From: Escherichia phage EC100
Reading direction: 5' to 3' (one strand)
Sequence record: NC_105587.1
Length of the DNA stretch: 64,000 nucleotides
In this document: positions 1 to 64,000 of the stretch, piece by piece
How positions within the stretch are numbered: position 1 is the stretch's first letter
How the letters are laid out: each line of letters begins with the position of its first letter
Program-made: the position numbers and the translations under genes
Notes under the pieces: generated by a model
Databases searched by the model: none
What the model was told of the DNA's origin: nothing
What the model saw: the letters and a program-made list of their open reading frames with translations, nothing else

Positions 1-269
1 TACATAATAAGTAAACTTTATAGTGTCATTCTAGACAGGACTCGAACCTGTTATCACTTGTGCGGACTTACGAGAACCATTCTTTCACTCGAATCGAACG
101 AGCTTCTGCCCTCGCCAAGCTGGTTTCCCCATCAACCACGCTAGAATGTTTGATTGTTTTCAGTGCAAGAGTCCGAGTCTTGGACACGACCGCTTCGCAA
201 GTACATAGGCAGCTTATCATGAGTCAGCACTTCCGAATTGCTAGCTCCGTGTTCTGCACTGAAATTTTG

Positions 270-617
270 TTAATTTAATAGTAATGTATGATCTACTTCA
301 CCATTAATTGTTCGGCATTCCTCTGGAATTGCTGGTGTAGTCTTATATTCCCACCATTCAGAACCATCATATTCACCACGTTCTAACCAAGTTCCATCAG
401 TAAACCATACGTTACCATAAAGCAATTGTCCACCGAAACCAGAATCATATTTAAAGTCTAGATTATTTAGAAAATCTTCAATATCTTTTTCTGTATAACC
501 TACGGGTAATACCCAAACTTCTTTGTCCCCATAATAACCGAATTCTATTTTAATACACTTAATTTCAGAATTAATATTCTTTAGGGCAAGTAATAATTCT
601 TCTTTAGCATTAATCAT
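270..617 (-). CDS. hypothetical protein (115 aa)
   Basis: ATG-initiated minus-strand ORF directly downstream of tRNA-Lys; no recognisable motif. Confidence 0.4.
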   Translation of the reverse strand: MINAKEELLLALKNINSEIKCIKIEFGYYGDKEVWVLPVGYTEKDIEDFLNNLDFKYDSGFGGQLLYGNVWFTDGTWLERGEYDGSEWWEYKTTPAIPEECRTINGEVDHTLLLN

Positions 618-643
618 AGCATATTTCTCGTGCTAGTTTAGTT

Positions 644-719
644 TGGTACACCCACTAGGACTTGAACCTAGAACCCTCCGCTTAAGAGGCGGTAGCTCTA
701 ACCATTGAGCTATGGATGT
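644..719 (-). tRNA. tRNA-Lys (anticodon CUU)
   Basis: Minus-strand cloverleaf: 7-bp acceptor stem (ACATCCA/TGGGTGT), D-stem GCTC/GAGC, anticodon loop CTCTTAA, T-arm CTAGG-TTCAAGT-CCTAG, encoded 3' CCA. Confidence 0.7.
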
Positions 720-896
720 ATTAAATTACTTTTTCCAGTTCATCAGCTATGGCTTTGATTTTTTCAAAGTTTACATCACTAATAATGATACCTTCCAGTG
801 ATAGAGATATTCTAGCATTTTTCGTAGCAGATTCTTTTATCTGCTCTATATCTTCTGGAGTAAACTCTCTACGTTCCATAGCTAACCTACCTTATT

Positions 897-973
897 TGGC
901 GCGACCGATGGGATTTGAACCCACATTCCCTCCCGTGACAGGGGAGTACCATTACCAAGCCAGCCCCGGTCGC
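897..973 (-). tRNA. tRNA-Asp (anticodon GUC)
   Basis: Perfect 7-bp acceptor stem GCGACCG/CGGTCGC, anticodon stem CTCCC/GGGAG with loop CTGTCAC, T-loop TTCAAAT, encoded CCA. Confidence 0.75.
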
Positions 974-982
974 ATAATTCAT

Positions 983-1168
983 TTACTCAGCTTTGAGTTT
1001 TTCAATAGCTGCATTAAGTTCTTTAAGAAACTCTTTTCGTACATTAAGACGGTTGAGACTTACTAGTATATCATGTTTAAGTTCTTCGATGTATTTCTTC
1101 TCAACTTCAATATTGTTGATAGTGCTATCACGATGAACTTCTAGCTGCGCAATTACATTCTTGGACAT
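983..1168 (-). CDS. hypothetical small coiled-coil protein (61 aa)
   Basis: ATG start preceded by GAGGAA ribosome-binding site; sits between tRNA genes. Confidence 0.4.
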   Translation of the reverse strand: MSKNVIAQLEVHRDSTINNIEVEKKYIEELKHDILVSLNRLNVRKEFLKELNAAIEKLKAE

Positions 1169-1270
1169 GCTTGTTTCCTCAGTTATTAATGAAAATGGTA
1201 TCTGTGGCTGGATTCGATGTCAGCAATGATAGCTGGTTGGCTACCGGTTTACTTAACTCTACACAGAATT

Positions 1271-1353
1271 TGGCGGGCCGTGTAGGATTCGAACCTACGT
1301 TGTCTTTCGACATGGATTAACAGTCCACCGCCAAACCGCTTGGCTAACGACCC
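1271..1353 (-). tRNA. tRNA with anticodon GUU (Asn-type) but a 13-nt variable arm
   Basis: Acceptor GGGTCGT/ACGGCCC, D-stem GCCA/TGGC, anticodon stem GTGGA/TCCAT, loop CTGTTAA, extra arm GTC-GAAA-GAC, T-arm GTAGG-TTCGAAT-CCTAC, CCA. 83 nt. Confidence 0.5.
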
Positions 1354-1505
1354 TGAATTTGTATTGCTGACTAGGATTTTCACCTAGACGGAGTTAGCAC
1401 CGTAGCGTGTAGCGGCATACCTCTCCAAACCGTGCCTCATCTTTCAATTACGGAGACAGTGTTCCTACGCGTGCCTGAATTGATTTAACAATTCTTTCAG
1501 CAAAT

Positions 1506-1581
1506 TGGACGACCGCATGAGATTTGAACTCACATAAAAAGGATTTGCAATCCTTCGCCTAAGCCATTCAGCCAACGGTCG
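1506..1581 (-). tRNA. tRNA-Cys (anticodon GCA)
   Basis: Acceptor CGACCGT/GCGGTCG, anticodon stem AAGGA/TCCTT with loop TTGCAAA, T-arm GTGAG-TTCAAAT-CTCAT, encoded CCA. Confidence 0.7.
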
Positions 1582-1650
1582 GTTTATCTTGTTCTGTCAT
1601 GTTGCTTCTCCAGTTCAATTTATGTAATTATTATACAGAACTTTTGGAAA

Positions 1651-1923
1651 CTAAGCAACTACATTTTTTAAGAATTTGATGCCTTTCTTTTTCTTCTTAT
1701 ATTTCCACGTTAATGGATTCTGTCGATTATGAACGCTTGAGATCTTTGTCTCGTCAAAGTTCTTCAATACCATGTAATCACAAGATAATTGTTTTAATGG
1801 AATGTGATCACCGTCAAAAGCGTATACATAAGGCTGTTGACTAGCACGATAATGATAGACTTTGTTAATTCTACGTTTCAGCAACTTATCCGCGCAGTAA
1901 ATAAAGAAGTTTTCAGGATGCAT
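1651..1923 (-). CDS. hypothetical protein (about 90 aa)
   Basis: Track ORF 1651..1938; internal ATG at 1923 has a GAGGGAG ribosome-binding site, so the start was moved there. Confidence 0.4.
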   Translation of the reverse strand: MHPENFFIYCADKLLKRRINKVYHYRASQQPYVYAFDGDHIPLKQLSCDYMVLKNFDETKISSVHNRQNPLTWKYKKKKKGIKFLKNVVA

Positions 1924-1940
1924 CAGCAGCTCCCTCAATT

Positions 1941-2015
1941 TGGTGCACCCTGTTCGTATCGAACGAACCTCTCAAGCTCTTCAGGCAAGCGCTAATCCAT
2001 CTCAGCTAAAGGTGC
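1941..2015 (-). tRNA. tRNA-like element, anticodon arm not resolvable (possible pseudo-tRNA)
   Basis: Good acceptor stem (GCACCTT/AGGGTGC), T-arm GTTCG-TTCGATA-CGAAC and 3' CCA, but no clean 5-bp anticodon stem could be folded by hand. Confidence 0.3.
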
Positions 2016-2101
2016 AAATTTTGGCAGGGGTAAAGGTATTCGAAACCTTTTCATGGGTTTTGGAGGCCCATTTGCAACCTATGCGTACCCCAATTATTAA
2101 T

Positions 2102-2176
2102 TGGCACACCCAACGAGGATCGAACTCGTGTTCCCACTGTGAAAGAGTGGTGTCCTAACCGCTAGACGATAGGTGC
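2102..2176 (-). tRNA. tRNA-Glu (anticodon UUC)
   Basis: Acceptor GCACCTA/TGGGTGT (two G-U pairs), anticodon stem CCACT/AGTGG with loop CTTTCAC, T-arm ACGAG-TTCGATC-CTCGT, CCA. Confidence 0.65.
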
Positions 2177-2183
2177 ATTAAAT

Positions 2184-2271
2184 TGGTGGGCGTTAATGGA
2201 GTCGAACCACTCGAGTCGCAATGACCAGGGATTTACAATCCCCTCCGCTACCACTTACGGAATAAACGCCC
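2184..2271 (-). tRNA. tRNA-Tyr (anticodon GUA), long variable arm
   Basis: Acceptor GGGCGTT/AACGCCC, anticodon stem GGGGA/TCCCC with loop TTGTAAA, long extra arm, T-loop TTCGACT, CCA. 88 nt. Confidence 0.7.
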
Positions 2272-2352
2272 ATATTTAGAAGTATTCAAATACTAGTTTA
2301 AACACTTTTAAATATGTTTCCAAATTAGATAACTATTATATCAAGTTTTAAG

Positions 2353-2391
2353 GCACTGAGCAAGTAAGATTTTGAAGAACTTGCTCAGTGC
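2353..2391 (-). terminator. stem-loop with 13-bp perfect stem, downstream of 2400..2675
   Basis: GCACTGAGCAAGT ... ACTTGCTCAGTGC inverted repeat; flanking U-tract weak, so possibly a processing or stability element. Confidence 0.4.
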
Positions 2392-2399
2392 TGTATTAG

Positions 2400-2675
2400 T
2401 TAGTCGAACTTAGGAGTGACAGATAAGGAGAACGGAAGTTCAAAAACTTCTTCACCCTCATTACTAACGGTAACTACACGACCTTTAAGTTCAGACATTG
2501 AAATATCAATATCAGCTTTTGCATCTGGAGACATGCCAGCTTCAACACATTTAGCTTTAACTTCCGGAAGGAGTTCTACATCGTAGAAATAAAGCCATTC
2601 AATCTCACCTTCCCAGCCTTCCCAGGATTTACAGATTGCACTTTCAATACCAGTTGCTATAACACGATTTTGCAT
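2400..2675 (-). CDS. hypothetical protein (91 aa)
   Basis: ATG start with GAAGGAG ribosome-binding site; followed by a 13-bp-stem hairpin. Confidence 0.45.
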   Translation of the reverse strand: MQNRVIATGIESAICKSWEGWEGEIEWLYFYDVELLPEVKAKCVEAGMSPDAKADIDISMSELKGRVVTVSNEGEEVFELPFSLSVTPKFD

Positions 2676-2765
2676 TCGTTAACTCCTTCATCAATTTATA
2701 TAACTATTATACCAGAAATTTAAAGCAAAAGGCAAGTACATTTTTAAAAATTCTGTTCGGAGGAG

Positions 2766-2972
2766 CTAAACTCCAGATTCTTCTGCCAAGTCTAGACTAA
2801 TAAGAGTTATAGCCATAATTGCTGCACCGTGTTCTTTTTCTCCGGTGTTTTTAGCAGAGTCTATAATAGTCTTAATCTGTTCGTAATAGCCTTTTACTTC
2901 TTGTTCAATACCTGCCTCGGCTATCATGCCTTTAGTCATGATTCGTTGCATAGTAATTTCACGGTTAGCCAT
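2766..2972 (-). CDS. hypothetical protein (68 aa)
   Basis: ATG-initiated ORF; its start overlaps the stop of a possible unlisted upstream small ORF (about 2965..3132). Confidence 0.4.
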   Translation of the reverse strand: MANREITMQRIMTKGMIAEAGIEQEVKGYYEQIKTIIDSAKNTGEKEHGAAIMAITLISLDLAEESGV

Positions 2973-3161
2973 GTTGTTTCTCCAGCTTCATTTTTAATAG
3001 TTTACAAATGAAATCAACGTCTTCATCTGTACCTAGATCTCTATCTTCAAGGGTTGCCTTGAAATTTTTCGTTAGTTCCATAAGAATAACTTCCCTAGAA
3101 CGACGTGTTGGCGGAGGTGGATGTCTATACATCTTAATTCCTTAACTTGGTAGGGGTTATA

Positions 3162-3845
3162 TCATCTATTTTTCTTAATACTTTTAGGATCTTTCCCTGT
3201 TAGGGACTTATACCTTTTCCTTAATCCAGTATCAGACAATCCTAGTTCTTTGGAGGCACGAATCCAGGAATATTTAGATACCCAGTACTCTATTTGCTCC
3301 ACAGTAATATCTGGATTTATAGTTATCTCTTTAGGAGTACATGATTTACAGTGTGTTGCTCTTGAGCTAATTTCGCAGTGACAAATAGCACACGTATTTA
3401 CAGTCCTTTCTGTATACCTGCCAATATTTTTGCCTGCATGAGTAGGTGTTAGTGCATGGCAATTTGGGCATAGGAAGGCTAAGTTATCCCATTCATTATT
3501 ATAGTGATTTCCATCCTTGTGTTCAAGTTCTAAAGGAATTGGTTTATCTAACCAACTTTCTAAGCCACAACTCTCACATTTATGTGGTTTTAGCCCCTCG
3601 TTAAGAATTTTATTCTTTAGTTTATAGGAAGAAATAGGGCTGCCGTTATATAAATACTCTGTTGCAGACTTATATTTATTATCATACTGCCTATTCGCAG
3701 GAATAACTACTATTCCTAGTTTTCCTAAATATGCTTCCAAAGTGTTCGAGGAGCAGGATAGCATTCTTGCTATCTCTGCTTTAGATTTTCCCTGAGCTAT
3801 CCACTGAGCTATTTCTTCCTTTCTATCTAGTATATCAGTTCTCAT
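3162..3845 (-). CDS. HNH homing endonuclease with N-terminal helix-turn-helix domain
   Basis: HNH motif region HKCESCG...ELEHKDGNHYNNEWDNLAFLCPNCH plus further Cys/His clusters; weak ribosome-binding site; located inside the tRNA island. Confidence 0.7.
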   Translation of the reverse strand: MRTDILDRKEEIAQWIAQGKSKAEIARMLSCSSNTLEAYLGKLGIVVIPANRQYDNKYKSATEYLYNGSPISSYKLKNKILNEGLKPHKCESCGLESWLDKPIPLELEHKDGNHYNNEWDNLAFLCPNCHALTPTHAGKNIGRYTERTVNTCAICHCEISSRATHCKSCTPKEITINPDITVEQIEYWVSKYSWIRASKELGLSDTGLRKRYKSLTGKDPKSIKKNR

Positions 3846-3868
3846 AGTTTATGACTTTATAATTAAGT

Positions 3869-3946
3869 TGGTGGCTCCCCGAGGATTCGAACCTACGTAC
3901 CTTCCGGTTATGAGCCGGGTGCTCATACCATATGAGCTTGAGAACC
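3869..3946 (-). tRNA. tRNA with anticodon CAU (Met or Ile2-type)
   Basis: Acceptor GGTTCTC/GGGAGCC, D-stem GCTC/GAGC, anticodon loop CTCATAA on a CCGG stem, T-loop TTCGAAT, CCA. T-stem pairs only partially. Confidence 0.5.
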
Positions 3947-3952
3947 AAAATC

Positions 3953-4041
3953 TGGCGGAAGAAGTGGGAATCGAACCCACAAGGCTATATTTCAAACCGA
4001 CAGATTAGCAATCTGCTGCAATACCGTTATGCTATTCTTCC
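3953..4041 (-). tRNA. tRNA-Ser (anticodon GCU), long variable arm
   Basis: Perfect acceptor GGAAGAA/TTCTTCC, anticodon stem GCAGA/TCTGT with loop TTGCTAA, long extra arm, T-arm GTGGG-TTCGATT-CCCAC, CCA. Confidence 0.7.
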
Positions 4042-4062
4042 GAATTTATAAGATATATTATA

Positions 4063-4581
4063 TTAGAAATTTAGCTTCATAGCAAGAAAATTTTTCAAGT
4101 TTTCGGTAGACATCTCATCCACATCTACAGGAGAAACAAATCCATTTAATTTTCTAGCAAATTTTTCACCCGCAGGATCGTTGTCCCCGACAGCTACCAA
4201 TTTAAAAGGTAATAATTTCAGTTGCTTTAATAAGGCTTTTCCTGGAGAAGAACCCAACATTGCCAGGGCTGGATAACCAGCGTTATGTAACGCAACTGCC
4301 TTAAATACAGATTCAGCAATCAATACTACTTTTTCATCTCCATTGAGAGTTTCTAGTCCCCATACACACTGTGTAGTAGAATAGGTAAAATATTTAGCTT
4401 CAAAGGGGCACTTACCATGCCCTTTTGGAGCAGAAGGATTATAAGTCTGATAGCCTCTCAACATCCCAGAGAAGTCATACAACGGGACTGTTAGCCATCC
4501 TTCTGGACTTAACCAGCAATGATATTTATCTGTATCAAATCCCCTAGATAAGAGGTGCTGTGTTAGCTCATCAACATTCAT
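4063..4581 (-). CDS. Toprim-domain protein (primase-like catalytic core without zinc ribbon)
   Basis: Toprim signature VVLIAESVFKA (Glu) ... LVAVGDNDPAG (DxD); start moved to the ATG at 4581, which has a GAGAGAGGAA ribosome-binding site. Confidence 0.5.
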   Translation of the reverse strand: MNVDELTQHLLSRGFDTDKYHCWLSPEGWLTVPLYDFSGMLRGYQTYNPSAPKGHGKCPFEAKYFTYSTTQCVWGLETLNGDEKVVLIAESVFKAVALHNAGYPALAMLGSSPGKALLKQLKLLPFKLVAVGDNDPAGEKFARKLNGFVSPVDVDEMSTENLKNFLAMKLNF

Positions 4582-4756
4582 ATTTGGTTCCTCTCTCAAA
4601 TTTATAGATATATTATACAGAGAATTTAGCATTCAAGCAATCAAATTTTTTAACTTTTTAGAGGAAAATCATAGGGCACTTAAGGGTAGCAGATAAGTGG
4701 TGAGGACCAAAATTTGTGACCCCACTAAAAATCCGGGGGCAATTTTTAAAGACCCC

Positions 4757-4785
4757 TTGACATTTTCGCTGGGGTAGTGTAAAGT
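4757..4785 (+). promoter_or_regulatory. sigma70-type promoter (TTGACA, 17 bp, TAAAGT) for the plus-strand low-complexity module
   Basis: TTGACATTTTCGC -35 core shared with the element at 32904; 60 nt upstream of the GGAGG ribosome-binding site. Confidence 0.45.
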
Positions 4786-4848
4786 ATATGTTATGGATGA
4801 GTGATCAAAGAGACACACATTTTCTGTATACTAGGAGGTGTCAAAAAA

Positions 4849-5840
4849 TGACAGAAGAAGTAGCTAAGAGTCCTGAGACCGTCGCTAGCGTTGCGGCAGA
4901 ACTGCACCGTCACGAGGAATCAGATAAGAAAAAGTGGGAGAAGGTCAGAGCCTACGAAGAAAAACATCGTGAACACGATGATGAAGACGATGAAGATGAC
5001 GATGATGAACATTGTCATAAATATGGAAAACATAAAATGCAAGAACCAGTAAACGTATTTACTAATGGCTTCCCTGGCCTACTAGGTGGTTACCCAGCAA
5101 ACGTAGGTGCTTTCGGTGGTGAAGGTATGGGACTATTCGGAGCTATCCTAATCGGCGCTCTATTAACAGGCGGATTCGGTGGTTTCGGTGGATTCGGTGG
5201 ACGTGGTGTTGTTGGTGAAGGTACCGCAGTTGATGCAGTACTTCAGAACCAAGATACCGCTAGTATTCTAGCAGCTATCAACACTACTCGTACAGAAGCT
5301 AACCAGGGTACCGGAGCTGTTTTAAGCGCAGTTAACAATGGTTTTAGCCAGACATCCCAAAACCAGAGCCGTGATACTCAGTCTGTATTAACTACGATCT
5401 ATGGTACAGGTGCTAATCTGTCTAATCAGATCTGCCAGGAAACCCGCAACGTTATTCAGGGTCAGTTCGATCTTTCTCGCCAGATTGATCAATCTTTCGC
5501 AGCTAACCAGATAGCTCGTGCACAAGATAAATTTGATTCTGCACAGATAGCTTTCCAGCAGACTTTACAAACTAATAACCAGTTTGCCGCTGTTCAGGCT
5601 CAGATGTGTGCTAACCAGAACTCTCTGGAACGTCAGATCGCTGAATGTTGCTGTGAACTTCAGACTGCGATCGCTGGTGTAACTACTGCGCGTATCCAGG
5701 ATGAGTTAGATGCATGTCGCCTACGTGAAGCAATCGCTGCGGGTAGCGGTGCTAACGGTCAGGTAATTAATCAAATCGCTTTAAGTCTTGGTGCTATCAC
5801 TCAGACTCTGGCTGGTCTGCAGGCTAAACTGCCGGCTTAA
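4849..5840 (+). CDS. low-complexity protein: acidic N-terminus, Gly-zipper hydrophobic segment, Q/N/T-rich Cys-containing C-terminus
   Basis: GGAGG ribosome-binding site 9 nt upstream of the ATG at 4849; acidic run DDEDDEDDDDE, GLFGAILIGALLTGGFGGFGGFGG, roughly 200 aa Q/N/A/T-rich tail with CCC. Confidence 0.55.
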
Positions 5841-5861
5841 TATTAAGGGGAGGAGCCCATT

Positions 5862-6275
5862 ATGAGTAAATATGGTTTTGTAAATAACGGACTTAATCAA
5901 AGTATGGGCTCCCAGCAGCCCATTCCGGGTCTGGATAACCCCTACTTACAACAGTTGCAACAGCGTTTAGCAGAAGCGCAACAGATGCAGCAACAACTCC
6001 AGCAAAACCCTGGAAGTGTGAGTCCTATGCAAATGATGCAGCAAATGAGCGGGCAGTCGCAAATGCCTCAACAAATGCAGCAACAGATGCCGCAGCAAGT
6101 TCAGCAACAAACCCAACAACCGCAGGTTTCTGCGGAAGGACAGGCAGTACTAGCCCTTTTCGAAGACTTCGCAAAGACAGAGGATGGGAAACAGCTTGTA
6201 TCACTTATGGGTAAGTTTAATAGCTTCTGCCAAAGCCAAATTGCAAAAGCTCAAAATAGCGGTAATAACTCCTAA
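5862..6275 (+). CDS. glutamine-rich protein (137 aa)
   Basis: GGAGG ribosome-binding site; QQLQQRLAEAQQMQQQLQQ...QQMQQQMPQQVQQQTQQPQ; codon usage of highly expressed genes. Confidence 0.55.
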   Translation: MSKYGFVNNGLNQSMGSQQPIPGLDNPYLQQLQQRLAEAQQMQQQLQQNPGSVSPMQMMQQMSGQSQMPQQMQQQMPQQVQQQTQQPQVSAEGQAVLALFEDFAKTEDGKQLVSLMGKFNSFCQSQIAKAQNSGNNS

Positions 6276-6284
6276 GGAGGGATT

Positions 6285-6479
6285 ATGTGTTGCAGAAAAT
6301 CTGTTTCGTGCTGCCCAATGCCTGTAGCACGTTGTTGCTCTCCAGCAATGTTTACGCAAATACCGGCGTTCAATCCGTTTGCCTTTAAGCCTACTCTTAT
6401 CCTGCCCCCTAGAGTAGATTTTCAGTCAAGATTGGCCTCCCGTATGGGTGGTTGCTGTAATAAGAGTATATGGTTCTGA
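6285..6479 (+). CDS. cysteine-rich small protein with four vicinal CC pairs (64 aa)
   Basis: AGGAGG ribosome-binding site; MCCRKSVSCCPMPVARCCSP...GGCCNK; followed by an intrinsic terminator. Confidence 0.45.
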   Translation: MCCRKSVSCCPMPVARCCSPAMFTQIPAFNPFAFKPTLILPPRVDFQSRLASRMGGCCNKSIWF

Positions 6480-6495
6480 AGAACCAAACAATAAA

Positions 6496-6529
6496 GCCCC
6501 TAGTCGAAAGACTTAGGGGCTTTTCTTTT
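6496..6529 (+). terminator. intrinsic terminator ending the plus-strand low-complexity module
   Basis: GCCCCTAGTC-GAAA-GACTTAGGGGC hairpin followed by TTTTCTTTT. Confidence 0.75.
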
Positions 6530-6540
6530 ATCTTAAATAC

Positions 6541-6574
6541 AGAAAAGCCCTGCGCTCTCCAGGAAACGCAGGGC
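6541..6574 (-). terminator. intrinsic terminator after the SPFH gene
   Basis: GCCCTGCG ... CGCAGGGC hairpin with a U-tract on the minus strand; convergent with the 6496 terminator. Confidence 0.65.
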
Positions 6575-6599
6575 TTACTTCAGATGTTACATGCGGGTA

Positions 6600-7547
6600 T
6601 TATTTATTACGCATATCCATAATCATTTGGCCATCATAGCCAGTGCCAACCACAGTCTGCGGTACACCACCCTGATACTTCTGAGCACGAATCATTTCAA
6701 CTTCCAGTTGCTTCCAGCGAATCATCTCAGGAGTAATGGTACGTTGCAGTGCGGCGTTAGCTTCAGCTTCTTTCTTAGCTGCGTACAGTTTAGCATCTGC
6801 ATCACGTTCATTAGCAATAGCTTGGTTGTTGCGAGCTTCACGATCTGCTTCTGCTTGTTTAACTTTTTGCTGTGCTTCCTGTTCAACACGAGCTAATTCA
6901 GCTTTAGCAGCATTAACCTGTTCTTCACGAACTTTGGTATTCTGTACCTGTTCCATGATTACCGGTGGCAAAGTAATATCCTGAAGGAACACCTGCTTAA
7001 CTGTGTAACCATATGGGCGTGCATACTCTTCAACTTCCTGTTGAATTGCAGTTTGCAATTGAGCCTGAATTTTAGCATCAAACAAATCTTGTGCTTTAGG
7101 CACAGACTTACCAAACTCACGAATAGTAGACAATAATTTTTCAGTTACATATTTGTCTAACGCTTGATCCTGAGTACCTGCATTAATACGGTTAATCGGT
7201 GCCTTAGAACCATCAAATTGCAACATAACAGTCAAGTCAACAGTGGATTTAAACTTATCCTGACTAGGAACCTGAAGTTTATCTAATTTTACAGCAATAT
7301 CTTTTGTACTAAAAGTATCGAAAGATGCAAACGGGTTTACAAGATGGAAACCAGGTAATACTGGGTTAGGATCTACTTTACCCAGAAATGTTTGGGTTTT
7401 AACCGTACCATCAGAAACAATAGTATATGAATTAAAAGCTAGGATTAAACCTGCTAAACCAACTACAGCACCAATACCCCAACGTTTAATAGTACGAATT
7501 ACTTTCTGCTCAGAAGTCAGTTCTTTCATATTTTTAGTATTAAACAT
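6600..7547 (-). CDS. SPFH/band-7 (HflC/prohibitin-like) membrane protein
   Basis: N-terminal transmembrane helix (WGIGAVVGLAGLILAF), SPFH-like core, C-terminal Ala/Glu/Gln-rich coiled coil; ATG with AGGA ribosome-binding site. Confidence 0.65.
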   Translation of the reverse strand: MFNTKNMKELTSEQKVIRTIKRWGIGAVVGLAGLILAFNSYTIVSDGTVKTQTFLGKVDPNPVLPGFHLVNPFASFDTFSTKDIAVKLDKLQVPSQDKFKSTVDLTVMLQFDGSKAPINRINAGTQDQALDKYVTEKLLSTIREFGKSVPKAQDLFDAKIQAQLQTAIQQEVEEYARPYGYTVKQVFLQDITLPPVIMEQVQNTKVREEQVNAAKAELARVEQEAQQKVKQAEADREARNNQAIANERDADAKLYAAKKEAEANAALQRTITPEMIRWKQLEVEMIRAQKYQGGVPQTVVGTGYDGQMIMDMRNK

Positions 7548-7581
7548 ATATTTCCTTTGTTTTAGTTACAGTTAATAAAGT

Positions 7582-7656
7582 TGGCCGAGGTGACAGGATT
7601 CGAACCTGCATAAAGGAATTTAGAAGACTCCTGCCTCTCCCTTAGACTACACCCCG
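7582..7656 (-). tRNA. tRNA-Arg (anticodon UCU)
   Basis: Acceptor CGGGGTG/CACCTCG, anticodon stem GGAGT/ATTCC with loop CTTCTAA, T-arm GCAGG-TTCGAAT-CCTGT, CCA. Confidence 0.7.
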
Positions 7657-8157
7657 TTTAAGTATTTTTAAGAACTCTCGTAAAAACTCTTAAAAATACA
7701 GACGATACCGGGAGAGTCATAAGTCTCACTCATTAAGTATTTCAAGACAAAATACAGTAACGTCTATTATTTTCCAGTTTAAGTCAAGGTGACTTAGTGG
7801 TTATGTCCTGCGGTATATTGAGGACTCGGTTAGGTTAGGGTCATGACTCCCCACCTTTTTGCTGCTACTCAACAGGAGTTATCGCGAATTACCTGTGCTA
7901 TTGTGCACCATTAGTGGCATCTCTCATGCCAGCATTTCCCACTTTATGTATAGCTTGAAAAACTACTCCGATATGGAGGAAAAACTTCACTATCTAGAAT
8001 ACCTTCTAAAGTTCTTCTTTAGCCTGGACATAGTTAAATCGTAATAAAACTATTCAGCAGACTGGTTGGTTAGTCTGGAACCAACTACCGCGTGGTTTAG
8101 GCAGTGCGCAACTAACCTCGGAAGCTTTTACGTTAAAAGCATCAGTTATCCAGTTCT

Positions 8158-8229
8158 TACCGACCGTAGGATTCGAACCTACATCTTCCACCAGTTACGG
8201 CTTGATAATACCAATTATACTAGGACGGC
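8158..8229 (-). tRNA. tRNA-like element (degenerate, possible pseudo-tRNA)
   Basis: T-arm GTAGG-TTCGAAT-CCTAC identical to the one in the 1271-1353 tRNA, acceptor stem with one mismatch, no clean anticodon stem, no CCA. Confidence 0.25.
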
Positions 8230-8305
8230 AGTGTTACTACATAAGTGATTTCCACACCCCACTATTTATAAATTAGATAGAAATTACTCTCTAATTTATG
8301 AATAT

Positions 8306-8334
8306 ATTATATAGAATTTATAAGCATTTAGCAA
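8306..8334 (-). promoter_or_regulatory. T5 early-class promoter (TTGCTA, 17 bp, TATAAT)
   Basis: Minus-strand TTGCTA-17-TATAAT with the conserved CATAAATT downstream box. Confidence 0.6.
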
Positions 8335-8342
8335 ATGAATTT

Positions 8343-8777
8343 TTAGAAAAATTCGCTAGCAATCAAAGCAGTTGTTTTACCATCATAACGCCCTGGAAAC
8401 TCTGCCTTAATGGTTTTCATTAAGAGAGCTTTGGTAATACCCGGGTTTAATTTAACCAGTTCTGCAAAATACTCACGAATCTGAACTTCAGTTAACTGCT
8501 CTAGAGCATATTCATACTCTAGACCTGCTAACAAGTCGAGATATTCAGCATCTGGAGTATATTCGATATTTGCTTTTGCAGCAGAAGTCATTGTATTCTC
8601 AATTGCTTTGAACTGTGATTTAATCCAGTTAGTAAATTCTAGTCTAGATACGCAATCTTTATCAATTCGTTGTAGGTCGCCTAAAATCGTGCTAAGGTGC
8701 TTGACTGACGCAGTATCACCGTGTTTGCGAGCTTTTTCAATTAATTCTCGCAGTACACGAATCATATTCGTACCCAT
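8343..8777 (-). CDS. hypothetical protein (144 aa)
   Basis: ATG start overlapping the stop of an upstream small ORF in a TAATG arrangement. Confidence 0.5.
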   Translation of the reverse strand: MGTNMIRVLRELIEKARKHGDTASVKHLSTILGDLQRIDKDCVSRLEFTNWIKSQFKAIENTMTSAAKANIEYTPDAEYLDLLAGLEYEYALEQLTEVQIREYFAELVKLNPGITKALLMKTIKAEFPGRYDGKTTALIASEFF

Positions 8778-8947
8778 TATTTCATCCCCAATGCTTGGTT
8801 AAAAGATTGTTCTGTCATAACTGCTGAGACTTTGGCGAAATCAAACTTTTTAGGGTTCGTAGTGATTTCAGCAATGTTAGAAGTTTTAACAGTTTTCGTA
8901 GTACGAATACCGCGAGTGTTAACACCAATAATTACAACTGATTTCAT
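8777..8947 (-). CDS. hypothetical small protein (about 56 aa, below the track size cutoff)
   Basis: ATG at 8947 with GAGGAAG ribosome-binding site; stop overlaps the downstream start (TAATG). Confidence 0.3.
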   Translation of the reverse strand: MKSVVIIGVNTRGIRTTKTVKTSNIAEITTNPKKFDFAKVSAVMTEQSFNQALGMK

Positions 8948-9015
8948 ATTTCGCTTCCTCTCATTAATTTATGAAAGTATTATACAGAAATTTAAGTATT
9001 TAAGCAAGTAAATTT

Positions 9016-9465
9016 TTAAGTTTTAGTGACAACAGGTTTATAGAATGTATGTCCCTTAATCTTAGTTGTTTTCTTAAATTTCTTTGTCCAGTAAGGTTTA
9101 TCTTTACCACTATGGAAGTATAGTGCTCCATGTGTAGGATCTTGTGGTAAATCAACGTAGTATATCACTCTAGCTAAATTCTTAGCGGTTTGCCAAGCCT
9201 CATCAGTTTTATCAACTTTTGGTCTCTTAGATACCCAAGAGAACTGGTTAGACTGATATACTACTTTACAGTAGGAATCTGGGAATTTACCGGAGTTTAC
9301 ACGGTTTTTAGTAACATGTGCAATCGCCGTCATTCCCTTTATGCCCTCACCACGACTTTCGAAATAGATATTTTTAGCAATGCAATCTATTTCTTTTGCA
9401 TCGTGCGACGCCTGACTACTAAAGCTGAAGGTAAGGGCAGCTACTAAAAGCAAAGCTGCCTTCAT
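9016..9465 (-). CDS. secreted cell wall hydrolase, SleB/Hydrolase_2-like
   Basis: Signal peptide MKAALLLVAALTFSFSSQA; conserved block IYFESRGEGIKGMTAIAHVTKNRV...VVYQSNQFSW; start moved to ATG 9465 with AGGAG ribosome-binding site. Confidence 0.6.
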   Translation of the reverse strand: MKAALLLVAALTFSFSSQASHDAKEIDCIAKNIYFESRGEGIKGMTAIAHVTKNRVNSGKFPDSYCKVVYQSNQFSWVSKRPKVDKTDEAWQTAKNLARVIYYVDLPQDPTHGALYFHSGKDKPYWTKKFKKTTKIKGHTFYKPVVTKT

Positions 9466-9470
9466 TCTTT

Positions 9471-9788
9471 TTACTCCTGCCAATCATATTCAACACGATT
9501 GGGATTTTCTTTATACCCTAAGTCAAGCAAATCATTACGCATATTTTGCTTAGCTACTGGGTTCGAGGTTACTAGTACCACTTTCTTTGGTCTCTGCCCA
9601 AATTCTAAGAGTAAACGAAGAATTTGATAACCTTCCATACCATCTACAGCCAAGTCATTATCCATATAAACGAAGTGGCCTGTGGTATCAGTTTTATTCA
9701 GAAACTCTACAGCGGCTTCTGGGGTTCGAATGATAATGTCCATTCCGTGAAGATTACGCACATCATCAATCAAAATATGAAAAGTCAT
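9471..9788 (-). CDS. stand-alone CheY-like receiver (REC) domain protein
   Basis: Aligns by eye to CheY: ILIDD (acidic pair), YMDNDL..GMEGYQIL (phospho-acceptor Asp), VVLVTS (Thr), GYKENP (Lys); 105 aa. Confidence 0.5.
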   Translation of the reverse strand: MTFHILIDDVRNLHGMDIIIRTPEAAVEFLNKTDTTGHFVYMDNDLAVDGMEGYQILRLLLEFGQRPKKVVLVTSNPVAKQNMRNDLLDLGYKENPNRVEYDWQE

Positions 9789-10230
9789 AATAGCCTCGTT
9801 TCATCAATTTAAAAATATATTATACATATAATTTAGTAGATTAGCAAATACATTTTTAAATTGTGAAACTAGTAAACCGATAAACAGCCTAGAGGCGCCA
9901 CAGGCCATATCTTATGAGCCATGTACCTTTGATCTAGGGTTTGAATCATCAACGAATACTTTGCATCTTTTAGCTTTAGAAGTTTAGAAGTTTGAGTTCT
10001 TTAAACTTTTCAGCTTTCATACTTAAATGTTGATCTTTGAAGTTGTGTCGGTAATATCAACGACGCTTTGTTCTTACGTGTCAGCTTAAAAGGCTGGTGT
10101 AATAAACATAATCTCCAATAGATTATACTTTATAGTATGGTCAGCGGTCTTATTTAACCTCGTATTTCAACCGCTGTTGCGAGGTAAGATGCTTGGGCTT
10201 TCGTCTACCGATTTACTAGCTTTTAAATTA

Positions 10231-10869
10231 TTACTCTACTTCAATAAAGGTAGAGGCGTTAGACTCGGACAGAACAAAGTCAACATTTGTTGCAAAGTCC
10301 TGGTATTCCTCGTCATGCTGCTTAATCAGCTTCTCCAGTTCCAGCGGATCAATCAAGAATGGAGTATTCTTGAGTTCCAGCAGGTTGAGCTGCATTTTAA
10401 CTTCATCTTCGGAAGTTTTCTTATCGCGGGTAGCCATGCTATCCTGCAAACGCTCGTATTTAGCATCAAACTGTGCTTTCTGCGTATTAAACTTAACCGT
10501 AGCGGCATGGAACTGCTTACGCATGTTAGCCAGCAGTTGAGCTTTAAGTTCCATACAACGCTTAGCTTCAATTGCTTCCGCAACAGTCATCTTACGAGAA
10601 CCGATCTCAACGATTGTTTCTGCATTGCTCTTAATCAGAGCAGCTTTGATACGATCACGCTGGGACATCATATCCAGCAGAGACTGGAAATCTGTCTTAA
10701 TACGCTCAGATAAATCAGCTACTTCGATTGCAGCACCAACTACAACCTGGTTTTTATCCTTACCTTCACCAACAGCGATCAGAAGCTGCTGTTCAGTAGC
10801 TTTACGGATTTTAGCTTCCAGAGATTTGATAGTTGCTAGAGCGCGAGTTTTAGAAATACGAGTAGTCAT
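10231..10869 (-). CDS. hypothetical coiled-coil protein, likely abundant (212 aa)
   Basis: AAGGAAG ribosome-binding site; E. coli-optimal codon usage; no catalytic motif. Confidence 0.55.
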   Translation of the reverse strand: MTTRISKTRALATIKSLEAKIRKATEQQLLIAVGEGKDKNQVVVGAAIEVADLSERIKTDFQSLLDMMSQRDRIKAALIKSNAETIVEIGSRKMTVAEAIEAKRCMELKAQLLANMRKQFHAATVKFNTQKAQFDAKYERLQDSMATRDKKTSEDEVKMQLNLLELKNTPFLIDPLELEKLIKQHDEEYQDFATNVDFVLSESNASTFIEVE

Positions 10870-10922
10870 TATTTGCTTCCTTATATGAAGTTTGAGATTT
10901 GAATTTGTTTAAATTTGGTCTA

Positions 10923-11105
10923 TTACAGGCCAATTGCCAGTAAGGTACGCAGAACAGTATCGTTACTGTTATTAATTTTAGGATTAGCACGATTTAGCAG
11001 ATCAAAGATTTTCTGGATACCTGATTGACGTTCAGCCATACGACGGATACCCAGATTACGAGTAGCTTTCTTACCATTTTTACGAACATTTTTAGATACT
11101 GGCAT
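10923..11105 (-). CDS. small basic protein (60 aa)
   Basis: ATG-initiated, Lys/Arg-rich. Confidence 0.4.
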   Translation of the reverse strand: MPVSKNVRKNGKKATRNLGIRRMAERQSGIQKIFDLLNRANPKINNSNDTVLRTLLAIGL

Positions 11106-11145
11106 ATTTGTTTTCCTTTTATTGTTTTCTCAAATTTATGAATAT

Positions 11146-11174
11146 ATTATACAGAATTTTGGAGCCGGAAGCAA
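11146..11174 (-). promoter_or_regulatory. T5 early-class promoter (TTGCTT, 17 bp, TATAAT)
   Basis: Minus-strand consensus hexamers with 17-bp spacer, followed by ATATTCATAAATTTGAGA. Confidence 0.6.
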
Positions 11175-11175
11175 A

Positions 11176-11877
11176 TCAAATTTTCATTTTTTCGATCATA
11201 GCTGCAACACAATAGCTCTCAACTAAGGCATCAAATGCTGGGTCGTGCTTAACCGGATAGATCCCATAACGAATGGTGTCCATCTTCTCCATTTTAGCTT
11301 TTGCCCAGCTAATACCTTCAGCCTCTAGATCTTTGTAACTATAACCAGCTTGCATCCAGAGATTACGGAGAGATCGAACATTGCCCAAATTCCAGAATTT
11401 CCACGGAACTACCTCTTCATTGGTTCCAGCATGGAACGTGTTTGCAGAGTAGATAGTCATATCAAACTCTGGGCCATTGCCATAATACAAAGCATTTTCG
11501 CCTAGAGCCAACTCCATAATATTTTGAGCCATAGAGAAGGCAGCATAGTTTGAGCCGAGTTTATTAGTGCAATGATGTTTACCATTTTGGAAGGCAATCA
11601 GTTTTGGATTACGTCCCTTCATAGCTTCCATAATGTGGATAGCAGACGGGCTATTTTTAGCTTGATCCATCCAGAATGCTAGAGTAGATGCTGTAACTTT
11701 GGCACCAGAATTAAGCTGATCTTGTACATCCAAAGTAACAAATATTAGATCAGGGTCTTTATCAATTCCTTGCATAGCCACAAAAGCGAAAGAAGGCATT
11801 GCGATATGAGTAGTACCACAATCTCCTGGAGTTCCCAGAGATTCAATATCTAGCATACCAAATGGTTTTACTTTCAT
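11176..11877 (-). CDS. DEDDh-type 3'-5' exonuclease (DnaQ-like fold)
   Basis: Exo I motif MLDIESLG, Exo III motif YPVKHDPAFDA; AAAGGA ribosome-binding site. Confidence 0.6.
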   Translation of the reverse strand: MKVKPFGMLDIESLGTPGDCGTTHIAMPSFAFVAMQGIDKDPDLIFVTLDVQDQLNSGAKVTASTLAFWMDQAKNSPSAIHIMEAMKGRNPKLIAFQNGKHHCTNKLGSNYAAFSMAQNIMELALGENALYYGNGPEFDMTIYSANTFHAGTNEEVVPWKFWNLGNVRSLRNLWMQAGYSYKDLEAEGISWAKAKMEKMDTIRYGIYPVKHDPAFDALVESYCVAAMIEKMKI

Positions 11878-11905
11878 AACTTATCCTTTATTGTGTAGAA
11901 AACTA

Positions 11906-12142
11906 TTAAAGAGCTGTCTCTTTAATAGACTCCCACTTCTTGGGGTCTTTAAAACCAGGAAGCATATCCTCACTGACATCCCAGTTCTCTTCCATAGAGA
12001 AGTCGGGCCACTCATTCCAGCTACCTTCCAGCTCTTCATAACAGGTATCCATTACCTCATGACTAGAAAGTCGTGTATAATCTCTAGCGGACTTATGAGT
12101 GCTAGCACGGTTAAAATCATTCTTTGCTACAAAATTACGCAT
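11906..12142 (-). CDS. hypothetical acidic protein (78 aa)
   Basis: ATG with GGAGA ribosome-binding site. Confidence 0.45.
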   Translation of the reverse strand: MRNFVAKNDFNRASTHKSARDYTRLSSHEVMDTCYEELEGSWNEWPDFSMEENWDVSEDMLPGFKDPKKWESIKETAL

Positions 12143-12149
12143 AGTTTCT

Positions 12150-12176
12150 CCAAATAAGAGGGGCTTTCGCCCCCTG
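12150..12176 (-). terminator. GC-rich hairpin terminator (AGGGGCTTTCGCCCC family)
   Basis: Hairpin GGGGGCGAAAGCCCC followed by TTATTT on the minus strand, after 12184..12399. Confidence 0.5.
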
Positions 12177-12183
12177 ATTTAAA

Positions 12184-12399
12184 TCATTTGCCCAGCAGTT
12201 TAAGGATATTTTCCATAATAGTTTGGGCAGATTTTTCACTCTTGCTGGTTTCAGCCAACTTTAAAGCTAGTTCTTCCTGCTGTTTCTGAATATCCGCAGC
12301 AATTTTTTGATCAGCCTCAATACGAGCTTGAAGCTCATCAGTGATAGTGGTAAAGGAAGCAACGATTTCAGCAACGGAACGTGGTTTCTTAGAGAACAT
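12184..12399 (-). CDS. hypothetical coiled-coil protein (71 aa)
   Basis: ATG with AAGGAT ribosome-binding site; flanked by GC-rich hairpins. Confidence 0.45.
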   Translation of the reverse strand: MFSKKPRSVAEIVASFTTITDELQARIEADQKIAADIQKQQEELALKLAETSKSEKSAQTIMENILKLLGK

Positions 12400-12463
12400 A
12401 AAAATATCCTTGATTAGTTAGAGAATTAGTCGATTGTAAGGGGCTTTCGCCCCTATTTATCTG

Positions 12464-12979
12464 TTACTTCGCTTTACGCTTGCGCGCTGGTTTAGCAGAT
12501 TTACGAGCAGAATCACCCGTGAACTTAATGCCTACACCGTAGCACAGAGCACGAACATTATCTTTACTATACTCTACGCCAAAGATATTTGGCTTAACAG
12601 ACCCAAACTGTCCATGAGTATCACGCAATACATCTGCTGTTGGTTTACGCTTCTGGTTAACTGCCTTCTCATAGTCTTTCATAGACATACCATTACGAGA
12701 GAACAACTCAGCCCCAGCGTTGAAGCTCAGGGAAACTGGGACAGATTTGTGGCCGTAATTTTCTACATACATAACCATTTTGTAAGATTTACGGGTGGCA
12801 TTTTTAGCTTTAGGCTTCTGACGAATCGGAGCCGGATTATTCAGTGCTTGCGCAGCCTGAGCATCGGTAGGGTGCTTACGCAGGTGGCGTTCCAGACGAG
12901 CTTTGCGATTAGCCTCGGTCTGTGGGAAAGTTTTAACTGTAGTAGCTGCTTGAGTTTTTGCGTTTTTCTGCTTAGCCAT
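12464..12979 (-). CDS. lysine-rich basic protein, possibly nucleic-acid binding (171 aa)
   Basis: ATG start; basic N- and C-termini (KARLERHLRKH, KPARKRKAK). Confidence 0.5.
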   Translation of the reverse strand: MAKQKNAKTQAATTVKTFPQTEANRKARLERHLRKHPTDAQAAQALNNPAPIRQKPKAKNATRKSYKMVMYVENYGHKSVPVSLSFNAGAELFSRNGMSMKDYEKAVNQKRKPTADVLRDTHGQFGSVKPNIFGVEYSKDNVRALCYGVGIKFTGDSARKSAKPARKRKAK

Positions 12980-13017
12980 TATTTGTTTTCCTTTTTGTTT
13001 ATCAATTTATGAAGTAT

Positions 13018-13046
13018 ATTATACGAGAATTTGAAGCGTTTAGCAA
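13018..13046 (-). promoter_or_regulatory. T5 early-class promoter (TTGCTA, 17 bp, TATAAT)
   Basis: Minus-strand consensus hexamers upstream of 12464..12979. Confidence 0.6.
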
Positions 13047-13054
13047 ATGAATTT

Positions 13055-13504
13055 TTAATTTATTAACTGTAAGCTTCTTTTAATTTCAGACCTTACCTGC
13101 ATCAAAAGAACTCCCAAAGTATTATCCCCGATGCCTCGGCAAACACCCCAATATGTATCTCCCCAGGTATTTCCTTCAATCAAAGTTGCATTTTCTGTTG
13201 CTAACAGTTTATCTCTCAAATCAGGGAGTGCAAACTTTAACCGTAAAAGCTCTAGCATTACATCATCTTTTACCTTATCCCAGTCAGAGCGTAGAGTTAA
13301 TTTACGTCCTCTACGTTTAGCAACTCCTGCATTTAGGGAGCGTAGTACATGAGCTACATCATCTTTTTGGTCGGATTTCATAGCCTGAAAAGCATGTTCT
13401 ACAGTATCAGCATGCCATATTTCATTTAGATATTCGAAAGTAATTGGTGATAAATAAAAGTTAGATAAGAAACTATAAGCACCTTTAAATTCAGTAATCT
13501 TCAT
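13055..13504 (-). CDS. NADAR / YbiA-like domain protein
   Basis: Family motifs FLSNFY, EHAFQAMK, and C-terminal WGDTYWGVCRGIGDNTLGVLLMQVR. Confidence 0.65.
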   Translation of the reverse strand: MKITEFKGAYSFLSNFYLSPITFEYLNEIWHADTVEHAFQAMKSDQKDDVAHVLRSLNAGVAKRRGRKLTLRSDWDKVKDDVMLELLRLKFALPDLRDKLLATENATLIEGNTWGDTYWGVCRGIGDNTLGVLLMQVRSEIKRSLQLIN

Positions 13505-13785
13505 TTTTTACGCCCCGCATCTTTGGCCTCTTCGGCTGTATAGATATACTGGTAAGCCCCTTTGGAGTAGGCTGGAGCAGTACACAGTTTCTTACGCTCA
13601 ATCTCTTCTTGAGCTTTTCTTTCGCGTTCAGCTAATTCTTCATCCAGATAAACTAAACGTTGTTCTGGAGGAGGTGGAAGACGTGTTTCTGGCTCACCAA
13701 TATTAGCCTTTCTTATTTGACGAGGTGATTGTGCACGTTTTCTCAATGATTTAAACCCTAGTGAATTTGAGTTATAAATTCGCAT
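13501..13785 (-). CDS. hypothetical protein (94 aa)
   Basis: ATG with GAGGAGG ribosome-binding site; stop overlaps the NADAR start. Confidence 0.5.
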   Translation of the reverse strand: MRIYNSNSLGFKSLRKRAQSPRQIRKANIGEPETRLPPPPEQRLVYLDEELAERERKAQEEIERKKLCTAPAYSKGAYQYIYTAEEAKDAGRKK

Positions 13786-13861
13786 AAAGCCCTCCTCACT
13801 TTCAATACGAATATTATACTAAATTAGAGAGCTTTAAGCAAGAAGATTTTTAATTTATTTA

Positions 13862-14338
13862 TCACATCTCAGCCATTTCAGCTTCAGTAATAACTGTGTT
13901 ACACAAAGCATCTACAGCTTCATTACCACTAATACCAGAATGTCCTTTAACCTTAATAAAGGTAGGATTAGTATTATGAAAGTTGATATACTGCTGTGTT
14001 AATTTAAATGCTTCCTGCCAAAGTTCTAGATTAAGAGGAACTTCACCATCTGCTTTCTTCCAGCCTTTTCTTTGCCAAGAAAACATCCAACTTTCCATAC
14101 CATTTTTGCAATAAGCAGAGTCAGTATAGATAATAATTGGTCTATTATCTTTTTTAACGGACCAACGTAGAGCTTCTACAATAGCCGTGAGTTCCATCTC
14201 ATTATTTGTAGTTTTAGGACTATACCCAGATTTAGAACCTAAACGATCGTCGTTATCATCATAGACAATAAAACCCCAAGCACCTAAACCCGGATTGCCT
14301 TTACATGCACCATCTGTGTAAATGTGGAAAACCGACAT
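13862..14338 (-). CDS. rnh: ribonuclease H (RNase HI-like)
   Basis: IYTDGACKGNPGLGAWG and downstream TNNEMEL...YTDS catalytic residues; 158 aa. Confidence 0.85.
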   Translation of the reverse strand: MSVFHIYTDGACKGNPGLGAWGFIVYDDNDDRLGSKSGYSPKTTNNEMELTAIVEALRWSVKKDNRPIIIYTDSAYCKNGMESWMFSWQRKGWKKADGEVPLNLELWQEAFKLTQQYINFHNTNPTFIKVKGHSGISGNEAVDALCNTVITEAEMAEM

Positions 14339-14538
14339 TATTTTTCACCTTCTGTTATCTCTTTAGTTTTTGACTGGGTAGGAGACTTGGGTTTTATAGC
14401 CTCTAACTCTCTATCCAGAAATTCCTCTATTGCTCTATCTACAAAATAATCATATGGTAAATGATAATATTCTGATAGAGTAAGAAGTTTGAGTTCTTGC
14501 TTTTCTGTTAAATAAACTTTCTTTCTAAAGAGTCCCAT
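14338..14538 (-). CDS. hypothetical protein (66 aa)
   Basis: ATG ORF whose stop overlaps the rnh start (TAATG). Confidence 0.4.
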   Translation of the reverse strand: MGLFRKKVYLTEKQELKLLTLSEYYHLPYDYFVDRAIEEFLDRELEAIKPKSPTQSKTKEITEGEK

Positions 14539-14632
14539 ATGTGTATCTCCAATTTATAAAATATATTATATTTAAATTTCACTAAATAAGCAAATGAAAT
14601 TTAAATATAATAGCCCCGAAGGGCTATTTAAG

Positions 14633-15472
14633 TTAAGAGGACATTTTAGCTTTAAGAGCTGGATGAGGATCGTACCCCTCTAAATGGAATGACCAAGCTG
14701 CCGTATTATTTTCTAGTAAGTCGTAAAGATCTACAAACTCTGGCATTACTAGAGTTGGTAAAGAACGAGGTTTACGTTTTACCTGTTCTTCTACCTGTTC
14801 CATATGGTCATTATAGATATGAGTATCACCACCACTAAAGATAAGATAACGAGGTTTTAATCCTGTCAGTTTTGCTAATATATGTGTTAATAAAGCATAA
14901 CTAGCAATATTGAAAGGTAAACCGAGGAAACAATCTACAGAACGTTGTGTCCATTTAAGGTCTAGGTATCCATCGTTACTTACATAGCATTGGAAGCCGT
15001 AGTGACAGGGTGGTAATGCCATCTTATCCAGTTCAGCAACGTTCCATGCAGAAACTAGATGTCTGCGGCCATGAGGATTATTCTTGAGTCCCTCAATAAG
15101 TTCTAGAATCTGATCTCGCCCACCAAAGTTACGCCACTGTTTGCCATATACTGGTCCTAGATTACCCTTATCATACCCCATACTTATAGCTTGGTCTTCA
15201 TAATTTGGAGTCCAGATGGTCCACTGCCCTTCGTCACGACCAAATGTGAATACACGTAGATCATGAAGATTTGTGGAACCAGACAAGAACCATAAAAGTT
15301 CTCCTACTACTGATTTCCAGGCCAGGCGTTTGGTAGTTACAGCTGGGAACCCTTCACGTAGGTCGAACTTAGCATAGGAATCAAAAATTGAAACTGTGCC
15401 TGTTCCTGTACGGTCATTACGGGGTTCACCTAGTAAAATTACATCTGTCAAAATTTTTAAATATTGTTGCAT
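14633..15472 (-). CDS. thyA: thymidylate synthase
   Basis: Active-site block LPPCHYGFQCYV and overall ThyA layout; 279 aa; start overlaps the DHFR stop. Confidence 0.9.
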   Translation of the reverse strand: MQQYLKILTDVILLGEPRNDRTGTGTVSIFDSYAKFDLREGFPAVTTKRLAWKSVVGELLWFLSGSTNLHDLRVFTFGRDEGQWTIWTPNYEDQAISMGYDKGNLGPVYGKQWRNFGGRDQILELIEGLKNNPHGRRHLVSAWNVAELDKMALPPCHYGFQCYVSNDGYLDLKWTQRSVDCFLGLPFNIASYALLTHILAKLTGLKPRYLIFSGGDTHIYNDHMEQVEEQVKRKPRSLPTLVMPEFVDLYDLLENNTAAWSFHLEGYDPHPALKAKMSS

Positions 15473-16005
15473 TAATAAGTAACCAATTCCTGTACAAATC
15501 GCAGGCTGTTATCACTGTTTGCGCCAACTGCATAGACTAATCGGGTGGATTCATAATTATAATCCAGTATCATACTATCTAGGTGTATATCTGCCTCTAG
15601 CTTCTGTTCGCTAAAGATTGTAGATACAAAAGCACTTTCTATATGCCCATGTTGGTACATTTCTAGAAGAAGATTAGCTCCGCCTAGAACTACTGTTTGC
15701 TGATCTTTTAGAAAAGTAGGTAATGTATCACCTATCATTGATATGGGAGTGTAAATATCATGTGTAATATCGTCTGGCAGTGGACGATCAGCACGAATAA
15801 ATAGGTCAGAAGCTCCAATCATACGTTCCCTAACGGCGTATGGAAGAGCTAAATAAGTACCTGCCCCAATAATAATATTATCAGGATTTAGTACATCTAA
15901 TTGTGAATAAAAAGCATCTAGTTCTTCTTTAAAAGAACCCCAGGGAAGCTTACCTCGGAGGCCGAACTCCCCATTCGGCCCAACTGCATATATTGCTGTA
16001 ATCAT
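15472..16005 (-). CDS. frd: dihydrofolate reductase
   Basis: N-terminal IYAVGPNGEFGLRGKLPW typical of DHFR; 177 aa; translationally coupled between nrdB and thyA. Confidence 0.85.
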   Translation of the reverse strand: MITAIYAVGPNGEFGLRGKLPWGSFKEELDAFYSQLDVLNPDNIIIGAGTYLALPYAVRERMIGASDLFIRADRPLPDDITHDIYTPISMIGDTLPTFLKDQQTVVLGGANLLLEMYQHGHIESAFVSTIFSEQKLEADIHLDSMILDYNYESTRLVYAVGANSDNSLRFVQELVTY

Positions 16006-17147
16006 AGGAAATCTCCAAATTCATTGCCCAGATCTTTCAGAGTATCAGTAGAGGTCTCAGTTACCTGACCTACACGGTAAGCTGCACCAATCTGGATTTC
16101 TTGTGGAGCAGGCTGTAGAGAAGTAGTATCCAACCAGTTCATGATCCACGGAATAGGGTTTTTGGTGATTACTGGTAAGTGACTAGGCCATTCTACACCA
16201 ATGTGCATAAATGCGTTACGTCCCACAAAGTACAAGTATTCTTCTAGAAGTTCTGCATTCAAACCAATCAGACTACGACCTTTGAAGATGAAATGACCCC
16301 ATTCAATTTCAGTTTTCAGAGTTTTCAGGAGCTGTGCTGGTGCTTTAGCCACTGCTTCATCTACCAGATCTTTGTCAAACTGCTGGAACATAATCTGGAT
16401 GATTGTTTTAGACATCTGAGTATGTAGGGCTTCATCTTTAGCAATCAACTGCAGATTTTTAGCAATACCTTGCAGAATATCGTTCTCTGCTAACGCAAAG
16501 GTACATGCAAAGGATGCGTAGAACTGCATTGCTTCTAGACCGTAGATTGCAAAATAAGCGTCTAATAACTTAGCCTGAGTTTCACGTTTAACTTCAGGAA
16601 ACTCTGTTTCTGGGTAAGTATTATCACCACGATGATCGCGTACTGCGATGAAATACTGACCTAACTGGTACAATTCATCGAACAGTTCAACAGAATCAGC
16701 GATACGTGCGAATGCTTCTTGGTTTTTAGTTACAGAATCAATAAATTCTGCCGGATCAGTCAGCACATTACGGATAATATTGCTATACGCACGACTATGC
16801 AGGTCTTCAAAATAGCTCCACTGCTTGAGCATACCTTCCAATTCTGGACGGCTTACAAGCGGCATAATAGCTGCTTCAGGAGCACGACTGATAAAGGAAT
16901 CTGTTTGAGTCTGCCATGCTAAGTTCAGGAGTGTGATTTCCTGGATTTCACGTGGGAGATTGGGCCATTGTTTCTTATCTGCTTCCAGACTGATTTCAGT
17001 TTCAGTCCAAAATTGAGAGCGTTGCAGAAGTGCCAGACGTTCTAGTTCTGGATGTGCTACACGTACATAATCTGCGATACCTAGAGAATCGCCCAGGAAA
17101 AGATCAGCGTTAGTATGATCCCAATTCAGGTTTAGTAAAGTAGTCAT
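16002..17147 (-). CDS. nrdB: ribonucleotide reductase class Ia beta subunit
   Basis: 381-aa R2-like protein with di-iron ligand region (DEALHTQM); T5-class promoter immediately upstream. Confidence 0.9.
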   Translation of the reverse strand: MTTLLNLNWDHTNADLFLGDSLGIADYVRVAHPELERLALLQRSQFWTETEISLEADKKQWPNLPREIQEITLLNLAWQTQTDSFISRAPEAAIMPLVSRPELEGMLKQWSYFEDLHSRAYSNIIRNVLTDPAEFIDSVTKNQEAFARIADSVELFDELYQLGQYFIAVRDHRGDNTYPETEFPEVKRETQAKLLDAYFAIYGLEAMQFYASFACTFALAENDILQGIAKNLQLIAKDEALHTQMSKTIIQIMFQQFDKDLVDEAVAKAPAQLLKTLKTEIEWGHFIFKGRSLIGLNAELLEEYLYFVGRNAFMHIGVEWPSHLPVITKNPIPWIMNWLDTTSLQPAPQEIQIGAAYRVGQVTETSTDTLKDLGNEFGDFL

Positions 17148-17178
17148 TGATTTTCCTCTTTCTCACTATTTCAGGAAT

Positions 17179-17207
17179 ATTATAGCAAATCAGGTAGCGA
17201 TTAGCAA
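17179..17207 (-). promoter_or_regulatory. T5 early-class promoter upstream of nrdB
   Basis: Minus-strand TTGCTA-17-TATAAT between the nrdA terminator hairpin and the nrdB start. Confidence 0.55.
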
Positions 17208-17216
17208 GTAAAATTT

Positions 17217-17254
17217 CAAAGAAAAAGGAGACCCGAAGATCTCCTTGTTTTTTA
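17217..17254 (-). terminator. bidirectional hairpin terminator after nrdA
   Basis: AAGGAGA-CCCGAAGA-TCTCCTT hairpin with T-runs on both strands. Confidence 0.6.
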
Positions 17255-19585
17255 TTATAACTGGCAACCACCAGAAGCACAACCCGCTGCTTCTTCACCA
17301 GCTCCTCCACCATTCGCAGTGTTAAAGTTAGCATAATACCAAGTTTTTATACCGTACTTAACAGCAGTCATGAAATCACGAACTACTACTGGGCCAGGGA
17401 TGATTTCATTCTCGAATTTAGAGTAATCATAATACATCTGGAAACTTGATGACTGATTCAAGAATTTTTGGTAAACGGCGTTCCACTTGATCCACTCAGT
17501 GCGATCAATATCATAGGCCAGTTTATAGCTCATTAATGTTTCCCAATCAGTCGCACCTGGGGCAATTGCAATTACTTTATTCACTGCACTACCCTTGATA
17601 GATACAATCTTACGAGGTGGCTCAATTGAGTTGGTAACACCTAACAGAACAGAGGAACTTTCTCCCGGCATCTGAGCAGTCAGAACAGAGTTACGCATAC
17701 CGTATTTCAGAATATCTGCACGGAGAGATTCCCAATCCATTTCTAGACCTACGGATACCAGCTCATCAACAGTTTTCTTATACGTGTCGATTACCAGAAT
17801 TCCTTTGGATGGTTTAGTACGATTAAACCATTCACATGCACCTTGTTCTTTAGCCAGACGTACAGAGGCTTTATGTAGGAAGTAAGACAGTTTTTCAGCC
17901 TCACGGTGAATCCAGTTACGTGCTTCAACGCCTTCATAAGCCAGACCTTCTGCTGCCATTGCACCTGCTGCGTTCATAAGGCCAATACCAACGTTACGAC
18001 GTTTCTTAGCTGTATATTCCATAGTTGGGAACGGATAGTCCTGAATTTCAATAATTGTATCAACGAATTTCAGGAGGATGTAGCAAGTTTTTTCCCACTC
18101 AGCCAGAGATTCCATGCGTCCTAGTACAACACCACCTAAGTTACACAGAGATACTTCCCCAATATCCTCCGGCTTCATTTGATCAAGTTGTTCTTTTGTT
18201 TTATACAGTTCCGTGATATGATGGAGCGGGCGTGTAGGCTGAGTAATTTCAACACAAAGGTTTGTCATACGGATTGGATCAAGGAAGTTACCGTGACGAT
18301 TAGATTCCCCAATGTGGTGCGCATACATGCGTCCTGTTTCCATTCGGATACGTAGCCAGGTATCTAGGATTTCTTTTGCAGAGACTTTAGGAGCTGCTGG
18401 AACTGTTTTTCCTTCGTGGTCGATCTTTGTAAGAGATGCCACACGTTTCTCCGCTGCCACATAGATTTCTTCAAATTTAGCCTCGTCATCACTATAAAAC
18501 GCTTCATGAACTTCTGGAGCATAGAAGTATGACATTAGCGTAATATCTTCATTTTTCAGATAACGTTTTAACAAAAGATTGTTGAAACTCAGAGAATAAT
18601 CCATCTTATCGATTTTATTCTCATCTGTAGCACGTTGTTGCTTAACCTGCATCAACTGGATGATTTCAGGGTCAAAGTAAGGATAGGATACAGTAGCAGA
18701 ACCACCACGAGTTTGCTGAGTATTAGCCTTTACTGATCGGTCAATGTGTCGATAATATGGCAGTTTTCCGGAATGCGGGAATGCCCCATTTCGCACCGGA
18801 TCAGCAATTGATCGGCTTTCAAGATGATACCCGATTCCCGCTCTGGCTGCGACCATTTTAAAAACGATGTGCTCGGCTGTGTCGATTGAATCCAATGTGT
18901 CAGTGGAATCCACGAGGCAGCAACTAGCAAATCCACGGTCACTAGAGCGCAAGCCAACCAATGGCGGCGTAGGAACGTTGATTTTGTGGAGCGACATTGC
19001 ATTGTAGAGGTCGATTGCATCTAGAATTGTCCAGTTAGGTTGAGATAACATCGCCATTGCCATGCCCATATAGGCAAATTGCGGGGTTTCGTAAATTTCG
19101 CCAGTTGCGATATTACGACGGGAATACTTATCAAAGAATTGTTTCAGTCCTCCGCTAGTGAAAAGACGGTCACGATCATGATCAATAACCTGATTCAAAG
19201 CCTCAAACTGCTCATCGGTAATCCATGCACTCATGTCTTCCCATGCACCTACACTAACCATATGATCGTGGAAAAAGCGTAGAGAAGGTGGTTCGAAGGA
19301 ATCATAAAGGCGTTTACGCATCTGCGCAAGACGTAATTCCTTTGCAGGCACGTCGTATGCTGGATTATCTTTGATAAGACTTTCAGCAGCTTTAATTAAC
19401 GCATCCATCAGAGTATCGGAATCTACAACCCCTTTAGGCAGAGTTTTTTGAGCAGCCATAGTAATGGCTGACCAACTTACATCAACTGTTTTGCAACCAT
19501 ACTCTGCCCAACCATTGAGTTTTTCAGGAGCAAAGTCTTCTACAGTACCGTCACGTTTAATTACTTTTTCAATGCGATGGCTCAT
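17255..19585 (-). CDS. nrdA: ribonucleotide reductase class Ia alpha subunit
   Basis: N-terminal ATP-cone (VIKRDGTVEDF), C-terminal Cys pair (GCASGGCQL); start moved to ATG 19585 with AAGGAAAA ribosome-binding site. Confidence 0.9.
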   Translation of the reverse strand: MSHRIEKVIKRDGTVEDFAPEKLNGWAEYGCKTVDVSWSAITMAAQKTLPKGVVDSDTLMDALIKAAESLIKDNPAYDVPAKELRLAQMRKRLYDSFEPPSLRFFHDHMVSVGAWEDMSAWITDEQFEALNQVIDHDRDRLFTSGGLKQFFDKYSRRNIATGEIYETPQFAYMGMAMAMLSQPNWTILDAIDLYNAMSLHKINVPTPPLVGLRSSDRGFASCCLVDSTDTLDSIDTAEHIVFKMVAARAGIGYHLESRSIADPVRNGAFPHSGKLPYYRHIDRSVKANTQQTRGGSATVSYPYFDPEIIQLMQVKQQRATDENKIDKMDYSLSFNNLLLKRYLKNEDITLMSYFYAPEVHEAFYSDDEAKFEEIYVAAEKRVASLTKIDHEGKTVPAAPKVSAKEILDTWLRIRMETGRMYAHHIGESNRHGNFLDPIRMTNLCVEITQPTRPLHHITELYKTKEQLDQMKPEDIGEVSLCNLGGVVLGRMESLAEWEKTCYILLKFVDTIIEIQDYPFPTMEYTAKKRRNVGIGLMNAAGAMAAEGLAYEGVEARNWIHREAEKLSYFLHKASVRLAKEQGACEWFNRTKPSKGILVIDTYKKTVDELVSVGLEMDWESLRADILKYGMRNSVLTAQMPGESSSVLLGVTNSIEPPRKIVSIKGSAVNKVIAIAPGATDWETLMSYKLAYDIDRTEWIKWNAVYQKFLNQSSSFQMYYDYSKFENEIIPGPVVVRDFMTAVKYGIKTWYYANFNTANGGGAGEEAAGCASGGCQL

Positions 19586-19729
19586 TTGGTTTTCCTTTTT
19601 ATAGTTATCAGGATTTAGGAAATAGTTTACTTTATTCTCAGTCATTTGGCAAATAAAATTTTCTGATAGAAAAGGCCCGAGTATTTTCATACCCAGGCCT
19701 TCTGTGTTGTCAGTCTAGTTTTTGGCCAC

Positions 19730-19927
19730 TTAAGTTCTCAGCAGAATATCTATTGAGGTACTTAGTTCATTATAATTGAAGGGCCGATTTGGATTTGAGG
19801 TTACAATTTTCCACGCTAGGGTAGTCTTAGGACTATCTTCCCCTTCCTTACGTGTAATCATATTAGCAGCACTCAGTGAAGTACGATGTATTTTTGTTTT
19901 ACGGTGTAGATGTACGACGTTTCCCAT
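19730..19927 (-). CDS. hypothetical protein (65 aa)
   Basis: ATG-initiated ORF immediately downstream of phoH. Confidence 0.35.
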   Translation of the reverse strand: MGNVVHLHRKTKIHRTSLSAANMITRKEGEDSPKTTLAWKIVTSNPNRPFNYNELSTSIDILLRT

Positions 19928-19928
19928 A

Positions 19929-20681
19929 TTACACCTTCCCCATGTCTTTAAAAATATCGTAGAATGCTTTAGACTCAGCAGAACGAACGTTATCGATCAA
20001 TTCGATCATTGAGAATGGAGCATTTTCATATTTCTCATAAACTTCCATAAGAAGTGCTAGACCTGAGTCACCTTTAATGTCTTTCTGAGCTATATCTCCG
20101 CAGATAATTAAACGGCAGTCTTGTCCTACACGAGTTAGGAGACAAACCATTGCCTCAACGGAAATATTCTGAGCTTCATCGACAATTACATAGGAGTTGT
20201 TGAAAGTTCTGCCACGAGCATGTTCTATAGCCAAAAATTTAATTTTCTGGCGTTCGACATATCCCTTATAGGCATGATCACCGATGGCCCATTTCATACC
20301 ATCAGCTATTGGCTCCAACCAAGGCTCTAGCTTTTCTGCTAGATCACCAGGAAGCATACCAAGAGACTTACCTAGAGGTTCATTAGGACGTACGAGAATC
20401 ACTTGCTCAATATCTGAGTGAATGTCTACGAGTTCCTGAGCTGCAAGAACGGACGGGATAAAGGTTTTACCTGTACCTGGTTCACCGATACCTACAGTCA
20501 CTGTGTTGTTCTTGATCATATTGATATATGATTTTTGCTCTCGGTTTTTACCTACTAGGGATTTAGCAACTGGGTTAGCGTAATCATTAGAAAAATCAGC
20601 CTGAATTACGTTATTCTCATATTTGTTGCCACGCTTTCTTGAACCATTGCGGTTCTCTCTTTTTTGACGTGCTTTTCCCAT
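19929..20681 (-). CDS. phoH: PhoH-like ATPase
   Basis: Walker A GEPGTGKT, Walker B YVIVDEAQN; start moved to ATG 20681 with AGGAG ribosome-binding site. Confidence 0.85.
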   Translation of the reverse strand: MGKARQKRENRNGSRKRGNKYENNVIQADFSNDYANPVAKSLVGKNREQKSYINMIKNNTVTVGIGEPGTGKTFIPSVLAAQELVDIHSDIEQVILVRPNEPLGKSLGMLPGDLAEKLEPWLEPIADGMKWAIGDHAYKGYVERQKIKFLAIEHARGRTFNNSYVIVDEAQNISVEAMVCLLTRVGQDCRLIICGDIAQKDIKGDSGLALLMEVYEKYENAPFSMIELIDNVRSAESKAFYDIFKDMGKV

Positions 20682-20993
20682 AAATAACACTCCTATAGTG
20701 TACTTCGCTAACAGAGGATCAACAAAAAGATCTTGTTTATCAACTTACAAATATATTATACCAGTATATGCAGTAAAAAGCAACTACAATTTTAAATAAG
20801 CCTATGATATTGCATTTAAATAAAAAATTTGCTTGCTTTTAACGGGAAATGTATGGTATTAGATAATCATTTTATACCGCGTACATAGGTGCGTGATTAT
20901 ACTATTTTAAGTACAAAATAGCAAATAAATTTTTTAACAATTTGCTAACCTTTTAGCACAGATCAAAATACAATATCTAAGAGAAAAATTATA

Positions 20994-21022
20994 TTGACAT
21001 TTGCCCTTGAATAAGCTATAAT
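20994..21022 (+). promoter_or_regulatory. sigma70 consensus promoter upstream of nrdD
   Basis: TTGACA, 17 bp, TATAAT in the AT-rich divergent region between phoH and nrdD. Confidence 0.6.
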
Positions 21023-21051
21023 AGTAGTCTTAGCTAGAGAAGGAGAGTATA

Positions 21052-22926
21052 ATGAATCGCAATGATGAACTAAAGTACAAGGAAATGCAGTCCTTGATTA
21101 GAAACTGCAAAGAAATTATTGAGGGTTCTGCTGATGAAGAGCTTCTCTTTAATAATGCGAATAAACCCTCTGAGCGTTTCCCTACACAAAGGGATATGCT
21201 TGCAGGGGAATTGAGTAAATATCTGATTCTAGAAGAAATGCCAATTCAGATTCGAAATGCTCATATGATTGGTGATATTCACTTTCATGATGCTGATTAC
21301 GCTGCTTTAGGCATGACTAACTGTTGCCTAGTAGCCCTGGAAGATATGTTGAAAAATGGTATGAAAGTTGGTAATGCTGAAATTAGCACTCCAAACTCTA
21401 TCACTACTGCGGCTGCTATTACAGCTCAGATTATCACACAGGTTAGTTCCCATCAGTATGGAGGTACTTCTGTAGACCGATTAGATGAGGTATTGGCTCC
21501 TTATGTTCGTAAGTCTTATGATAAGAATCATGCGTTTGCAAAACGTTGGACTAAGGATGAAGCCAAAGCATCAGTAATGGCTACGGAGATGACTGAAAAA
21601 GAAGTCTATGATGCTTGTCAAGGTCTAGAGTATGAAATCAATACGATGTTCAACTCTAATGGTCAGAGTCCATTTATTACCTTTGGTTTTGGTCTAGGAA
21701 CTTCTTGGGAAGCACGTCTAGTACAGAAAGCAATACTGAAAGTACGTATGGATGGCTTAGGCATCAATAAACGTACAGCTATCTTTCCGAAACTGGTGTT
21801 TGTTCTGCGTGATGGCGTAAATATGAAGCCAGGAGATGTTAATTATGACATCAAGAAGTTAGCTATGAAATGTACTGCTGAACGTATGTATCCGGACTAT
21901 ATAAGCTATGATAAGGTTGTGGAAGTTACGGGCGACTATAAAGTTTCTATGGGCTGCCGTTCATTCCTAGCTGCTACAGAAGATGGTGAAACTGCCGGTC
22001 GTAATAACTTAGGTGTTGTTTCTATAAACTTGCCTAGAATTGCTATCGAAGCTGAGGGGAATATTGATCTATTCTTTGATTTGCTTGAGTTACGTGTGGA
22101 TACAGCGTTAAAAGCATTGGAGTGGAGGGTTGATCGCTTAAAATACATTCAAGCTAAAGCCGCACCCATCCTCTATATGTCAGGAGCCTTTGGATTACGC
22201 TTAGGGCCTGATGAGTATGTATTCGATCATTTCTATAACCGTGCTTCTGTATCTCTGGGGTATATTGGTTGCCATGAAATGTTACAGTTCATGTTTGGCA
22301 AAGATGTGGATACAATGTCAGACACCTGTATTAAGTTTGTACAACGTGTTCTACAGTATATGCGGGATAGAGTGGATCAGAAGAAGGAAGAGACTCAGTT
22401 AGGCTATAGTCTGTATGCTACACCATCAGAGTCCCTATGTGATCGCTTTTGTCGTCTAGACCATGAATATTTCCCGGAGCATGAAGATATTCTGTCCAAA
22501 GGTTACTACACTAACTCACACCACCTCGATGTGGAGCGTAAGGTTGCTCCAAACGTGAAGTTTGACTATGAATCTAATTTTACTCCAATTGCATCTGGTG
22601 GGTGTATTTCCTACGTGGAATTACCAGACATGAAACGATTCCCAGATGCACTGGAATGGGTTATTAACTATGCTGCTAGTAAGGTTCATTACTTTGGTAT
22701 TAATACTCCAGTGGATTCTTGTGGTAAATGTGGATTCTTAGGTGAAACAGTAGCATCCGAAGATGGATTCAAGTGCCCTATCTGTGGTAATCATGACCCT
22801 GAAACTCTTGAAGTAACTCGTCGAGTTTGTGGGTATCTTGGAAATCCAGGTGCTCGTCCGTTTAACCCAGGCAAACAACATGAGGTTATGGGCAGGGTGA
22901 AACATCAGGATATTCTAGCTAAATAA
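21052..22926 (+). CDS. nrdD: anaerobic ribonucleoside-triphosphate reductase (class III)
   Basis: C-terminal zinc ribbon CGKCG...CPICG and glycyl-radical motif RVCGYLG; 624 aa; TTGACA-17-TATAAT promoter and GAAGGAG ribosome-binding site upstream. Confidence 0.9.
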   Translation: MNRNDELKYKEMQSLIRNCKEIIEGSADEELLFNNANKPSERFPTQRDMLAGELSKYLILEEMPIQIRNAHMIGDIHFHDADYAALGMTNCCLVALEDMLKNGMKVGNAEISTPNSITTAAAITAQIITQVSSHQYGGTSVDRLDEVLAPYVRKSYDKNHAFAKRWTKDEAKASVMATEMTEKEVYDACQGLEYEINTMFNSNGQSPFITFGFGLGTSWEARLVQKAILKVRMDGLGINKRTAIFPKLVFVLRDGVNMKPGDVNYDIKKLAMKCTAERMYPDYISYDKVVEVTGDYKVSMGCRSFLAATEDGETAGRNNLGVVSINLPRIAIEAEGNIDLFFDLLELRVDTALKALEWRVDRLKYIQAKAAPILYMSGAFGLRLGPDEYVFDHFYNRASVSLGYIGCHEMLQFMFGKDVDTMSDTCIKFVQRVLQYMRDRVDQKKEETQLGYSLYATPSESLCDRFCRLDHEYFPEHEDILSKGYYTNSHHLDVERKVAPNVKFDYESNFTPIASGGCISYVELPDMKRFPDALEWVINYAASKVHYFGINTPVDSCGKCGFLGETVASEDGFKCPICGNHDPETLEVTRRVCGYLGNPGARPFNPGKQHEVMGRVKHQDILAK

Positions 22927-22930
22927 GCTA

Positions 22931-22962
22931 ATCAGCCAGGTTGCTAGTCGACCTGGCTTTTA
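22931..22962 (+). terminator. intrinsic terminator after nrdD
   Basis: AGCCAGGT-TGCTAGTCG-ACCTGGCT hairpin followed by TTTATTTT. Confidence 0.7.
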
Positions 22963-22968
22963 TTTTAT

Positions 22969-22997
22969 TTGCTTTCAGCTAAAAATTTATGTATAAT
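22969..22997 (+). promoter_or_regulatory. T5 early-class promoter (TTGCTT, 17 bp, TATAAT)
   Basis: Followed by AGATTTATAAATTTGAGAGGAG and the ATG at 23026. Confidence 0.65.
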
Positions 22998-23025
22998 AGA
23001 TTTATAAATTTGAGAGGAGAAAGAT

Positions 23026-23238
23026 ATGAGGATTCATAAGGTAGATAAAGATCGTATCTATTTTGTTATGGACTCAGGAGCATATGGTTCCATTCTCTGT
23101 GAGGATATAACTAAATTATGTTTAGTAAATACTTGGATGGACGAAGAGAAGATTGATCCTAGGGCGGGATTGTGCTTATCTGAGCCCGCCCTTTCTATTG
23201 CTAATGCAGAAATTGAAATGTTTGAGGAACAAGAATGA
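23026..23238 (+). CDS. hypothetical protein (70 aa)
   Basis: GAGAGGAG ribosome-binding site downstream of a T5-class promoter. Confidence 0.4.
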   Translation: MRIHKVDKDRIYFVMDSGAYGSILCEDITKLCLVNTWMDEEKIDPRAGLCLSEPALSIANAEIEMFEEQE

Positions 23239-23438
23239 AAAACGTAAAACATCTTAAATATCGCTTAATTTACAACGGACGTATGGAAACAGAAGATCTG
23301 GCCCAACTAGCTATTAATTCTAATGAGGTTACAGTGCGTGCACTGGCAATTGAAAAGTTGCGTGCTTCTTATGAAAATCGTGTTATGGAACTAGAGGAGA
23401 AACTTTATGGACTTCTTGAATCAGAATCTAAAAAGTAA
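23235..23438 (+). CDS. hypothetical protein (67 aa)
   Basis: ATGA overlap with the upstream stop (translational coupling). Confidence 0.4.
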   Translation: MKNVKHLKYRLIYNGRMETEDLAQLAINSNEVTVRALAIEKLRASYENRVMELEEKLYGLLESESKK

Positions 23439-23601
23439 TCCAGAAAACATGCTTATTGAGCAGTGGAACTTTGGTTATAATGCTGGTGTAGCTACTTGTA
23501 TTGCTAGATTGGATATGCTTATTAAACAAGAAAAGGTACGCCCGGAGGAAGCAATTTTACTCCGAAATATTATCGAAGGATTTAAGCAAGGAATCGTATA
23601 G
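23407..23601 (+). CDS. hypothetical protein (64 aa)
   Basis: GGAGAA ribosome-binding site; overlaps the preceding ORF. Confidence 0.4.
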   Translation: MDFLNQNLKSNPENMLIEQWNFGYNAGVATCIARLDMLIKQEKVRPEEAILLRNIIEGFKQGIV

Positions 23602-24437
23602 TGCGTAGATTAATTATTATTAGCGGTGCGGGTTTGAGTGTTGAAAGTGGTGTACGAGCTTTTCGTACTGATACTGCTAGTGGTAAAGCATTGTGGGATG
23701 ATTATGACTTAGAAGAGGTATGTAATATTCATGCCTTTCGTGGTAATTTTTATCATAAAACTCATATGTTTTACAACAAGCGTCGTGAAGAGCTAAAAAC
23801 TGTTGAACCCAATCTTGCACACTTGCGTATTGGTGAATGGTATAAGAAATATCCGGGTCAAGTAGTAAACTTGACTACCAACGTTGATGACCTTATTGAG
23901 CGTGCTGGCGTTCCACATAGTGACATTCTGCACATTCATGGGTATTTAAAAGAGGTTGTTGTAGCTGATAGCTACAATAGTAGCAATAAACGAATTATTG
24001 ATATTGGGTATAGCTCTATTGACCCAGATGATTATAAATGGGTTAAACCTAATGTAATCTTCTTCGGGGAACATGCTCCAGCATATGCAGAAATGTACAA
24101 TGTTTTTGATGGTATTACCAGTCAAGATATGATCATTGTGGTTGGTTGCTCTAATCAAGTAATTAACTTCTACTGGGAATTATTCCCTGTTCTTAATCTG
24201 ACTTCTGCAAAACTTATGGTAGTTAACTACTATGATAGTGCTCTAGCGGTGGAACCAGGCTATCAAGGTATGACTCGTAGTGAGATGTACCAATTGGAAG
24301 AACGCGGTATCCCTTACTGGAGTAAAGGTGCGGTAGATGCTTTCAGTGACCCTGGTTTTATTGCTCGTGTAGAAGCCCATTTAGAGGGTAGACCTTATGT
24401 GCCGGAGAGAATGGGGAACAAATATGTCCATAGTTAA
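23601..24437 (+). CDS. Sir2-family (sirtuin/CobB-like) NAD-dependent enzyme, lacking the zinc-binding Cys cluster
   Basis: GAGLSVESGVRAFR (NAD-binding), TTNVDDL, catalytic HIHG, NVIFFGE; no CxxC pairs between HG and FGE; GTG start overlapping the upstream stop. Confidence 0.75.
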   Translation: MRRLIIISGAGLSVESGVRAFRTDTASGKALWDDYDLEEVCNIHAFRGNFYHKTHMFYNKRREELKTVEPNLAHLRIGEWYKKYPGQVVNLTTNVDDLIERAGVPHSDILHIHGYLKEVVVADSYNSSNKRIIDIGYSSIDPDDYKWVKPNVIFFGEHAPAYAEMYNVFDGITSQDMIIVVGCSNQVINFYWELFPVLNLTSAKLMVVNYYDSALAVEPGYQGMTRSEMYQLEERGIPYWSKGAVDAFSDPGFIARVEAHLEGRPYVPERMGNKYVHS

Positions 24438-24606
24438 ATCTGTGTATACACATCCCGATGATATATTTGTATGGGCGGATGGTAGTTGGTGTTATCGATG
24501 TGAGCTATGGGAAATGGACTATAAATCCGATGACTATGGTGTCATATATGTTGATACGGCTGAGTATGATACGTTCTTAGAAAGGAACAAAAATGGAAAT
24601 AAGTAA
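24424..24606 (+). CDS. hypothetical small protein
   Basis: Track ORF 24397..24606; ATG at 24424 chosen; overlaps the Sir2 3' end. Confidence 0.3.
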   Translation: MSIVKSVYTHPDDIFVWADGSWCYRCELWEMDYKSDDYGVIYVDTAEYDTFLERNKNGNK

Positions 24607-25099
24607 TACTCCAATTATTTTTCTAGACATTGATGGGGTGCTTAATTCGAGCATCTCCCACCATCATGCACCTGATGATGAAAAGATTTTCTTTGGAAGT
24701 GACTGGGTTTTTAAACCACTTCTCAAGGCTTTTCAGGACTTTATTCGTCCTTCTCCAATAATGATTGTTGGGGTATCTTCATGGTTCTCTGTCAAGAATG
24801 AGATGGAGAACGTTCAGATTATGGCCGGATTAGATCTTATCGATCGTTTTCTTGGTACAACGGATTTTACTGGTGGTGGGCTATCTAGAGGTAATTCTGT
24901 TCTTCGCTTCGTTGAAAAGCATAAGCTCAAACATTGGTGTGTGCTGGATGACGCTGGTGCTATGATGTATCAGTATCCAACGGTTATAGTCAACGGTAGA
25001 ACTGGAATAAATCTTCAAGATTTAAGAGCTGTTAGCTATATGTTAGAATTTAGTCCAGATCTTGAAATGTGTAAAGCCCTACAACAATTTAAGGTGTAA
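24593..25099 (+). CDS. HAD-superfamily phosphatase-like protein (capless)
   Basis: HAD motif I FLDIDGVLN, motif II VGVSSW, Lys region KHKLKH, motif IV VLDDAG; 168 aa. Confidence 0.55.
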   Translation: MEISNTPIIFLDIDGVLNSSISHHHAPDDEKIFFGSDWVFKPLLKAFQDFIRPSPIMIVGVSSWFSVKNEMENVQIMAGLDLIDRFLGTTDFTGGGLSRGNSVLRFVEKHKLKHWCVLDDAGAMMYQYPTVIVNGRTGINLQDLRAVSYMLEFSPDLEMCKALQQFKV

Positions 25100-25101
25100 A
25101 T

Positions 25102-25530
25102 ATGTTCAATAATGTATTCTCTAAAGAAGCTAACCCAATATTGGTTAATTTTTGGCGTACTCTTCCAGACAACCTGTACAATGAGGCTATTAATGCTCTG
25201 AAAATATGGTGTGAGAATAATGAAATCTCCTTTGCTTTTAAAGGTGAGATTGAAGAAGCTCCCTGTATTGGTTTAATTGTGCAGGTAGAGGATGGCTTTG
25301 AAGAGATTGTCGGCTGGAAAGAGTTAGATGAAATGGGCTTGGTTTTTGCGTTAAACTATAAGCTGTTTATGCCTAATAAGCACCGTATTGTTGTTAACTA
25401 TAAAACCAGTGAATCTCCGGGCTTTCAAGTTAATGAACATTACGGTTGGTCTTACTCACCGGAAGAAGTAAATGATGGTATACAAAAACTTCGTCGTTTT
25501 GGTTATCAAATTCCGGGTTTAACCGCCTAA
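25102..25530 (+). CDS. hypothetical protein, paralog A of a tandem pair
   Basis: Shares SFAF..PCIG, W.EL..MGL..ALN..LF.P and W.Y.P...L.R.G...PGL blocks with the next ORF. Confidence 0.5.
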   Translation: MFNNVFSKEANPILVNFWRTLPDNLYNEAINALKIWCENNEISFAFKGEIEEAPCIGLIVQVEDGFEEIVGWKELDEMGLVFALNYKLFMPNKHRIVVNYKTSESPGFQVNEHYGWSYSPEEVNDGIQKLRRFGYQIPGLTA

Positions 25531-25540
25531 AGGGGGCACA

Positions 25541-25933
25541 ATGGAACAAGTATATTGGCGTCAGATTGATCCTAGTTTGGTGAAGCGTGCGGAGAAGCTG
25601 CTACAACGTTGGTTGGGGGTAAGACAAGCCTCCTTCACTTTTCCGGAGCAGCAAATAGACGATCCCTGTGTTGGTGTTTTCCTATCAGGCTACGCTAGGG
25701 AATGGGAATTGGATTGGAATGAATTGTCTGCTATGGGTTTAATTGTTGCACTAAATTTCTCTTTGTTCCATCCACGTGGTTTGGCCATATGTCGTGTGCC
25801 TGATGACGGTTGTTCGCCCCATCTTTTACAGGTGGAAGATGATATTTGGGAGTACACTCCAGATATTCTCAAAGAAGCCAAAGAACAATTAAACCGTGTT
25901 GGGATCTATGTTCCGGGGCTAAATGATAAATGA
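25541..25933 (+). CDS. hypothetical protein, paralog B of a tandem pair
   Basis: Collinear similarity to 25102..25530; AAGGGGG ribosome-binding site. Confidence 0.5.
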   Translation: MEQVYWRQIDPSLVKRAEKLLQRWLGVRQASFTFPEQQIDDPCVGVFLSGYAREWELDWNELSAMGLIVALNFSLFHPRGLAICRVPDDGCSPHLLQVEDDIWEYTPDILKEAKEQLNRVGIYVPGLNDK

Positions 25934-26550
25934 TTTTTATTAGTTGACCTCTGATTACCGAGTCATTTTGGCTCGGTTTTCTCTATGCTCAAAGACACTG
26001 ATAGCACCATCCGGAAAATTTTACTTGCAGGATGCCCAAAATCTTGATATAATATTTATATTGAATTGAGAGACATTAGTAAAAATTGATTTTGCTAATT
26101 TTTCTTGTTTACAATCCGCGATACGGAACAGTTAGGCTGCCCCATTAAGGGTTGTTTTAACTATTACTAGTGTTTATATTGCATTAGTTAATCTTCAATT
26201 AAGTGATCTGTGTACCCTGAATTCGGAAAGGTAAATCCAAACCGTGCATATTTAGCTCGTTATATAGGCAGAGTTTTATATGGGGGTGCGAACGAAAAGA
26301 GCAGCGAATGGCGGCACGTACAGTAGTCACCTACCAATAGGATAGTGAGGACAAATAGAATCGGCTTAGCGGCCAATGACCTAGGTTCTATTCTGTATAT
26401 GAGCGAAGAGAGCACAGCACTGAGATATGATAACTTATTCATATTGTTTGATGATAATTGATGTTTACGTAAATAGTAGTAATAGTTGTTCTATTCTTTC
26501 TGAATAGTCCTAAAGAAAAGATTTCGATTAACCAACACAGGAGTATTGTT

Positions 26551-28389
26551 GTGTTTTCTATCCTTCAAGGTCACGCCGGATTTTCTCGTGATTTAGCAAC
26601 AGGTATTTGGCGAGAAATCAAAGCGGAAGATTATACCTTTGCCAAGCGATTCTCGAAAGAGCATCCAGAAGGTAAACCAGCTTCTATGCCCTTCAAATTT
26701 GATGTAATAGAAGAGCACGACCCACAAAGCCTTGCCGAAATGTTACCCCTTATGAGACGTTTAACGTCTGACCCTCATATCGTTGCGGTACGAGGTCGAT
26801 GTCTTGCACCTAAAAATAATGTGCGACGTAAGAAAGGTAACTTTAATGTATCTAATCCTAGTAATATTATTGCTATGGACGTGGATGGTATCCTAGATAC
26901 CGGTGGGTACGACAAATTTAATCTTGTTGGTATGGCCCGCCACATTATTAAGATGTTGAATAGTATTAGTGAGGATATGTTTCCTCTTGATGCAGGCTTT
27001 ATAGCTCATGCATCATCTTCGGCTGGGCTAAAACCAGGTATCCGAATGCACTTAATGCTAGAATCTAACGTCAAGGTAACTCAGGGTCAGCTAAAGTTCT
27101 TATTTACATCTATCAACGATAGTAGTAAGCAAAAATTTGGTTTTGATATTGCCGACCTAGCTTATTATTCATCTGTCCAGCTCCACTATTTTGCCGACCC
27201 CTTATTTAGCGATGGTATTGTTGATCCGTTTAAAGCGGAGAGTAAGCCACGTCTGGTGTATGTTAAAGGTTCGAAAGTAAATTTGCCCAATAATCTAGTT
27301 GACTATGAAACAACTAGAGGGGAGTTTAAGGAAGAGTTTTATTCTTTACTTGATCAAATTAAAGGCAAAAAGATTGCTTCTGATAAAGTAGAAGAAACCA
27401 TCAGCGAGTTAGAAGAGGCTGATGATGGAGTGTATTTGCGTATTATCCCCAAACTATACCATAGAGCATTAGAGGATGGTGTTGATTTTGCATGGCTAGA
27501 ACGTGAGATTAAACCAGCTTTATCTGAATATATTGCAACTAAAGATAACAGTCGTAATATTCAAGATTACTTTAATAACGGTCGTAAGCAGGCTCTCAAA
27601 GCGTTTGTTAATAATTCTAAACGTGAGATTCCATTAAATCTGAAAGGTGTTCCACTTAAGAAATTAGAAGTGGATTCTCCACCAGAAGTTCCATACCTGA
27701 AGATTAATATTGTGCCCCCAAAAGGCCATATAACATTTGTTAAGGCAAGTCTTGGTACGGGTAAAACTACGGCAGTAACTAAATGGCTGGACGCAGGTGT
27801 TCTTCCGGGCAACTTTTTAGCAGTTACAAATACTAGAGCACTGGTATCTTCAAATGCCAAGAAATTTAGTGCAGGACAATACGATAAGTCTGTAGATATG
27901 CTCAACTTTAAGCGTGGAGCTATTGATCGTATGTCCACAACTATTCACTCTTTGCATAAGTTCAAAAGTTTTATTGGGCAAATAGACACCATTTTTATTG
28001 ATGAATGTGACGCTGTAATGAATGACCTATTATTCGCCCCTGTTGTTAAACAACGTCGTGAGTGTATTCAAGTTCTACGTGACATCCTCATGACAGCTAA
28101 GACTGTAATCTTATCCGATGGTGATATTAGTGCTGAGACGATTGAAGCATATGGTTCTCTAATTGATTTTGATAAACCGGTTGCATTTTATAATCATCAC
28201 CGTAAAATGCTGTCAAAAGCTCATGCTTATGAGTTCCCTGATGAGTCCAGTATTTGGGTTGCACTTCAGACTTCTCTAGAGATGGGTGAGAAATCTATTC
28301 TAGTATCTGATTGTGGCCCGGATGAGCTAAATGAGAAAGGTATGGCACTGCGTCGTAATACGGGTGCGTTAGTTAAGGAAATCCATTGA
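26551..28389 (+). CDS. P-loop NTPase / helicase-like protein, N-terminal part (ends at an in-frame TGA)
   Basis: GTG start with AGGAG ribosome-binding site; Walker A SLGTGKTT, Walker B IFIDECDAV; the frame stays open beyond TGA 28387-28389. Confidence 0.6.
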   Translation: MFSILQGHAGFSRDLATGIWREIKAEDYTFAKRFSKEHPEGKPASMPFKFDVIEEHDPQSLAEMLPLMRRLTSDPHIVAVRGRCLAPKNNVRRKKGNFNVSNPSNIIAMDVDGILDTGGYDKFNLVGMARHIIKMLNSISEDMFPLDAGFIAHASSSAGLKPGIRMHLMLESNVKVTQGQLKFLFTSINDSSKQKFGFDIADLAYYSSVQLHYFADPLFSDGIVDPFKAESKPRLVYVKGSKVNLPNNLVDYETTRGEFKEEFYSLLDQIKGKKIASDKVEETISELEEADDGVYLRIIPKLYHRALEDGVDFAWLEREIKPALSEYIATKDNSRNIQDYFNNGRKQALKAFVNNSKREIPLNLKGVPLKKLEVDSPPEVPYLKINIVPPKGHITFVKASLGTGKTTAVTKWLDAGVLPGNFLAVTNTRALVSSNAKKFSAGQYDKSVDMLNFKRGAIDRMSTTIHSLHKFKSFIGQIDTIFIDECDAVMNDLLFAPVVKQRRECIQVLRDILMTAKTVILSDGDISAETIEAYGSLIDFDKPVAFYNHHRKMLSKAHAYEFPDESSIWVALQTSLEMGEKSILVSDCGPDELNEKGMALRRNTGALVKEIH

Positions 28390-28404
28390 AACTCTACCTC
28401 AGAT

Positions 28405-29340
28405 GTGGATATTCGACGTATTCTGGATTACACAACTAATGAACTAATTGATCAACAAATTGATTGCTTATTATGTAGTCCATCCGTAACGAGTGGTGTT
28501 GACTTTAACTATTTTGATAACGTATTTGTGATTACTAGAACTAGTAATCAAGCGCCAAACATGCGTTTCCAAGCAATCAGGCGCGACCGTGGTGCTCAGA
28601 ATATCTATTATTTTATTGATAAATCCACTAGTGGATTCTCCGCAGGTTCTGAACAATATAATATTGATGAGGGTTGGCTGGAGTTAGCACAGCAATTATA
28701 TGCACGTCGCAGGGAGCTGGAATCTAGGAACTATACTAGTACTTTACGTTATTACTTGCTTGATCAGGGTGCAACTATTGATATTTTCAGTGAAAGCTGG
28801 GGAACTATTGAAGGTGCTGGTAAAGAGTACACAGAAGAGCGAATCAAAGCTATTCTGCACTCAACTCCTGATTATTGTGCTCCACGTCATGCGGATGCGT
28901 ATGAAGCTAAGCTACTTCTTGTTCGCTATTATCATCTCGAGTCTATTAAAGATGTAACAGTTGAGCATGTTGAACAATATATAAAAGATAAACCGAATGA
29001 TCGAGCTGCATTCTTCCATAAGATGCACGAGATGTTCTGGGAAGATATTAAGAAGTGTTCAAATGTGACCATTAAACCATTCATAGAGGCTCTGAAAGGT
29101 AAGAAGAAAGATTTCTTCCTTAAAACCGGTCAGAGTGCTAACCCAAAATATGCTAGAATGTATCTTGGCATGATGGGTATTGGTAAGGATATGAACACGG
29201 AGAATATCGTAGACTGGTACAGAACCTACTGTAAAATCGAGTGTATGCCAATTCCTTATAAATTCATGACTGACGAGGAAAAACATATGCACGATGAAGC
29301 AATGTCAGAGCTAGGTGCTAGAAATGACAGTGAAGAATAA
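28405..29340 (+). CDS. helicase-like protein, C-terminal continuation (same frame as 26551..28389)
   Basis: Same reading frame as the upstream ORF, five codons after its TGA; begins with helicase-like block LLCSPSVTSGVDFN. Confidence 0.5.
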   Translation: MDIRRILDYTTNELIDQQIDCLLCSPSVTSGVDFNYFDNVFVITRTSNQAPNMRFQAIRRDRGAQNIYYFIDKSTSGFSAGSEQYNIDEGWLELAQQLYARRRELESRNYTSTLRYYLLDQGATIDIFSESWGTIEGAGKEYTEERIKAILHSTPDYCAPRHADAYEAKLLLVRYYHLESIKDVTVEHVEQYIKDKPNDRAAFFHKMHEMFWEDIKKCSNVTIKPFIEALKGKKKDFFLKTGQSANPKYARMYLGMMGIGKDMNTENIVDWYRTYCKIECMPIPYKFMTDEEKHMHDEAMSELGARNDSEE

Positions 29341-29557
29341 AAAATGGGAAACAAGGAAGTTTCCAGTAAAAGAACGTAAAGTTCCTGTTTATGATACTTC
29401 GGAAAAGCTATGTAGGGTGGTACCACATAGATTAGCTGGTATCCCTAACATATCCGAGTGGTTACTTAAACAACGGAGGACTAACGTATCTCTTCGCATA
29501 GGGTTTGAGTTAGATAAAGTATATGCTGAACTTTCTTCTTTGCTCAAGGAATCGTAA
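29315..29557 (+). CDS. hypothetical protein (about 80 aa)
   Basis: Overlaps the 3' end of the helicase-like gene; basic N-terminus. Confidence 0.35.
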   Translation: MLEMTVKNKKWETRKFPVKERKVPVYDTSEKLCRVVPHRLAGIPNISEWLLKQRRTNVSLRIGFELDKVYAELSSLLKES

Positions 29558-29565
29558 AAATTTAT

Positions 29566-29594
29566 TTGCTTTCAGGAAAATTTTTCTGTATAAT
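29566..29594 (+). promoter_or_regulatory. promoter matching phage T5 PN25
   Basis: TTTATTTGCTTTCAGGAAAATTTTTCTGTATAATAGATTCATAAATTTGAGAGAGGAG matches the PN25 sequence as I remember it, including the downstream ATGGCTGGTTCTCGC. Confidence 0.8.
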
Positions 29595-29625
29595 AGATTC
29601 ATAAATTTGAGAGAGGAGTTTAAAT

Positions 29626-30330
29626 ATGGCTGGTTCTCGCAGAAAGAAACATATCCATGAAATCCCGGATGAAGTCTTTAAAAAAGTTATAGAGCATCTG
29701 GAGAATGGTGGTACTAAGAAAGCAGCATGTGAAATGCTCGGCGTATCATCCAATCCAACTATGGAAAGGATGATTGAAGAATGGCAAGACCGCCAGATTC
29801 AAGTTGCCGAAATGAAGAAAAAGAAACGTGGCACACTTATTGAAGGCATAGAGTTAGCCAACGTTATTGAGCAGTATTTATCTGGTGATTCTTTTGAAGA
29901 AATTGCCGATCGTAATTATCGCTCTGTAGCAATGGTTAAATCTGTTCTGGAACGATATGGTGCTCTACTTCGTTTTAACGATATTGTAGATCCATTGAAT
30001 CCTCCAATTATTCCTGATGATGCTGTAGCAGAAGAATTTGCAGTTGGTGAGCTTGTTTGGGTTCCTGGATACCAGTGTATCGGTGAAATCAAAAAAGCAA
30101 TGGATAATCCTGTTGGTTGTTACCGTGTTTGGCTTCTATCAGAAGGCAAACAACAGAACGTTCATTATATGAATTACGAGCTGGCTTCTGTTAAACATCT
30201 GGAAAAGTTAGGAGTAGACGTAAAATCTTTAGGATATAAGTGGACTCGTGAAGAAATTATTACGTTGATTAACGAAGCTGTTAAGGCCGCCTTGAAACTT
30301 GATAAAGAAAAAGGAAAACGCCGTGAGTAA
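29626..30330 (+). CDS. helix-turn-helix DNA-binding protein, first gene of the PN25-type transcription unit
   Basis: Immediately downstream of a promoter matching T5 PN25 as I remember it; GAGAGAGGAG ribosome-binding site; N-terminal helix-turn-helix (TKKAACEMLGVSSNPTMERM). Confidence 0.6.
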   Translation: MAGSRRKKHIHEIPDEVFKKVIEHLENGGTKKAACEMLGVSSNPTMERMIEEWQDRQIQVAEMKKKKRGTLIEGIELANVIEQYLSGDSFEEIADRNYRSVAMVKSVLERYGALLRFNDIVDPLNPPIIPDDAVAEEFAVGELVWVPGYQCIGEIKKAMDNPVGCYRVWLLSEGKQQNVHYMNYELASVKHLEKLGVDVKSLGYKWTREEIITLINEAVKAALKLDKEKGKRRE

Positions 30331-30586
30331 ACTAACAGATTTGCTTAAAGATGGAGATGTAAAATATCTCCAGCGGGATAGCTGGGGTAACTGGGATGCT
30401 CGTACTTATTACTCTACTATTATAAAAGTAGATGTTGATAATAATGATATTGTCGAGTTTACCTGGTGGCCCAATGAAGATGGGTATACCAAGTTCGGTA
30501 TAAAAGACGCAACATGGAAAACCACCTCCCTAACCCTAGAAGAAGCTCTGGCGGATGATTGGGAGATCGTTGAGCTAGATGTGTAG
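30323..30586 (+). CDS. hypothetical protein (about 87 aa)
   Basis: GTG start overlapping the end of the preceding gene. Confidence 0.4.
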   Translation: MSKLTDLLKDGDVKYLQRDSWGNWDARTYYSTIIKVDVDNNDIVEFTWWPNEDGYTKFGIKDATWKTTSLTLEEALADDWEIVELDV

Positions 30587-30605
30587 CAATTACTGAAAAA
30601 TTTCA

Positions 30606-30634
30606 GTTGCTTAATCCTATAATTCTTGATATAA
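30606..30634 (+). promoter_or_regulatory. T5 early-class promoter (TTGCTT, 17 bp, TATAAT)
   Basis: Upstream of 30693..31103. Confidence 0.6.
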
Positions 30635-30692
30635 TATTCTCATAGTTTGAAAGAACTATTCTGTTTAATTCTTAATTAAGGAAATATAAAAT

Positions 30693-31103
30693 ATGACTAC
30701 TCCAACTCAGTGGACTGATGAACTGTTTGAAAAAATGTCTTCCGAATATGTTGCTCGTATGGAGCAATTCCCAGAGGATGAACGTCCGGGCGTTAGCATG
30801 GAAATTGTTAGTGAAATTGCCCAGGAAAATGGTGTAACTCCGAACGGTTTTCGTATGAAGCTGACTAAAGCAGGTTTGTATATCAAGAAAGCTGCTGGTT
30901 CTACTTCTAAATCTAGCGCATCTACTGGAGAAAAAGCTTCCGGTGGTTCTCGTACCTCCAAAGCTCAAGCCCATGCCGACCTTCGTTCAGCGTTCTCTGA
31001 TGCTGGCTTAGCACCAGATTTTCTGGATGATGCAATTATCGACAAATTGACCGGTAAAGCGGCTGCTCATCTGGCAGAAGCAATCCGAGCTATCACTAAG
31101 TAA
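30693..31103 (+). CDS. hypothetical protein, likely abundant (136 aa)
   Basis: T5-class promoter (30606-30634) and AAGGA ribosome-binding site; E. coli-optimal codons; Ser/Thr/Ala-rich linker. Confidence 0.5.
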   Translation: MTTPTQWTDELFEKMSSEYVARMEQFPEDERPGVSMEIVSEIAQENGVTPNGFRMKLTKAGLYIKKAAGSTSKSSASTGEKASGGSRTSKAQAHADLRSAFSDAGLAPDFLDDAIIDKLTGKAAAHLAEAIRAITK

Positions 31104-31138
31104 TTTTAGATAAATCCACCACAAAAGGAACTATAGCT

Positions 31139-31435
31139 ATGACTAAAGCTGAAATTATTGCACAGTGCGAAAAATTTGGTGAGTTTTATCTTCATTACGA
31201 GAAACTTCGTCAGAAAGGAACCACGTACCTTCAGGGTACAATGGAATTTGATCCAGCCCAAGATAAATATCTGGCTGAGCGTATTAAACGTGAACGTATT
31301 CGTAAAGCGAAAGATGATGAAATCCTTGTCTTCTCTCGTACTAATGATAGCTTCCGTTTTATTCCTGTCGAGAAAGTTCGTCGTGTGACTAGCCTCCAAT
31401 CAGAGTTAGATCGTGCTTCTCCAGTAGGCCGATAA
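31139..31435 (+). CDS. hypothetical protein (98 aa)
   Basis: AAAGGA ribosome-binding site; followed by an intrinsic terminator. Confidence 0.5.
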   Translation: MTKAEIIAQCEKFGEFYLHYEKLRQKGTTYLQGTMEFDPAQDKYLAERIKRERIRKAKDDEILVFSRTNDSFRFIPVEKVRRVTSLQSELDRASPVGR

Positions 31436-31443
31436 GAAAACAA

Positions 31444-31466
31444 TTAGCCCCTATATGGGGCTTTTT
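31444..31466 (+). terminator. intrinsic terminator
   Basis: AGCCCC-TATAT-GGGGCT followed by TTTTTG. Confidence 0.7.
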
Positions 31467-31485
31467 GTGTATTTGGGATATGTAA

Positions 31486-31794
31486 ATGAGCGAACAGGTA
31501 AATCAAAACTATGAAGGACACGTTGATGACCAGTCCATCATACTTTGGGAGAAGGAGGGAGAACAAGTAAGATTAACAGTATCTGAATTTCGTGGGAATC
31601 TATACATGGGTATTCGTTACTGGCTTCTTGATATTAATGATGAATGGTTTCCAACGAAATCTGGCTTCTCTTTTCCTTACACCCTAGAAACAACATCACA
31701 GCTTTTCTATGCGTTTACACAGATTCTCAGCGAATCTGAGGTTTTACATGAAGTACAGAAACGAGCTGAAGAACTCAAAGCCAAGAATGCCTAG
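31486..31794 (+). CDS. PC4/YdbC-like ssDNA-binding protein
   Basis: PC4-fold signature: WEKEGEQVRLTVSEFRGNLYMGIRYWLLDINDEWFPTKSGFSFP; 102 aa. Confidence 0.5.
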   Translation: MSEQVNQNYEGHVDDQSIILWEKEGEQVRLTVSEFRGNLYMGIRYWLLDINDEWFPTKSGFSFPYTLETTSQLFYAFTQILSESEVLHEVQKRAEELKAKNA

Positions 31795-31821
31795 TTCTTG
31801 GCTTTTTCTTTATAAATGTAT

Positions 31822-31850
31822 TTGCTTTCAACTCAGTTTTGATATATAAT
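31822..31850 (+). promoter_or_regulatory. T5 early-class promoter upstream of the ligase N-terminal gene
   Basis: TTGCTT, 17 bp, TATAAT followed by ATTTATATAAATT. Confidence 0.6.
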
Positions 31851-31881
31851 ATTTATATAAATTAATGAGAGATATAAATAA

Positions 31882-32853
31882 ATGACCAATGTAAAAGAAT
31901 TTATTAAACGCTGTCAAGAAGCATATTATCAAGGCATGTCTTTAATCTCTGATGAAGAATATGATCGCCTGGTAAAACGCTTCCCGTTAGAGGAAGAGAT
32001 CGGGCCTAAGGGTGATATTCCACACCTATATCGTATGTATTCTTTACAGAAAGTTTATTATAACCGTGGGGATAAACCACCATTTAATCCTTTAGGTCAG
32101 GTAGAAACTGATAAGTTAGATGGTTGTGCAATTTCTCTGCTATATATTAACGGTGAATTTGTTCAAGCATTAACCCGTGGTAATGGTATTCTGGGAAATG
32201 ATGTAACAAGCAACGTAAGATTGCTGAACATTCCTAAAAAGATTTCCCAAAAAGTACCTACTCAAATCACTGGTGAAGTTCTAATTACAAAAGAAGTAGA
32301 AAATAAACGTAACTTTGCCTCTGGTGCTATTAACCTCAAAGATAGTGATGCTTTCGTACAACGCATTGGAGAAGGCGGTTTAATCTTTGTTGCTTACGGT
32401 ATCCAATGTTCTGCTGAATCTGTAGGTATTACAGAAGCATATTTAAAAGATATGCTTTGGCTAGAGAAGGAGAACTTCTTAACAGTTGTTAATGTGCGTT
32501 CCTTTTTTAAATGGATTCCTACGGACGGTAAAGTTGTTCGTATTAATGACAATAACAAATTCTTCCGTGAAGGCTGGACTAATAAATTCCCTCGTGGAGC
32601 ATTCGCCATTAAAGAGGATGAAGAAGGCGAAATTACAACTCTTACTAAAGTTGAATGGCAGGTAGGGGCTTCTGGTAAAGTAACTCCAGTTGGTTATTTC
32701 GAACCGGTAATTATTGATGATGCTACAATTGTTAAAGCGACTCTTAATAACGTTGATTATATTAACTCTCTTGATCTAGAGATCGGTTGCCAGATTCGAG
32801 TGATTCGTGCTGGTGGTGTAATCCCGTGCATAGTAGAGCGAGTATACGATTAA
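31882..32853 (+). CDS. NAD-dependent DNA ligase, N-terminal adenylation/OB part (split gene)
   Basis: LigA-type adenylation block KLDGCAISLLYINGEFVQALTRGNG; own T5-class promoter upstream. Confidence 0.8.
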   Translation: MTNVKEFIKRCQEAYYQGMSLISDEEYDRLVKRFPLEEEIGPKGDIPHLYRMYSLQKVYYNRGDKPPFNPLGQVETDKLDGCAISLLYINGEFVQALTRGNGILGNDVTSNVRLLNIPKKISQKVPTQITGEVLITKEVENKRNFASGAINLKDSDAFVQRIGEGGLIFVAYGIQCSAESVGITEAYLKDMLWLEKENFLTVVNVRSFFKWIPTDGKVVRINDNNKFFREGWTNKFPRGAFAIKEDEEGEITTLTKVEWQVGASGKVTPVGYFEPVIIDDATIVKATLNNVDYINSLDLEIGCQIRVIRAGGVIPCIVERVYD

Positions 32854-32903
32854 TACATAACCCTTTGCTACCCATCTACCATATCGGAATTATAAAGTGG
32901 TTA

Positions 32904-32932
32904 TTGACATTTTCGCCGCTTAGGTATATACT
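32904..32932 (+). promoter_or_regulatory. sigma70-type promoter (TTGACA, 17 bp, TATACT) between the ligase halves
   Basis: TTGACATTTTCGC core identical over 13 nt to the 4757 element. Confidence 0.45.
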
Positions 32933-32996
32933 ATTATCATTCAGTTGAGGGATAGAAAGTTATGGCGAGGGTAAGCAAAGTTAGTTAAAATTGTAG

Positions 32997-33025
32997 TTGC
33001 TAAATGCTTAAATACTTGCTATAAT
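32997..33025 (+). promoter_or_regulatory. T5 early-class promoter upstream of the ligase C-terminal gene
   Basis: TTGCTA, 17 bp, TATAAT followed by ATTTATATAAATT and the AGGAAG ribosome-binding site. Confidence 0.6.
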
Positions 33026-33055
33026 ATTTATATAAATTGATAAGGAAGAAATTTG

Positions 33056-33835
33056 ATGAAAATCGAAATTCCAACACAATGTCCCTCTTGTGGTTCTAAG
33101 CTAGATCTTGTCAACGGACAATTATTCTGTCGTAATAAGTCCAACTGTCCAGCGCAATCAAGTAAGTTAATTGAGAACTTCTGTTCAAAAATGAAGTTAA
33201 AGGGCTTTGGCCCAAAAACTATTGAGAAGCTGGAGCTGACGAAGATTTCAGAACTATTTTACCTAACCGAAGAAGATTTGGTTAGAGCCGTGGGTAGCAA
33301 GGTTGCCGCTAAGTTAATTAGCGAATTAAATACTAAAGTTCGCGGAGACATTGACTTTGGTTCAGTTCTCGGTTCTTTAGGAATCCCTCTAATTGGAGAG
33401 GTTGCAGCAAAGAAATTGTCCCAAAATTGCACCAGTTTTCAAGATGTGAAGGCTGACGGCAAGGCTGGAGAAAACTATAAAGCCTGGCTAAATTCCCCAC
33501 AAGGCAAGGATGTTATCGAATTACCGTGGAAATTCACAACTGGTATTAAAGGTGCTAAAGCTGAGGTCATCATTACTGATGGTCTAGTAGCCCAGCCAAA
33601 TGGAATCGCGGTGTGTATTACCGGGTCTTTGCAAGATTTTGCAAATCGAACGGATGCAACAAACTATTTAGAAGGTCTAGGATATACGGTTAAGAAATCC
33701 GTTACCAAAGACGTCAAATACCTAATCTGTGAGGATGAATCTAAGCGTTCTTCCTCATCTTATAAGAAAGCCGAAACGAATGGGATAGAAATCCTGTCGA
33801 TTAAAGAACTATTGGAGAAAAATAATAATGTCTAA
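33056..33835 (+). CDS. NAD-dependent DNA ligase, C-terminal zinc finger/HhH/BRCT part (split gene)
   Basis: Zinc finger CPSCGS...C...C, helix-hairpin-helix region, BRCT-like C-terminus; AGGAAG ribosome-binding site and own promoter. Confidence 0.75.
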   Translation: MKIEIPTQCPSCGSKLDLVNGQLFCRNKSNCPAQSSKLIENFCSKMKLKGFGPKTIEKLELTKISELFYLTEEDLVRAVGSKVAAKLISELNTKVRGDIDFGSVLGSLGIPLIGEVAAKKLSQNCTSFQDVKADGKAGENYKAWLNSPQGKDVIELPWKFTTGIKGAKAEVIITDGLVAQPNGIAVCITGSLQDFANRTDATNYLEGLGYTVKKSVTKDVKYLICEDESKRSSSSYKKAETNGIEILSIKELLEKNNNV

Positions 33836-34595
33836 ACTGAACTGGAACGTAGAAGGTGTAACCGAGTCTCTGAAAGCAAAAGCCACTGCTCTGGGTGTTG
33901 CTGTAATCTCTCAAGAACAAGTAGCGGCTATCGCTGCTGAACTGGCTGCTGAAACTGGCAAAGACGTTACCGCTCGCTCTGTTGGCTCTAAGCTGCGTAA
34001 AGAAGGTTTCGAAGTACAGAAAGCTAACGAAGTACAGAAATCCCCGTGGACTCCTGAGCAGGAAGCTGAACTGGTTGATTTCCTGAACGCTCATGCTGGT
34101 CAGTATACCTATGCTGAAATCGCTGCTGCTGTAGCTGGTGGTCAGTTCGGTGCTAAGCAGGTACAGGGTAAGATCCTGAGTCTGGAAATGACCGCTTCTG
34201 TTAAACCAACTGAAAAAGCTGCTGCTGTTCGTTCCTTCACTCCGGATGAAGAAACTGACTTTGTTAATCAGGTTGTTGCTGGAGCTACTATTGAAGCTAT
34301 CGCTGCTCACTTCGGTCGTAATATCAAACAGATCCGTGGTAAAGCTCTGAGTCTGCTTCGTGAAGGTCGTATCGCCGCTATGCCGGTACAGGAAACTTCA
34401 AGTGCTAAAACTCGTGAAGATCTGTTAGAAGGTCTGGATCTGGCTAACATGACCGTTGCTGAGATCGCTGAGAAAACTGGTAAGTCTGAGCGCGGTGTTA
34501 AATCTATGCTGTCTCGTCGTGGTCTGGTTGCTAAGGACTATGATGGTGCCGCTAAGCGTGCTAAACTGGATGCAAAAGCTGCGGCTGCTGAATAA
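33828..34595 (+). CDS. abundant DNA-binding-like protein with three helix-turn-helix-like repeats
   Basis: Three repeats (YTYAEIAAAVAGGQFGAKQVQGKILSL / TIEAIAAHFGRNIKQIRGKALSL / MTVAEIAEKTGKSERGVKSMLSR); optimal codons; terminator downstream. Confidence 0.6.
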   Translation: MSKLNWNVEGVTESLKAKATALGVAVISQEQVAAIAAELAAETGKDVTARSVGSKLRKEGFEVQKANEVQKSPWTPEQEAELVDFLNAHAGQYTYAEIAAAVAGGQFGAKQVQGKILSLEMTASVKPTEKAAAVRSFTPDEETDFVNQVVAGATIEAIAAHFGRNIKQIRGKALSLLREGRIAAMPVQETSSAKTREDLLEGLDLANMTVAEIAEKTGKSERGVKSMLSRRGLVAKDYDGAAKRAKLDAKAAAAE

Positions 34596-34611
34596 TCTGG
34601 TAAATTAAACC

Positions 34612-34646
34612 TAAGGGGAGGGGGCTATGCTCCTTCCCCTTTTTGC
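34612..34646 (+). terminator. intrinsic terminator after the helix-turn-helix repeat gene
   Basis: AGGGGAGGGGGC...GCTCCTTCCCCT imperfect hairpin followed by TTTTTG. Confidence 0.6.
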
Positions 34647-34677
34647 ATTTAGAAGGCACGAAAGCGTGCAAAGGAGA

Positions 34678-36150
34678 ATGACCTTGTTTAACGTGCAAGC
34701 TGTAGTGTTGAAGATGCTTCTAGCTTCCGAACAGAAGCAAATAGCATTGGAAACATTCTCAAAACTGCATAAAGATCATTTTAATGACGCTTTCTCCTCA
34801 ATTTACCAAGCCGTCCAGAATTATTATAAAAAATATAACACAATGCCGTCCATTGACGCACTGATGCTTGAGTCTAATAGGAACGCCCGCCTTTCTCAAG
34901 CTCTAGTCGTCTTAGCTAACACTCAAATTCCAGAAGTGAGCATGGAACAGGCACTTGAAGTCCTAGAGGCCGAATATACACAGGATTTATTCCTGAAGCT
35001 TCTAGAAACAGACGTGCTTCAAGATTTAACAATGCTGGATCAGGGAGAAATTCTCAACCGAGTTGCCTCCCTTCACTTAAAATTAGAAGAGAAAGTAACG
35101 AATACTGGAAAAGTATTCAACGCAGATAACATGCGTATTTTCCAGAGAGAAGAAGATACCAAACTGAACTTAATCGCTCTTGGTATTTGTAATGAGTTCG
35201 ACGCTCAAATTGGTTTAGCTCGCACAGAAACGTTACTGCTTGGTGGTTGGCGTGGTACTGGTAAATCCATTATCTGTTCAAACATACAGGTTCAGCAATA
35301 TTTGAATGGAGATATTGCTCCATACTTCTCAATTGAGATGAAAGAACATGAAGTATTTAGACGTAATCTAGCCATGTTAGCTGGTGTATCAGCATTAGCA
35401 ATGCGTAATAATACTCTAGAAGGTGCAGCTCTGTTGAGGTTGGCCAGAACTAGAGCTAGAATGTTTAATGGTGGTGAAGAGCTTTTTGATAACTTCGTTA
35501 AACAGTACACAATGGCTAAGATGAGTGATTTCTACGATATGGAGAGTAAGCTAATAGAGGGATATGAACTACATACTCCTATGATTATTGTTTATGATCC
35601 TGAGCTGTCCATTACAACAGTTGACGTAGAATTAAATAAATTAGTTGCTAGATATGGTGATAAAGTTACAGTAGCTTTACTGGACTATATTAACCAAACC
35701 CGACTTCCAGACTCTAAAACCATTGATATGTATGACTGGAAAGAACAGATGGTTGTTAGCTCGTCTTTCAAATCTATCTGCCAGAAACATAACGTGGCTG
35801 GAGTAGCTCCTTACCAGATCGATCAAGATGGTAGAACACGTATGTCAAAGGGGATTCTTGATTCCGCAGACATGGCTGCTAATCTTAATGCTGCAAAAGC
35901 TGATAATGGTCAAGGTGCTATTATGTTTGACTTCGTTAAGACTCGTTCTTCTGATAGCGTGAAGTTTATGCCTAAAATGAACTGGGAAACTCTGCGAATG
36001 GATAACACTACCAATCTAGCAATGGAAGATATATCTCAAATGGAAGCTGAGTTCGTTATCCCTATTGAGAAGGATAAGTCGGCTCAACCTAAACGTGCTA
36101 AGAAAGACAAAGCTGAAAATTCAACAGGTGAACAGGCCAGCGATATATGA
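34678..36150 (+). CDS. DnaB-like replicative helicase (RecA-fold ATPase)
   Basis: Walker A GGWRGTGKS, DnaB-like FSIEM block; exact start uncertain (ATG 34678 or TTG 34684). Confidence 0.7.
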   Translation: MTLFNVQAVVLKMLLASEQKQIALETFSKLHKDHFNDAFSSIYQAVQNYYKKYNTMPSIDALMLESNRNARLSQALVVLANTQIPEVSMEQALEVLEAEYTQDLFLKLLETDVLQDLTMLDQGEILNRVASLHLKLEEKVTNTGKVFNADNMRIFQREEDTKLNLIALGICNEFDAQIGLARTETLLLGGWRGTGKSIICSNIQVQQYLNGDIAPYFSIEMKEHEVFRRNLAMLAGVSALAMRNNTLEGAALLRLARTRARMFNGGEELFDNFVKQYTMAKMSDFYDMESKLIEGYELHTPMIIVYDPELSITTVDVELNKLVARYGDKVTVALLDYINQTRLPDSKTIDMYDWKEQMVVSSSFKSICQKHNVAGVAPYQIDQDGRTRMSKGILDSADMAANLNAAKADNGQGAIMFDFVKTRSSDSVKFMPKMNWETLRMDNTTNLAMEDISQMEAEFVIPIEKDKSAQPKRAKKDKAENSTGEQASDI

Positions 36151-37037
36151 GTAGAATAACAGAACTACTTGATCTGAAAGGCATTGAATATAAAGACACA
36201 GGTGGGGACATCCTCATCTGTTGTCTCAATCCAGATCATGACGATAAACACCCAAGTTTGCGTATTGATCCTGAAACAGGTATTATGCACTGCTTGAGTT
36301 GTGGCTTCGGTAAAGGTATACCGAGCATTTACCATTATTTTAATGAGACTCAGTACCGACAGTCTCCAAGACTATCACAGGTACGTAAAAAGATTTCAGA
36401 GATTAGGAATGGATCTACGAATCTTGCAATTCCTGAATCTGCTTACCTTTTCGAAGGTGATTTCCGAGGTATAAGTTCTAAGACCTTGAAGAAATATTTT
36501 GCTTTCCAACACCAAGCAGACTGGGAAGGCAGAATTGTATTCCCAATCACAGATGCTGTTGGACGCAATATCCTATTTTTGGGTCGTTCTATAAACAGTT
36601 CTGCCCCTCCTAAATACTTAGTAAAACCAAAACAAGTTTCACCACCAATTTTTCCTGTACGATATAATACTCCAGTTCTTATTCTAGTTGAAGGTATCTT
36701 TGATCTGCTAAATCTAGAGGATAATGGTATAGACTATGCTTCTTGTTGCTTTGGTACACATCAGTTTACTTCAGACAACATTGCGGATAAGTTTAGTCCT
36801 TATATTATTGCTGGTGTAAAAGTTGTTGTTATCTTACTAGATAATGATGCTTCGGGTAATAAAGCTGCACAAGCACTGGCCAAGCTAATTCGTACAAAAA
36901 CGCGTTTAACACCTGTAGTTGCTAACTTTCTTCTACCTGAAGGTAAAGACCCAGGTGACCTAAATAAAGAAGAAATTGATATGTTAGCAAAACGTATTGA
37001 AATTTTAGTTGCTGAATCGCTTAAAGATTTGGTATAA
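36147..37037 (+). CDS. DNA primase (zinc ribbon plus Toprim)
   Basis: Zinc-binding CCLNPDHDDKHPSL...HCLSCG, Toprim LVEGIFD...LLDNDASG; ATGA overlap with the helicase stop. Confidence 0.8.
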   Translation: MSRITELLDLKGIEYKDTGGDILICCLNPDHDDKHPSLRIDPETGIMHCLSCGFGKGIPSIYHYFNETQYRQSPRLSQVRKKISEIRNGSTNLAIPESAYLFEGDFRGISSKTLKKYFAFQHQADWEGRIVFPITDAVGRNILFLGRSINSSAPPKYLVKPKQVSPPIFPVRYNTPVLILVEGIFDLLNLEDNGIDYASCCFGTHQFTSDNIADKFSPYIIAGVKVVVILLDNDASGNKAAQALAKLIRTKTRLTPVVANFLLPEGKDPGDLNKEEIDMLAKRIEILVAESLKDLV

Positions 37038-37099
37038 TATATTGGTAAGTTAGAGAAGAAACACTGAAGTTATACTTACTTACCAAGAGGAGATTAAAT

Positions 37100-39667
37100 T
37101 TGAAAATCGCAGTAGTTGATAAAGCTCTAAATAACACTCGTTACGATAAATATTTCCAGCTATACGGCGAGGAAGTTGATGTATTTCATATGTGTAACGA
37201 GAAGTTATCTGGTCGTTTGCTTAAAAAGCACATTACTATTGGAACACCAGAAAACCCATTTGATCCGAATGATTATGATTTTGTTATACTGGTAGGTGCC
37301 GAACCTTTTCTGTACTTTGCAGGTAAGAAAGGTATTGGTGATTATACCGGTAAACGTGTAGAGTATAATGGATATGCTAACTGGATTGCGAGTATCAGCC
37401 CAGCCCAACTACACTTTAAACCTGAAATGAAACCAGTTTTCGATGCAACAGTAGAGAATATCCACGATATTATCAATGGTCGTGAGAAGATTGCAAAAGC
37501 TGGTGATTATCGTCCTATTACTGACCCTGATGAGGCAGAAGAATATATCAAGATGGTGTATAATATGGTTATCGGACCTGTCGCATTCGACTCCGAAACC
37601 TCAGCACTATACTGTCGAGATGGTTATCTGCTCGGTGTTTCTATGTCTCACCAAGAGTATCAGGGTGTATATATCGATTCTGATTGTCTCACAGAGGTTG
37701 CAGTATATTATCTCCAGAAAATTCTGGATAGTGAAAACCACACTATTGTTTTTCACAACTTGAAGTTTGATATGCACTTTTATAAGTACCATCTGGGACT
37801 TACTTTTGATAAAGCGCATAAAGAACGCAGGCTTCATGATACCATGTTGCAACACTATGTTCTAGATGAACGTCGTGGTACTCATGGCTTGAAATCTCTA
37901 GCGATGAAGTACACCGATATGGGTGACTATGACTTCGAACTAGATAAGTTTAAAGATGATTACTGCAAAGCACATAAAATTAAGAAAGAAGATTTCAGTT
38001 ATGATCTGATTCCTTTTGATATTATGTGGCCATATGCTGCAAAAGATACAGATGCTACTCTACGTCTTCATAACTTCTTCTTACCAAAAATTGAGAAGAA
38101 TGAAAAACTTTGCAGTCTGTATTATGATGTTCTAATGCCTGGTTGTGTATTTCTCCAGCGTGTTGAGGATCGTGGTGTACCTATTTCTATTGATCGTTTA
38201 AAAGAAGCTCAGTACCAATTAACCCATAATCTGAATAAAGCTCGTGAAAAGCTGTATACTTATCCAGAAGTAGTTCAGCTAGAGAAAGATCAGAACGAGG
38301 CATTTAACCCTAACTCTGTTAAGCAGCTACGTGTTCTTCTGTTTGACTATGTTGGCTTAACTCCAACAGGTAAACTGACGGATACTGGAGCAGACTCTAC
38401 AGATGCAGAAGCTCTGAACGAATTGTCTACGCAGCATCCAATTGCTAAGACTCTACTAGAGATTCGTAAGCTGACTAAGCTGATCTCTACTTATGTTGAG
38501 AAAATTCTTCTGAGCATTGATGCTGATGGTTGCATTCGTACTGGCTTCCACGAACACATGACTACTTCTGGTCGTCTGAGTTCTTCTGGTAAACTGAACC
38601 TGCAACAGTTACCTCGTGATGAATCTATTATCAAGGGTTGTGTAGTAGCTCCTCCTGGGTATCGTGTAATTGCATGGGACTTAACAACTGCGGAAGTTTA
38701 TTATGCTGCTGTTCTATCTGGTGATAGAAATATGCAACAAGTATTTATCAACATGAGAAATGAACCAGATAAATACCCCGACTTCCACTCTAACATCGCA
38801 CACATGGTATTTAAGCTCCAATGCGAGCCTCGTGATGTTAAAAAGTTATTCCCAGCTCTGCGTCAAGCAGCTAAAGCAATCACCTTTGGTATTCTGTATG
38901 GTTCTGGCCCAGCTAAAGTAGCTCATTCTGTTAACGAAGCTCTTCTGGAACAGGCTGCTAAGACAGGCGAACCGTTTGTAGAATGTACGGTTGCAGATGC
39001 GAAGGACTATATCGAAACTTACTTCGGTCAGTTCCCGCAGCTTAAGCGTTGGATTGATAAGTGCCATGATCAGATCAAGAATCATGGGTTTATCTATAGT
39101 CACTTTGGTCGTAAGCGTCGTCTGCACAATATCCACTCCGAAGACCGTGGTGTTCAGGGTGAAGAAATTCGTTCTGGATTTAACGCAATCATTCAGTCTG
39201 CTTCCTCTGATAGCCTCCTTTTAGGTGCTGTAGATGCAGATAATGAGATCATTTCTCTTGGCCTGGAACAAGAGATGAAGATTGTTATGCTGGTTCATGA
39301 CTCCGTAGTTGCTATTGTTCGTGAAGATTTGATCGACCAATACAATGAAATCCTGATTCGTAATATCCAAAAAGACCGTGGTATTAGTATTCCTGGCTGT
39401 CCGATTGGTATTGATTCTGATTCTGAGGCTGGAGGTTCTCGTGACTATTCCTGTGGTAAGATGAAGAAGCAGCATCCATCAATCGCTTGTATTGATGATG
39501 ATGAATATACTCGTTATGTCAAAGGTGTGTTACTTGATGCAGATTTCGAGTATAAGAAACTAGCTGCAATGGATAAAGAGCATCCAGATCATAGCAAATA
39601 CAAGGATGATAAGTTTATTGCTGTATGTAAAGATTTGGATAACGTAAGAAGGATTCTCGGTGCTTGA
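37100..39667 (+). CDS. DNA polymerase, family A with 3'-5' exonuclease (T5 DNA polymerase-like)
   Basis: 855 aa; exo motif FDSETSALY, motif B RQAAKAITFGILYG, motif C LVHDS; TTG start with AGGAG ribosome-binding site. Confidence 0.95.
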   Translation: MKIAVVDKALNNTRYDKYFQLYGEEVDVFHMCNEKLSGRLLKKHITIGTPENPFDPNDYDFVILVGAEPFLYFAGKKGIGDYTGKRVEYNGYANWIASISPAQLHFKPEMKPVFDATVENIHDIINGREKIAKAGDYRPITDPDEAEEYIKMVYNMVIGPVAFDSETSALYCRDGYLLGVSMSHQEYQGVYIDSDCLTEVAVYYLQKILDSENHTIVFHNLKFDMHFYKYHLGLTFDKAHKERRLHDTMLQHYVLDERRGTHGLKSLAMKYTDMGDYDFELDKFKDDYCKAHKIKKEDFSYDLIPFDIMWPYAAKDTDATLRLHNFFLPKIEKNEKLCSLYYDVLMPGCVFLQRVEDRGVPISIDRLKEAQYQLTHNLNKAREKLYTYPEVVQLEKDQNEAFNPNSVKQLRVLLFDYVGLTPTGKLTDTGADSTDAEALNELSTQHPIAKTLLEIRKLTKLISTYVEKILLSIDADGCIRTGFHEHMTTSGRLSSSGKLNLQQLPRDESIIKGCVVAPPGYRVIAWDLTTAEVYYAAVLSGDRNMQQVFINMRNEPDKYPDFHSNIAHMVFKLQCEPRDVKKLFPALRQAAKAITFGILYGSGPAKVAHSVNEALLEQAAKTGEPFVECTVADAKDYIETYFGQFPQLKRWIDKCHDQIKNHGFIYSHFGRKRRLHNIHSEDRGVQGEEIRSGFNAIIQSASSDSLLLGAVDADNEIISLGLEQEMKIVMLVHDSVVAIVREDLIDQYNEILIRNIQKDRGISIPGCPIGIDSDSEAGGSRDYSCGKMKKQHPSIACIDDDEYTRYVKGVLLDADFEYKKLAAMDKEHPDHSKYKDDKFIAVCKDLDNVRRILGA

Positions 39668-40157
39668 TTTCAAATTGCCCGTCTATGCGTTACGGGCGTT
39701 TGTATCAATTGAGCAAGAAGGTGATTATTCCGTAATTACAACAAGATATAATAAATATGTGCTAGATAACAGGAAGTTGCCTGGCACGTTTTCTCAACGT
39801 AGGCTTATTCTATTTGAGAAACGGAAAGAATTACCGTACAAGCTCTATCCTATTAGAGGTAGAATATCAATGTTGTCCCAATTAGTTGGGTCAAAGCGTA
39901 GCCAATTTATAGATTCTGATGGAAATCTTATTAATTGGAAGAAAACTACGTTCTATGATGTTGTTACCTCTAAAGTTTTGCATTCAGCTAGAATTTATAA
40001 CGGAAAATACCAATGCTATGTAGCTAAAGTTCCATATCCATTTGTATTATCCTATGTTCCAGCGTATATAAGCTATATTCTGGTAAATAATAGCCCTGTT
40101 ATTTATCAAGTCCATCAAGAGGAGCCTGAAATTCCTAGACTTAGAATAAAATTATGA
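39660..40157 (+). CDS. hypothetical protein (165 aa)
   Basis: GTG start overlapping the polymerase stop; no motif recognised. Confidence 0.4.
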   Translation: MLDFKLPVYALRAFVSIEQEGDYSVITTRYNKYVLDNRKLPGTFSQRRLILFEKRKELPYKLYPIRGRISMLSQLVGSKRSQFIDSDGNLINWKKTTFYDVVTSKVLHSARIYNGKYQCYVAKVPYPFVLSYVPAYISYILVNNSPVIYQVHQEEPEIPRLRIKL

Positions 40158-41506
40158 AGGTTGTTATATCTAATAAAGCCTATTTCAAGCCCGATGATGA
40201 ACTTTGGGATTATTGTAGTAAGCAAACCACTTATCACATTGAGACAATGACTAGTAAATACCCTATTATGTATAAGAATAGTGGTGTTGTTGCTAAAGAG
40301 ATTAAGTGGATTCCTATCACGCGTCTAGATTTACTAGATGCTAAAGGAGTAAAATACGAATTAGTCGATAAACGCACATTAGCCCCAGTAGATATACCAA
40401 AACCTAAGTTTAAGCTGCGTGAAGAAGACCAGCTCCCAATATATGAAGAGTGCGATGATACCTGTATTATTAATGGTAAGCCTGGATTTGGCAAAACTAT
40501 CCTAGCCCTGGCACTTGCGTATAAATTTGGCCAGAAAACTTTGGTAATTTGTACCAACACATCTATTCGTGAAATGTGGGCGGCAGAAGTTCGTAAATGG
40601 TTTGGGTTCGAACCGGGCATTATAGGTTCTGGGAAATACAATATTGATCCACCAATTGTAGTCAGTAATATTCAAACAGTAAATAAACATGCGAATAATC
40701 TTTCTAAAGTATTCGGTACTGTTATAGTTGACGAAGTTCACCATTGTGTGGCTACAACTTTCACTAACTTCCTAGAAATATCATGTGCTCGCTATAAGAT
40801 TGGACTATCTGGAACATTAAAACGTAAAGATGGTCTACAAGTTATGTTCAAAGACTTCTTTGGATATAAGATCTTCAGCCCGCCTGTTAATAATACTGTT
40901 GCACCTACAATCCATAGGTACTCTGTACCTGTTGAGTTATCAGGAAATCAGAATGTGCCATGGGCATTACGTGCTAATGATGTGTACAACCATCCTGAAT
41001 ATCGAGAGACTATTATAAACTTAGCACACTTATACGTGAATATGGGGCATAAAGTACTCATTGTAAGTGACAGAACAGAGTTAATCCAAACAGTACTAGA
41101 AGCTCTCGCACAGCGTGGTGTTACAACATATGAAATTATAGGGGCAACTCACTTAGATGACCGATTAAAAATTCAGGAAGATATAGCAAAAGGTGGACCT
41201 TGTGTACTTGCAGCAGCTCAAAGTATCTTCTCTGAAGGTATTTCCCTTAATGAGTTGTCTTGTTTAATAATGGGAAGTCTCATTAATAATGAATCTCTCA
41301 TCGAACAGCTTGCAGGACGTGTTCAACGTATTGTCGATGGTAAACTAGACCCTATTGTTGTAGATCTAATTATGAAAGGTGGCACTGGACTAAGACAGGC
41401 TTCTGGACGTATGGCAGTATATCGTAACAACGGGTGGAAAACTATTACCATGACCCCTGAGAAAGCAGTTCAATTAGCTAAAATTGCATTTGGCAACAGC
41501 TCATAA
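40154..41506 (+). CDS. SF2 DEAH-type helicase (T5 D10-like)
   Basis: Walker A GKPGFGKT, motif II IVDEVHH; 450 aa; ATGA overlap with the upstream stop. Confidence 0.8.
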   Translation: MKVVISNKAYFKPDDELWDYCSKQTTYHIETMTSKYPIMYKNSGVVAKEIKWIPITRLDLLDAKGVKYELVDKRTLAPVDIPKPKFKLREEDQLPIYEECDDTCIINGKPGFGKTILALALAYKFGQKTLVICTNTSIREMWAAEVRKWFGFEPGIIGSGKYNIDPPIVVSNIQTVNKHANNLSKVFGTVIVDEVHHCVATTFTNFLEISCARYKIGLSGTLKRKDGLQVMFKDFFGYKIFSPPVNNTVAPTIHRYSVPVELSGNQNVPWALRANDVYNHPEYRETIINLAHLYVNMGHKVLIVSDRTELIQTVLEALAQRGVTTYEIIGATHLDDRLKIQEDIAKGGPCVLAAAQSIFSEGISLNELSCLIMGSLINNESLIEQLAGRVQRIVDGKLDPIVVDLIMKGGTGLRQASGRMAVYRNNGWKTITMTPEKAVQLAKIAFGNSS

Positions 41507-41518
41507 ATGATGTATAAT
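41490..41518 (+). promoter_or_regulatory. sigma70 promoter (TTGGCA, 17 bp, TATAAT) overlapping the helicase 3' end
   Basis: First of two tandem promoter-plus-leader copies (TATAATATATACATAAATT). Confidence 0.5.
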
Positions 41519-41588
41519 ATATACATAAATTTGAGAGAGAAAGTTTCGGATTGATAAGAAAGTCCGAAGCAGAAAAATAAAAATTTTA

Positions 41589-41618
41589 GTTGCTAAATTC
41601 TCTCGAAATCTAGTATAA
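41589..41618 (+). promoter_or_regulatory. T5 early-class promoter (TTGCTA, 18 bp, TATAAT), second tandem copy
   Basis: Followed by ATATATACATAAATTCGAGGAG; no ATG at canonical spacing from the GAGGAG site. Confidence 0.5.
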
Positions 41619-41726
41619 TATATACATAAATTCGAGGAGAAAATAAAAATTAAATTCTTCGATTATGAAAAGCTATACTTACTAGCTAGAGGAAATTCCG
41701 ACCTAATTATTAAGCTATTCAAAAGA

Positions 41727-42011
41727 ATGCTTACAGAGCCTGATGCTCACCAATTATTGGTCGGTCCCTCATTCATTTTGAATGAATCAACTATTGTTGA
41801 TAATCCAAATAAATTGTCTAATAGACAACTGGCAGAATATCTAGGAATTTTAAGTCTACGAAATTATGCCGAATACAAGTTTACAAACGATCCTAGTTTG
41901 GACATACAATATGTTCCAGTATGGATACCACGTTTAGTAATCGACACTAACCCACTAATCGCAATTAACAAATCGAAATTAATCTTTAAAGAGGAAATAA
42001 AATATGGCTAA
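41727..42011 (+). CDS. hypothetical protein (94 aa), start uncertain
   Basis: The frame is open from 41613 but the first ATG (41727) lacks a ribosome-binding site; an orphan GAGGAG site lies 90 nt upstream. Confidence 0.3.
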   Translation: MLTEPDAHQLLVGPSFILNESTIVDNPNKLSNRQLAEYLGILSLRNYAEYKFTNDPSLDIQYVPVWIPRLVIDTNPLIAINKSKLIFKEEIKYG

Positions 42012-42777
42012 GTCTTGGGGCGAAACTACTGGCGGTTCTAACGATAAAATCGAATTCCTGAAGTTCAACAACGGTATCACTCGTGTTCGTATCGTTTCTG
42101 GTGTTCTTCCACGTTATGTCTATTGGCTGACCAATAAAGAGGGTAACGTAGCTCCTTTCGAATGTCTCCGTTTTAACCGTGACAAAGAGAGCTTTGTTCG
42201 TGGTAAAGCTGATCCGGTTCATGAGATGGGCTTCTTCGAGAAAGAGCTGGATAAAGACGGTAATCGTGTTCCGCTGAAACCGAAGAAAAACTATATCGCT
42301 TTTGTTATCGACCGTTCTGATAACAAACTGAAAGTAATGGAAGTCAAGGCTACTATTCTGAAAGGCATCCAGTCTATCATGAAGCAGCTGAGCCTGGCAA
42401 CTCCGTTTGATATTGATATTTCTATCGAGAAAAAAGGTAAAGGTTTCGATACTGAGTATGATGTACAGCAGATTGCTGCTATGCAGTTCCAGATTAAGCT
42501 GCAAGATCCTAACAGTGCAGAATCTAAGCAATATGCTGCAGATGTAGATCTGATCGGTGAAGCTATGTGTGATGAAGATGGCGACATCATTAAGTTCGAA
42601 AAAGTTCCTTCTCTGGAACAAACCTATCCGGTTCCTACCTATGAAGAGCAGAAAGAAGCAATTCAAGCCTTCATGGAGGGTCGTGAGAATAAAGATGATG
42701 ATGCCAAATCTGGTAATAGCAATGCAGGCTCCCAGAAAGGTATTGACACAGAAGCTGCAAGCGATCTGGATGACTAA
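42004..42777 (+). CDS. abundant replication-module protein with acidic C-terminal tail (possible gp2.5-like ssDNA-binding protein)
   Basis: GAGGAA ribosome-binding site; optimal codons; C-terminus DTEAASDLDD; own terminator. Function is inferred, not motif-proven. Confidence 0.5.
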   Translation: MAKSWGETTGGSNDKIEFLKFNNGITRVRIVSGVLPRYVYWLTNKEGNVAPFECLRFNRDKESFVRGKADPVHEMGFFEKELDKDGNRVPLKPKKNYIAFVIDRSDNKLKVMEVKATILKGIQSIMKQLSLATPFDIDISIEKKGKGFDTEYDVQQIAAMQFQIKLQDPNSAESKQYAADVDLIGEAMCDEDGDIIKFEKVPSLEQTYPVPTYEEQKEAIQAFMEGRENKDDDAKSGNSNAGSQKGIDTEAASDLDD

Positions 42778-42784
42778 TAAATAG

Positions 42785-42808
42785 AGGGGCTTCGGCCCCT
42801 TTCTTTTT
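42785..42808 (+). terminator. intrinsic terminator (AGGGGC-TTCG-GCCCCT hairpin)
   Basis: Hairpin followed by TTCTTTTT, directly after the stop of 42004..42777. Confidence 0.7.
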
Positions 42809-42813
42809 AACCA

Positions 42814-43791
42814 ATGAGAATATTATTTAGTGCTGATCATCATATCAAACTAGGACAAGATAAAGTTCCAAAGGAATGGCAGAAGCGTCGCTTCCTGATG
42901 CTAGGAGAACGGTTAAATGATATATTCCATAATCATAACTGTGATCTTCATATTGCTGGTGGTGATATACTTGATGTTGCCGACCCGTCGTCAGAAGAAA
43001 TAGAACTGCTTGAACAGTTCATGTCAAGACTCGACCATCCAGGCAAAATCTTTACTGGAAATCATGAAATGCTAACTAAAACCATTTCATGTCTATATCA
43101 CTATGCAGGAGTTATTAATAAAGTAACTAGTGGGAAGTGGGAAGTAATTACCAAACCATATCGTTCTCCTGAATTTGATATTGTTCCATATGATGAGATC
43201 CATAAATCTAAGTGGAAATCTCCTGAATCAAAACTATGTTTCACACATGTTCGTGGTGAAATCCCTCCACATGTAAAACCAGAAATTGATCTAACTAAGT
43301 ACAACTGTTATGATACTGTAATTGCTGGTGATTTACATTCTTATACTAATAGCCAGACTATCGGACCTACTAGACTTCTCTACCCAGGGTCTCCATTAAC
43401 TACGTCGTTCCATAGAGAACGCACAAAAGGTACAAATGGTTGCTTTATCGTTGATACCGACACATTAAAAGTAGAATGGATTGAACTAGGTGATTTACCT
43501 CAACTGATTCGTAAAACAATCGGAGTTGGTGAAGAGATGGAACCTAGTGATTATGATCGTGTAGTCTATGAAGTTACTGGTGACGTTGTTCAATTAAAGT
43601 CTATCAAAGACTCTGATTTATTAGATAAGAAGATTAACCATCGAGTTACTAAAGACGCTAAGTTAAATCTTGTTGATCTTGATATGTTAGGTGAACTTGA
43701 ACTTTACTTCCGTGAAGTTGAGAAGCTATCTCAAGGCGACATTGATAGAATCTTGGCTAGAGCTGCGAAATATGTCAAAGATTACAATTAA
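42814..43791 (+). CDS. SbcD/Mre11-like nuclease (calcineurin-like phosphoesterase)
   Basis: Phosphoesterase motifs FSADHH, IAGGD, TGNHE; 325 aa. Confidence 0.85.
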   Translation: MRILFSADHHIKLGQDKVPKEWQKRRFLMLGERLNDIFHNHNCDLHIAGGDILDVADPSSEEIELLEQFMSRLDHPGKIFTGNHEMLTKTISCLYHYAGVINKVTSGKWEVITKPYRSPEFDIVPYDEIHKSKWKSPESKLCFTHVRGEIPPHVKPEIDLTKYNCYDTVIAGDLHSYTNSQTIGPTRLLYPGSPLTTSFHRERTKGTNGCFIVDTDTLKVEWIELGDLPQLIRKTIGVGEEMEPSDYDRVVYEVTGDVVQLKSIKDSDLLDKKINHRVTKDAKLNLVDLDMLGELELYFREVEKLSQGDIDRILARAAKYVKDYN

Positions 43792-45610
43792 GACACTAAA
43801 ATTTAGTAACGTTATGTCTTACGGTAAGGACATCGTAATCCATTTCGATAAGAATCCAGTTACTCAACTAATTGGTGGCAATGGGCTAGGGAAATCCACC
43901 ATCGCTACGGTTATCGAGGAATTGTTTTATAACAAGAACTCACGGGGTATTAAGAAGGATGCTCTGTTCTCTTGGTCTTCCCCGAAAAAAGAGTATGATA
44001 TGCACGCTTATTTCTCGAAAGATGAAGATGAGTATGAACTGCATAAAGTAGTTAAGTCAACTGCTAAAGTAACTCTTATTAAGAATGGGGAAGATATTAG
44101 TGGGCACACGGCAACCCAAACATACAAGATGATTGAAGAGATTATGGGTGGTGACTTCCAAACATTCACCAAACTAATTTATCAATCAGTAGGTTCCAAT
44201 CTAGACTTTCTAAAAGCAACAGATGCAACACGTAAGGCTTTTCTTGTTAACTTGTTCAATCAAGAACAGTACAAAGAAATGTCAGAAACTATTAAGGCAG
44301 ACCGTAAAGAAATAGCAAATACCTTAAATAATTTGCAGGGCCAAATGGCTGTAATTACGAAAATCCTTGATGGAAAGAATAATCTAGGAACTTTGCAGGA
44401 ACCTGTAGAAGTACCAGAGTTTGATGAAGAGCCATTAGCACAAGAACTTACTAAATCGAAAATTAAGGCGGCATTAGCCAAGTCTCAAGAGGCTAATATT
44501 ACTAAATTGCGTAATTTGGACAAAGCTGTACAAGTTGCCGAACAATCTTTCGAGCCTTTCAAAAATTTACCCGCGCCCACTGACCAAAATGAAGAGATCT
44601 CGAGTGTTACGCGTGACCTAACGATTGTGACCTCACGTGCGGGCGAAGTTAAGAAACGTTATCAGAAGTTCAAGCAAGAGGCTTCAAATACTGAATGTCC
44701 TACCTGTGGTACTCATCTGGATACAACTGCTGCGCAAAAAGCAATGGATATGGCTAGAACAGAATATGATCCTCTGTTCAAAGAGAAGCAATCTCTTGAA
44801 GCTAAGCTAGAACAGTTGAAGAAAGAACAACTTGAGTACGTTGCATATACTAGAGCAAAAGATGCTTTGGATAAGGCAGTAGCAGCTAGAGACGAATTCA
44901 AGAATTCAATGAGTGATACTTCTTTTGAAGAACTCAATGTGCAAAACCTACAGGTGCAAATCCGACAACTAGAACAGGAAATCGCCGATGGCCGTTCTAA
45001 GGTTGCAATTGCCAAAGAGCATAATGCAAATGTTGAATTAGCCAATGCAAAATATAAAGCGAAACTAGAACAGATTGAGAAAGCTGAGGCAGAAATGTCT
45101 GAGATTACTTCCAAACTGGATGGAGTATCAGAAGCTGTTGCTGATCTCGATATTCTGATCGCCGCATTGAAAAATCTGGTAGGGTATAAACTAGAGCATA
45201 GTGTGAAAGTATTTGAAGAGCTTATCAATAAATATCTTTCTATTATGACTGGCGGTAAATTCGCACTTGGATTTGAACTTGATGAAACAAAATTACAAGT
45301 AGTAATCTTCAATGATGGAAACCGTACTAGTATGGAGAACTGCTCCACTGGTCAGCAAAGTCGAATCAATCTAGCAACCCTGTTAGCTATTCGGATGCTG
45401 TTAACATCTATTAGTAAAGTTAATATTAATCTTCTATTCCTTGATGAAGTAATTAGCTTTATTGATACAAAAGGACTTGATACTCTCGTTGAACTATTAA
45501 ATGAGGAAGAAAGTCTAAATTCTATCATTGTTTCTCATGGGCATACGCATCCATTAGCCCATAAGATTACTGTTAAAAAAGATGCAGAAGGATTTTCCTA
45601 CTTAGAATAA
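43772..45610 (+). CDS. SbcC/Rad50-like ATPase
   Basis: Walker A GGNGLGKST, central coiled coil with CPTCG zinc hook, C-terminal LLFLDEVISFID; start taken at ATG 43772 overlapping the SbcD end. Confidence 0.85.
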   Translation: MSKITIKTLKFSNVMSYGKDIVIHFDKNPVTQLIGGNGLGKSTIATVIEELFYNKNSRGIKKDALFSWSSPKKEYDMHAYFSKDEDEYELHKVVKSTAKVTLIKNGEDISGHTATQTYKMIEEIMGGDFQTFTKLIYQSVGSNLDFLKATDATRKAFLVNLFNQEQYKEMSETIKADRKEIANTLNNLQGQMAVITKILDGKNNLGTLQEPVEVPEFDEEPLAQELTKSKIKAALAKSQEANITKLRNLDKAVQVAEQSFEPFKNLPAPTDQNEEISSVTRDLTIVTSRAGEVKKRYQKFKQEASNTECPTCGTHLDTTAAQKAMDMARTEYDPLFKEKQSLEAKLEQLKKEQLEYVAYTRAKDALDKAVAARDEFKNSMSDTSFEELNVQNLQVQIRQLEQEIADGRSKVAIAKEHNANVELANAKYKAKLEQIEKAEAEMSEITSKLDGVSEAVADLDILIAALKNLVGYKLEHSVKVFEELINKYLSIMTGGKFALGFELDETKLQVVIFNDGNRTSMENCSTGQQSRINLATLLAIRMLLTSISKVNINLLFLDEVISFIDTKGLDTLVELLNEEESLNSIIVSHGHTHPLAHKITVKKDAEGFSYLE

Positions 45611-45613
45611 AAC

Positions 45614-46096
45614 ATGGCCGTAGATAGTAGAGAGAAAGGTAAGCGTGGTGAATATCAGGTAAGAGATATTCTACGTGAGCGTACAGGTCTTGAGTGGGAA
45701 CGTGTTCCTGGCTCTGGTGCTTTTGGCCAGAGCCACGGATTGAAGGGTGACATCTACCTTCCACCACAAAGCGGACACATTAGTAAATACTGCTTCGAAG
45801 TTAAGTGGTATAAAGATGATAATATATCAAGTAATTTATTTAATGTTGGTGAATCCACTCTAGAGAAGTGGTGGCAGCAGTGCTCACGTGAAGGCGAGCA
45901 GATGAACTCCAAACCTGCATTAATATTCAAAAAAGACAGAGGACAGTGGTTAATAGCTTTGGATAGCTCAGACCCGATGGTTGACAACTTAATGAGTCGT
46001 ACCCATATGGTGTTAAATAAGAAAGGCATGGAAATCGTAATCGGTTTATTTGAGCCGTGGCTACATAATGCATCTGTTGAGGACTTAATTAAATAA
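45614..46096 (+). CDS. putative PD-(D/E)xK family nuclease
   Basis: Candidate catalytic D...EVK arrangement (GDIYL...CFEVKW); 160 aa. Confidence 0.45.
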   Translation: MAVDSREKGKRGEYQVRDILRERTGLEWERVPGSGAFGQSHGLKGDIYLPPQSGHISKYCFEVKWYKDDNISSNLFNVGESTLEKWWQQCSREGEQMNSKPALIFKKDRGQWLIALDSSDPMVDNLMSRTHMVLNKKGMEIVIGLFEPWLHNASVEDLIK

Positions 46097-46971
46097 TGAG
46101 CAAATCCTGGGGAAAATTTATTGAAGAAGAGGAAGCTGAAATGGCTTCCCGTCGTAACCTAATGATTGTCGATGGAACTAACTTAGGCTTTCGCTTCAAA
46201 CATAACAACAGTAAAAAACCATTTGCCTCAAGTTATGTTTCAACTATTCAATCTTTAGCAAAATCCTACTCCGCAAGAACTACGATTGTTCTAGGTGATA
46301 AGGGGAAATCTGTATTTCGTCTAGAACATCTACCAGAGTATAAAGGTAATCGTGATGAAAAATACTCACAACGTACAGAGGAAGAGAAAGCACTGGATGA
46401 ACAGTTCTTTGAGTACCTGCGTGATGCTTTCGAGTTGTGTGAAACCACATTCCCAACTTTTACCATTCGTGGTGTAGAAGCTGATGATATGGCAGCTTAT
46501 ATTGTTAAGCTCATCGGGCATCTTTATGATCACGTTTGGTTGATTTCTACCGATGGTGACTGGGATACTTTATTAACGGATAAAGTTTCCCGATTTTCTT
46601 TTACTACACGTCGTGAGTATCATCTTCGTGATATGTATGAACATCATAATGTTGATGATGTTGAGCAGTTTATTTCCCTGAAAGCAATTATGGGAGATCT
46701 AGGGGATAATATCCGTGGTGTTGAAGGTATTGGGGCAAAACGCGGGTATAACATTATTCGTGAATTCGGTAACGTTCTGGATATTATTGATCAGCTTCCA
46801 CTACCCGGAAAACAGAAATATATACAGAATTTAAATGCTTCGGAAGAATTGCTTTACCGAAACCTAATTCTGGTTGATTTACCTACCTACTGTGTGGATG
46901 CTATTGCTGCTGTAGGTCAAGACGTATTAGATAAGTTTACAAAAGATATTTTGGAGATTGCAGAACAATGA
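46096..46971 (+). CDS. D15: flap endonuclease / 5'-3' exonuclease (T5 D15-like)
   Basis: 291 aa; N-terminal LMIVDGTNLGFRF typical of the 5' nuclease family; precedes dut as in T5. Confidence 0.9.
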   Translation: MSKSWGKFIEEEEAEMASRRNLMIVDGTNLGFRFKHNNSKKPFASSYVSTIQSLAKSYSARTTIVLGDKGKSVFRLEHLPEYKGNRDEKYSQRTEEEKALDEQFFEYLRDAFELCETTFPTFTIRGVEADDMAAYIVKLIGHLYDHVWLISTDGDWDTLLTDKVSRFSFTTRREYHLRDMYEHHNVDDVEQFISLKAIMGDLGDNIRGVEGIGAKRGYNIIREFGNVLDIIDQLPLPGKQKYIQNLNASEELLYRNLILVDLPTYCVDAIAAVGQDVLDKFTKDILEIAEQ

Positions 46972-47414
46972 TTAAAATTAAGTTAACTCATCCAGATTGT
47001 ATGCCTAAGATTGGATCTGAAGATGCCGCAGGTATGGATCTGCGAGCATTCTTTGGTACTAACCCTGCAGCGGATTTACGTGCTATTGCACCCGGCAAAT
47101 CCCTGATGATTGACACCGGTGTCGCGGTAGAAATTCCGCGAGGTTGGTTCGGTTTGGTAGTTCCGCGTAGTTCTCTAGGAAAGCGTCATCTGATGATTGC
47201 AAATACCGCGGGGGTGATTGATTCAGACTATCGTGGTACTATTAAGATGAACTTGTTCAATTACGGTTCTGAAATTCAAACTCTGGAGAATTTTGAAAGA
47301 CTTTGTCAGTTAGTGGTACTACCGCATTACTCAACCCATAATTTTAAAATCGTTGACAAACTAGGAGAGACTGATCGTGGTGAAGGTGGGTTTGGAAGTT
47401 CGGGAAGCAAATAA
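46968..47414 (+). CDS. dut: dUTPase
   Basis: dUTPase motifs AAGMDLRA, PRSSLGKRH, GVIDSDYRG, RGEGGFGSSG; 148 aa. Confidence 0.9.
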   Translation: MIKIKLTHPDCMPKIGSEDAAGMDLRAFFGTNPAADLRAIAPGKSLMIDTGVAVEIPRGWFGLVVPRSSLGKRHLMIANTAGVIDSDYRGTIKMNLFNYGSEIQTLENFERLCQLVVLPHYSTHNFKIVDKLGETDRGEGGFGSSGSK

Positions 47415-47440
47415 CCTACATATCAAATAAATAATAAACC

Positions 47441-47483
47441 CCAGAGGATTTTGTCCTCTGGGGTTTTCTTTTACTTAGCTTTC
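47441..47483. terminator. bidirectional terminator between dut (plus) and the tail fibre gene (minus)
   Basis: CCCCAGAGGA-TTTTG-TCCTCTGGGG hairpin flanked by an A-tract upstream and TTTTCTTTT downstream. Confidence 0.75.
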
Positions 47484-49201
47484 AATATATTTATTTCTTC
47501 TTGCAATTCTTCAACTTTATTAATAAGCCACTTAACCGCAGCAACGGAATCAAGCAACATAACATTTTCATCGATGGCTAACGTTTTCTCTCTTCCTGGA
47601 TCTCCGTATTCCCGTACATATTGGGGATCTATTTTCTGTAAATCCTGGGCTATAAAACCGCGCCTCACTTGTTCATTCTCATCATTTTTATAGATGTATG
47701 ATTTATAGGGCATCTGCTTAATATTACTTATTGCAATATTAGTATCGATGGACTGAATATTTTTCTTTAGTCTTTCATCACAAATCGGAGATTTTGAAAA
47801 AATATAATTTAACGAACCATCGTTGTACCCATATTGAATATCAAATGAATTATCAATAAATGTAAACACGGTAATACTCTTGCCATTACCTTGTTCACCA
47901 TCTGGCAGTGCCCAATCCCTTACTTGAGCAATTGCAGCTCTAGGATAACTATTGCTAGAATCAGGATAAGATATTTGTCCAAAACAAGCAAAAGATCTAT
48001 AGTTTTTTAGTGAATTACCGCTACCACCCCCAAGAATTGGAACGAAGGCACTATACGCTGTGTTATTCCACCAGTCTGGCGCGCGATAAGCGCAGTGACT
48101 ATAGGAATTCCCTGTACCGACTCCGGCCGGCCTATGAGATGTTGAAAACTGACCATTACTGTCATACTTAATGCTTACAGGGATTCCTCTATCATCTGAT
48201 ATAGTTAAACTAACACCCCATGCACCATTAACCACTTTACTTGATTTTAGTTCCGCTACTACATTTGCACTGGGTGATTTATACTCAGATTTAACACTAC
48301 CTCCAAAAACGACAACACCTGAATTGGGGGTTGTTTTATCCGCATTAATAACACTCCACGAGGTATTAGCAGCCACGAACCCACCAGAAGCACGGATTAC
48401 CCACACACCGACAAAGTTTCGTGTAAGAATCTCATCTGTTGATGCCCCGTAAATCGGACTTGATATTGAGGCATTGAATTCGCAGGTATTATAACGCCCA
48501 GATAAAGCTGTAGACCCTGGAGCGATTCCGTCACCTCTTCCGTCAGGAAACGCATTATTGTTTGCATTAAAGCAACCACCTGTATGTCCTAATACCTGGG
48601 CATAGGTTTGAGAGGCATATGTGGTGAAAAAACCTGTAATATTAGGCGCAGCGGATTCGAACAGTTGCCCATTTGCACCACTATTCCCACCATCTCCACG
48701 GCCATAAAGAGCACGTATTGATCCCTCCTGCACCCCATTCTTATCTGGAACACGAAAGGTTGTTGTCCCATCCCCAGATGAGTATCTGCCACGCTGAAAT
48801 TTATCTGCTAACCAAACTGAATCATCTATAGCCCCAACCATTTGTGCATACGCCCAAAGTTCAGGCCAGTCAGCCCTATTAAGAAGCTGTCCATCCGAAA
48901 CGACTTCGTATGGTTGAATATACGCACGACTATCTCGGAGGTGAAAATCACCAACACCGTAGTTCATAACACCATTCATAGTGGGTCCAACTGTACCAGT
49001 GTTAATCTTATTCTCTACCCAACGTTTAGTTGCGGCATCATAATCCCCAACAGGATCACCAGCAAGAGGGGTTGAACCAATAGGTCTTACATTTAGCCAC
49101 GCTGCTGCACGGTCTGCTAAGTCACTCAGGTTATTATTTTTATTAAGTGACTCATTTTTAAGTTTTGTAATATCCGTAGGAATTACTGTTTTAGTTACCA
49201 T
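47471..49201 (-). CDS. tail fibre protein with phage tail-collar domain and C-terminal intramolecular chaperone (S74-type) domain
   Basis: Collar-domain block LNRADWPELWAYAQ...GDGTTTFRVPD; C-terminal chaperone block DERLKKNIQSID...YKSYIYKNDE...RRGFIAQDLQ; 576 aa. Confidence 0.8.
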   Translation of the reverse strand: MVTKTVIPTDITKLKNESLNKNNNLSDLADRAAAWLNVRPIGSTPLAGDPVGDYDAATKRWVENKINTGTVGPTMNGVMNYGVGDFHLRDSRAYIQPYEVVSDGQLLNRADWPELWAYAQMVGAIDDSVWLADKFQRGRYSSGDGTTTFRVPDKNGVQEGSIRALYGRGDGGNSGANGQLFESAAPNITGFFTTYASQTYAQVLGHTGGCFNANNNAFPDGRGDGIAPGSTALSGRYNTCEFNASISSPIYGASTDEILTRNFVGVWVIRASGGFVAANTSWSVINADKTTPNSGVVVFGGSVKSEYKSPSANVVAELKSSKVVNGAWGVSLTISDDRGIPVSIKYDSNGQFSTSHRPAGVGTGNSYSHCAYRAPDWWNNTAYSAFVPILGGGSGNSLKNYRSFACFGQISYPDSSNSYPRAAIAQVRDWALPDGEQGNGKSITVFTFIDNSFDIQYGYNDGSLNYIFSKSPICDERLKKNIQSIDTNIAISNIKQMPYKSYIYKNDENEQVRRGFIAQDLQKIDPQYVREYGDPGREKTLAIDENVMLLDSVAAVKWLINKVEELQEEINILKAK

Positions 49202-49210
49202 TATAAAACC

Positions 49211-49489
49211 TTATGCCCATACTCTAAGAGGCTGTTCTAGCTGAACTATAAAAGGCTCGAAGTATTCGTAAGTAAAGGATTCATCAAGAATCCTTACATT
49301 AACATAGTATCCTTCATTACGGACGTACATAGGCTCCTCATCATCTGGCGAGGAGATTTCAGTATAAGTATAGCCAATCTCGTCCAGGAGAAACATATCT
49401 CGTAACTCTTCATTTTCTTGCCAACTTATTCCAACTAAGAAATTTTTATATTCATTCTTGTCTTTAAATTTTAGTGTTATGTCTTTCAT
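49211..49489 (-). CDS. hypothetical small acidic protein between the two fibre genes (92 aa)
   Basis: ATG with GAGGGAG ribosome-binding site; start overlaps the stop of the upstream fibre gene. Confidence 0.45.
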   Translation of the reverse strand: MKDITLKFKDKNEYKNFLVGISWQENEELRDMFLLDEIGYTYTEISSPDDEEPMYVRNEGYYVNVRILDESFTYEYFEPFIVQLEQPLRVWA

Positions 49490-51900
49490 ACAGACTCCCT
49501 CATTTGACGATCTGTTAATTCTTTATGCCAGATTCTAAAGTTTCTGACATGCCCGAAAAGATGTTTCCCACCATCTGCACTAATGCCGCCAATACGAAGA
49601 TTTTTAGATAAACCAGCTTTCCATGTTGTTTTTACAGGCGCACCGAACACAGCGTTTGTTACGCATCTTAATTCTGAGTTTTTGTTACAAACGAAACCTG
49701 TCACCATTTTCCCGCTTGTTTTTGTTGATACTGGCGTATATGACTGACTTACTCCCAACTGAGAATAAGGCAGCGGTTCTACTGTATCACTTGATGGAGC
49801 TCTGAAAGCAACTAATAACTGGTCTTCTGGTAAATTTGCTACATGTACTATCCTTGGGGCTGAGTTTGGAGGTATATCCCAGTTTCTGTTTACCTCAACA
49901 AGTAGACTTAATGGTATAGATGATGGTTGATTGCAATCAGTTGGTATTAAAACCATGTCACTAGCGCGAGTTGCTGGCGCACCTCCTGTGATTATGAATG
50001 AAGAAGCGCACGATCCGGTCTCTACTTGAGGTGTAGCTAAGTTAAGCGATGCACCTGTTTGTATAACACTTTCATTTTCAGGGCATACAATCTCAAAACG
50101 ACAAACAGCAGATAGATCTGTATCAAATCCGAATGTCGTTTCAAAGTACCACCAATCACCATCTTTTACCGATCTTGATGTGTATAAAGGACCAGAAGTT
50201 ACCTTACCAGTATCAAGATCGAGAACTGAATCAGAATGAAAAATTGCTACACCATCAGTTACTTTTGCAAGCCTCATTCGAAGCCTAGAATTAGACCCTG
50301 CTTTAGCACGACATGACACTGTAATATAATCACCCGTTGTTCCGCTAATAGCATTACCTATCACCATGCTCAAAATTTGATAGCCGGCAGCGTTTGGTGC
50401 TTCGTTTGTTACAGTTACACGCCCATAATTGAATCTACCATCGTTTGACTCCTCGATACCTATCGATGCTGTTTTATTCCATAATGCCGGTGAGTTGGAA
50501 TTTAAGAAATAATTAGTTCTTTGCCCTTCAATAAGCAAACCATCTCGTTCAAATCGCGGTTCGTCAACTTCAGCAATGGTCAATATACCGGACTTATTAA
50601 TATATGTCGCAGTTGATGCACGGGTAAAGCTAACAATCTTGTCGCTAGGCAGTGTTATTTCCTCATCACCGACTGTTATTTTTTTATAGCCTGGTGCAAA
50701 GCCGGTGATCATATCTAGAGAATCGTTAAACGGTATCCATACATCTGGAAGAGGTTGAATGTCGGGGGTAGAATTAGCAGCAGCTTCTGATCTATCAGCC
50801 TCAGTTTTTGAACGGTCGGCTTCAGTTTTAGCAGTATTAGCACTATTGGCAGCATTAGTAGCTTGTTTTCCAGCTTCAGTAGCAGAATTTGCAGCATTAG
50901 TTGCAGAAGCAGCAGCTTGGTTTTTTAAAGTTGTTGTCTCAGATACCGCGCTATCCTTAATACCTTGTGTATCTATTTTTAATTGCTCAACATCTGCTTT
51001 TAAAGCTGTTGTCTCTGTTACAGCACTATTTTTAATGGCTTGGGTATCTGTTTTTAATTGCTCAACATCTGCTTTTAAAGCTGTTGTCTCTGTTACAGCA
51101 CTATTTTTAATGGCTTGGGTATCAGATTTTAACTGTTCAACATCTGATTTAAGTCCTTGAATAGTAGTTACAGATTGACTGGCGGAAGTTGCAGATCCTG
51201 CAGCATTAGTTTCACTAGCCTTAGCTTTTGTTTCCGAGGTTTTTGCATTGGTTTCAGAGATTTTTGCCGCAGATGCCGATGCAGCAGCTTGCTCAGAGAA
51301 TATTTCCGCCTCATTCCTAAAACCGTTAGAAGCAGCAGCTGATTGAGCTGCATTAGTCTCACTGATTTTTGCTTTATCTTCACTAATTTTTGCAGCTGCA
51401 GTCGAAGCAGCAGCATTAGTTTCACTAGCCTTAGCATTAGTCTCGGAGGCCTTAGCTTTGGTTTCACTAGACTTTGCATTAGTTTCTGATGTTTTTGCAT
51501 TAGTCTCGGAGGTTTTAGCCTTAGTTTCACTAGCTTTCGCATTAGTCTCGGATACTTTAGCTGCTGCAGCTGATTCTGCAGATTTAGTAGCAGAAGTGGC
51601 AGACTGAGTAGCAGAAGTAGCTGATTGGGTAGCCGATGCTTCAGAAGCTCCAGCGGAAATAGCAGCTTCCTGCTCCGAATTCTTAGCATTAAGTTCTGAG
51701 GTTTTAGCTGCTATTTCAGAATCTTTTGCAGCCGCAGCAGATTTAGCAGCGGCCTCTATAGAGGATACTAACTCATTAGCAGTAATAGAGCTAATAGAAT
51801 TTCCAAGAGTTACTGTGTATCTAGGAAATTTACTAGCAGTAGCTTTAGTATCATCAATATTTAATATTTGTTGTACAATAATCTTAGTAGTTATTGCCAT
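49486..51900 (-). CDS. tail fibre protein with Ala/Ser/Thr-rich repeat shaft and C-terminal LamG-like domain
   Basis: 804 aa; SETNAK-type hexapeptide repeats, two to three 25-aa repeats (TETTALKADVEQLKTDTQAIKNSAV), C-terminus GHVRNFRIWHKELTDRQM resembling LamG jelly-roll ends. Confidence 0.7.
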   Translation of the reverse strand: MAITTKIIVQQILNIDDTKATASKFPRYTVTLGNSISSITANELVSSIEAAAKSAAAAKDSEIAAKTSELNAKNSEQEAAISAGASEASATQSATSATQSATSATKSAESAAAAKVSETNAKASETKAKTSETNAKTSETNAKSSETKAKASETNAKASETNAAASTAAAKISEDKAKISETNAAQSAAASNGFRNEAEIFSEQAAASASAAKISETNAKTSETKAKASETNAAGSATSASQSVTTIQGLKSDVEQLKSDTQAIKNSAVTETTALKADVEQLKTDTQAIKNSAVTETTALKADVEQLKIDTQGIKDSAVSETTTLKNQAAASATNAANSATEAGKQATNAANSANTAKTEADRSKTEADRSEAAANSTPDIQPLPDVWIPFNDSLDMITGFAPGYKKITVGDEEITLPSDKIVSFTRASTATYINKSGILTIAEVDEPRFERDGLLIEGQRTNYFLNSNSPALWNKTASIGIEESNDGRFNYGRVTVTNEAPNAAGYQILSMVIGNAISGTTGDYITVSCRAKAGSNSRLRMRLAKVTDGVAIFHSDSVLDLDTGKVTSGPLYTSRSVKDGDWWYFETTFGFDTDLSAVCRFEIVCPENESVIQTGASLNLATPQVETGSCASSFIITGGAPATRASDMVLIPTDCNQPSSIPLSLLVEVNRNWDIPPNSAPRIVHVANLPEDQLLVAFRAPSSDTVEPLPYSQLGVSQSYTPVSTKTSGKMVTGFVCNKNSELRCVTNAVFGAPVKTTWKAGLSKNLRIGGISADGGKHLFGHVRNFRIWHKELTDRQMRESV
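50910..51140. repeat. tandem repeat of about 75 bp, roughly three copies, inside the 804-aa fibre gene
   Basis: GCTCAACATCTGCTTTTAAAGCTGTTGTCTCTGTTACAGCACTATTTTTAATGGCTTGGGTATC occurs twice nearly identically with a diverged third copy; encodes 25-aa repeats. Confidence 0.7.
51170..51560. repeat. short 18-bp coding repeats (hexapeptide SETNAK-type) in the fibre gene
   Basis: Recurring TTAGCATTAGTCTCGGAGG / TTTGCATTAGTTTCTGATG units on the plus strand. Confidence 0.6.
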
Positions 51901-52322
51901 TATCTAGTTACCCCATCACTGATAAATACTTTACCCTCCATTATACGAAAAGAGCTAATAGCTGATCCTATGACATCTCGTGTCATAATTATATCATAGT
52001 ATCCTGCAAAACGTTGGCGAGGGTTATACTTATCTCTCTCTTTGGTAGCTTTTTCACCAATATTATCTACCGCCTCTACAGGTAAACTTATAGCTATGGC
52101 ACCTTGAGCAGCATCAATAATTTTAGTAGTAAAAGATGCCAAAGTTTCCGCATTCTCATCAAGCCCGGCCTTTATAGTACCCCTTAGAGAATACCCCGTT
52201 AAGTTAACAGGGGTATTTGTAGGTGGATAAGTACTATCATCAACATCTAAGAATTGCATCATTAGACCATAAGGTACTTTCTCATCTATCACTAAGTCTA
52301 TAACTCTATTTTCAGTACTCAT
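51900..52322 (-). CDS. tail collar protein (T5 p132-like)
   Basis: 140 aa; position between pb4-like and fibre genes and size match the T5 tail module; no catalytic motif. Confidence 0.55.
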
Positions 52323-52328
52323 TATTTA

Positions 52329-54386
52329 TTACCTTATATGGATATACCCACTATTTAGGTCTATCTTCATCTTGTAGTATGCCTCAGGATTCCCGGATAA
52401 CGCAGCATTTCTATCATAAATGATGTTAACACCGATCTGAGATAAGAAAGCATTTCCTGCTACAATTTTATCTGCCGTCACCGTCCCATTAACAATCATG
52501 TTTCCGTGGAGAACCATTGCAGGGCTAACCCAACCAGACCCATTCCATTGCCTTGTAAATGCTGATTGTGGAGCATTACTATTAAATTCGGTTAATACAT
52601 CATATCTAACAGGAGGACTACCAAAGTTATTCTGGAAGAAGGCATTAGCCTGCCCATCATCCCAGCCCCCAAGACCAGGAATACCTAAGGAGTACATTCC
52701 AGGACCACGTTGTCCATCATGTCCTATAGTACCCTCAGTACCACTCCACTGAACTACATCAGACCAGCTAGTACCTTCAAGAAGTTTGTTAGTAACGGGA
52801 TCAAGCGTACCTGTAGTGGCATAGATATTCTGTGTCATATCTGTACGGTTAGGTGGAGTTTTTGACCAACCAGGAGGCGGATAATCTTGTTCTAGTGGTT
52901 TAGCAGGTAGAGATGTTGCTAACTTATAAACAAATACTGTTTGCTTACCTTGCATACCAGTACCCAGATCTACATCACCATTAGGAGTTCCAATAACTAC
53001 TCCACTAGAAATACGTAGCACATCACCATCATAACGAATCCACTGTGTGGCATTACCAATGTCTAATTTAGCTTTGGCAGAGGTATTATCCATACCCATC
53101 CAAATACCAGAGTTATTATCCCCCCAAGATTTACCTTGAGTGTAAATTGCTGGATTATCCTTACCAGATAAGTTAGTCATGATAAAGTTCGCAGCATTAA
53201 TATCTCTAGTAATTACTTTACCATCAACGTTAACAACACGGTTTATAGGGTCAAAAGAAATAGGTGCTTTTCCTTCTTCATCTAGCAGACCAATGTTAAT
53301 AGCACCAGTAGCTGCGTCGATTAAGAATGTCTGTCTCCAGATTTCTCCATCTTTCATGCTGCCCTTAATAAAGGCATAATTAACATCAATACCCGTCTCA
53401 TTGACAAAGCTGTTGTCTAGAGGAGTATCTTCATTAAGTATAAACGTTACAGGAGCTGATTCTGTTATATCTTGCTTATTTGGTCCCCAGGCAATTGATG
53501 ATACCTTAAAAGTATGCTCAACTTTCCATGGGAATGATATAATCGTTGCAGCTCTAGCAGCCCCAACGTTTATCTTTTGAGCTTTAGCCCAGCCAGTCTT
53601 AGCGTATTCTTCAGAGTTTATATAAGTAACCAGAAATTCACGGACATTAGCACCCGCACCACGTTCCCAGTCCCACTCTATTCTGACATCATATCGTTCC
53701 TTACCATCTGCAATTCGTGCAGCTTTAAAGGCAATGTTAGTAGGTGCAGTAGGTGGTACAAAATTATAAGCTACAGTGAAAACGCTAGGATATTCATAAT
53801 AACCAGATGAGTCAACTGTAACACCATCTGGCATCGTAACTTGACCAGATATTCTGATCTTATAGTCGCCAACAGGAACACCACCAAATTTGATAGTAGG
53901 TCCCAGCGCACCTATATAATACTTAACCCATTCACTATCTTCTGATGCAGTACTTTTTAATTCAATAGTGCAGTAACTAGCTTCACCAGTAGTATCTACA
54001 ACAACTATTGGAGCACCAACACCTACGTCGACGGGTTCTGATTCAGATCTTGCTGCAACAATTATTGGCTTTTCCTTTGTTCTAAAGTTAGTTTCATTAG
54101 AGAGGTTGATACCAATTTTTGCATTTAAAAGCTCTGAGTCAATAATTGAGTCATAGAAAGCCCCCTGAATCTCATAGGAGGTAGAGGGGGTTAGATTATT
54201 AATCATTACGAAGAAAGTATCTATACCGGTGTAATCACGTCTATCTATACTTTCTCCTATTTTTAACCAAAAAGATCTACCAATAACATCATAATCAGTA
54301 TAAATGGAGTGCTGGACATAAGCCAAAGTATATCCAGTCATTATACTATTTAAGACCATTTTGGCTGGTGCATTATTTGAAATCAT
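52329..54386 (-). CDS. tail tip protein (T5 pb4-like)
   Basis: About 685 aa after moving the start to ATG 54386 (TAATG overlap with the pb3-like stop); call rests on size and synteny. Confidence 0.6.
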   Translation of the reverse strand: MISNNAPAKMVLNSIMTGYTLAYVQHSIYTDYDVIGRSFWLKIGESIDRRDYTGIDTFFVMINNLTPSTSYEIQGAFYDSIIDSELLNAKIGINLSNETNFRTKEKPIIVAARSESEPVDVGVGAPIVVVDTTGEASYCTIELKSTASEDSEWVKYYIGALGPTIKFGGVPVGDYKIRISGQVTMPDGVTVDSSGYYEYPSVFTVAYNFVPPTAPTNIAFKAARIADGKERYDVRIEWDWERGAGANVREFLVTYINSEEYAKTGWAKAQKINVGAARAATIISFPWKVEHTFKVSSIAWGPNKQDITESAPVTFILNEDTPLDNSFVNETGIDVNYAFIKGSMKDGEIWRQTFLIDAATGAINIGLLDEEGKAPISFDPINRVVNVDGKVITRDINAANFIMTNLSGKDNPAIYTQGKSWGDNNSGIWMGMDNTSAKAKLDIGNATQWIRYDGDVLRISSGVVIGTPNGDVDLGTGMQGKQTVFVYKLATSLPAKPLEQDYPPPGWSKTPPNRTDMTQNIYATTGTLDPVTNKLLEGTSWSDVVQWSGTEGTIGHDGQRGPGMYSLGIPGLGGWDDGQANAFFQNNFGSPPVRYDVLTEFNSNAPQSAFTRQWNGSGWVSPAMVLHGNMIVNGTVTADKIVAGNAFLSQIGVNIIYDRNAALSGNPEAYYKMKIDLNSGYIHIR

Positions 54387-57235
54387 TAAATGGATGCCCA
54401 CTCCACAGACTGTTCTCCATCATCCCCTTCAGCTCTAATACGAAAATACAATTTTCTATTTATACCTAGAGCACCGCTGTTCTGGAGAGCAAAATCTGCC
54501 TTATTATACGTTAATAAATAGTCATAAGTATACTGATTTTCAATACGTACACTTCTTAACATCCTATTTTGTGAATCGTGTATTTCAAGGGTATAAAATA
54601 TACTCTCTATTATATCTTCTTCAGGTATTCTATCCCAGGCTAGTTTCACATCTGGGCCAACAAACTCAGTTACATCTCCAGAAGCAGTATTAGTTACCCT
54701 AAAATTAGATACTACACTAAGATTTTTAGCGGAGTTAAGTTCTATGGACAGAGTCACCGGAGAACTTCTTCTACCATTAATATCTACTGCCCTTATTTCA
54801 AATATTGCTAAACCTGCAGGCTCTCCAATTACCTCTTGGATCATGCGTTCATTGGGATTTGTTTCTAGTTGCTGCACAATATAAGGTTCAGCATGACCGG
54901 AATGCACAATAGAGTAGTAAACTACATTATTGGTTAGACTCGGAAACCAGGATAACTCACCATTTTTACCTATAGAGCCTACTAAACCGCCAGGAGTAGG
55001 AGTATATTTAAAGTCTCTAGGAGGAAGGACATTGTTACTAATATCAGGAATATCATTACTGCTATTATCAACCTGCTCAGAGTTGATGAATACATCCTCT
55101 CCATACTCCTGTAAGGTAACATTTATCTTTCCTTCTCTAGAGTTTTCCACTTCGTCTACTAGGAAGTACTTTTTATCCCATCCGTAACGATCGTAAGTAA
55201 AGGCGATAGCATCATTGGGTTCAATCCCTATGAACTGGTATGGTAATGAGAAAGAAAGTGTTCTTGAGTATCTGGATTTCTTAAGTTCTCTGTCTGCAAA
55301 ACTTCTAGCAGTATAGTAGTTAGTTATATTTGCAAAAGATAATTGTAATTTTTTATCTAAATTTTTATCTTGCTCTTTATATTTAGAATTATAGAATGTG
55401 ATGGCATTCGTTTTCCAGCTTAATGCAGGATCTACAATAGATGCCTGCACTGAGTTGAATTTATTTCTACCAGTAGTATCTGATAGCTCCAAATCACCGT
55501 AAGTATCTAGAAAATTAATCTCTAATGGAGTATTAGAGTATTTTTCTACAGTAACTCTATACTGGCCAGATAAGTTGTTAATAGCCCCGCCATAGGACTC
55601 TAACAAACCTTGCACATTTTTAAATACTGATTCAGATGTATCTAGAATAGTATTCATTTGTACTATTTGTCTATTTTCTGCTACTGGGTCAGTCCACCCA
55701 ACGTATCTCCAGTATGGCTGCCAAGATACTTGGTATGATTCATCTATAATATCTAGGATAGCAGCTTCTTGTATTAATTGCTGAAGAGGGAACTGATCAA
55801 TAGTAATGTTTGCGCCATACCTATCTGAAGTTAAGTAGTCAAGCGTTTGCCAGATACCATTTAAACTAGTACTATTAGCCGTTACTCTACCATCAGAATG
55901 ATAGATTTTTATCTTCTTACCCTGAATTTCAGCACTAACTTCTGGAATCTCAGTTCTATTTTCATTAATAGTAAAGCGCACTACCGCATATGCAGTATCC
56001 AATAGCTTATACCTAGCATCCCAGTATTCAGGTCCATTGCCATTCATATTTTGAAGATAGAACCCTCGTTCTTTCGCTATGTTTACTAATACTTCAGAAG
56101 CCGTTTGATTAGATTTCCCATGATAAGTCCAAATTCTTATATCACCATTACCATCGTTGTATTTATACTCCTGTCCATGTACGGAAGGGCTACTAGAAGA
56201 TGTTCCTGATGCTATTCTCTGCATGGTATCTCCGGCTACTTTTTTAACACCGAAACAGGTTCTAGCAGAGCTATCATTAGAGTCCATACAAATCATAGGA
56301 TTATCACCAAAGGAAAAATCAAGAAAACCGTCTATCTCTCCCTCAGCAAAAGCATATACTACGTAAACTATATTAGGATTGTGTAGTTCTGTATCCGCAA
56401 AAACAGGTATTCCAGGTATTTTCTGTACACCATAAACTACTGGTATATACTTAGCAGCAAGGTTAAAATCTATATCTACTTCTTTAGTAACAGTCTCATA
56501 GTATTTTTTAAGACTATAGCTTCTAGATAAACCAAATAGTTTTTTCTTAGACTTTAGTTTATATCTTTCTTCCTGTACCTGATACTTTGCTAGAATAGAG
56601 ATACTTTTATTGGCATGAAAGAATCCATAGTCTTCTTGATATTCAGGTCTTTTAGCACCGTTAGATGGAACTAATTGTCCTGCTACAACTTCAAGTCCTC
56701 TATGAGAAGCATCATCAGTATATCTACCATTAACTCTATCGAAGTCATAGAACTGATTAGAACAATTCCAAGTAATTGTAGAGGTTCCAACTCCAGAAGT
56801 ACTAACGTTGTCCTTAATACCTCCCCCAGTAATTCTCCCCCTAAAATATAGTAGAGGACCATTTGTATCTGGGTCTACAGGTAAAATGGAGCCATCCTCC
56901 ATAATAATTGCTTGGTGAATTGATACTATTCTATCTAAAAAGGACACACCATTCTGCACTAATTTCAGTACTTCATCCTGCGCTGTACCCGTAATAGTAA
57001 AAGATAGACTGCCAATAGATAAATCTCTATTTTGTTTATGTGTGCTAATGGACTTAACCTTACCGGCCTGGTACAAAATACCATTATATAGTACATCTCT
57101 AAAATAATCAGTTAAATAAATAAAAGCAGTACTAGTACCAGTAGAGCCAGGTAATTCTAGGGAAATTAGACTAGCAGTTTTTATTCTGCTATTATTTTTT
57201 AAGTAGTTTCTAGCACTATCTAGTATTTTCTTCAT
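54386..57235 (-). CDS. baseplate hub / tail tip protein (T5 pb3-like)
   Basis: 949 aa, same length as I recall for T5 pb3; follows the Dit-like gene. Confidence 0.65.
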   Translation of the reverse strand: MKKILDSARNYLKNNSRIKTASLISLELPGSTGTSTAFIYLTDYFRDVLYNGILYQAGKVKSISTHKQNRDLSIGSLSFTITGTAQDEVLKLVQNGVSFLDRIVSIHQAIIMEDGSILPVDPDTNGPLLYFRGRITGGGIKDNVSTSGVGTSTITWNCSNQFYDFDRVNGRYTDDASHRGLEVVAGQLVPSNGAKRPEYQEDYGFFHANKSISILAKYQVQEERYKLKSKKKLFGLSRSYSLKKYYETVTKEVDIDFNLAAKYIPVVYGVQKIPGIPVFADTELHNPNIVYVVYAFAEGEIDGFLDFSFGDNPMICMDSNDSSARTCFGVKKVAGDTMQRIASGTSSSSPSVHGQEYKYNDGNGDIRIWTYHGKSNQTASEVLVNIAKERGFYLQNMNGNGPEYWDARYKLLDTAYAVVRFTINENRTEIPEVSAEIQGKKIKIYHSDGRVTANSTSLNGIWQTLDYLTSDRYGANITIDQFPLQQLIQEAAILDIIDESYQVSWQPYWRYVGWTDPVAENRQIVQMNTILDTSESVFKNVQGLLESYGGAINNLSGQYRVTVEKYSNTPLEINFLDTYGDLELSDTTGRNKFNSVQASIVDPALSWKTNAITFYNSKYKEQDKNLDKKLQLSFANITNYYTARSFADRELKKSRYSRTLSFSLPYQFIGIEPNDAIAFTYDRYGWDKKYFLVDEVENSREGKINVTLQEYGEDVFINSEQVDNSSNDIPDISNNVLPPRDFKYTPTPGGLVGSIGKNGELSWFPSLTNNVVYYSIVHSGHAEPYIVQQLETNPNERMIQEVIGEPAGLAIFEIRAVDINGRRSSPVTLSIELNSAKNLSVVSNFRVTNTASGDVTEFVGPDVKLAWDRIPEEDIIESIFYTLEIHDSQNRMLRSVRIENQYTYDYLLTYNKADFALQNSGALGINRKLYFRIRAEGDDGEQSVEWASI

Positions 57236-57846
57236 AAACTTTCCCGTAAATTTAATGAGATGCCGGAATATGTTCCGTTATTATTTAATGTAGATCCGAA
57301 AGCATCACCATTCATGAGTTTTGTTCTAAATAGTATTCCGTTAAACACTGGTTTCTCAGCCCCAGTAGTAGTTATAAATAAATCAGGGTATAAGTTTATA
57401 GACCACGTATTGCCTGATTTATTGAATGATGTTATTTTATATACTTTTGGATGGTTAGATAGCTTAAATAGATCCCCCGGTTTTGGAGTACCGATAAGAA
57501 GTCCTTTTGTATCCATAGTTATATTAGAACCCTTCTGTCCAGCAGGTATACTTACTAGACTAGTATTACCTCTAACTCTAAAAGCTTCGTATTGTGGTAA
57601 TATAACATCTATATAACCACCAGTCCTTTTGTATTCTAGAATAAAAGCATCTAGAACACTATATTCATCTGGAAATAATTCTGGGTAAGAAATATTTATA
57701 CCCCAGTATTGAGCGGATACCTTAACTTCGTTAACTTTACCATTTGGTAACTCATCACGAATTACTGGGTCATTATCAATCAGGTTAACACTTTCGAATC
57801 CTAAGCCTGAAAGTTCCGGATTCGTGTATGGGTCTGGTAATCTCAT
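57232..57846 (-). CDS. distal tail protein (Dit; T5 pb9-like)
   Basis: 204 aa immediately downstream of the tape measure gene; promoter-like element upstream. Confidence 0.65.
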   Translation of the reverse strand: MRLPDPYTNPELSGLGFESVNLIDNDPVIRDELPNGKVNEVKVSAQYWGINISYPELFPDEYSVLDAFILEYKRTGGYIDVILPQYEAFRVRGNTSLVSIPAGQKGSNITMDTKGLLIGTPKPGDLFKLSNHPKVYKITSFNKSGNTWSINLYPDLFITTTGAEKPVFNGILFRTKLMNGDAFGSTLNNNGTYSGISLNLRESL

Positions 57847-57866
57847 AGTTAATTTCTCCTCTTTAA

Positions 57867-57895
57867 TAACAATATTATAATAGTATTAGAAAATT
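57867..57895 (-). promoter_or_regulatory. sigma70-like promoter (TTGATA, 17 bp, TATAAT) upstream of the Dit-like gene
   Basis: Minus-strand CTTGATAAAATTTTCTAATACTATTATAAT between the tape measure terminator and the Dit ribosome-binding site (GAGGAG); coordinates approximate. Confidence 0.4.
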
Positions 57896-57929
57896 TTATC
57901 AAGAAATTTTTATTTTTCCATAAAGAAAA

Positions 57930-57959
57930 GGAGGACTCAAAGTCCTCCTCCAGTTTTAA
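57930..57959 (-). terminator. hairpin terminator after the tape measure gene
   Basis: AGGAGGAC-TCAAA-GTCCTCCT hairpin with TTTCTTT on the minus strand; overlaps the tape measure stop codon. Confidence 0.6.
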
Positions 57960-60900
57960 GAATTTCCTAATGTTTTCAGACTAGCACCGTTCTCATTCAG
58001 AGCTAATTCTACTGCGTCTCTTAGAGCACTACTATTACTAGAAGCAAACTCTCTAAAACTTGCAGCATCCATAGCACTAATATTCAAGATGATAGGTCTT
58101 CCTGAAGTTGAGTTAGATGAGGTTTTTAACTCATCATTAGGTGTAGCTTTCATAGGAACCATAGGGGTAACTACTTCTGTACCATGCTCACCCATTTGAT
58201 AGCTAACCCCAGGGTACATATTACCACCCTCAGCACGAGGAACGAAAGAGTTAGCACCGCCTATGCCTTTATCGCCACGAATATAAGATAATTCACCAGC
58301 ATTAGCAGACATGGACACATCTATATTCTTCTGACGTTCTCCTAAGGTTAAATAACTAGTTGTATCCGCCCCAGAATCTGCAATAGAAGACATGCCAGAT
58401 GCAGAAGATGCTTGTGCTAACGCCAATGCACCCGCTAAACCTGCCGCAACCATTAAAGGAATAGAGAACGGGTATGGTACAGCTGTTGCCGCTTGCATTA
58501 CAGCTACTGCAGTTTGGATGATAATCTGCTTCTTAGCTGCGTCTTGTTGAATCTTCAGCTTTTCAGCTTCCAACTTCTTCAACTTAGCTTTAGATGCTTC
58601 TGATTTACCATCACGTTTCTGTTCTGCTGCAATAGCCTGATCAATTGCACTAACTTGTTGGCTAGTACTATATTGAATCATCGAGGCTACAGTCTGCATA
58701 CCAGAAGCAATCATAGACGTAGTATCTAGGGATCCCTGGGAGAACTGAATCATAGAGTTAGTTAAATTACCCATGCTTTGAGCTACAGCAGTTGCTTCGG
58801 AATTTAACTCAGATAGTTTAGAAATTGCTTGGTCATACGAAGACATCCTATTCTGCATATCAGCAAAATCTTTATCTGCTCCAGATAGGCCAGTTGTAGG
58901 AGTATAAGTAGCTCCAACAGAAGAACCTACCTGTTGCTGCATCTGAGCATTACGTTGTGCTGTTAAAGCTGACATCTGAGCCCTTGTCTTAGCTATTTCA
59001 GCATTCCAACGCATTTGCTCATTAGCGTTACCTTTGGTAAGTTCTTTCATCTGAGTATAAAAATCTAACTGCATTTCCATTTTTTGCATTTCCCCTGCCA
59101 GAGGGAACATGGAAGTTAGAGTATTTTCAAAGGCTTCTTGCCTTTTACTGGTCATTTCAGCTTGCTGGTTCTGACGGAATTTCCATATTTCACGTTCAAT
59201 TTGGGCTTGAGAACGTCTAGACTGTTCAGCCTCTTTCTGTTTGTCCGCTTGTTTTGTATACCATTCGTACTTCTCTTTTTCAATGGTCAATTCAAGATTT
59301 AACTGTGCTAGACGATACTGAGTATCTGTCATAGTACGGTTATTTAAGAGAGCTATCTCACGATCTACACCAAGAATTTTATCTGTGTAATCCTTGACCT
59401 TCTTCTGAGCTTCCATACCCTGATTGGTAAGTTTAAGTTTCTCCAGCTGAATTTTTTCAATTTCTTTCTCAACAGCTTTATTTCCCTGGTTTGTTTGAAG
59501 AACACGGCGTAAAGCAGCTTCTTGCTCTTCTAACTGTTGGAGTTCTAAACGCCTACCGGCTTCCTGTGCTTTTTCTTTATCCTTAGTTTGGTTATATACA
59601 TCAGCTATCTTCTGTTGAACTGCTAACTGATTTTTAGTTTCATTACCGGTTAGTTTAACATACTCAGATAAGGCCTGAGACGCAGTTTTCATTTCAGACA
59701 GAGTGTTATAGCCTAGGTTAAGATTTTTAACGTACTCATCTGCACTTTTACCAGTACCTAGAGATAGAGATTCTATATTTTTTATAGCATCTGCTAAAGT
59801 AGCACTAGTTTTAGCAGCAGTATCTGTATTCTGAGCAACGTTCTGTATGTCATTAGCTAAGTCACTAGCCGTTTTCTTAGTCTGATTGTACGCTTTCTGC
59901 TGCTCAGTTAGTCCTTTTAATACAGTAGAGTTAAAATCGTATACAGCATCAGGATCAGTAGTATCTCTCTGTAGATTAATCTGTTTCTGAAACTCTGGAT
60001 TAGCTTTTGCAGCAGCAGCACCCGCAGCTTGATAGGCTGACTTCCAAGCATTAAGGTTTTCAGTAGAATCTTCTACTTCCTTACCTAGTCTGGTTACTTG
60101 TAGACCCATAGCCGCAGTTTCTTCTACGAACTTTTTATTAGCTTCGGAAGCACCAGCAGCAGCAAGACCAACAGGAATACCTTCACCAACTTGACGTATG
60201 GCTAGTTTTGTATAGAAATCTGCTTGTTCCATTCGTTTGTCGAACTCAGATTTTAGCTTATTACGCTTATCAAGAGATTCCTTATACATATCTAGAGCTT
60301 TATTATAGCCTTCTTCAGAAGCAGCCAAACTTAAAGCAACAGCACCAACGTTGGTAGGATCTATCTGTCTATTAGTTTTTTCTTGCGCTCTAGCTGCCTC
60401 AGCAGATATCGAAGCCTGAGAAGTGTAGAATACAGTATTGATAGCATCAATTACTGGCCCTAAATACTTAGCAGCAGCCTGCTGAATCTTTCTCAGGGCG
60501 GCATCTGCATTAGCAGCAAATTGCTCCCATGGAGTTGCACGTAGTACTTCATCTAGGTAGCCAAACCTCTTAGTAGATTCAGCAATTACCGCGTTAGCGT
60601 ATGCTTGTTGTTTCTGGAAAGTGGTAAGACTATTAACATTATATGTTATACCTGTGTTTGCAGCATTTAACTGTTTAACATAATCGGCGTATGCGTCATT
60701 AAGACGGATGGTGACACCAAGTTCATCCAGAAGTTCGATTTCTTGTTTAGATACGCCCTTAATTACACGGTTAAGTGCATCAGTCATATCAACACCAAGA
60801 ACAGCAGCAGCACGACGAGCTACTAAACCAAATTTATTAAGTTGTTCGGCATCAAATCCATAAGCAGATGCTGAAGATGCCTGTCTCATTGCTTCCTCAA

Positions 60901-61639
60901 AAGAAATAGCATATCCAGCAGCTTCTTGTAGTGATCTAGCAAGGGTCTGAACAGGAGTACCTGTCTGAGTACCTACTATAACACCAAATTTTTCTAGACG
61001 ATTTAGCTGGTCACCTAGTTTAAGTTGTTCGAACGCTGATTGCAAAACGAAGATGTTGGAAGCAAGAGCTGCGTACATAATAGGTAAACTACCACCTATC
61101 TTAGCCATTGCTGCAAAATCACGAGTTGCACCACGTGCTGAACCAGAAGTATTACCAATAGCTCTAGAAGCTCTACCAGCGGCACCAGCAGTGTCATTAA
61201 AACCCCTAGCTGTGCCACCTAATGCTCTATTAGTATCATATAACCTATCTTGAACTTTCTCTGTTGCAGCTGCAACATCATTGCCCATTGTTTTAACAGA
61301 TCTAGAAACCCCATCGAATCCAACTTCTAGCTTATCAGCTACCTCTATCATTGTAATAGCAAGGTCGTCCAGCTTAGTTCCTATATCATTAATAGATTTA
61401 GTAACACTAAGCATACCCCTACTAGCTTGCATTTTAGTAAGACTTTTTGCTGCTCTATCTGCTGCCCTCTCAATGGAGTATAGAGTTTTGGGCATTTTAC
61501 CTAACTGTTCATTCGTTAGCTCAGAAGCCGCAGCAGCATTCTCTAATGCATCAGATACGTTTTCAATAGACTTTGCAGTACGAGTTGCCCCCTTCTGTTT
61601 AACGTCTATTAGTAATTCTCGTATTAGCTTATCAGTCAT
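57956..61639 (-). CDS. tail tape measure protein (T5 pb2-like)
   Basis: 1227 aa, extended Ala/Gln/Glu-rich coiled coils, hydrophobic Gly-rich segment near the C-terminus. Confidence 0.85.
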   Translation of the reverse strand: MTDKLIRELLIDVKQKGATRTAKSIENVSDALENAAAASELTNEQLGKMPKTLYSIERAADRAAKSLTKMQASRGMLSVTKSINDIGTKLDDLAITMIEVADKLEVGFDGVSRSVKTMGNDVAAATEKVQDRLYDTNRALGGTARGFNDTAGAAGRASRAIGNTSGSARGATRDFAAMAKIGGSLPIMYAALASNIFVLQSAFEQLKLGDQLNRLEKFGVIVGTQTGTPVQTLARSLQEAAGYAISFEEAMRQASSASAYGFDAEQLNKFGLVARRAAAVLGVDMTDALNRVIKGVSKQEIELLDELGVTIRLNDAYADYVKQLNAANTGITYNVNSLTTFQKQQAYANAVIAESTKRFGYLDEVLRATPWEQFAANADAALRKIQQAAAKYLGPVIDAINTVFYTSQASISAEAARAQEKTNRQIDPTNVGAVALSLAASEEGYNKALDMYKESLDKRNKLKSEFDKRMEQADFYTKLAIRQVGEGIPVGLAAAGASEANKKFVEETAAMGLQVTRLGKEVEDSTENLNAWKSAYQAAGAAAAKANPEFQKQINLQRDTTDPDAVYDFNSTVLKGLTEQQKAYNQTKKTASDLANDIQNVAQNTDTAAKTSATLADAIKNIESLSLGTGKSADEYVKNLNLGYNTLSEMKTASQALSEYVKLTGNETKNQLAVQQKIADVYNQTKDKEKAQEAGRRLELQQLEEQEAALRRVLQTNQGNKAVEKEIEKIQLEKLKLTNQGMEAQKKVKDYTDKILGVDREIALLNNRTMTDTQYRLAQLNLELTIEKEKYEWYTKQADKQKEAEQSRRSQAQIEREIWKFRQNQQAEMTSKRQEAFENTLTSMFPLAGEMQKMEMQLDFYTQMKELTKGNANEQMRWNAEIAKTRAQMSALTAQRNAQMQQQVGSSVGATYTPTTGLSGADKDFADMQNRMSSYDQAISKLSELNSEATAVAQSMGNLTNSMIQFSQGSLDTTSMIASGMQTVASMIQYSTSQQVSAIDQAIAAEQKRDGKSEASKAKLKKLEAEKLKIQQDAAKKQIIIQTAVAVMQAATAVPYPFSIPLMVAAGLAGALALAQASSASGMSSIADSGADTTSYLTLGERQKNIDVSMSANAGELSYIRGDKGIGGANSFVPRAEGGNMYPGVSYQMGEHGTEVVTPMVPMKATPNDELKTSSNSTSGRPIILNISAMDAASFREFASSNSSALRDAVELALNENGASLKTLGNS

Positions 61640-61653
61640 ATTTTATTTTTCCC

Positions 61654-61687
61654 AATAAAAAAGGCTCTGGGCAAATCACCCAGAGCC
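61654..61687 (-). terminator. hairpin terminator/attenuator between tail chaperones and tape measure gene
   Basis: GGCTCTGGG-CAAATCA-CCCAGAGCC followed on the minus strand by TTTTTT, 15 nt before the tape measure ribosome-binding site. Confidence 0.55.
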
Positions 61688-61721
61688 AAGCCTCATCGTG
61701 GAACGCCCATTGGAGGAAACT

Positions 61722-62213
61722 TTACCGTGCTCGAGATTTGGCATGCGGCTTAACGTTAGGTATTCTACCGTTTTGCGGCTTATGCTTCTCAGCACGTTTA
61801 CGTGCAGCGTCTACAGCTTTAGCATCAAATATATTGATAATGTGTAGAACAAATTCTTTTTCTATAGGGTCGGTAATCCCATAAATATCAAATAAAACAC
61901 CTAAAGCAGCCTTGTCTTTACCTATAAAGATAGGGAAGTCACCAGGTATGAAACAGTCAACTAGACTATTATAAATATTCATACTAATAGCTACAATAGG
62001 TGGAAAGTCTTCAAGTTCAACAGGCATAGCCTTAGGATCAGGTTCTATACCCATTGACTCACAAAGTATTAAATATTGTTGTTTAGTCATTTTAGATGCT
62101 GAGCTTTTAATACACTTATCTGCAAAATCAGCAACAGCATCTAGTAGTTCTTTACGCTTTTGAGCTACGAAAAGTGTCGAGGTGGAACACTGTCTGGTTG
62201 ATCCAAGAATCAA
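61722..62213 (-). CDS. tail assembly chaperone, downstream frame (possible frameshift extension)
   Basis: Overlaps the upstream chaperone ORF by about 60 nt in the +1 frame; first internal ATG is only at codon 42. Confidence 0.4.
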   Translation of the reverse strand: MILGSTRQCSTSTLFVAQKRKELLDAVADFADKCIKSSASKMTKQQYLILCESMGIEPDPKAMPVELEDFPPIVAISMNIYNSLVDCFIPGDFPIFIGKDKAALGVLFDIYGITDPIEKEFVLHIINIFDAKAVDAARKRAEKHKPQNGRIPNVKPHAKSRAR

Positions 62214-62556
62214 ACGCAGCAGAGTTCTGCATAAGCATTACAGCATTATCACGACTAAATGGAACTTCAGTAGTAGGATCAGCATCTGTCTCAATCAGCA
62301 TCAGCTTTTCAACGTCACCTACAGTCAAACCAGTCCAACCTTTAATTGCAGCATCAACGAAAGCTTCAATAAACTTATCGTCATCCTGTACTTGAATTAG
62401 AGTACCATTAACCCACTCATCGCGTTTGGCGGAAGAGATAACACGCTTAGAGGTAGCACGAGACATATAGTTAAGCTCTAGCTTAAAGTTTGGCATACCT
62501 GGGTATGAAAGAGTAATAGTACGGGTATCAAGGGTAATATCTTTTAAATTAATCAT
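62152..62556 (-). CDS. tail assembly chaperone
   Basis: Start moved to ATG 62556 with GGAGA ribosome-binding site; sits between the p140-like and tape measure genes. Confidence 0.55.
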   Translation of the reverse strand: MINLKDITLDTRTITLSYPGMPNFKLELNYMSRATSKRVISSAKRDEWVNGTLIQVQDDDKFIEAFVDAAIKGWTGLTVGDVEKLMLIETDADPTTEVPFSRDNAVMLMQNSAAFDSWINQTVFHLDTFRSSKA

Positions 62557-63451
62557 TTTTAATTTCTCCAAAGAAATCTATTCTCACTGGGTCTGAAGAA
62601 GCAGTAGGTATAATATCCCACTCAACTTTATACACATCTGAGAAATCTAGGCGTTTTGTAATACGTGCTAAAGGAAAATCTATAGAAATACTATTATTTC
62701 TTATATTTAAAGGTACATCGGTCTCTGGTTCGATATTGTAAACCATATCTCCAGCAAAACGTTTTAAGTAATATAGAGAAATGGTTGCCGAAGCATTCAT
62801 TTCATTTACATAGGCTCTTTTATTATTATAGATTTTATTTATATCAAAAACACTCTTATCTTCTCTCCAAGAGCATTGCTGTTGAAAAGATAAAGAGGCG
62901 GAAATAAGGCCAGGTAAGATGCTACCGTTAGTAGAAACTATTACCGGGCTATAAGACATTGCTTCACCCTGTATAATAGAAGCTGCTTCTCTATATGTAG
63001 ATACTTCGGAGAATTTCCCTGACTCAATACCAACGTTAAGAATTGGTATATTCTTATCTAAAGAAAAATCTACTGTAGATACATAACAGTTTTCAAAATA
63101 TACACAGTTGTTATCTTTATTTACTATATAGATATTAAACATAATAGGTTCAATATTGTTACTATATAGTGGTAGTAAGAAAGTATTACCTTTTCTGTCA
63201 AAACCTAGCCATTCAAAAAAGTTAGCTTCAGTAAGTGTATTACTAAAATTTATTGCTAGAGAGATAGAAGAAGGAGTTTGAGCATTTATAATAGAGTCTG
63301 CATAGTTAGTTCTACGATGAATAGTCCTACGAAGGGTCTTAAATTCTTCGTAGGATGTTTGTACATCATAGTTTGATAGGGCATCAAAATGAAATGCCCT
63401 ACCATCATACTCAACTATAACTTTTGACTCTCGCATTAGAGAGTAGTACAT
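62549..63451 (-). CDS. minor tail protein (T5 p140-like)
   Basis: 300 aa directly downstream of the tail tube gene; call by synteny and size. Confidence 0.5.
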   Translation of the reverse strand: MYYSLMRESKVIVEYDGRAFHFDALSNYDVQTSYEEFKTLRRTIHRRTNYADSIINAQTPSSISLAINFSNTLTEANFFEWLGFDRKGNTFLLPLYSNNIEPIMFNIYIVNKDNNCVYFENCYVSTVDFSLDKNIPILNVGIESGKFSEVSTYREAASIIQGEAMSYSPVIVSTNGSILPGLISASLSFQQQCSWREDKSVFDINKIYNNKRAYVNEMNASATISLYYLKRFAGDMVYNIEPETDVPLNIRNNSISIDFPLARITKRLDFSDVYKVEWDIIPTASSDPVRIDFFGEIKND

Positions 63452-63455
63452 TTAT

Positions 63456-64000
63456 TTAACCACCAGCACTAACTGTGATAGTTTTAGTACCTTCTACACC
63501 AGAACCGTCTTTAGCTACAGCCTTCACAATAACTGCACCAGTTTTAGAAGCGTCAGCTGTTAATAGCCCAGATTCTGCATCAATCGTAGCTGCGTTACCA
63601 CTAGAAATAGACCAAGTTACAGCCTTATTAGTAGCTTCTGGAGGTGTTACCTCAACAGACATCTGTAAAGTATTACTATTTGTTACAGAAACAGCCTCAC
63701 CTGCAGATTTAACTATAATGGATTTAACGGGAACTGGAGGAGTTTTAGCACCATCTCCGGTAGCAATTAGATTCGCTATTGTAGTTTTGGTATACTTGTT
63801 AGAGAAGCCTAAGTATCCTTCGTCACCAGTATCCAAATCAGTAGGAATAGCTTTAAACTCTACTGAAGTACCAAGTACATCATCAGTCTCAATAGTAGGA
63901 ATGTTAACGTGCGCCTGTTTAGCAACTAACACAGCTGCCGGACGTTCATCATCGTATTCACCACCCAAAATAAGTGCAATTTCAAAACGGTTAACTACCT
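63456..64000 (-). CDS. tail tube protein (T5 pb6-like), C-terminal part only; 5' end lies beyond the window
   Basis: ORF runs open to the window edge; C-terminal Ig-like block (AVTWSISSGNAATIDAESGLLTADASKTGAVIVKAVAKDGSG). Confidence 0.6.
   Translation of the reverse strand, partial: VVNRFEIALILGGEYDDERPAAVLVAKQAHVNIPTIETDDVLGTSVEFKAIPTDLDTGDEGYLGFSNKYTKTTIANLIATGDGAKTPPVPVKSIIVKSAGEAVSVTNSNTLQMSVEVTPPEATNKAVTWSISSGNAATIDAESGLLTADASKTGAVIVKAVAKDGSGVEGTKTITVSAGG

Follow-up and report, generated by a model that had tools for sequence, protein, structure and literature searches.

In T4-like phages, insertions of homing endonuclease genes have split nrdA and DNA polymerase genes, and nrdA in Aeh1, DNA polymerase gene 43 and topoisomerase 39/60 are cases of such "genes in pieces". 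Those cases share with the locus described here an essential DNA-metabolism enzyme encoded by two adjacent genes whose products reassemble.

For NAD+-dependent DNA ligases, the reference enzyme is E. coli LigA (PDB: 2OWO), one 671-aa chain with the domain order domain Ia, KxDG nucleotidyltransferase, OB, Cys4 zinc finger, HhH and BRCT. A two-gene ligase with promoters in its spacer is already known: both have stood in the T5 GenBank records (T5p114/T5p115; AY692264, AY543070, AY587007) since 2004-2005, and AY692264 carries ligA, ligB and promoters P-K28b and P-K28a at positions corresponding to those reported below. The orthologous enzyme of Providencia phage PR1 (PDB: 9HU3, 9I5I; released January and February 2026) is a two-chain enzyme with the same break point, deposited under the title [quoted passage not shown]. 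The split reported here is thus real but ordinary, a heterodimer-DNA structure of a related phage being already public. Searchable full-text literature yielded neither a paper behind these PDB entries nor T5 ligase biochemistry; the only mentions there list "ligase subunits A and B" in T5, and no experiment on the ligase of T5 or of the phage studied here was found in it.

We analysed a 64,000-nucleotide stretch of Escherichia phage EC100 (NC_105587.1), hereafter the window. By DNA comparison it is 100% identical to phages EC122, EC105 and EC104 and 97.9% identical to T5, placing the phage as a T5-like Tequintavirus isolate (Demerecviridae). Gene order, the 202-nt gap and the promoters are the same as in T5, with amino-acid identities of 99% for LigA and 98% for LigB and 100% identity across the promoter block. 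There is no difference of substance, and the window represents another isolate of the same genus.

A ligase in two genes

The ligA gene (31882-32853, plus strand) encodes the 323-aa catalytic subunit, in which an NAD+-binding domain Ia, a nucleotidyltransferase domain and an OB fold were recognized through Pfam, PHROG, alignment to E. coli LigA and a PDB match. The Pfam NAD-ligase adenylation domain (PF01653) is matched with E=8e-24, and the OB domain (PF03120, E=3.3e-22) covers residues 252-321, which pair with E. coli 284-390. In the alignment, K78-L-D-G corresponds to E. coli K115-L-D-G, the KxDG element whose motif I lysine, K78, is the one adenylated, and motifs III-V are also present. 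Ten residues are invariant across 34 LigA homologues (K78, D80, G81, R99, E132, D215, G216, K235, K244 and R309). In the same set of homologues, Y15 and D28 of the segment AYYQGMSLISDEEYDRL (residues 14-30) are invariant and Y27 is nearly so. In a weak HMMER alignment this region pairs with E. coli residues 29-42, in agreement with the domain Ia Tyr/Asp residues that bind NMN (Y22, D32, Y35 and D36 in E. coli); LigA thus has the residues that mark domain Ia. The protein belongs to phrog_3359 and covers positions 9-381 of the full-length ligase profile phrog_3869. It matches PDB 9hu3 chain A with E=2.6e-103, and its predicted model superposes on 9hu3_A and 9i5i_A with TM 0.80-0.83.

The remaining domains are encoded by ligB (33056-33835, plus strand; 259 aa from ATG), the DNA-binding subunit. 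Its start may be the ATG at 33056 or a TTG at 33053 (260 aa), the latter being used in the T5 record. All four zinc-finger cysteines (C9/C12/C25/C31) are present and align to the zinc-finger region that begins at residue 402 in E. coli LigA. The BRCT domain is supported by Pfam (E=9.2e-8), and the HhH region matches HHH_2 with E=1.8e-5 at 25.3 bits, under the Pfam curated cut-off of 27 bits. LigB falls in phrog_3498, covers positions 388-654 of phrog_3869 and matches PDB 9hu3 chain B with E=7.5e-81.

None of the domains and catalytic motifs checked is missing from LigA and LigB combined. Domain order and catalytic residues are shared with the E. coli enzyme; the phage version comes in two pieces and is more compact, at 582 aa for both together. 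LigA stops after the OB fold and LigB opens at the zinc finger, as in the orthologous T5 ligA/ligB and PR1 9HU3 chains A and B. LigA residue 320 aligns with E. coli residue 390 and LigB residue 3 with residue 402, which puts the break near E. coli residues 393-400, in the linker between OB fold and zinc finger. Between the two same-strand ORFs lie 199 bp if ligB starts at the TTG and 202 bp if it starts at the ATG. The LigA family has all its domains on a single polypeptide; here about 200 bp, with stop codons, a new ribosome-binding site and promoters, separate the two parts. The original prediction that an adenylation/OB part and a zinc finger/HhH/BRCT part form separate ORFs about 200 bp apart agrees with both the ORF calls and the Pfam matches. 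The single contiguous ORF that would have contradicted it is not seen, and the split is no sequencing error: in 429 phage records the DNA match extends over at least 80% of the ligA-ligB region, and all Demerecviridae records in the sampled table match LigA plus LigB in two or more separate pieces.

PR1 LigA and LigB are about 54% and 55% identical to those of the window, and the two phages share gene order and a gap with two promoters. The structures show a complex on DNA for PR1 only; homology to this orthologue suggests that the subunits of the phage studied here would likewise form an active complex. We propose that an ancestral single-chain ligase was broken in the flexible OB-to-zinc-finger linker, and that LigA and LigB would reassemble non-covalently around nicked DNA before sealing nicks. 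Very probably, the locus encodes the two-subunit NAD+-dependent DNA ligase that characterizes T5-like phages, with promoters for ligB and the downstream D5-like gene in a conserved gap.

Promoters and transcription units

Two promoters occupy the gap, both on the plus strand. The distal one, T5 P-K28b (32904-32932), reads TTGACA-17-TATACT and matches 11/12 consensus positions; the T5 feature spans 2685-2759 of T5 region L001 (window 32884-32958). The proximal one, T5 P-K28a (32997-33025), reads TTGCTA-17-TGcTATAAT (10/12 plus the TG extension; L001 2778-2852, window 32977-33051). It is followed by TTGA at 33037-33040 and by the ribosome-binding site AAGGAAG at 33042-33048. Taken by itself, the consensus scan finds no more promoter sites in this AT-rich DNA than chance would give (5 sites against 7.2 expected in shuffles), and we call the two gap promoters real because they match annotated T5 promoters and are conserved. 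Their hexamers are unchanged from T5 to Klebsiella and Providencia phages, those of P-K28b being invariant out to Providencia PR1, and the promoter block of about 165 bp is conserved at least as well as coding DNA. The named T5 features imply earlier experimental mapping, reportedly in Bujard-lab work of the 1980s.

Upstream, ligA has one weaker-looking promoter, TTGCTT-17-TATAAT (31822-31850, plus strand; -35 match 3/6), compared with two stronger-looking ones for ligB. It lies inside a "putative promoter" of T5 AY692264 (L001 1611-1678, window 31810-31877). The ligA and proximal ligB promoters have nearly the same -10 and downstream sequence, the cassette TATAATATTTATATAAATT(A/G)AT, and so look to be of the same class. 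The cassette 22-mer occurs in five copies in the window against 0.01 expected. The two spacer promoters and the separate promotion of the halves, as originally predicted, match the T5 annotation. Expression of the halves at different levels is plausible from these promoter sequences; expression at different times, also suggested originally, finds no support in promoters that look to be of the same class.

The unit upstream of ligA, with a PC4-like regulator gene (31486-31794), ends in a terminator-like hairpin (31777-31805, plus strand; 12-pair stem, then a T run). In some close relatives of the window, from which it is absent, a small ORF lies upstream of ligA. Downstream, a D5-like transcriptional regulator gene (33828-34595, plus strand; phrog_323, E=1.9e-71) starts within ligB, its start overlapping the ligB stop by 8 nt (ATGTCTAA), and therefore belongs to the ligB transcription unit. 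That unit is closed by a strong terminator-like hairpin (34613-34641, plus strand; 13-pair stem with 8 G-C pairs, then a T run). Neither pattern scan nor folding (fold z-score 0.05) detected a terminator after ligA in the window, whereas PR1 has an annotated one. Since both PR1 and the metagenomic contig L020 have a terminator after ligA, readthrough from ligA is not a conserved feature.

Taken as two strong early-type sigma-70 promoters, P-K28b and P-K28a would start the ligB-D5 transcription unit. Transcripts from the ligA promoter would probably read through into ligB-D5, and ligB and D5 would then be transcribed more than ligA. In vivo promoter use, ligA readthrough and the LigA:LigB expression ratio are here inferred from the DNA. 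The gap itself appears to work as a conserved regulatory region. It has no Rfam match at E<=1. An 8-codon ORF (32962-32988) behind a GAGGGA Shine-Dalgarno was considered as a leader peptide after P-K28b and rejected as a conserved coding feature, since the Klebsiella relatives and River4 lack its ATG. The conserved TTGAGGGA at 32945-32952, 3' of P-K28b, seems to fit better as part of that promoter's transcribed region than as coding sequence.

Split and fused relatives

A split ligase is found in more than 400 phage genomes, with hosts ranging from Escherichia to Vibrio. In close comparisons, protein identity exceeds DNA identity for ligA/ligB. Nine distinct split gap architectures were examined, and each carries between one and three promoter cassettes immediately before ligB; pairs of gap promoters spaced 93-96 bp apart are also found in Vibrio phages. 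The smallest gap (76 bp, L021) holds a single cassette. More variable is a slot directly after ligA, at 32854-32903 in the window, where it is empty and has no terminator. Extra genes occur there sporadically among relatives: one 64-aa ORF in bastian, three ORFs in River4, one or two in 70E37-2 and two in L022, all unrelated, and in one further relative an endonuclease gene. A large protein search with a concatenated LigA plus LigB query returned only LigA-sized matches among its best 120, LigB matches being unexpectedly absent.

Fused ligases of 555-586 aa occur in uncultured T5-like phages (P0150, P0158, P0170, P0172, P0177, P0178, P0179 and P0183). They are 34-41% identical over LigA plus LigB, with a continuous ORF and a linker of 8-25 residues at the place where a stop codon, promoters and a start codon interrupt the T5-type gene. 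Five contigs found by exact-protein lookup (P0150, P0158, P0170, P0172 and P0177) were examined for the fused neighbourhood. In all five the ligase is followed by a D5-like ORF, as in the split phages, and every split or fused relative examined has the D5 gene directly after ligB or the fused ligase. A DnaB-family helicase downstream and a primase are present in four of them (L013-L016), and L016 alone has a called PC4-family ORF upstream. Scanning IMG/VR viral contigs for patterns from P0150 and P0158 recovered no fused relatives.

One fused relative, L013, has TTGAAT-18-TGcTATAAT exactly in its linker and shares the 11-mer TGCTATAATAT with P-K28a. The linkers of the four other fused genes contain no such promoter. 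An internal linker promoter predating the fission was accordingly rejected, the L013 match being taken as chance or lineage-specific.

Origin of the split

Phage genes are sometimes interrupted in ways that leave one product, and we considered whether the two ORFs are rejoined (through an intron, split intein, translational bypass or stop-codon readthrough) or are an assembly artefact or pseudogene. We regard this as extremely improbable, having found nothing in its favour. The gap has no Rfam match and therefore no group I or II intron. LigA plus LigB (582 aa) is within the 555-586 aa of the fused enzymes, so the junction carries no extra residues and has no room for intein halves. With a gap of 202 nt, ligB lies in another frame than ligA, whose own frame meets a second stop 14 codons on. 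The same split recurs in hundreds of independent genomes under the protein-over-DNA conservation noted above, and the PR1 structure has two separate chains.

A tentative explanation, possible but still doubtful, is that an early-promoter cassette placed in the interdomain linker created or kept the split by giving a stronger ligB-D5 unit; fission would then be a by-product of promoter placement and not a ligase adaptation. The five fused relatives have no space for a separate D5 promoter, their D5-like gene abutting or overlapping the end of the ligase ORF, whereas cassettes directly precede ligB in all nine split architectures and the window contains several copies of the cassette. In S124, amino-acid identity is 83% for ligA and 94% for ligB while the promoter block is 98% identical, a pattern that suggests recombination at the cassette. 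Against this, the link between cassette and fission is a correlation, and ligB would need an upstream promoter whatever had caused the split. Nor does the neighbour-joining tree resolve a single fission; it is star-like and fits neither one fission nor several in particular. A broader version, in which the stronger ligB-D5 unit also yields an excess of LigB with a possible second role, and cassettes and slot act as recombination or landing sites, is more speculative and on balance unlikely. If it were true, LigB might, for example, bind the phage's site-specific genome nicks or work with D5. Compared across relatives, the locus is a clear natural case of a gene broken at a domain linker: fused forms stand in T5-like synteny, the split always comes with a cassette, and the landing slot varies. 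Its natural split points and linkers may serve in the engineering of two-piece ligases, and the comparison could help to ask whether transcription-unit design, and not mobile elements, drives such fissions.

The other original proposal, of a scar left by an excised mobile element, is not borne out in the window. In its specific form, a free-standing homing endonuclease gene would have split a single-chain ligase, as in the T4-like cases, and later been lost from most lineages, which we consider improbable. Its best evidence is Klebsiella phage Kpn24-P3, where the gene for a 232-aa endonuclease (with a treble-clef zinc finger and a T5orf172 domain at E=9.4e-5) lies exactly between ligA and the promoter block and has taken the place of the last few ligA codons; the unrelated ORFs of bastian, River4, 70E37-2 and L022 sit in the same slot. 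However, among 533 records with homologues the Kpn24-P3 endonuclease is unique at the ligase site, the others being less than 60% identical and elsewhere in their genomes, and it is therefore better read as a recent landing than as the cause of the split. The 76-bp gap of L021 holds a promoter cassette only. The window slot is 36-50 bp with no ORF remnant, and the rest of the gap is conserved promoter block. The window gap contains no ORF as long as 20 aa, alignments gave no similarity to the bastian or Kpn24-P3 inserts, and neither an endonuclease gene nor a remnant of one separates the two pieces. An ancient mobile-element origin of the split retains some small probability. In the T4-like cases an endonuclease gene lies between the pieces, whereas here promoters do, with an endonuclease only in one sporadic Klebsiella phage.

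Two ligase genes and the break between them

The halves of the NAD-dependent DNA ligase are separate ORFs, with coordinates exactly as in the original prediction. ligA (31882-32853, + strand) encodes 323 aa with Pfam matches to the NAD-dependent ligase adenylation domain (E=8e-24) and ligase OB domain (E=3.3e-22), and ligB (33053/33056-33835, + strand) encodes 260/259 aa with a BRCT match and with HhH families below Pfam's curated cut-off. In alignments with E. coli LigA (PDB 2OWO), K78-L-D-G of LigA falls on the adenylated K115-L-D-G, and LigB carries the Cys4 zinc finger (C9/C12/C25/C31) and a BRCT domain aligned at 180-253. Across 34 LigA homologues, little or no variation is seen at the catalytic positions or at the Tyr/Asp positions of domain Ia. 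E. coli residue 390 corresponds to LigA 320 and residue 402 to LigB 3, and the full-length phage ligase profile phrog_3869 (656 positions) is covered at 9-381 by LigA and at 388-654 by LigB, leaving about six linker residues that neither protein covers. Judged from these alignments and this profile coverage, the break lies within the OB-to-zinc-finger linker.

The gap is 199-202 bp long; no ORF of at least 20 aa is contained in it, and an Rfam search of it for an intron returned none. ligB and ligA differ in reading frame, and a second stop in the ligA frame follows 14 codons on. LigA and LigB leave no room for intein halves.

Identity over the 2.3-kb region is 100% with Escherichia phages EC122, EC105, and EC104 and 97.9% with T5, and at least 80% of it is covered in 429 phage records. 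The T5 record AY692264 carries ligA and ligB and names two spacer features, “promoter P-K 28b” and “promoter P-K 28a”, as well as a putative promoter ahead of ligA. The headline reading, a ligase split into two separately promoted genes, is therefore right, and neither the split nor the promoters are new, both being on record in the T5 annotation. The feature has also been structurally characterised in a Demerecviridae member, Providencia phage vB_PreS_PR1, whose LigA and LigB are the two chains of PDB entry 9HU3. LigA matches 9hu3_A (E=2.6e-103) and LigB 9hu3_B (E=7.5e-81), and an AlphaFold model of the window's LigA (pLDDT 88.5) superposes on 9hu3_A/9i5i_A with TM 0.80-0.83. The ligase works as a heterodimer in this relative, and the co-purification of the halves that had been proposed as a check is effectively already done for the PR1 orthologue by these two-chain entries. 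9HU3, titled as a PR1 phage heterodimeric DNA ligase in complex with 21-mer nicked DNA, was released on 2026-01-14 and 9I5I, with the same title but with “random sequence”, on 2026-02-18; no publication for either was found in the literature searched.

In the record of phage EPS7 (NC_010583; L010 1773-2753), ligB is annotated from 2364 only and the protein match comes in three pieces, a probable frameshift or sequencing error.

Spacer promoters and probable transcription units

The consensus scan places a distal ligB promoter, P-K28b (TTGACA-17-TATACT), at 32904-32932 and a proximal one, P-K28a (TTGCTA-17-TATAAT with a TG extension), at 32997-33025. Since the scan by itself is not above chance in AT-rich DNA (5 sites versus 7.2 expected), the promoter call rests on the T5 annotation and on conservation. 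The T5 promoter features map to 32884-32958 and 32977-33051 in the spacer and to 31810-31877 before ligA, and all enclose scan-found sites. Neither the -35 nor the -10 hexamer of either promoter varies in an alignment of T5, EPS7, S124, EC148, a Klebsiella phage, and PR1, and a TTG(A)GGGA motif shortly after the distal promoter is likewise invariant. Vibrio T5-like phages (~48-53% protein identity) also have two promoters before ligB, which lie 93 bp apart in 70E37-2, the same distance as in the window, and 96 bp apart in River4. Conservation of the last 166 nt of the gap equals or exceeds that of coding DNA, at 98% identity in S124 (ligA 81%, ligB 91%), 78% in Klebsiella (69%, 70%), and 68% in River4 (61%, 60%). 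These comparisons mark the spacer as a conserved regulatory block.

In Salmonella phage S124 (L011 801-2757), ligA and ligB share 83% and 94% amino-acid identity with the window, and the promoter block between the two genes is 98% identical; this pattern suggests mosaic recombination with a junction in or close to the gap. Downstream of P-K28b, at 32945-32988, a conserved, Shine-Dalgarno-like TTGAGGGA leads into an 8-codon mini-ORF (ATG 32962 to TAA 32988; product MARVSKVS), where PR1 has a 9-codon ORF. The ATG is missing in the Klebsiella and River4 relatives, and the mini-ORF is probably not a conserved peptide.

A terminator-like hairpin lies ahead of the ligA promoter (31777-31805), no terminator was found after ligA by pattern scan or folding (z=0.05), and a strong terminator (34613-34641) closes the ligB-D5 stretch. 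The gene that follows codes for a D5-like transcriptional regulator (phrog_323, E=1.9e-71), and its start and the ligB stop overlap by 8 nt. Given this layout and overlap, the two gap promoters probably drive a ligB-D5 unit, which would probably also be fed by readthrough from ligA; transcription of ligB and D5 would then exceed that of ligA. A weak Rfam match to the SpF51 sRNA at 31423-31466 (28.7 bits, gathering score 50, E=0.02) overlies a terminator-like hairpin (31446-31462) scoring on both strands and almost certainly reflects nothing but that hairpin.

A 22-nt “-10 plus downstream” module of the proximal promoter (TATAATATTTATATAAATTGAT) occurs five times in the window, allowing up to 3 mismatches, versus 0.01 expected: 1614-1635 (-), 2690-2711 (-), 9803-9824 (-), 31845-31866 (+), and 33020-33041 (+). 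One copy is the ligA promoter. The module looks like a repeated early-promoter cassette and might be a recombination site too. Its recurrence, as copies of the phage's standard early-type cassette, argues that the ligA and proximal ligB promoters belong to the same inferred timing class; the suggestion that the halves are expressed at different times is not supported.

Relatives and the origin of the split

LigA and LigB match in two or more pieces in every Demerecviridae record of the sampled table, and gap contents differ among these relatives. Between ligA and the promoter block, bastian has one 64-aa ORF, River4 three ORFs, 70E37-2 one or two small ORFs, and Klebsiella phage Kpn24-P3 a 232-aa endonuclease with a T5orf172 domain and a treble-clef zinc finger. 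All inserts align to a short slot right after the ligA stop, upstream of an intact promoter block. The endonuclease insert sits at the ligA stop, where it replaced the last few ligA codons, and is unique at this slot; its homologues in 532 other records are <60% identical and lie elsewhere in the genome. With inserts confined to the slot and the endonuclease singular there, the slot is a place where accessory and mobile genes land, and the endonuclease is a recent arrival and not the cause of the split. The reading of the gap as the scar of an excised mobile element is not supported; for the ancient origin of the split, such an element is an unlikely but conceivable cause.

A promoter cassette lies directly upstream of ligB in every split architecture examined. 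The arrangement is at its simplest in distant relatives: the split gap is 76 bp with one cassette in L021 (TTGCAA-17-TATAAT, AAATTGAGGAG, ATG), has a terminator plus one cassette in L020, and has two small ORFs plus three promoter-like sites ~85 bp apart in the metagenomic L022. Across the family, tandem promoters number from one to three. Among clustered representatives, compact fused ligases of 555-586 aa were found (38-46% identity to LigA, 34-41% over both LigA and LigB), in which 8-25 linker residues stand at the T5-type break point. Split Demerecviridae genes are their best matches among cultured phages, and their contigs have T5-like synteny. In L013 a D5 homologue (37% identity, E=4e-50) overlaps the fused gene's stop by 8 nt and is followed by a DnaB-like helicase (E=9e-72), then primase and DNA polymerase A. 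The neighbourhood recurs around four other fused genes, where a D5-like ORF overlaps or abuts the ligase, with a DnaB-family helicase and a primase called in three of their contigs (L014-L016). A promoter in the linker is not consistent (1/5 fused genes). In a neighbour-joining tree, all T5-type sequences form one compact clade and fused forms are mostly basal, with a few among split forms; its branching is too star-like to tell a single fission from several. Placement of a promoter cassette creating a separate ligB-D5 unit correlates with the fission and might explain it, and is the most interesting open reading.

The L013 linker codons at 6741-6770 (Leu-Asn ... Cys-Tyr-Asn-Ile) also read as an extended -10 promoter close to consensus, TTGAAT-18-TGcTATAAT, with 11 nt in common with P-K28a, which the four other fused genes lack. 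The L022 sites (5038-5237), upstream of ligB, read TTGAAT or TTGAAA, 17 nt, TATAAT. The vB_Kpn24-P3 endonuclease (L004 1756-2454) is free-standing, with its treble-clef zinc finger N-terminal, and its relatives are scattered through many T5-like genomes at positions other than this one, for example at ~102.9 kb in EC105. Immediately ahead of ligA is a further variable slot: between the PC4-like regulator gene and ligA, some close relatives have an extra 66-90 aa ORF (MET_P1_179_112, L002 682-954; chee24, L003 681-881; EC148, L012 528-800) that the window lacks. Seven bacterial-type LigA-like proteins of 376-416 aa (P0212, P0220, P0237, P0240, P0247, P0248, and P0262) stop where T5 LigA does in the alignment, and several jumbo phages (Serratia 2050HW, Erwinia pEa_SNUABM, and PhiPA3; among phage records H80 and H83-H87) either have an N-terminal match only or carry two genes for ligase. 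Such cases may be splits that arose independently at this OB-to-zinc-finger boundary.

Follow-up and report, generated by a model that had tools for sequence, protein, structure and literature searches.

The protein described here is 255 residues long and is encoded by the sole long open reading frame (ORF) at its locus, 33828-34595, which runs from ATG to TAA on the plus strand of a Tequintavirus (Demerecviridae). Positions are those of the window, by which we mean the whole 64,000-nucleotide stretch of DNA that was analyzed. Judged by its sequence, the ORF is the ortholog of T5 gene D5, an already known gene and a textbook T5 early gene. The best explanation of the whole, and one we consider very probably right, is that this D5 ortholog is made early and in large amounts and binds double-stranded DNA, that it is built from four helix-turn-helix (HTH) units, and that it works through a mechanism we infer, the coating of phage DNA.

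The D5 gene and its relatives

33828..34595, plus strand: D5 coding sequence (255 aa, 27.0 kDa, pI 6.8, 18% Ala)

The product of this ORF and T5 D5 (T5.118, YP_006946.1) are identical at 253 of 255 positions (99%). Only D25A and V206A separate the two, both at positions that vary across the family, and no difference in function is expected from either. T5 D5 is likewise 255 residues long and sits between ligB and the D6 helicase gene, with the same promoters upstream and, downstream, a hairpin identical to that of the window. PHROG 323 ('transcriptional regulator, D5-like') matches the protein over its full length (residues 1-253) with an E value of 1.9e-71. The original prediction, made from the letters of the DNA alone, had ventured that this might be the T5 early DNA-binding protein; the identity with D5 and the PHROG match bear it out.

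The 768-bp gene is 100% identical to positions 65828-66595 of Escherichia phage EC122 (ON185583.1). It is carried by 512 phage records, in 425 of which the identity is at least 95%; the matches listed among the 512 are T5-like phages, several of them labeled D5 or DNA-binding protein. An HMMER scan of 1.84 billion cluster representatives returned 168 D5-family clusters at E <= 0.001. By this sequence count the family is small, and all members with an identifiable source belong to phage records or phage-like contigs. In a library of viral structures, the sole whole-chain match was the D5 of a Vibrio phage (TM 0.69-0.72), followed by other phage multi-HTH proteins with low TM scores.

The T5 record describes D5 as a 'DNA-binding protein; required for DNA replication and late transcription', and its note also mentions a role in the shutoff of expression. 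In the passage of PMC12630848 that deals with it, DNA binding by D5 is credited to McCorquodale 1979. Annotation and cited literature together point to binding of double-stranded DNA. The phenotypes without D5, as given in the literature and the T5 record, are threefold: there is no DNA replication, early transcription stays on and late transcription is not turned on. In virion preparations of the T5-like Yersinia phage phiR2-01, the D5 homolog Gp110 ranked with the top proteins by spectral count (PMC8624392), which agrees with D5 being abundant. We also considered whether the 'phage-encoded DNA-binding protein' of the DRT4 paper was D5, and rejected it; that protein is T5 ORF55.

The labels on the records are varied. 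EC122 and many other GenBank records call D5 a 'hypothetical protein', DT57C has 'D5 protein/DNA-binding protein', and elsewhere one finds 'D5-like transcriptional regulator', 'D5 protein', 'RNA polymerase sigma factor' (Salmonella phage Shivani) and 'single stranded DNA-binding protein' (Klebsiella phage vB_Kpn_3).

Helix-turn-helix units in the predicted structure

A single-sequence Smith-Waterman self-alignment of D5 is marginal (score 75, z 4.6; 1 of 100 shuffles did as well). With a composition so rich in Ala, shuffled sequences score high too, and this comparison was too weak to establish repeats. We therefore replaced it with profile-profile comparison (hhalign), in which a family alignment of 54 D5 members (50-81% identity) was cut into four segments and each comparison was set against 40 column-shuffled alignments. 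All six segment pairs score above every one of their 40 controls (z 4.2-15.1). Segments B (69-132) and C (133-186) match with 96% probability and an E value of 1.6e-9, C and D with 63%, and A matches the other segments with 19-35%. On these profiles units B and C are clearly homologous, and A and D appear more divergent.

The AlphaFold2 model, made with the 54-member alignment, has a mean pLDDT of 94.7 and a pTM of 0.57, the latter being what would be expected of a protein predicted to be beads on a string. The model is all-alpha. Three-helix units occupy residues 11-58, 76-118 and 139-178, and a fourth, at about 205-231, consists of two long helices after a three-residue helical turn (205-207); beyond it come a small hairpin and a C-terminal helix, 240-254. 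According to the model D5 is thus made of four HTH units, not three. The original prediction had counted three HTH-like repeats and had named structure prediction as a way to check them: the repeats are real, their profiles beating the shuffles, and the model shows them as HTH units, but the count was one short. Units A, B and C all open with aromatic-(N/T)-x-E-E (W6, W74 and F/Y137), and this shared start may be where the figure of three came from.

33840..34007, plus strand: HTH unit A, residues 5-60 (helices 11-22, 29-43, 49-58)
34044..34187, plus strand: HTH unit B, residues 73-120 (helices 76-88, 95-101, 109-118)
34233..34367, plus strand: HTH unit C, residues 136-180 (helices 139-150, 155-162, 166-178), by its profile a clear homolog of unit B
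34419..34526, plus strand: HTH unit D, residues 198-233 (helices 210-217, 221-231), matching the HTH part of Sigma70_r4_2
34527..34592, plus strand: conserved C-terminal tail, residues 234-255 (short hairpin and helix 240-254), with the motif DYDGAAKRAKLD

Most of the family-invariant residues of D5 lie within or adjoin the third, 'recognition' helix of each unit, which is the DNA-contacting part of HTH domains. In unit A this helix reads ARSVGSKLRK, with R50, K55, L56 and R57 invariant. Unit B, which has a Myb/SANT-like W-T-x-E-E start, has invariant Q113, G114, K115 and L117; the invariant residues of unit C are G171 and K172, and those of unit D are G223, L228 and R231.

These residues touch on a preprint of July 2026, which reports that the type IX retron Kva2 is triggered by T5 D5 (bioRxiv 10.64898/2026.07.11.737809). 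In that work mass photometry showed purified T5 D5 to be a monomer of 26 kDa, the protein remodeled the retron-Kva2 complex, D5 on its own was mildly toxic to E. coli, and an AlphaFold3 prediction has a D5 HTH binding the stem-loop of the retron msDNA. Mutations in D5 that escape the retron include G53D and G232D. Both glycines are nearly invariant in our 54-member alignment. G53 is part of unit A's third helix, and G232 is the residue that follows the third helix of unit D; a map of the conserved basic-residue helices helps in reading the two mutations. The same T5 escaper also has a stop, W74*, in D5, an odd finding if D5 is essential.

Unit D and the tail (34419-34592) turn up elsewhere as well. 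The module, MTVAEIAExTGKSERGVKxxLSRRGxxxKDYDGAAK, stands alone as proteins of 48-66 residues, and proteins of about 250 residues with hydrophobic, membrane-like segments, some of these proteins with a Cys4 motif, have it at their N or C terminus (P0212, P0229, P0235, P0236, P0239 and P0245 are the proteins that bear it). From these sequences it looks like a mobile module.

Codon usage and the surroundings of the gene

The original prediction had spoken of codons optimal for E. coli, and here the numbers leave it standing. With weights taken from E. coli MG1655 (29 genes for ribosomal proteins and elongation factors, 4857 codons), D5 has a codon adaptation index (CAI) of 0.776, with 77% optimal codons, and ranks first of the 53 ORFs of at least 100 residues in the window (mean 0.369, sd 0.119; z 3.4), a ranking that is the same with Sharp-Li weights. 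Even the reference genes, scored with these weights, have a lower median CAI (0.671); the poorly expressed gsp genes lie at 0.22-0.38. Leucine is CTG in 17 of 19 cases, alanine GCT in 39 of 46, glycine GGT in 16 of 19 and arginine CGT in 10 of 12. Wright's effective number of codons (Nc) is 30.8 for D5 and 42-56 for ligA, ligB, D6 and the primase gene. We gave up Nc as a gauge of expression in the distant relatives of D5, where it is uninformative; all genes are low there because the genomes are very AT-rich. The G+C content of D5 is raised (0.48 vs 0.39) because of the 18% alanine encoded by GCT and not because of GC3, which is 0.34.

The next most E. coli-adapted genes of the window are the D11 ortholog at 42004-42777 (SSB in T5), with a CAI of 0.675, an ORF on the minus strand at 10231-10869 (0.626) and the ortholog of D3, 'DNA binding protein', at 30693-31103 (0.599). 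The orthologs of D11 and D3 are thus both annotated as DNA-binding proteins. Opposite D5 lies an antisense ORF (33801-34310, minus strand) of 169 Ser-rich residues, which we reject as a gene and regard as a by-product of the GCT- and CTG-rich codons of the sense strand.

Around the gene, the following elements can be recognized.

32904..32932, plus strand: sigma-70 promoter-like site between ligA and ligB, TTGACA-17-TATACT (11/12)
32997..33025, plus strand: second sigma-70 promoter-like site, TTGCTA-17-TATAAT with an upstream TG (10/12)
33056..33835, plus strand: ligB, NAD-dependent DNA ligase subunit B, directly upstream of D5
33814..33817, plus strand: Shine-Dalgarno-like GGAG, 10 nt 5' of the D5 ATG, as read from the sequence
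34613..34646, plus strand: intrinsic-terminator-like hairpin, a 13-bp G+C-rich stem with a 3-nt loop and then a T-run, 18 nt past the D5 stop

Counting from the start of D5, the T5 promoter P-K 28b (T5 66366-66440) corresponds to 32884-32958 of the window, and the first of the two sites falls inside this interval; the second falls inside the interval equivalent to P-K 28a. The stop of ligB overlaps the start of D5 by 8 nt (ATGTCTAA). The NAD-dependent DNA ligase is itself split into ligA (31882-32853) and ligB (33056-33835), with a gap of about 200 bp that holds the two strong promoters, and distant metagenomic relatives retain both the split and a promoter in the gap.

The hairpin has a folding energy of -25.6 kcal/mol (z -3.0; none of 200 shuffles was as stable) and is identical in T5 and DT57C, the T5 record having no terminator annotation there. 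Its 5' arm holds GGAGG (34617-34621) and its loop the annotated ATG of the D6 helicase (34627; ORF 34627-36150), and from this arrangement the hairpin could both end ligB-D5 transcripts and occlude the initiation of D6 translation. A further in-frame D6 ATG, at 34678, comes after AAGGAG with a spacing of only 1 nt.

The order ligA, ligB, D5, DnaB-like helicase, primase and PolA is found in EC122, DT57C and T5. In metagenomic relatives whose D5 is 48-53% identical, the order PC4-like, ligA, ligB, D5, DnaB-like helicase, primase and PolA is kept, and so are a consensus promoter before ligB and, directly 3' of D5, a hairpin and T-run, here unrelated in sequence. Since the bracket of promoter and terminator is kept in these relatives, ligB-D5 looks like a conserved high-output cassette.

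Mechanism and its alternatives

How might such a protein work? In the mechanism we propose, D5 would consist of four tandem three-helix HTH units of the type seen in Myb, SANT and the DNA-binding domain (DBD) of GcrA, together with a short conserved C-terminal helix. Each unit would set its third helix, with the invariant basic residues, against DNA; with every unit on DNA, a single D5 monomer would touch the duplex over an extended length. High output would come from the two strong sigma-70 early promoters before ligB, the near-optimal E. coli codons and the terminator hairpin after the gene. Abundant and early, D5 would then coat the phage DNA and affect the access of polymerases to it, and such coating would account for the classical phenotypes, namely the need for D5 in replication, the early shutoff and the late turn-on. 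We infer both the contact of every unit with DNA and the role of coating as the cause of the transcription switch. The four-unit architecture gives a framework for mutagenesis of the early-to-late switch of T5 transcription, for which Klimuk et al. stated that early and late promoters alike are of the sigma-70 type and that the mechanism of temporal switching is unknown (PMC7472727).

The units need not all do the same thing. D5 has a pI of 6.8 and a net charge of about neutral, and unit B is acidic (pI 4.9); some units may therefore bind protein partners instead of DNA. Taken further, D5 might be an array of four readers with unit-specific jobs, in which A, C and D hold DNA and the acidic unit B or the DYDGAAKRAKLD tail contacts RNA polymerase or the replisome. 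If so, D5 would be the missing factor by which the sigma-70 holoenzyme is switched over from the early promoters of T5 to the late ones. The hairpin might at the same time be a dual device, terminating most ligB-D5 transcripts and sequestering the Shine-Dalgarno sequence and start codon of D6, and would in that case set a large ratio of D5 to helicase. The joint reading, with D5 as a four-reader array and early-to-late factor and the hairpin as a dual device, we regard as doubtful.

Comparisons with known folds bear on the alternatives to coating. The best structural match is the GcrA DBD, with Myb/SANT repeats next; the HTH of Tn3 resolvase, the SANT domain of Bdp1, LUX, the Timeless repeat, c-Myb R1 and Tc3 are also among the matches. 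A profile search of PDB sequences found no solved relative of D5, its best hit being a designed engrailed homeodomain (variant 1y66, E 0.0044); by this hit unit A is homeodomain-like. Fold searches with the whole chain gave no significant match in the PDB.

The main live alternative, unlikely as we judge it, makes D5 a GcrA-like, site-specific activator coupled to the holoenzyme: one HTH unit would recognize a DNA mark or a motif in late promoters, a different part of D5 would contact sigma-70 holoenzyme, and there would be no bulk coating. The GcrA match, however, covers a generic three-helix domain of 49 residues, and the window protein does not match Pfam GcrA (PF07750). GcrA of Caulobacter crescentus (PDB 5yiu) has one DBD and a C-terminal domain that binds sigma-70, whereas D5 has four tandem HTH units in its model and no counterpart of that C-terminal domain was found, all that lies outside the units being a 15-residue helix. 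The very high expression predicted from the codons also fits a stoichiometric coat on DNA better than a promoter-specific regulator.

The resemblance to Myb/SANT arrays, such as c-Myb R1-R3 and the DNA-binding domain of Timeless (PDB 6taz/6t9q), is one of fold only. Myb repeats have three regularly spaced tryptophans, of which D5 keeps the first aromatic alone (W6, W74, F137), and the Pfam Myb profile (PF00249) scores 17.6 bits with D5, below its cut-off of 24.4. The fourth unit departs from the Myb arrays in resembling sigma region 4 instead, and unit D is the only one to pass a curated Pfam threshold, with Sigma70_r4_2 (PF08281; 29.1 vs 25.7 bits, residues 204-230). The profile is matched by 48 of the 54 family members, whose remaining Pfam matches are sub-threshold ones to HTH, Myb or homeodomain families. 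From here it is a short step to a sigma factor encoded by the phage, or a subunit resembling one, which would redirect host RNA polymerase to late promoters; Shivani's record carries such a label, and late transcription does need D5 genetically (T5 record). We think it very unlikely all the same. D5 is not a sigma factor because only 27 residues, the HTH part (profile positions 23-49 of 54), match region 4, and regions 2 and 3 are absent: Sigma70_r2 gives no match even at E values up to 10, and TIGR02937 reaches 15 bits where its cut-off is 42.9, on which grounds we reject the label. The remainder of D5 is modeled by AlphaFold2 as three more HTH units and not as sigma domains, and both promoter classes of T5 are already sigma-70 (PMC7472727).

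A replisome single-stranded DNA-binding protein (SSB), as vB_Kpn_3 is annotated, is scarcely credible and the label is rejected: D5 does lie in a replication module beside helicase, primase and polymerase, and its mutants are replication-defective (T5 record), but the label fails because the four-HTH model is all-alpha and has no OB fold, no SSB family matches, and T5 offers other candidates in D11 (annotated SSB) and T5.115 (PC4-like).

The annotation that the gene should carry is D5-like dsDNA-binding protein, in place of 'hypothetical', 'sigma factor' and 'SSB'. Some entries may need a correction of another kind. A 13.6-kb record named 'Listeria phage LM 4-14-1' has a D5 that is 99% identical, and two partial proteins ascribed to 'Enterococcus faecalis' (P0020 and P0039) are also 99% identical to D5; these look like contaminating or mis-assigned T5-like sequence.

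Follow-up and report, generated by a model that had tools for sequence, protein, structure and literature searches.

The intergenic control region that separates the D10 helicase gene from the D11 (SSB) gene block in the 64,000-nt stretch of Escherichia phage EC100 analyzed here (NC_105587.1; hereafter, the window) comprises the tandem PN25-type promoters P31A and P31B followed, with good probability, by a GAGGAG-driven AUU start codon at position 41649, from which a gene of 120 aa would be translated. The window belongs to a T5-like phage (Tequintavirus), being 100% identical to Escherichia phage EC122 across the 1.5 kb compared, and T5 records matched a 621-base query around the locus at 98.7%. 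All features described below are located on the plus strand unless otherwise stated. The ATG of the D11 single-strand DNA-binding protein gene (42004..42777; phrog_1607, E = 8e-106) overlaps the 3' end of the 120-aa CDS by 8 nt, and the placement of the latter gene (phrog_4258) between helicase and SSB was kept in all loci examined, to which the metagenome scan contributed just 7 further loci.

Based on the results of a repeat search, the locus contains a single direct repeat (41505-41535 and 41606-41636; 27 of 31 positions identical, offset 101 nt), both copies of which share an identical 19-nt core, TATAATATATACATAAATT. Allowing up to 3 mismatches, this core was found 13 times in the window versus 0.18 expected, and none of 100 shuffles got to 13. 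All 13 units carry a TTGCT-like -35 element at 17-18 nt with an A-rich block 5' of it, and share the downstream block TATAAT-N6-ATAAATT-GAGAG; in 11 of them, a Shine-Dalgarno sequence (SD) and a start codon were present within ~25 nt downstream. One of these units, at 29589, has exactly the sequence published for PN25 (doi 10.1101/2022.08.30.505822). Judged from their sequence, the two repeats are P31A and P31B, tandem sigma-70 early promoters that belong to the PN25 family by the TTGCT-type -35, the 17-18 nt spacer, the TATAAT box, the A-rich upstream block and the transcribed ATAAATT(T/C)GAG. The tandem promoter-leader units of the original prediction correspond in sequence to its description and are annotated as P31A and P31B in T5 record AY543070, at the same positions and with essentially the same sequence as the EC100 pair (no substantive difference was found), so that this part of the finding is not new. 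The direct repeat is real, yet to call the units duplicated was an overstatement, since they are the closest pair within a dispersed family of 13 members, including PN25 itself. Experimental mapping of P31A or P31B was not found in the literature searched, and transcription from them is supported by the GenBank 'promoter' features.

The -35 element of P31A (TTGGCA, 41490..41495; promoter scan 11/12, 17-nt spacer) sits inside the 3'-terminal codons of the D10 helicase gene and is covered by the 'promoter P31A' feature annotated in AY543070. Its -10 box (TATAAT, 41513..41518) was recovered by promoter scan, core search and family alignment, and the alignment also delimited an initial transcribed sequence, ATAAATTTGAGAGAGAAA (41525..41542), which is PN25-like, yet has no start codon after it. 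The corresponding elements of P31B are TTGCTA at 41590..41595 (scan 10/12, 18-nt spacer; 'promoter P31B' in AY543070 and 'putative promoter' in AY692264) and TATAAT at 41614..41619 (promoter scan and core search), the latter including the in-frame TAA at which the upstream frame ends. An A/T-rich, UP-element-like block 5' of the P31B -35 (41571..41589; invariant GAAAGTCCGAAGCAGAAAAATAAAAA in the alignment) was the most conserved intergenic stretch across genera, and similar blocks precede all 13 units and occur in other genera as well. The +1 position of both units was assigned from that of N25, which we take to apply here, and transcription would accordingly start at A41525 (P31A) and at ~41626 (P31B). 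In register with PN25, the predicted P31B transcript leader is 23 nt long, AUAAAUUCGAGGAGAAAAUAAAA (41626..41648); single-base indels were present in this leader in two relatives (L019 and L025), and none in the 78 nt downstream among T5-type loci.

The GAGGAG within this leader (41634..41639) is predicted to pair with the anti-SD at -8.9 kcal/mol, in a duplex whose end is 8 nt from the AUU and whose strength matches that at the PN25-driven gene (-8.6). It had been regarded as an orphan ribosome-binding site, with no ATG at canonical spacing and only ATA/ATT candidates in a frame opening at 41613. There is indeed no ATG, GTG or TTG before ATG 41727, and the in-frame candidates are ATA 41643, ATT 41649, and ATT ATT at 41706 and 41709. 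However, the frame actually opens at 41619, after the TAA at 41616-18 inside the -10 box, and the site can hardly be called orphan, as an in-frame ATT (41649..41651) lies nine bases 3' of it, at the position aligning with the Met1 ATG of relatives. ATA 41643 was discarded as a start codon (3 nt past the SD; ACA in T5 and most relatives). A predicted stem between the SD (41632-39) and codons 3-5 (41655-62), leaving the AUU in its loop (-6.1 kcal/mol, z = -1.2), was regarded as unsupported, since it was no better than shuffles and was not formed in the Epseptimavirus fold; an SD-enclosing stem was predicted in the metagenomic locus L046. Among other combinations of an SD and a near-cognate start in the window, 41649 alone was convincing; ATT 25218/25221, on the minus strand, is antisense to annotated genes. 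If translation starts at AUU 41649, as we infer, the gene encodes 120 aa and ATG 41727 is therefore the internal Met27.

The non-AUG start, one of three readings originally offered, is strongly supported by comparison with related phages. At the nucleotide level, ATT 41649 falls exactly on the ATG of Epseptimavirus, where the gene is annotated with 120 aa, and the alignment with Met1 also holds for Sugarlandvirus (annotated in Klebsiella phages with 117 aa and the same N-terminus) and for more distant relatives (phrog_4258, 116-122 aa). The N-terminus M-x-F-F-D-Y-E was shared by 18 of the 20 homologues found in databases, with identities as low as 41%. ATT was present at this position in all T5-type loci compared: a 61-mer containing it had an exact match in 174 of the 213 T5-type phage records, and the version with ATG in none. 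When the 120-aa protein was used as tblastn query, coverage was at least 80% in 903 of 905 matching records, ~206 of them T5-type; each of the sampled T5-type rows consisted of one piece covering residues 1-120, and the best T5-type identity was 99.2%, meaning that position 1 is not Met in any of them.

The coding character of the first 26 codons was also apparent from the pattern of substitutions. The frame between ATT and ATG 41727 stays open in ~206 T5-type genomes. Variable sites in codons 2-26 of T5-type loci were synonymous in 8 cases and non-synonymous in 1, with no indels, against synonymous fractions of 40% (transitions) and 12% (transversions) expected under neutrality (p ~1e-3, own calculation); this count rests on 9 sites, as Tequintavirus diversity is low (~2%), and the records are not independent. 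Along codons 1-30, DNA differed from the consensus in 112 of 213 records, and no amino-acid change besides position 1 was observed in 180. Moreover, dN/dS with respect to Epseptimavirus was 0.046 in codons 2-26, compared with 0.099 in the remainder of the gene. These patterns indicate that the 26 codons upstream of ATG 41727 are under purifying selection, which is hard to reconcile with translation only from 41727.

The re-defined CDS (41649..42011; homologue of T5.125 / 'D10-3'', phrog_4258) is consistent with the profile, alignment, dN/dS and tblastn results. Residues 2-120 matched positions 2-120 of the 120 in the phrog_4258 profile, from 41652 onwards (E = 6.2e-61). The AlphaFold model had a mean pLDDT of 93.7, and in its first 29 residues a strand (2-4) and two helices (6-12 and 17-29) were predicted with pLDDT of 96-97. 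The form represented in protein databases is the one of 94 aa (177 contigs), and the full-length T5-type protein was absent from a collection of 15 billion sequences. Neither a report of an ATT/AUU start in T5 nor any function for T5.125 was found in the literature searched.

A second lineage with ATT at the Met1 position was represented by L046 (~55% identical), where the codon is preceded by an AAGGAG SD of -8.7 kcal/mol; in the loci closest to L046, the codon is TTG or ATG and the SD is weak (-2.8 to -4.0 kcal/mol). The T5-type and L046 lineages were separate in the tree. A strong SD (about -8.8 kcal/mol) was found only in these two ATT lineages, with values of -2.8 to -4.0 elsewhere.

The annotated start, ATG 41727..41729, was used in all seven T5-type GenBank records inspected (EC122, T5_ev212, PHB06, two T5 records, SelmaRatti and DT571/2), giving 94 aa. 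This unanimity, together with the 94-aa form in databases (177 contigs) and the conservation of Met27 in closer genera, would fit a change from ATG to ATT that abolished the start, with only the truncated protein being made from ATG 41727 and the 26 upstream codons persisting as an untranslated relic. Such a loss appears improbable: the relic would need to keep an open frame throughout the ~206 genomes, and its variation would have to be 8:1 synonymous, at the low dN/dS given above relative to Epseptimavirus. Moreover, ATG 41727 has no SD (duplex of only -0.9 kcal/mol), and the SD before the ATT became stronger in the T5 lineage (-8.9 vs. -2.9 in Epseptimavirus); Met27 is replaced by Leu or Ile in distant homologues, and truncation would delete the strand and two helices that the model predicts with confidence. 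There is similarly little chance that both codons are used, AUU for a minor full-length form and AUG 41727 for a shorter one, possibly weighted by promoter of origin. In favor of this, the two codons share a frame and are retained throughout Markadamsvirinae and Sugarlandvirus, and the proximal promoter of other genera directly adjoins the start codon, so that Met1 would be missing from the transcripts it makes; in EC100, however, the AUU is downstream of P31A and of P31B and is included in either transcript, and the second start would have to operate with no SD and at a Met that is not conserved family-wide.

With regard to the GAGGAG itself, the same motif is part of the PN25 transcribed sequence (ATAAATTTGAGAGAGGAG), and effects of the transcribed sequence on N25 promoter escape are documented (PMC12464699), raising the alternative that the motif in EC100 acts in promoter escape, as in PN25, with no role in translation. 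The transcribed consensus is GAGAG-rich even in P31A, where no start codon follows, and therefore the motif alone is no proof of a ribosome-binding role. Nevertheless, a start codon occurs 5-10 nt after the motif in 11 of the 13 units, so promoter and translation roles coexist; in addition, the Met1 position of the family lies 9 nt downstream of GAGGAG and the motif is stronger exactly in both ATT lineages, leaving a purely promoter-related function extremely improbable. The first unit and the hairpin that follows it might instead constitute a separate device, namely a short RNA, a leader-peptide attenuator or a terminator of the helicase transcript. The SD-like GAGAGAG of P31A with no start codon after it, the strength of the predicted folding (z = -5.5 for the hairpin segment and -4.0 for the whole P31A leader) and the conservation of part of the hairpin across genera are in line with this proposal. 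However, the hairpin has no U-tract and the scan for terminators returned no sites, no Rfam family was recognized, the small ORFs starting at TTG 41551 and ATT 41550 were not conserved as coding, the hairpin is missing from several relatives, and the conserved part is its right arm plus the A-rich block, i.e., the upstream region of P31B; a separate device is thus very unlikely.

The hairpin described between the two copies was recovered by folding, with 10 bp between arms 41543-41552 and 41561-41570 and an 8-nt loop (41543..41570, within the P31A leader). The 65-nt segment containing it, from the P31A start to just before the P31B -35, had a predicted folding energy of -14.2 kcal/mol, and the z value for the leader was obtained with a 141-nt fold compared to shuffles. 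The structure is conserved in Epseptimavirus and re-formed with a 3-nt loop in Klebsiella phages; it is less stable in the loci of Klebsiella, Slocum and L053 and is missing from L046, L052, L055 and Enterobacter phage KKP_3711. It was consequently rejected as a family-wide structure, being strong in Markadamsvirinae only. The hairpin is followed by CAGAAAAATAAAAA, and no terminator-like sites were detected between 40800 and 42400, a result that does not favor the attenuator suggested in the original prediction. The leader peptide also suggested there found no backing in the alignment: the candidate ORFs (9 codons from TTG 41551 and 22 codons from ATT 41550) were absent from relatives or differed by mainly non-synonymous changes, a verdict based on reading the alignment, in which differences between T5 and Epseptimavirus along the 22-codon frame were nearly all non-synonymous. 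A 6-codon ORF at ATG 41665 was discarded as well (out of frame, no SD, TAC in Epseptimavirus). As for a short RNA, the covariance search against Rfam 15 returned a single match, SprD, on the opposite strand (18.9 bits vs. a gathering score of 100; E = 0.21), and nothing was found that would end a short transcript. A long-range pairing of 41530-38 with 41599-607 in the P31A leader was, as judged by eye, not conserved in Epseptimavirus.

Under the AUU-start reading, P31A and P31B would transcribe rightwards into the small conserved gene and then D11, with a P31A leader of ~124 nt carrying the stable hairpin and the entire P31B, and a P31B leader of 23 nt in which GAGGAG would serve as the SD for AUU 41649. 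The combination of AUU with a maximal SD would hold output low despite two very strong promoters, whose main task would be the expression of D11 and the downstream recombination genes. A dosage-throttling purpose of the AUU is suggested by the pattern of SD and start codon in the two ATT lineages. In most Demerecviridae genera, the strong proximal promoter is placed inside the start region of the gene, its -10 box being separated from the start codon by 0-4 nt and its spacer containing the weak SD. It is conceivable, although rather doubtful, that selection throughout the family acts on the start region to keep translation very low, and perhaps conditional, and that AUU was adopted twice independently, in the two lineages that came to have an ordinary leader and a strong SD, making synthesis dependent on IF3 activity. 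Were the embedded promoter to act in this way, only read-through transcripts from the distal promoter could encode the protein in most genera; were IF3 dependence to hold, it would couple a replication-module protein to the state of translation in the infected cell, giving a phage parallel to the logic of infC.

AUU is a weak start codon, discriminated against by IF3. In infC, which encodes IF3, it serves as the sensing element of an autoregulatory loop in which IF3 represses initiation at the AUU of its own gene. The phage gene is similar to infC in being a conserved gene with a putative AUU start after an SD and with orthologues that have canonical starts, but there is no reason to suppose that the phage protein acts on initiation. 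In pcnB, encoding poly(A) polymerase I, AUU limits expression, restraining a protein of which the cell requires little; the proposed mechanism has its closest parallel here, although pcnB is a host gene and is not located behind tandem strong promoters. These two genes are the only confirmed cases of AUU starts in E. coli, the start codon of pcnB varies among orthologues, and AUU yields 1-2% of AUG in reporter assays (doi 10.1101/063800).

On sequence grounds, the phage gene is most likely an AUU-initiated gene of the infC/pcnB kind, and its annotation would need correction. If so, a conserved early gene is 26 residues (22%) too short in T5-type genomes, including the reference records of T5, a model phage whose relatives have been deposited by the hundred, and structure prediction, homology searches and functional work based on the 94-aa form would lack a strand and two helices. 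Moreover, a naturally fixed AUU with a co-varying SD would join the very short list known from bacterial systems (infC and pcnB). Gene callers limited to ATG, GTG and TTG systematically overlook such starts. Relatives with a TTG start, e.g., KKP_3711, were mis-called likewise.

The site is flanked upstream by the D10 helicase gene (40154-41506) and is followed by a small ORF (T5.125, T5p123 or D10-3'), annotated from ATG 41727 as 94 aa, whose stop overlaps the start of D11 (42004-42777), the single-strand DNA-binding protein gene. A 1.5-kb query spanning the site was 100% identical to Escherichia phage EC122 (ON185583) and to three sister isolates, and about 200 other Tequintavirus genomes matched it at 95-99%; phage T5 itself matched at 98.7% over a 621-base query. 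The repeat described in the original prediction was confirmed, as 41505-41535 and 41606-41636 were identical at 27 of 31 positions, 101 nt apart, with an identical 19-nt core. These two near-identical units are not a private duplication, however: with three mismatches allowed, the core was found 13 times in the window (0.18 expected; 0 of 100 shuffles reached 13), each copy sharing strand with its flanking genes. All 13 aligned units followed a common plan, namely an A-rich block, a TTGCT-like -35, a spacer of 17-18 nt and TATAAT, then six bases, ATAAATT and a purine-rich GAGAG/GGAG stretch, with a start codon 5-10 nt after that stretch in 11 of them. The unit at 29589+ was identical in every letter to the published T5 N25 promoter, and both units at the site are annotated as promoters P31A and P31B in AY543070 (T5), while AY692264 annotates the second unit only, as a putative promoter. 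Thus, their reading as promoter-leader units was correct and already on record. Of the genera examined, nearly all have two or three promoter units in tandem here.

The GAGGAG site of the second unit (41634-41639) had been regarded as an orphan ribosome-binding site, with the downstream frame opening at 41613. The frame of the 41727 ORF opens instead at 41619, and ATT 41649, in frame with ATG 41727, lies nine bases past GAGGAG. Of the suggested non-AUG start, the part that stood was ATT 41649, which fits both homology and coding constraint; ATA 41643 was rejected, being too near the Shine-Dalgarno (SD) sequence and ACA in T5. Translation from ATT 41649 up to Met27 gives IKFFDYEKLYLLARGNSDLIIKLFKR. 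The base position of ATT 41649 is taken by an ATG in Salmonella phage fuchur, an Epseptimavirus with about 90% DNA identity, whose annotated 120-aa CDS begins MKFFDYERIYLLARGNSDLIVKLFNRM; the protein of Klebsiella Sugarlandvirus phages, at 67% DNA identity, has 117 aa and begins MLFYDYEKIYILARGNSS. Across the three genera 14 of the 26 N-terminal positions were invariant, and the same N-terminus was present in 18 of 20 database homologues, at identities down to 41%. Moreover, the window translation matched positions 2-120 of the 120-position PHROG family profile (E = 6e-61).

ATT and the open frame were retained in every T5-type locus retrieved (22 from IMG/VR, 4 from metagenomes), as well as in T5, EC122 and the relative's contig L048. 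Among 213 phage-collection records with the T5-type version, which are not independent, the exact ATT 61-mer was found in 174 and its ATG version in none. In a tblastn search with the 120-aa query, coverage was at least 80% in 903 of 905 matching records; about 206 of the matches were T5-type, each sampled one aligning as a single piece (1-120), and their top identity of 99.2% corresponded to a Met-to-Ile mismatch at position 1.

Variation within codons 2-26 also pointed to a translated sequence. Among the T5-type sequences retrieved, eight synonymous variable sites (41682, 41690, 41699, 41702, 41703, 41711, 41715 and 41717) and one non-synonymous site (41661, D5N, in a single contig) were detected, with no indels in these codons; the A-run between the SD and ATT did show single-base indels. 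Synonymous changes make up 40% of the transitions possible in this sequence and 12% of the transversions; on that basis, the probability that seven of eight transitions and the sole transversion would be synonymous was about 1e-3, the sites being few and within-genus diversity low. In the 213 non-independent records, DNA of codons 1-30 departed from the consensus in 112, and amino acids, position 1 aside, were unchanged in 180. Against Epseptimavirus, codons 2-26 gave a dN/dS ratio of 0.046, and the remaining codons one of 0.099. Synonymous divergence between the same groups, compared for codons 2-26 on 41652-41726 and 811-885 of the Epseptimavirus locus L006, was 11 of 15.8 sites, vs. 15.5 of 61.8 in codons 27-120; this rise could reflect a recombination boundary or selection on 5' mRNA sequence. 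A confident AlphaFold model, made from the family alignment (mean pLDDT 93.7), gave residues 1-29 as a beta strand (2-4) with two helices (6-12 and 17-29) at pLDDT 96-97, so that a product initiated at Met27 would be predicted to miss about a fifth of the fold.

The signals at the two candidate starts differed: SD:anti-SD pairing before AUU 41649 was -8.9 kcal/mol at normal spacing, comparable to the PN25-driven gene (-8.6), and effectively none before ATG 41727 (-0.9), and Met27 is replaced by Leu or Ile in distant homologues. The start region of this gene (family phrog_4258) is unusual almost everywhere in the family. In Sugarlandvirus, Serratia phage Slocum and several metagenomic lineages, only 0-4 nt separate the -10 box of the proximal promoter from the ATG, and the sole SD-like bases are a weak GGTG or AGGA within its spacer (-2.8 to -4.0 kcal/mol). 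Most other Demerecviridae genera show this arrangement (relatives' loci L007, 930-960, and L049, L050, L051, L053 and L055, about 670-705), the promoter with its TATAAT being embedded in the region where translation starts; its transcripts would begin within the gene and could not encode the small protein. Enterobacter phage KKP_3711 (PP579741; L058, 429-545) and two metagenomic relatives (L047, 100-165; L052, 695-705) have TTG at the Met1 position, one base past TATAAT. KKP_3711 (85 aa) and L047 (101 aa) are called from downstream ATGs, even though the codons before them specify the conserved LFFDYEKIY N-terminus; judged from these sequences, both appear to be additional cases of a mis-called start in this family.

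In Epseptimavirus the start is ATG, the leader is normal and the SD is weak (-2.9). A leader and a strong SD were combined in just two lineages, Tequintavirus (-8.9) and the metagenomic contig L046 (-8.7), and ATT at Met1 occurred in exactly these two. This inverse relation between SD and start-codon strength is expected if AUU is a working yet weak start. In a neighbour-joining tree of residues 27 onward the two ATT lineages were separate, each nested among ATG or TTG relatives, suggesting that ATT, most parsimoniously, arose twice. In contig L046 (1393-1425; Logan SRR23015428, 66 kb) AAGGAG lies 7 nt upstream of ATT, and the protein, about 55% identical, was again called as 94 aa beginning at Met27.

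In the proposed mechanism, P31A and P31B, with transcription starts that we infer at 41525 and 41626, would both transcribe into the small gene, and the SD would bring 30S subunits to AUU 41649. Low output of the 120-aa protein, from abundant transcripts whose chief cargo is the recombination genes downstream and D11, which has an SD of its own (-6.0 kcal/mol), would then be the likely outcome, a putative dosage rationale. Reporter assays in E. coli put AUU at about 1-2% of AUG, infC and pcnB being the only confirmed natural AUU starts (doi 10.1101/063800), and AUU mRNAs compete poorly against AUG mRNAs (PMC5499595).

The P31A transcript, which carries an SD-like sequence with no start codon after it, would pass through the predicted hairpin and P31B. 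This hairpin is real and stable (41543-52 pairing with 41561-70), yet the functions suggested for the region found no backing: an attenuator was not supported, the U-tract of a terminator being absent after the hairpin; comparison of relatives supported no conserved leader peptide; and an Rfam search gave no RNA family in favor of a short RNA. The hairpin was identical in Epseptimavirus; Klebsiella phages form it again from another left arm, with a loop of 3 nt, and several other genera lack it. Conservation across genera covered its right arm and the A-rich block (GAAAGTCCGAAGCAGAAAAATAAAAA), the upstream region of P31B. The hairpin may stabilise the 5' end, mark a processing site, be bound by a protein, or simply be part of the upstream promoter DNA.

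The 94-aa form was annotated in all seven T5-type records inspected and occurred on 177 contigs in a collection of about 15 billion proteins, in which the T5-type sequence of 120 aa had no exact match, whether it began with Met or with Ile. Literature searches turned up no report of an AUU start in T5. Since the promoters were already known, the putative AUU-initiated 120-aa gene is the new element and is presented as a correction of annotation. A 125-aa "partial" protein (HIA6146469.1, NCBI third-party annotation, from a T5-like contig in an E. coli assembly) begins EEKTKIKFFDYE, extended upstream with its start codon unassigned; evidently, an automated pipeline noticed that the homology continued upstream but met no start there.

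HNH or homing endonuclease genes were inserted around the locus at points differing between some relatives: after D11 in PHB06 and L048 (L003, 3415-3930; L048, 2588-3103), and between the helicase gene and the small gene in several Epseptimavirus genomes (matches H71-H78). Three records named as Listeria phage or Campylobacter phage C13 (OR847785, OR848168 and MG065692) nevertheless carried T5-type sequence (96-99% identity) and are probably mislabelled or contaminant assemblies. Elsewhere in the window, 29544-29640 (+) holds an exact copy of T5 N25, a promoter in wide use, together with its transcribed sequence and ATGGCTGGTTCTCGC after it. Nine tRNA genes (Lys, Asp, Asn, Cys, Phe, Glu, Tyr, Ser and Arg) cluster within 1-8000 (-), interspersed with PN25-type promoter units, as expected of a T5-like phage. 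One of the 13 units, at 8230-8311 (-), lacks a start codon within 45 nt of its transcribed sequence (…ATAAATTAGAGAGTAATTTCTATCTAATTTATAAATAGTGGGGTGTGG), and the nearest downstream tRNA gene, Arg (7582-7656), is about 640 nt off.

Follow-up and report, generated by a model that had tools for sequence, protein, structure and literature searches.

The lateral tail fibre of T5 (Ltf, pb1) consists of one 1396-aa chain that includes both tip and chaperone. At the corresponding locus of Escherichia phage EC100 (NC_105587.1), of which a stretch of 64,000 nucleotides was analysed (the window), three open reading frames occur instead, which raises the questions of whether the split is real and what kind of fibre it specifies. 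An earlier note, made from the sequence alone, had reported ORFs of 804, 92 and 576 aa, two fibre proteins in place of the one T5 ltf gene, and a branched fibre of the DT57C ltfA/ltfB type. The three ORFs and the two fibre proteins were recovered exactly, all on the minus strand, while the comparison with DT57C led to a different assignment. We conclude, with a probability of about 0.8, that the locus is a late operon, ltfC-804 aa-92 aa-576 aa, encoding a lateral tail fibre in two segments, of the type seen in AKFV33 and IrisVonRoten (Bas32).

Layout of the fibre operon

The gene for the collar protein ltfC lies immediately upstream of the 804-aa gene, and the three ORFs follow directly downstream:

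51900..52322, minus strand: ltfC, 140-aa collar protein anchoring the lateral fibres (Pfam PF23926 LtfC, E 8.4e-15; position as DT57C ltfC)
49486..51900, minus strand: proximal lateral tail fibre protein, 804 aa (ORF; phrog_1419 tail protein, E 5e-205; 64% identical to IrisVonRoten gp22)
49211..49489, minus strand: 92-aa acidic partner protein (ORF; phrog_1361; pI 4.24)
47471..49201, minus strand: distal lateral tail fibre protein, 576 aa (ORF; phrog_6921, E 1e-208; 51% identical to IrisVonRoten gp24)
47436..47466, both strands: bidirectional intrinsic terminator at the end of both the fibre operon and the convergent dut gene (13- to 14-bp stem followed by a T run)

The role of LtfC as lateral-fibre collar is known from the DT57C cryo-EM study (PMC10713586). 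The position between dut and ltfC and the bidirectional terminator are shared with T5, and an equivalent terminator is annotated in T5 and AKFV33. The window is 100% identical to the published Tequintavirus genomes EC104, EC105, EC122 and EC142. Tip and chaperone are not combined in one polypeptide here, the chaperone being confined to the 576-aa protein.

The proximal and distal fibre proteins

The 804-aa protein is divided into an anchor, a repetitive shaft, a joint and two C-terminal domains:

51766..51900, minus strand: LtfC-binding anchor at the N-terminus, aa 1-45 (nearly the same sequence as the LtfA N-terminus of DT57C in PDB 8hqz)
51412..51633, minus strand: 21-bp coding repeat arrays (heptad K[AT]SETNA / SATQSAT), coiled-coil shaft (TRF period 21; 6.4, 4.2 and 2.7 copies)
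50923..51150, minus strand: 75-bp coding repeat in three copies, 25-aa unit ALKADVEQLKTDTQAIKNSAVTETT (TRF 3.0 copies, 89% match)
50536..50760, minus strand: conserved joint segment, aa 381-455, PLPDVWIPFNDS... (alignment of cassettes)
49963..50535, minus strand: first jelly-roll domain, aa 456-646, hypervariable, candidate glycan-binding domain
49489..49923, minus strand: second, Laminin_G_3-like domain, aa ~660-804 (PF13385 matches here in 26 of 50 homologues)

Residues 1-188 share 54% identity with DT57C LtfA 1-202 and 53% with T5 Ltf 1-205, so that the proximal protein and T5 Ltf are alike over some 200 N-terminal residues. The near-identity of the first ~45 residues, together with the adjacent ltfC, marks a T5-type LtfC anchor; the "lasso" attachment of the LtfA N-terminus to LtfC has been described (PMC10713586). 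The shorter shaft repeat, given as 18 bp in the earlier note, is in fact a 21-bp unit encoding the heptad K[AT]SETNA: self-match in this region is strongest at period 21 (0.46, versus 0.33 at 18), and TRF locates the arrays at 51412-51558 and 51578-51633. Shaft-length variation through repeat number had also been proposed, along with a comparison of copy number. Among relatives the 25-aa unit occurs once, twice or three times, so shaft length does vary; heptads number from 1 to 11, and the shafts span 252-382 aa. No Pfam Peptidase_S74 match was obtained for the 804-aa protein, which agrees with the chaperone-free end noted before.

The joint is highly conserved across the cassettes with which it was aligned: residues 381-470 show 71-92% identity, Drexlerviridae and Queuovirinae included, and the joint segment has many invariant columns. 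It is unfolded in the AlphaFold2 monomer model (pLDDT below 50). Beyond it, the C-terminal domains have the features of a jelly-roll fold, and the protein is predicted to end in two ConA/LamG-type jelly rolls. The LamG-like C-terminus proposed from the sequence is supported by the NCBIfam model GTA_spike_fiber (68.8 bits against a cutoff of 36) and by the 26 of 50 homologues, while the score of the window's own protein with Pfam Laminin_G_3 is below threshold. Capsule binding has been shown experimentally for the head spike fibre of RcGTA (PMC10218006); by analogy with it, and from the fold relatives, the jelly-roll end may bind carbohydrate.

The 576-aa protein carries a separate set of modules:

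49112..49201, minus strand: N-terminal docking motif, aa 1-30, MVTKTVIPTDITKLK... (several phage families have it conserved where their third gene begins)
48302..49111, minus strand: Gp12-like/collar region, RBD1, aa 31-300 (homology to DT57C LtfA, LtfB and phiEco32 gp15)
47783..48301, minus strand: variable distal tip, RBD2, aa 301-473 (alignment and tblastn)
47474..47782, minus strand: Peptidase_S74 intramolecular chaperone, aa 474-576, in which Cys474 occupies the nucleophile position (Pfam PF13884, E 8.9e-15)

Identity to DT57C LtfA 511-821 is 64% over residues 3-307, and to LtfB 206-487 it is 63.5% over residues 30-313. This region had been called a tail-collar domain; the Pfam Collar match is sub-threshold (E 2.3), and the region corresponds to the Gp12-like RBD1 (assignment from PMC11990801). 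The tip is the variable part: for aa 301-465, identity is 94-96% in Stokescottia, YJin-2024a and L6jm, as against 21-30% in the other aligned phages. A tblastn search with the last 279 aa (RBD2 plus chaperone) found 8 further records at 95-99%, among them I14, NG_A1 and VSe12; the other 669 matching records lie below 60% identity, the best at ~42%.

A C-terminal intramolecular chaperone, as previously noted, is present, the PF13884 match covering residues 474-529 with 55.2 bits (cutoff, 22). Its catalytic site reads PIC-DERLK against the usual S-DxRxK, with Asp475 and Lys479 present and Ser replaced by Cys474. Cys occupies the nucleophile position in 10 of 112 aligned S74 representatives, Asp and Lys being essentially invariant, which suggests that the Cys474 form is a working variant. 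Because the nucleophile differs, autocleavage is no more than predicted.

The 92-aa gene and alternative explanations

The added finding of this analysis concerns the 92-aa gene, in its neighbourhood, its selection and its association with the docking motif. The protein is acidic, as had been proposed. Its start overlaps the stop of the 804-aa gene as ATGA, and in 79 of 80 IMG/VR loci the gene directly abuts a LamG-tipped fibre gene; the sole exception (L035) is disrupted by an insertion, with the LamG-tipped fibre gene ~2.9 kb upstream. This gene neighbourhood shows that the 92-aa gene is translationally coupled to the 804-aa gene and that its product is a dedicated partner of the LamG-tipped end, not of the distal fibre. 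In 67 prophage-type loci without an adjacent distal fibre gene it is intact, with dN/dS of 0.2-0.34; judged by these ratios, it is under purifying selection even there. The AlphaFold2 model of the protein (pLDDT 83) gave no informative fold match, and neither sequence nor fold similarity to tail fibre assembly chaperones of the lambda Tfa, T4 gp38 or Mu U type was found. The protein is a candidate assembly partner or joint adaptor.

A more specific role, that of a stoichiometric structural "knee" whose N-terminal half binds the proximal C-terminal domain and whose C-terminal half binds the distal N-terminal motif, is possible but somewhat doubtful. It would agree with the translational coupling and with the docking motif, which has 10 matches in viral_contigs, every one of them immediately downstream of a 92-aa gene. 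It would also agree with the co-variation of residues 1-50 with proximal residues 651-804 and of residues 51-92 with distal residues 1-30, although physical linkage alone can explain that pattern. The intact, selected copies in the 67 prophage-type loci speak against it, as do phiEco32-like phages and DT57C, which attach the same distal module without any such protein.

That frameshift errors in sequencing or assembly have split one long ltf gene into the three ORFs can be practically dismissed. Nothing was found in favour of this, although the 92-aa and 576-aa ORFs do lie in the same frame with TAA plus 9 nt between them. Four isolates, with 204-636x coverage, share exactly this layout, and it recurs in at least 10 independently sequenced relatives, including IrisVonRoten, T5_ev219, JLBYU40, Stokescottia, YJin-2024a, FFH1, AKFV33 and L6jm. 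The three ORFs each start in a context of their own. In KarlJaspers, where they overlap, the two genes are read in different frames. The dN/dS of the 92-aa gene, at 0.09-0.35, is well below 1, and on these grounds one contiguous fibre ORF was rejected. A DT57C-type branched fibre, with the 804-aa protein as LtfA and the 576-aa protein as an LtfB branching sideways, each a complete receptor-binding fibre, is very unlikely. The part of this earlier reading that stood is the pair of fibre genes downstream of ltfC, and the 576-aa protein does match LtfB 206-487. The two loci (DT57C and DT571/2: PMC4728585, PMC10713586) also have in common the LtfC collar, the LtfA-type N-terminal anchor, the distal Gp12-like module and the S74 chaperone family. 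The gp14/gp15-type docking parts, however, are absent here. DT57C LtfA contains the distal module as an in-line fusion, and a second copy, LtfB, is attached through an interface of the phiEco32 gp15/gp14 type, its gp15-like N-terminus docking onto a gp14-like segment of LtfA. By BLASTP, the 804-aa protein has no phiEco32 gp14 match, though the LtfA-gp14 match was found, and residues 1-48 of the 576-aa protein match neither gp15 nor LtfB 1-45, though LtfB-gp15 was found. An S74 chaperone is present in each of the two DT57C proteins but not in the 804-aa protein, which ends in LamG-type domains rather than in an LtfA-like receptor-binding tip. DT57C lacks both LamG-type domains and a 92-aa gene, and no other small ORF separates its fibre genes. 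In sequence, the 576-aa protein resembles the distal halves of LtfA (64%) and LtfB (63.5%) to about the same degree, so it matches LtfA 511-821 just as well.

Relatives and proposed build of the fibre

The AKFV33/IrisVonRoten assignment is borne out by the closest relatives. IrisVonRoten gp22, gp23 and gp24 (796, 92 and 574 aa; PMC11990801) stand in the same order directly after ltfC, with identities of 64%, 76% and 51% to the three proteins here. As in that phage, an anchored proximal fibre with a lectin-like (galectin/LamG) end is combined with a distal fibre of Gp12-like RBD1, second RBD and C-terminal S74 chaperone. Anchor, shaft, joint and the N-terminus of the distal fibre hardly differ (97% identity between the 576-aa protein and gp24 over their first 150 aa), while identity falls to 32% in the first jelly roll, 27% in the second, 30% in the distal tip and 39% in the chaperone. 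The low identity in tip and chaperone implies that receptor specificity is presumably different. The 25-aa repeat is present in three copies here and two in Bas32, and the chaperone cleavage site has Cys here and Ser in IrisVonRoten. AlphaFold-Multimer models of IrisVonRoten, which infects O16-bearing K-12, show a proximal fibre with a galectin-like end and a T-shaped distal fibre (PMC11990801); from these models a T-shaped trimer attached end-on is predicted here by analogy.

The three-gene layout was first noticed in 2012 in AKFV33, described as lacking Ltf and having two novel fibre proteins, and the proximal homologue was detected in virions by mass spectrometry (PMC3326045); the small ORF is not discussed in that paper. 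In AKFV33 and FFH1, both O157-specific T5-like phages, ORF137 (ltpA), ORF136 and ORF135 (ltpB) match the layout, with a small protein 31-33% identical to the one here; the lectin-like domains and distal tip of FFH1 are 24-33% identical. The LamG-tipped fibre with its ~92-aa gene extends as a cassette to lambdoid prophages, Drexlerviridae, Dhillonvirus, Queuovirinae and some Vequintavirus. In most of these, identity over the C-terminal ~420 aa is 41-47%; the region around the joint (381-470) reaches ~80% in KarlJaspers and VogelGryff, and the small protein is 32-64% identical and always adjacent. Their N-terminal anchors differ (e.g., the lambda Stf-type PF08400 domain), and the lambdoid prophages have a gene for a 97-aa putative membrane protein in place of the distal fibre. 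The layout is thus real and already described in related phages (AKFV33, 2012; IrisVonRoten-Bas32, 2025), which makes the locus largely ordinary. T5 has no lectin-like joint, small partner protein or separate distal fibre. Mosaic identity blocks in the alignment uphold the earlier view of a host-range module diverged from the backbone, and sequence comparison supports a mosaic host-range module within an otherwise T5-like backbone.

Homology suggests that the LtfC collar holds the N-termini of three trimers, nine copies of the 804-aa protein in all, and that each trimer extends as an alpha-helical coiled coil of heptad and 25-aa repeats whose copy number would set shaft length. Beyond the highly conserved joint, each chain would end in the two ConA/LamG-type jelly rolls, the hypervariable first one being the likely glycan-binding site. 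The 92-aa protein is most likely an assembly factor or cap for this fibre end, which has no chaperone domain of its own, and probably stays at the joint. The 576-aa protein would dock there through its N-terminal MxTxTxIPxDITxLK motif, its Gp12-like domain and variable tip being folded with the S74 chaperone, which is probably then removed by a Cys474-Lys479 dyad. We infer the docking site, T shape and 92-aa stoichiometry or take them from PMC11990801. With up to three kinds of binding domain, the whole fibre may attach reversibly to surface glycans such as O-antigen, and so would set which smooth strains are reachable before pb5 binds the outer-membrane receptor. If this is true, the side fibre is an anchored shaft with sugar-binding-type tip domains, a small partner and a separate distal fibre.

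Gene organization of the fibre locus

Three ORFs lie on the minus strand, and their sizes are exactly the 804, 92, and 576 aa that an earlier note on this DNA had given. Homologues of pb4 and pb3 are located upstream of ltfC, which the fibre genes follow.

Features of the fibre locus (window coordinates, strand)
51900-52322, minus: ltfC, 140 aa, upstream of the 804-aa ORF (Pfam LtfC, E 8.4e-15)
49486-51900, minus: 804-aa ORF, proximal fibre
49211-49489, minus: 92-aa ORF, small partner protein
47471-49201, minus: 576-aa ORF, distal fibre
47436-47466: bidirectional terminator (13-14-bp), separating the fibre operon from the convergent dut gene

The 92-aa start overlaps the 804-aa stop (ATGA), with GGGAG ahead of the overlap, and 9 nt separate the 92-aa stop from the 576-aa start; the gene junctions downstream of ltfC look like those of a single operon. 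At the same position, T5 carries one long fibre gene, as the note had stated, encoding a single 1396-aa Ltf. The 5-kb fibre region is 100% identical to those of EC104, EC105, EC122, and EC142, Tequintavirus phages isolated from bird faeces on hosts ECOR4, 19, and 20 (PMC9583813); the window sequence is called EC122 in the comparisons below.

The same layout is found in IrisVonRoten (Bas32), where ltfC is followed by 796-, 92-, and 574-aa genes (64%, 76%, and 51% identity to the window proteins), and in AKFV33, whose ORF136, between two fibre ORFs, is a homologue of the 92-aa protein. It also occurs in T5_ev219, JLBYU40, Stokescottia, YJin-2024a, FFH1, and L6jm. Because the three-gene layout recurs in these relatives, a frameshift artefact was ruled out. 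Full-length homologues of the 804-aa protein occur in ~50 phage records and LtfC at ≥60% identity in ~450, so roughly a tenth of T5-like records, duplicates included, have such an architecture.

The 92-aa and 576-aa ORFs share one frame across positions 49199-49213, with TAA and 9 nt between them (TAAGGTTTTATAATG). This 13-nt offset from the 92-aa gene to the next ORF is present in 9 of 42 viral loci with sufficient downstream sequence (L010-L017); read-through would join the two ORFs, and no sign of such a fusion was seen. The T5 reference (AY543070; 8056-8480 of its fibre locus, L009) has two short ORFs, T5.135 and T5.136, at the ltfC position, a split consistent with the remark on frameshift errors in PMC10713586; unlike that annotation, the window phage and DT57C contain one intact 140-aa ltfC. 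Several records labelled as Campylobacter phages (C13, C15, A116, and others) or as Listeria phage LM 4-11-1 bear T5-like or rV5-like coliphage fibre cassettes. Such records include MG065692, MG065654, and OR847733, and in some of them the match to E. coli phage genes is 100%; the hosts were probably mislabelled, or samples had been mixed.

Proximal and distal fibre proteins

The N-terminal ~190 residues of the 804-aa protein share 54% identity with DT57C LtfA and 53% with T5 Ltf. Residues 1 to ~45 are near-identical to the LtfA segment visible in PDB 8hqz, where the LtfA N-terminus lies inside the LtfC ring (PMC10713586). Because its N-terminus matches the LtfA/T5 Ltf anchor, the 804-aa protein is predicted to be the virion-anchored subunit. 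Residues ~45-380 form a shaft made of repeats, including three copies of the 75-bp (25-aa) unit noted earlier. The 18-bp coding repeat claimed alongside it gave no signal at that period; the DNA repeats most strongly every 21 bp, corresponding to the heptads K[AT]SETNA and SATQSAT.

Among 11 proximal fibres compared, the 25-aa unit is present once in YJin-2024a, twice in Bas32, NG_A1, JLBYU40, Stokescottia, L6jm, VSe12, and one IMG/VR phage, and three times in EC122, T5_ev219, and FFH1. The number of heptads varies from 1 to 11, and the shaft ahead of PLPDVW spans 252-382 residues. Because repeat counts differ in this way and the EC122 and Bas32 proximal fibres align with a gap of exactly 25 residues, the suggestion that the repeats allow variation in shaft length is borne out.

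Two beta-sandwich domains follow a highly conserved segment (~residues 381-455). Residues 456-646 match NCBIfam GTA_spike_fiber (E 8.5e-19, above the cutoff), and Pfam Laminin_G_3 matches in 26 of 50 homologues fall at the last ~130 residues; the window protein itself is below the Laminin_G_3 threshold, and no S74 domain was found in it with Pfam. Given these family matches and the absence of S74, the description of a LamG-like C-terminus without a chaperone domain was correct. The RcGTA head spike fibre, namesake of the NCBIfam family, binds capsular polysaccharide experimentally (PMC10218006), and by analogy the lectin-like domain is a candidate for glycan binding. A literature search turned up no paper on LamG tail fibres in Tequintavirus, and the RBPseg tail-fibre atlas makes no mention of these phages. 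The joint (residues 381-470) retains ~80% identity even in Drexlerviridae and Queuovirinae cassettes and was left unfolded by a monomer structure model, which is compatible with an intertwined or partner-dependent structure.

The 576-aa protein contains the C-terminal intramolecular chaperone reported earlier (Pfam Peptidase_S74, residues 474-529, E 8.9e-15); the tail-collar domain described with it corresponds to a weak Pfam Collar match only (E 2.3). Residues 3-307 share 64% identity with DT57C LtfA 511-821, residues 30-313 share 63.5% with LtfB 206-487, and residues 49-570 share 48% with phiEco32 gp15. Humolli et al. describe such a module as a T-shaped fibre that combines a Gp12-like RBD1, a T5-like RBD2, and an intramolecular chaperone (PMC11990801). 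The cleavage motif reads C-D-E-R-L-K (PIC-DERLK, Cys474, codon 47780-47782) in place of the usual S-D-x-R-x-K. An exhaustive search returned 1077 relatives; in the 150 best representatives, the equivalent residue is most often Ser (102 sequences) and less often Cys (10), and the Asp and Lys hardly ever vary. Cys is thus a recurrent minority variant, and the Cys-Lys form of this self-cleaving domain recurs in nature; Cys474 is probably a working nucleophile.

In Salmonella phage VSe12 (L012 6289-8018) and in NG_A1 (L090 1574-3303), both in the coordinates of their own fibre loci, the distal gene consists of two or three separate ORFs, and its proximal and 92-aa neighbours are intact. The distal gene could have become a pseudogene after passage in the laboratory, or the breaks could be errors of sequencing; fibre genes are frequently lost on rough hosts (Golomidova et al.).

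Block-wise comparison of the locus is summarized below.

Identity to EC122 by block
Anchor: 95-100% in all T5-likes
First jelly roll (471-650): 89% in L6jm; 24-33% in other relatives
Second domain and C-terminal end (651-804): 92-100% in T5_ev219, JLBYU40, L010 (a viral fibre locus), and L6jm; 25-69% in others
Distal tip and chaperone: 94-99% in Stokescottia, YJin-2024a, and L6jm; 21-39% in others

Outside close relatives (≥95%), the nearest matches to the distal tip and chaperone have ~42% identity and are found in phiEco32-like podoviruses and Drexlerviridae. Such block-wise changes and remote next matches are the pattern expected for exchangeable receptor-binding modules. As judged from these alignments, the fibre locus is a mosaic member of an architecture already described: for IrisVonRoten, Humolli et al. 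(2025) predicted that a T-shaped distal fibre is borne by a proximal one from which a galectin-like domain protrudes, and they showed infection of K-12 in which the O16 antigen had been restored (PMC11990801).

The earlier reading of the locus as a branched, two-protein fibre with variable shafts stands in part: shaft-length variation holds, but the analogy with DT57C ltfA/ltfB breaks down on the features that define it. An S74 chaperone is present in DT57C LtfA and LtfB alike, and their genes are not separated by a small ORF. Golomidova et al. had already attributed the DT57C branch to a gp15-like LtfB and a gp14-like LtfA; accordingly, the first 45 residues of LtfB are 71% identical to phiEco32 gp15 and LtfA 223-471 is 44% identical to gp14. 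Neither of these two docking segments has a match in the 804-aa or 576-aa protein, and a simple LtfA/LtfB paralogue pair was rejected, the DT57C docking elements and the second S74 chaperone being absent. In effect, the LtfA design of anchor, shaft, and distal module is split over two polypeptides, with lectin-like domains and the 92-aa gene at the split.

Distribution and role of the 92-aa protein

The 92-aa protein is acidic (pI 4.24), has no match in Pfam or NCBIfam, and belongs to phrog_1361, annotated as "unknown function." Homologues were detected by tblastn in 204 phage records. Fetched records or record names confirmed them in Tequintavirus, Drexlerviridae, Dhillonvirus, Queuovirinae, lambdoid Jouyvirus, and some Vequintavirus, each time adjacent to a tail fibre gene. 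In 79 of 80 IMG/VR loci, the gene directly adjoins a homologue of the 804-aa C-terminal ~420 residues; in the exception, L035, a LamG-type fibre gene lies ~2.9 kb upstream, with an apparent insertion between. A third gene begins 13-16 nt downstream in virulent siphoviruses. Its product starts with the conserved sequence M-x-T-x-T-x-I-P-x-D-I-T-x-L-K and in most cases continues with coiled-coil heptads and an S74 chaperone, and a degenerate DNA pattern for IP[TA]DIT.LK identified 10 viral contigs, all 10 with the motif gene directly after the 92-aa gene. A 97-aa putative membrane protein gene comes next instead in 67 prophage-type loci, and no distal fibre was seen in their available flank; the 92-aa gene is intact in all 67 (16 alleles, dN/dS ~0.2-0.34). 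Among T5-likes, its dN/dS is 0.09-0.35.

In lambdoid prophages (the E. coli prophage loci L018-L089; L005 5551-5844), a conserved ~97-aa hydrophobic ORF (MDISPLLHALCAVAAQ...) lies 16 nt after the 92-aa gene, followed in Lambda_4B5 by the cargo genes sitABCD. KarlJaspers (L004 5607-6284) and VogelGryff (L007 5267-6433) contain "putative lateral tail fiber chaperone" genes with the IPxDITxLK motif, coiled-coil heptads, and an S74-type C-terminus, which by sequence look like short distal fibres, not chaperones. AKFV33 ORF137 was confirmed in virions (Niu et al., PMC3326045), in virion proteomics that covered just four gel bands. The rV5 proteome is uninformative on the 92-aa protein because rV5 itself is absent among 41 records matching it and rV5 gp41 has an endosialidase-type chaperone end.

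Because its distribution follows the LamG fibre, also where no distal fibre is present, the 92-aa protein is functionally tied to the LamG-tipped fibre end, and the distal fibre is an optional add-on specific to the 92-aa/LamG cassette. Most likely, the 92-aa protein serves as an assembly partner or cap for a fibre end without its own chaperone, and it probably remains at the joint, the docking place of the distal fibre. That it is itself part of the socket for the distal fibre is possible, at rather less than even odds: variation in its N-terminal half tracks that in the C-terminal domain of the proximal fibre, and its C-terminal half likewise tracks the distal N-terminus, but gene adjacency alone predicts the same pattern, so the co-variation is not decisive for contacts. 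A broader proposal, on balance unlikely, is that phrog_1361 and the joint form a plug-in connector that turns a LamG fibre end into a socket for interchangeable MxTxTxIPxDITxLK distal fibres. Such a connector may be undescribed; phrog_1361 always occurs with side fibres that have a LamG tip, across six or more phage groups. If real, the connector would be a third mounting of the T-shaped receptor-binding module, the other two being in-line fusion and the phiEco32 gp14/gp15 interface.

Proposed working and significance

The most likely working of the fibre is as follows. By homology, LtfC would make a collar that captures the 804-aa N-termini, from which trimeric coiled-coil shafts would point outward, their length set by the repeats. 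For the joint, docking, and adsorption, we infer that three jelly-roll pairs, candidate glycan-binding domains, would splay while the 92-aa protein is attached, and that the 576-aa trimer would plug in via its N-terminal peptide, showing two further binding regions once the chaperone is cut off at Cys474. Reversible glycan binding, established ahead of pb5 for T5-like phages in general (PMC4728585, PMC8594841), would gather the phage on the smooth-strain surface before pb5 engages its outer-membrane receptor.

With its genome in the public record and its architecture published, the locus contributes little of its own; what keeps it of some interest is the part played by the widespread 92-aa partner. 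For annotation, a LamG-tipped fibre gene can be expected to have a ~92-aa gene after it, and a next gene starting IPxDITxLK should be called a distal fibre rather than a "chaperone." The O-antigen-bearing strains open to a T5-like phage are determined by its lateral fibres, so a modular plan consisting of an anchor, a shaft of variable length, a lectin-like joint, a small partner, and an exchangeable distal fibre aids the prediction and engineering of host range in biocontrol and therapy phages.
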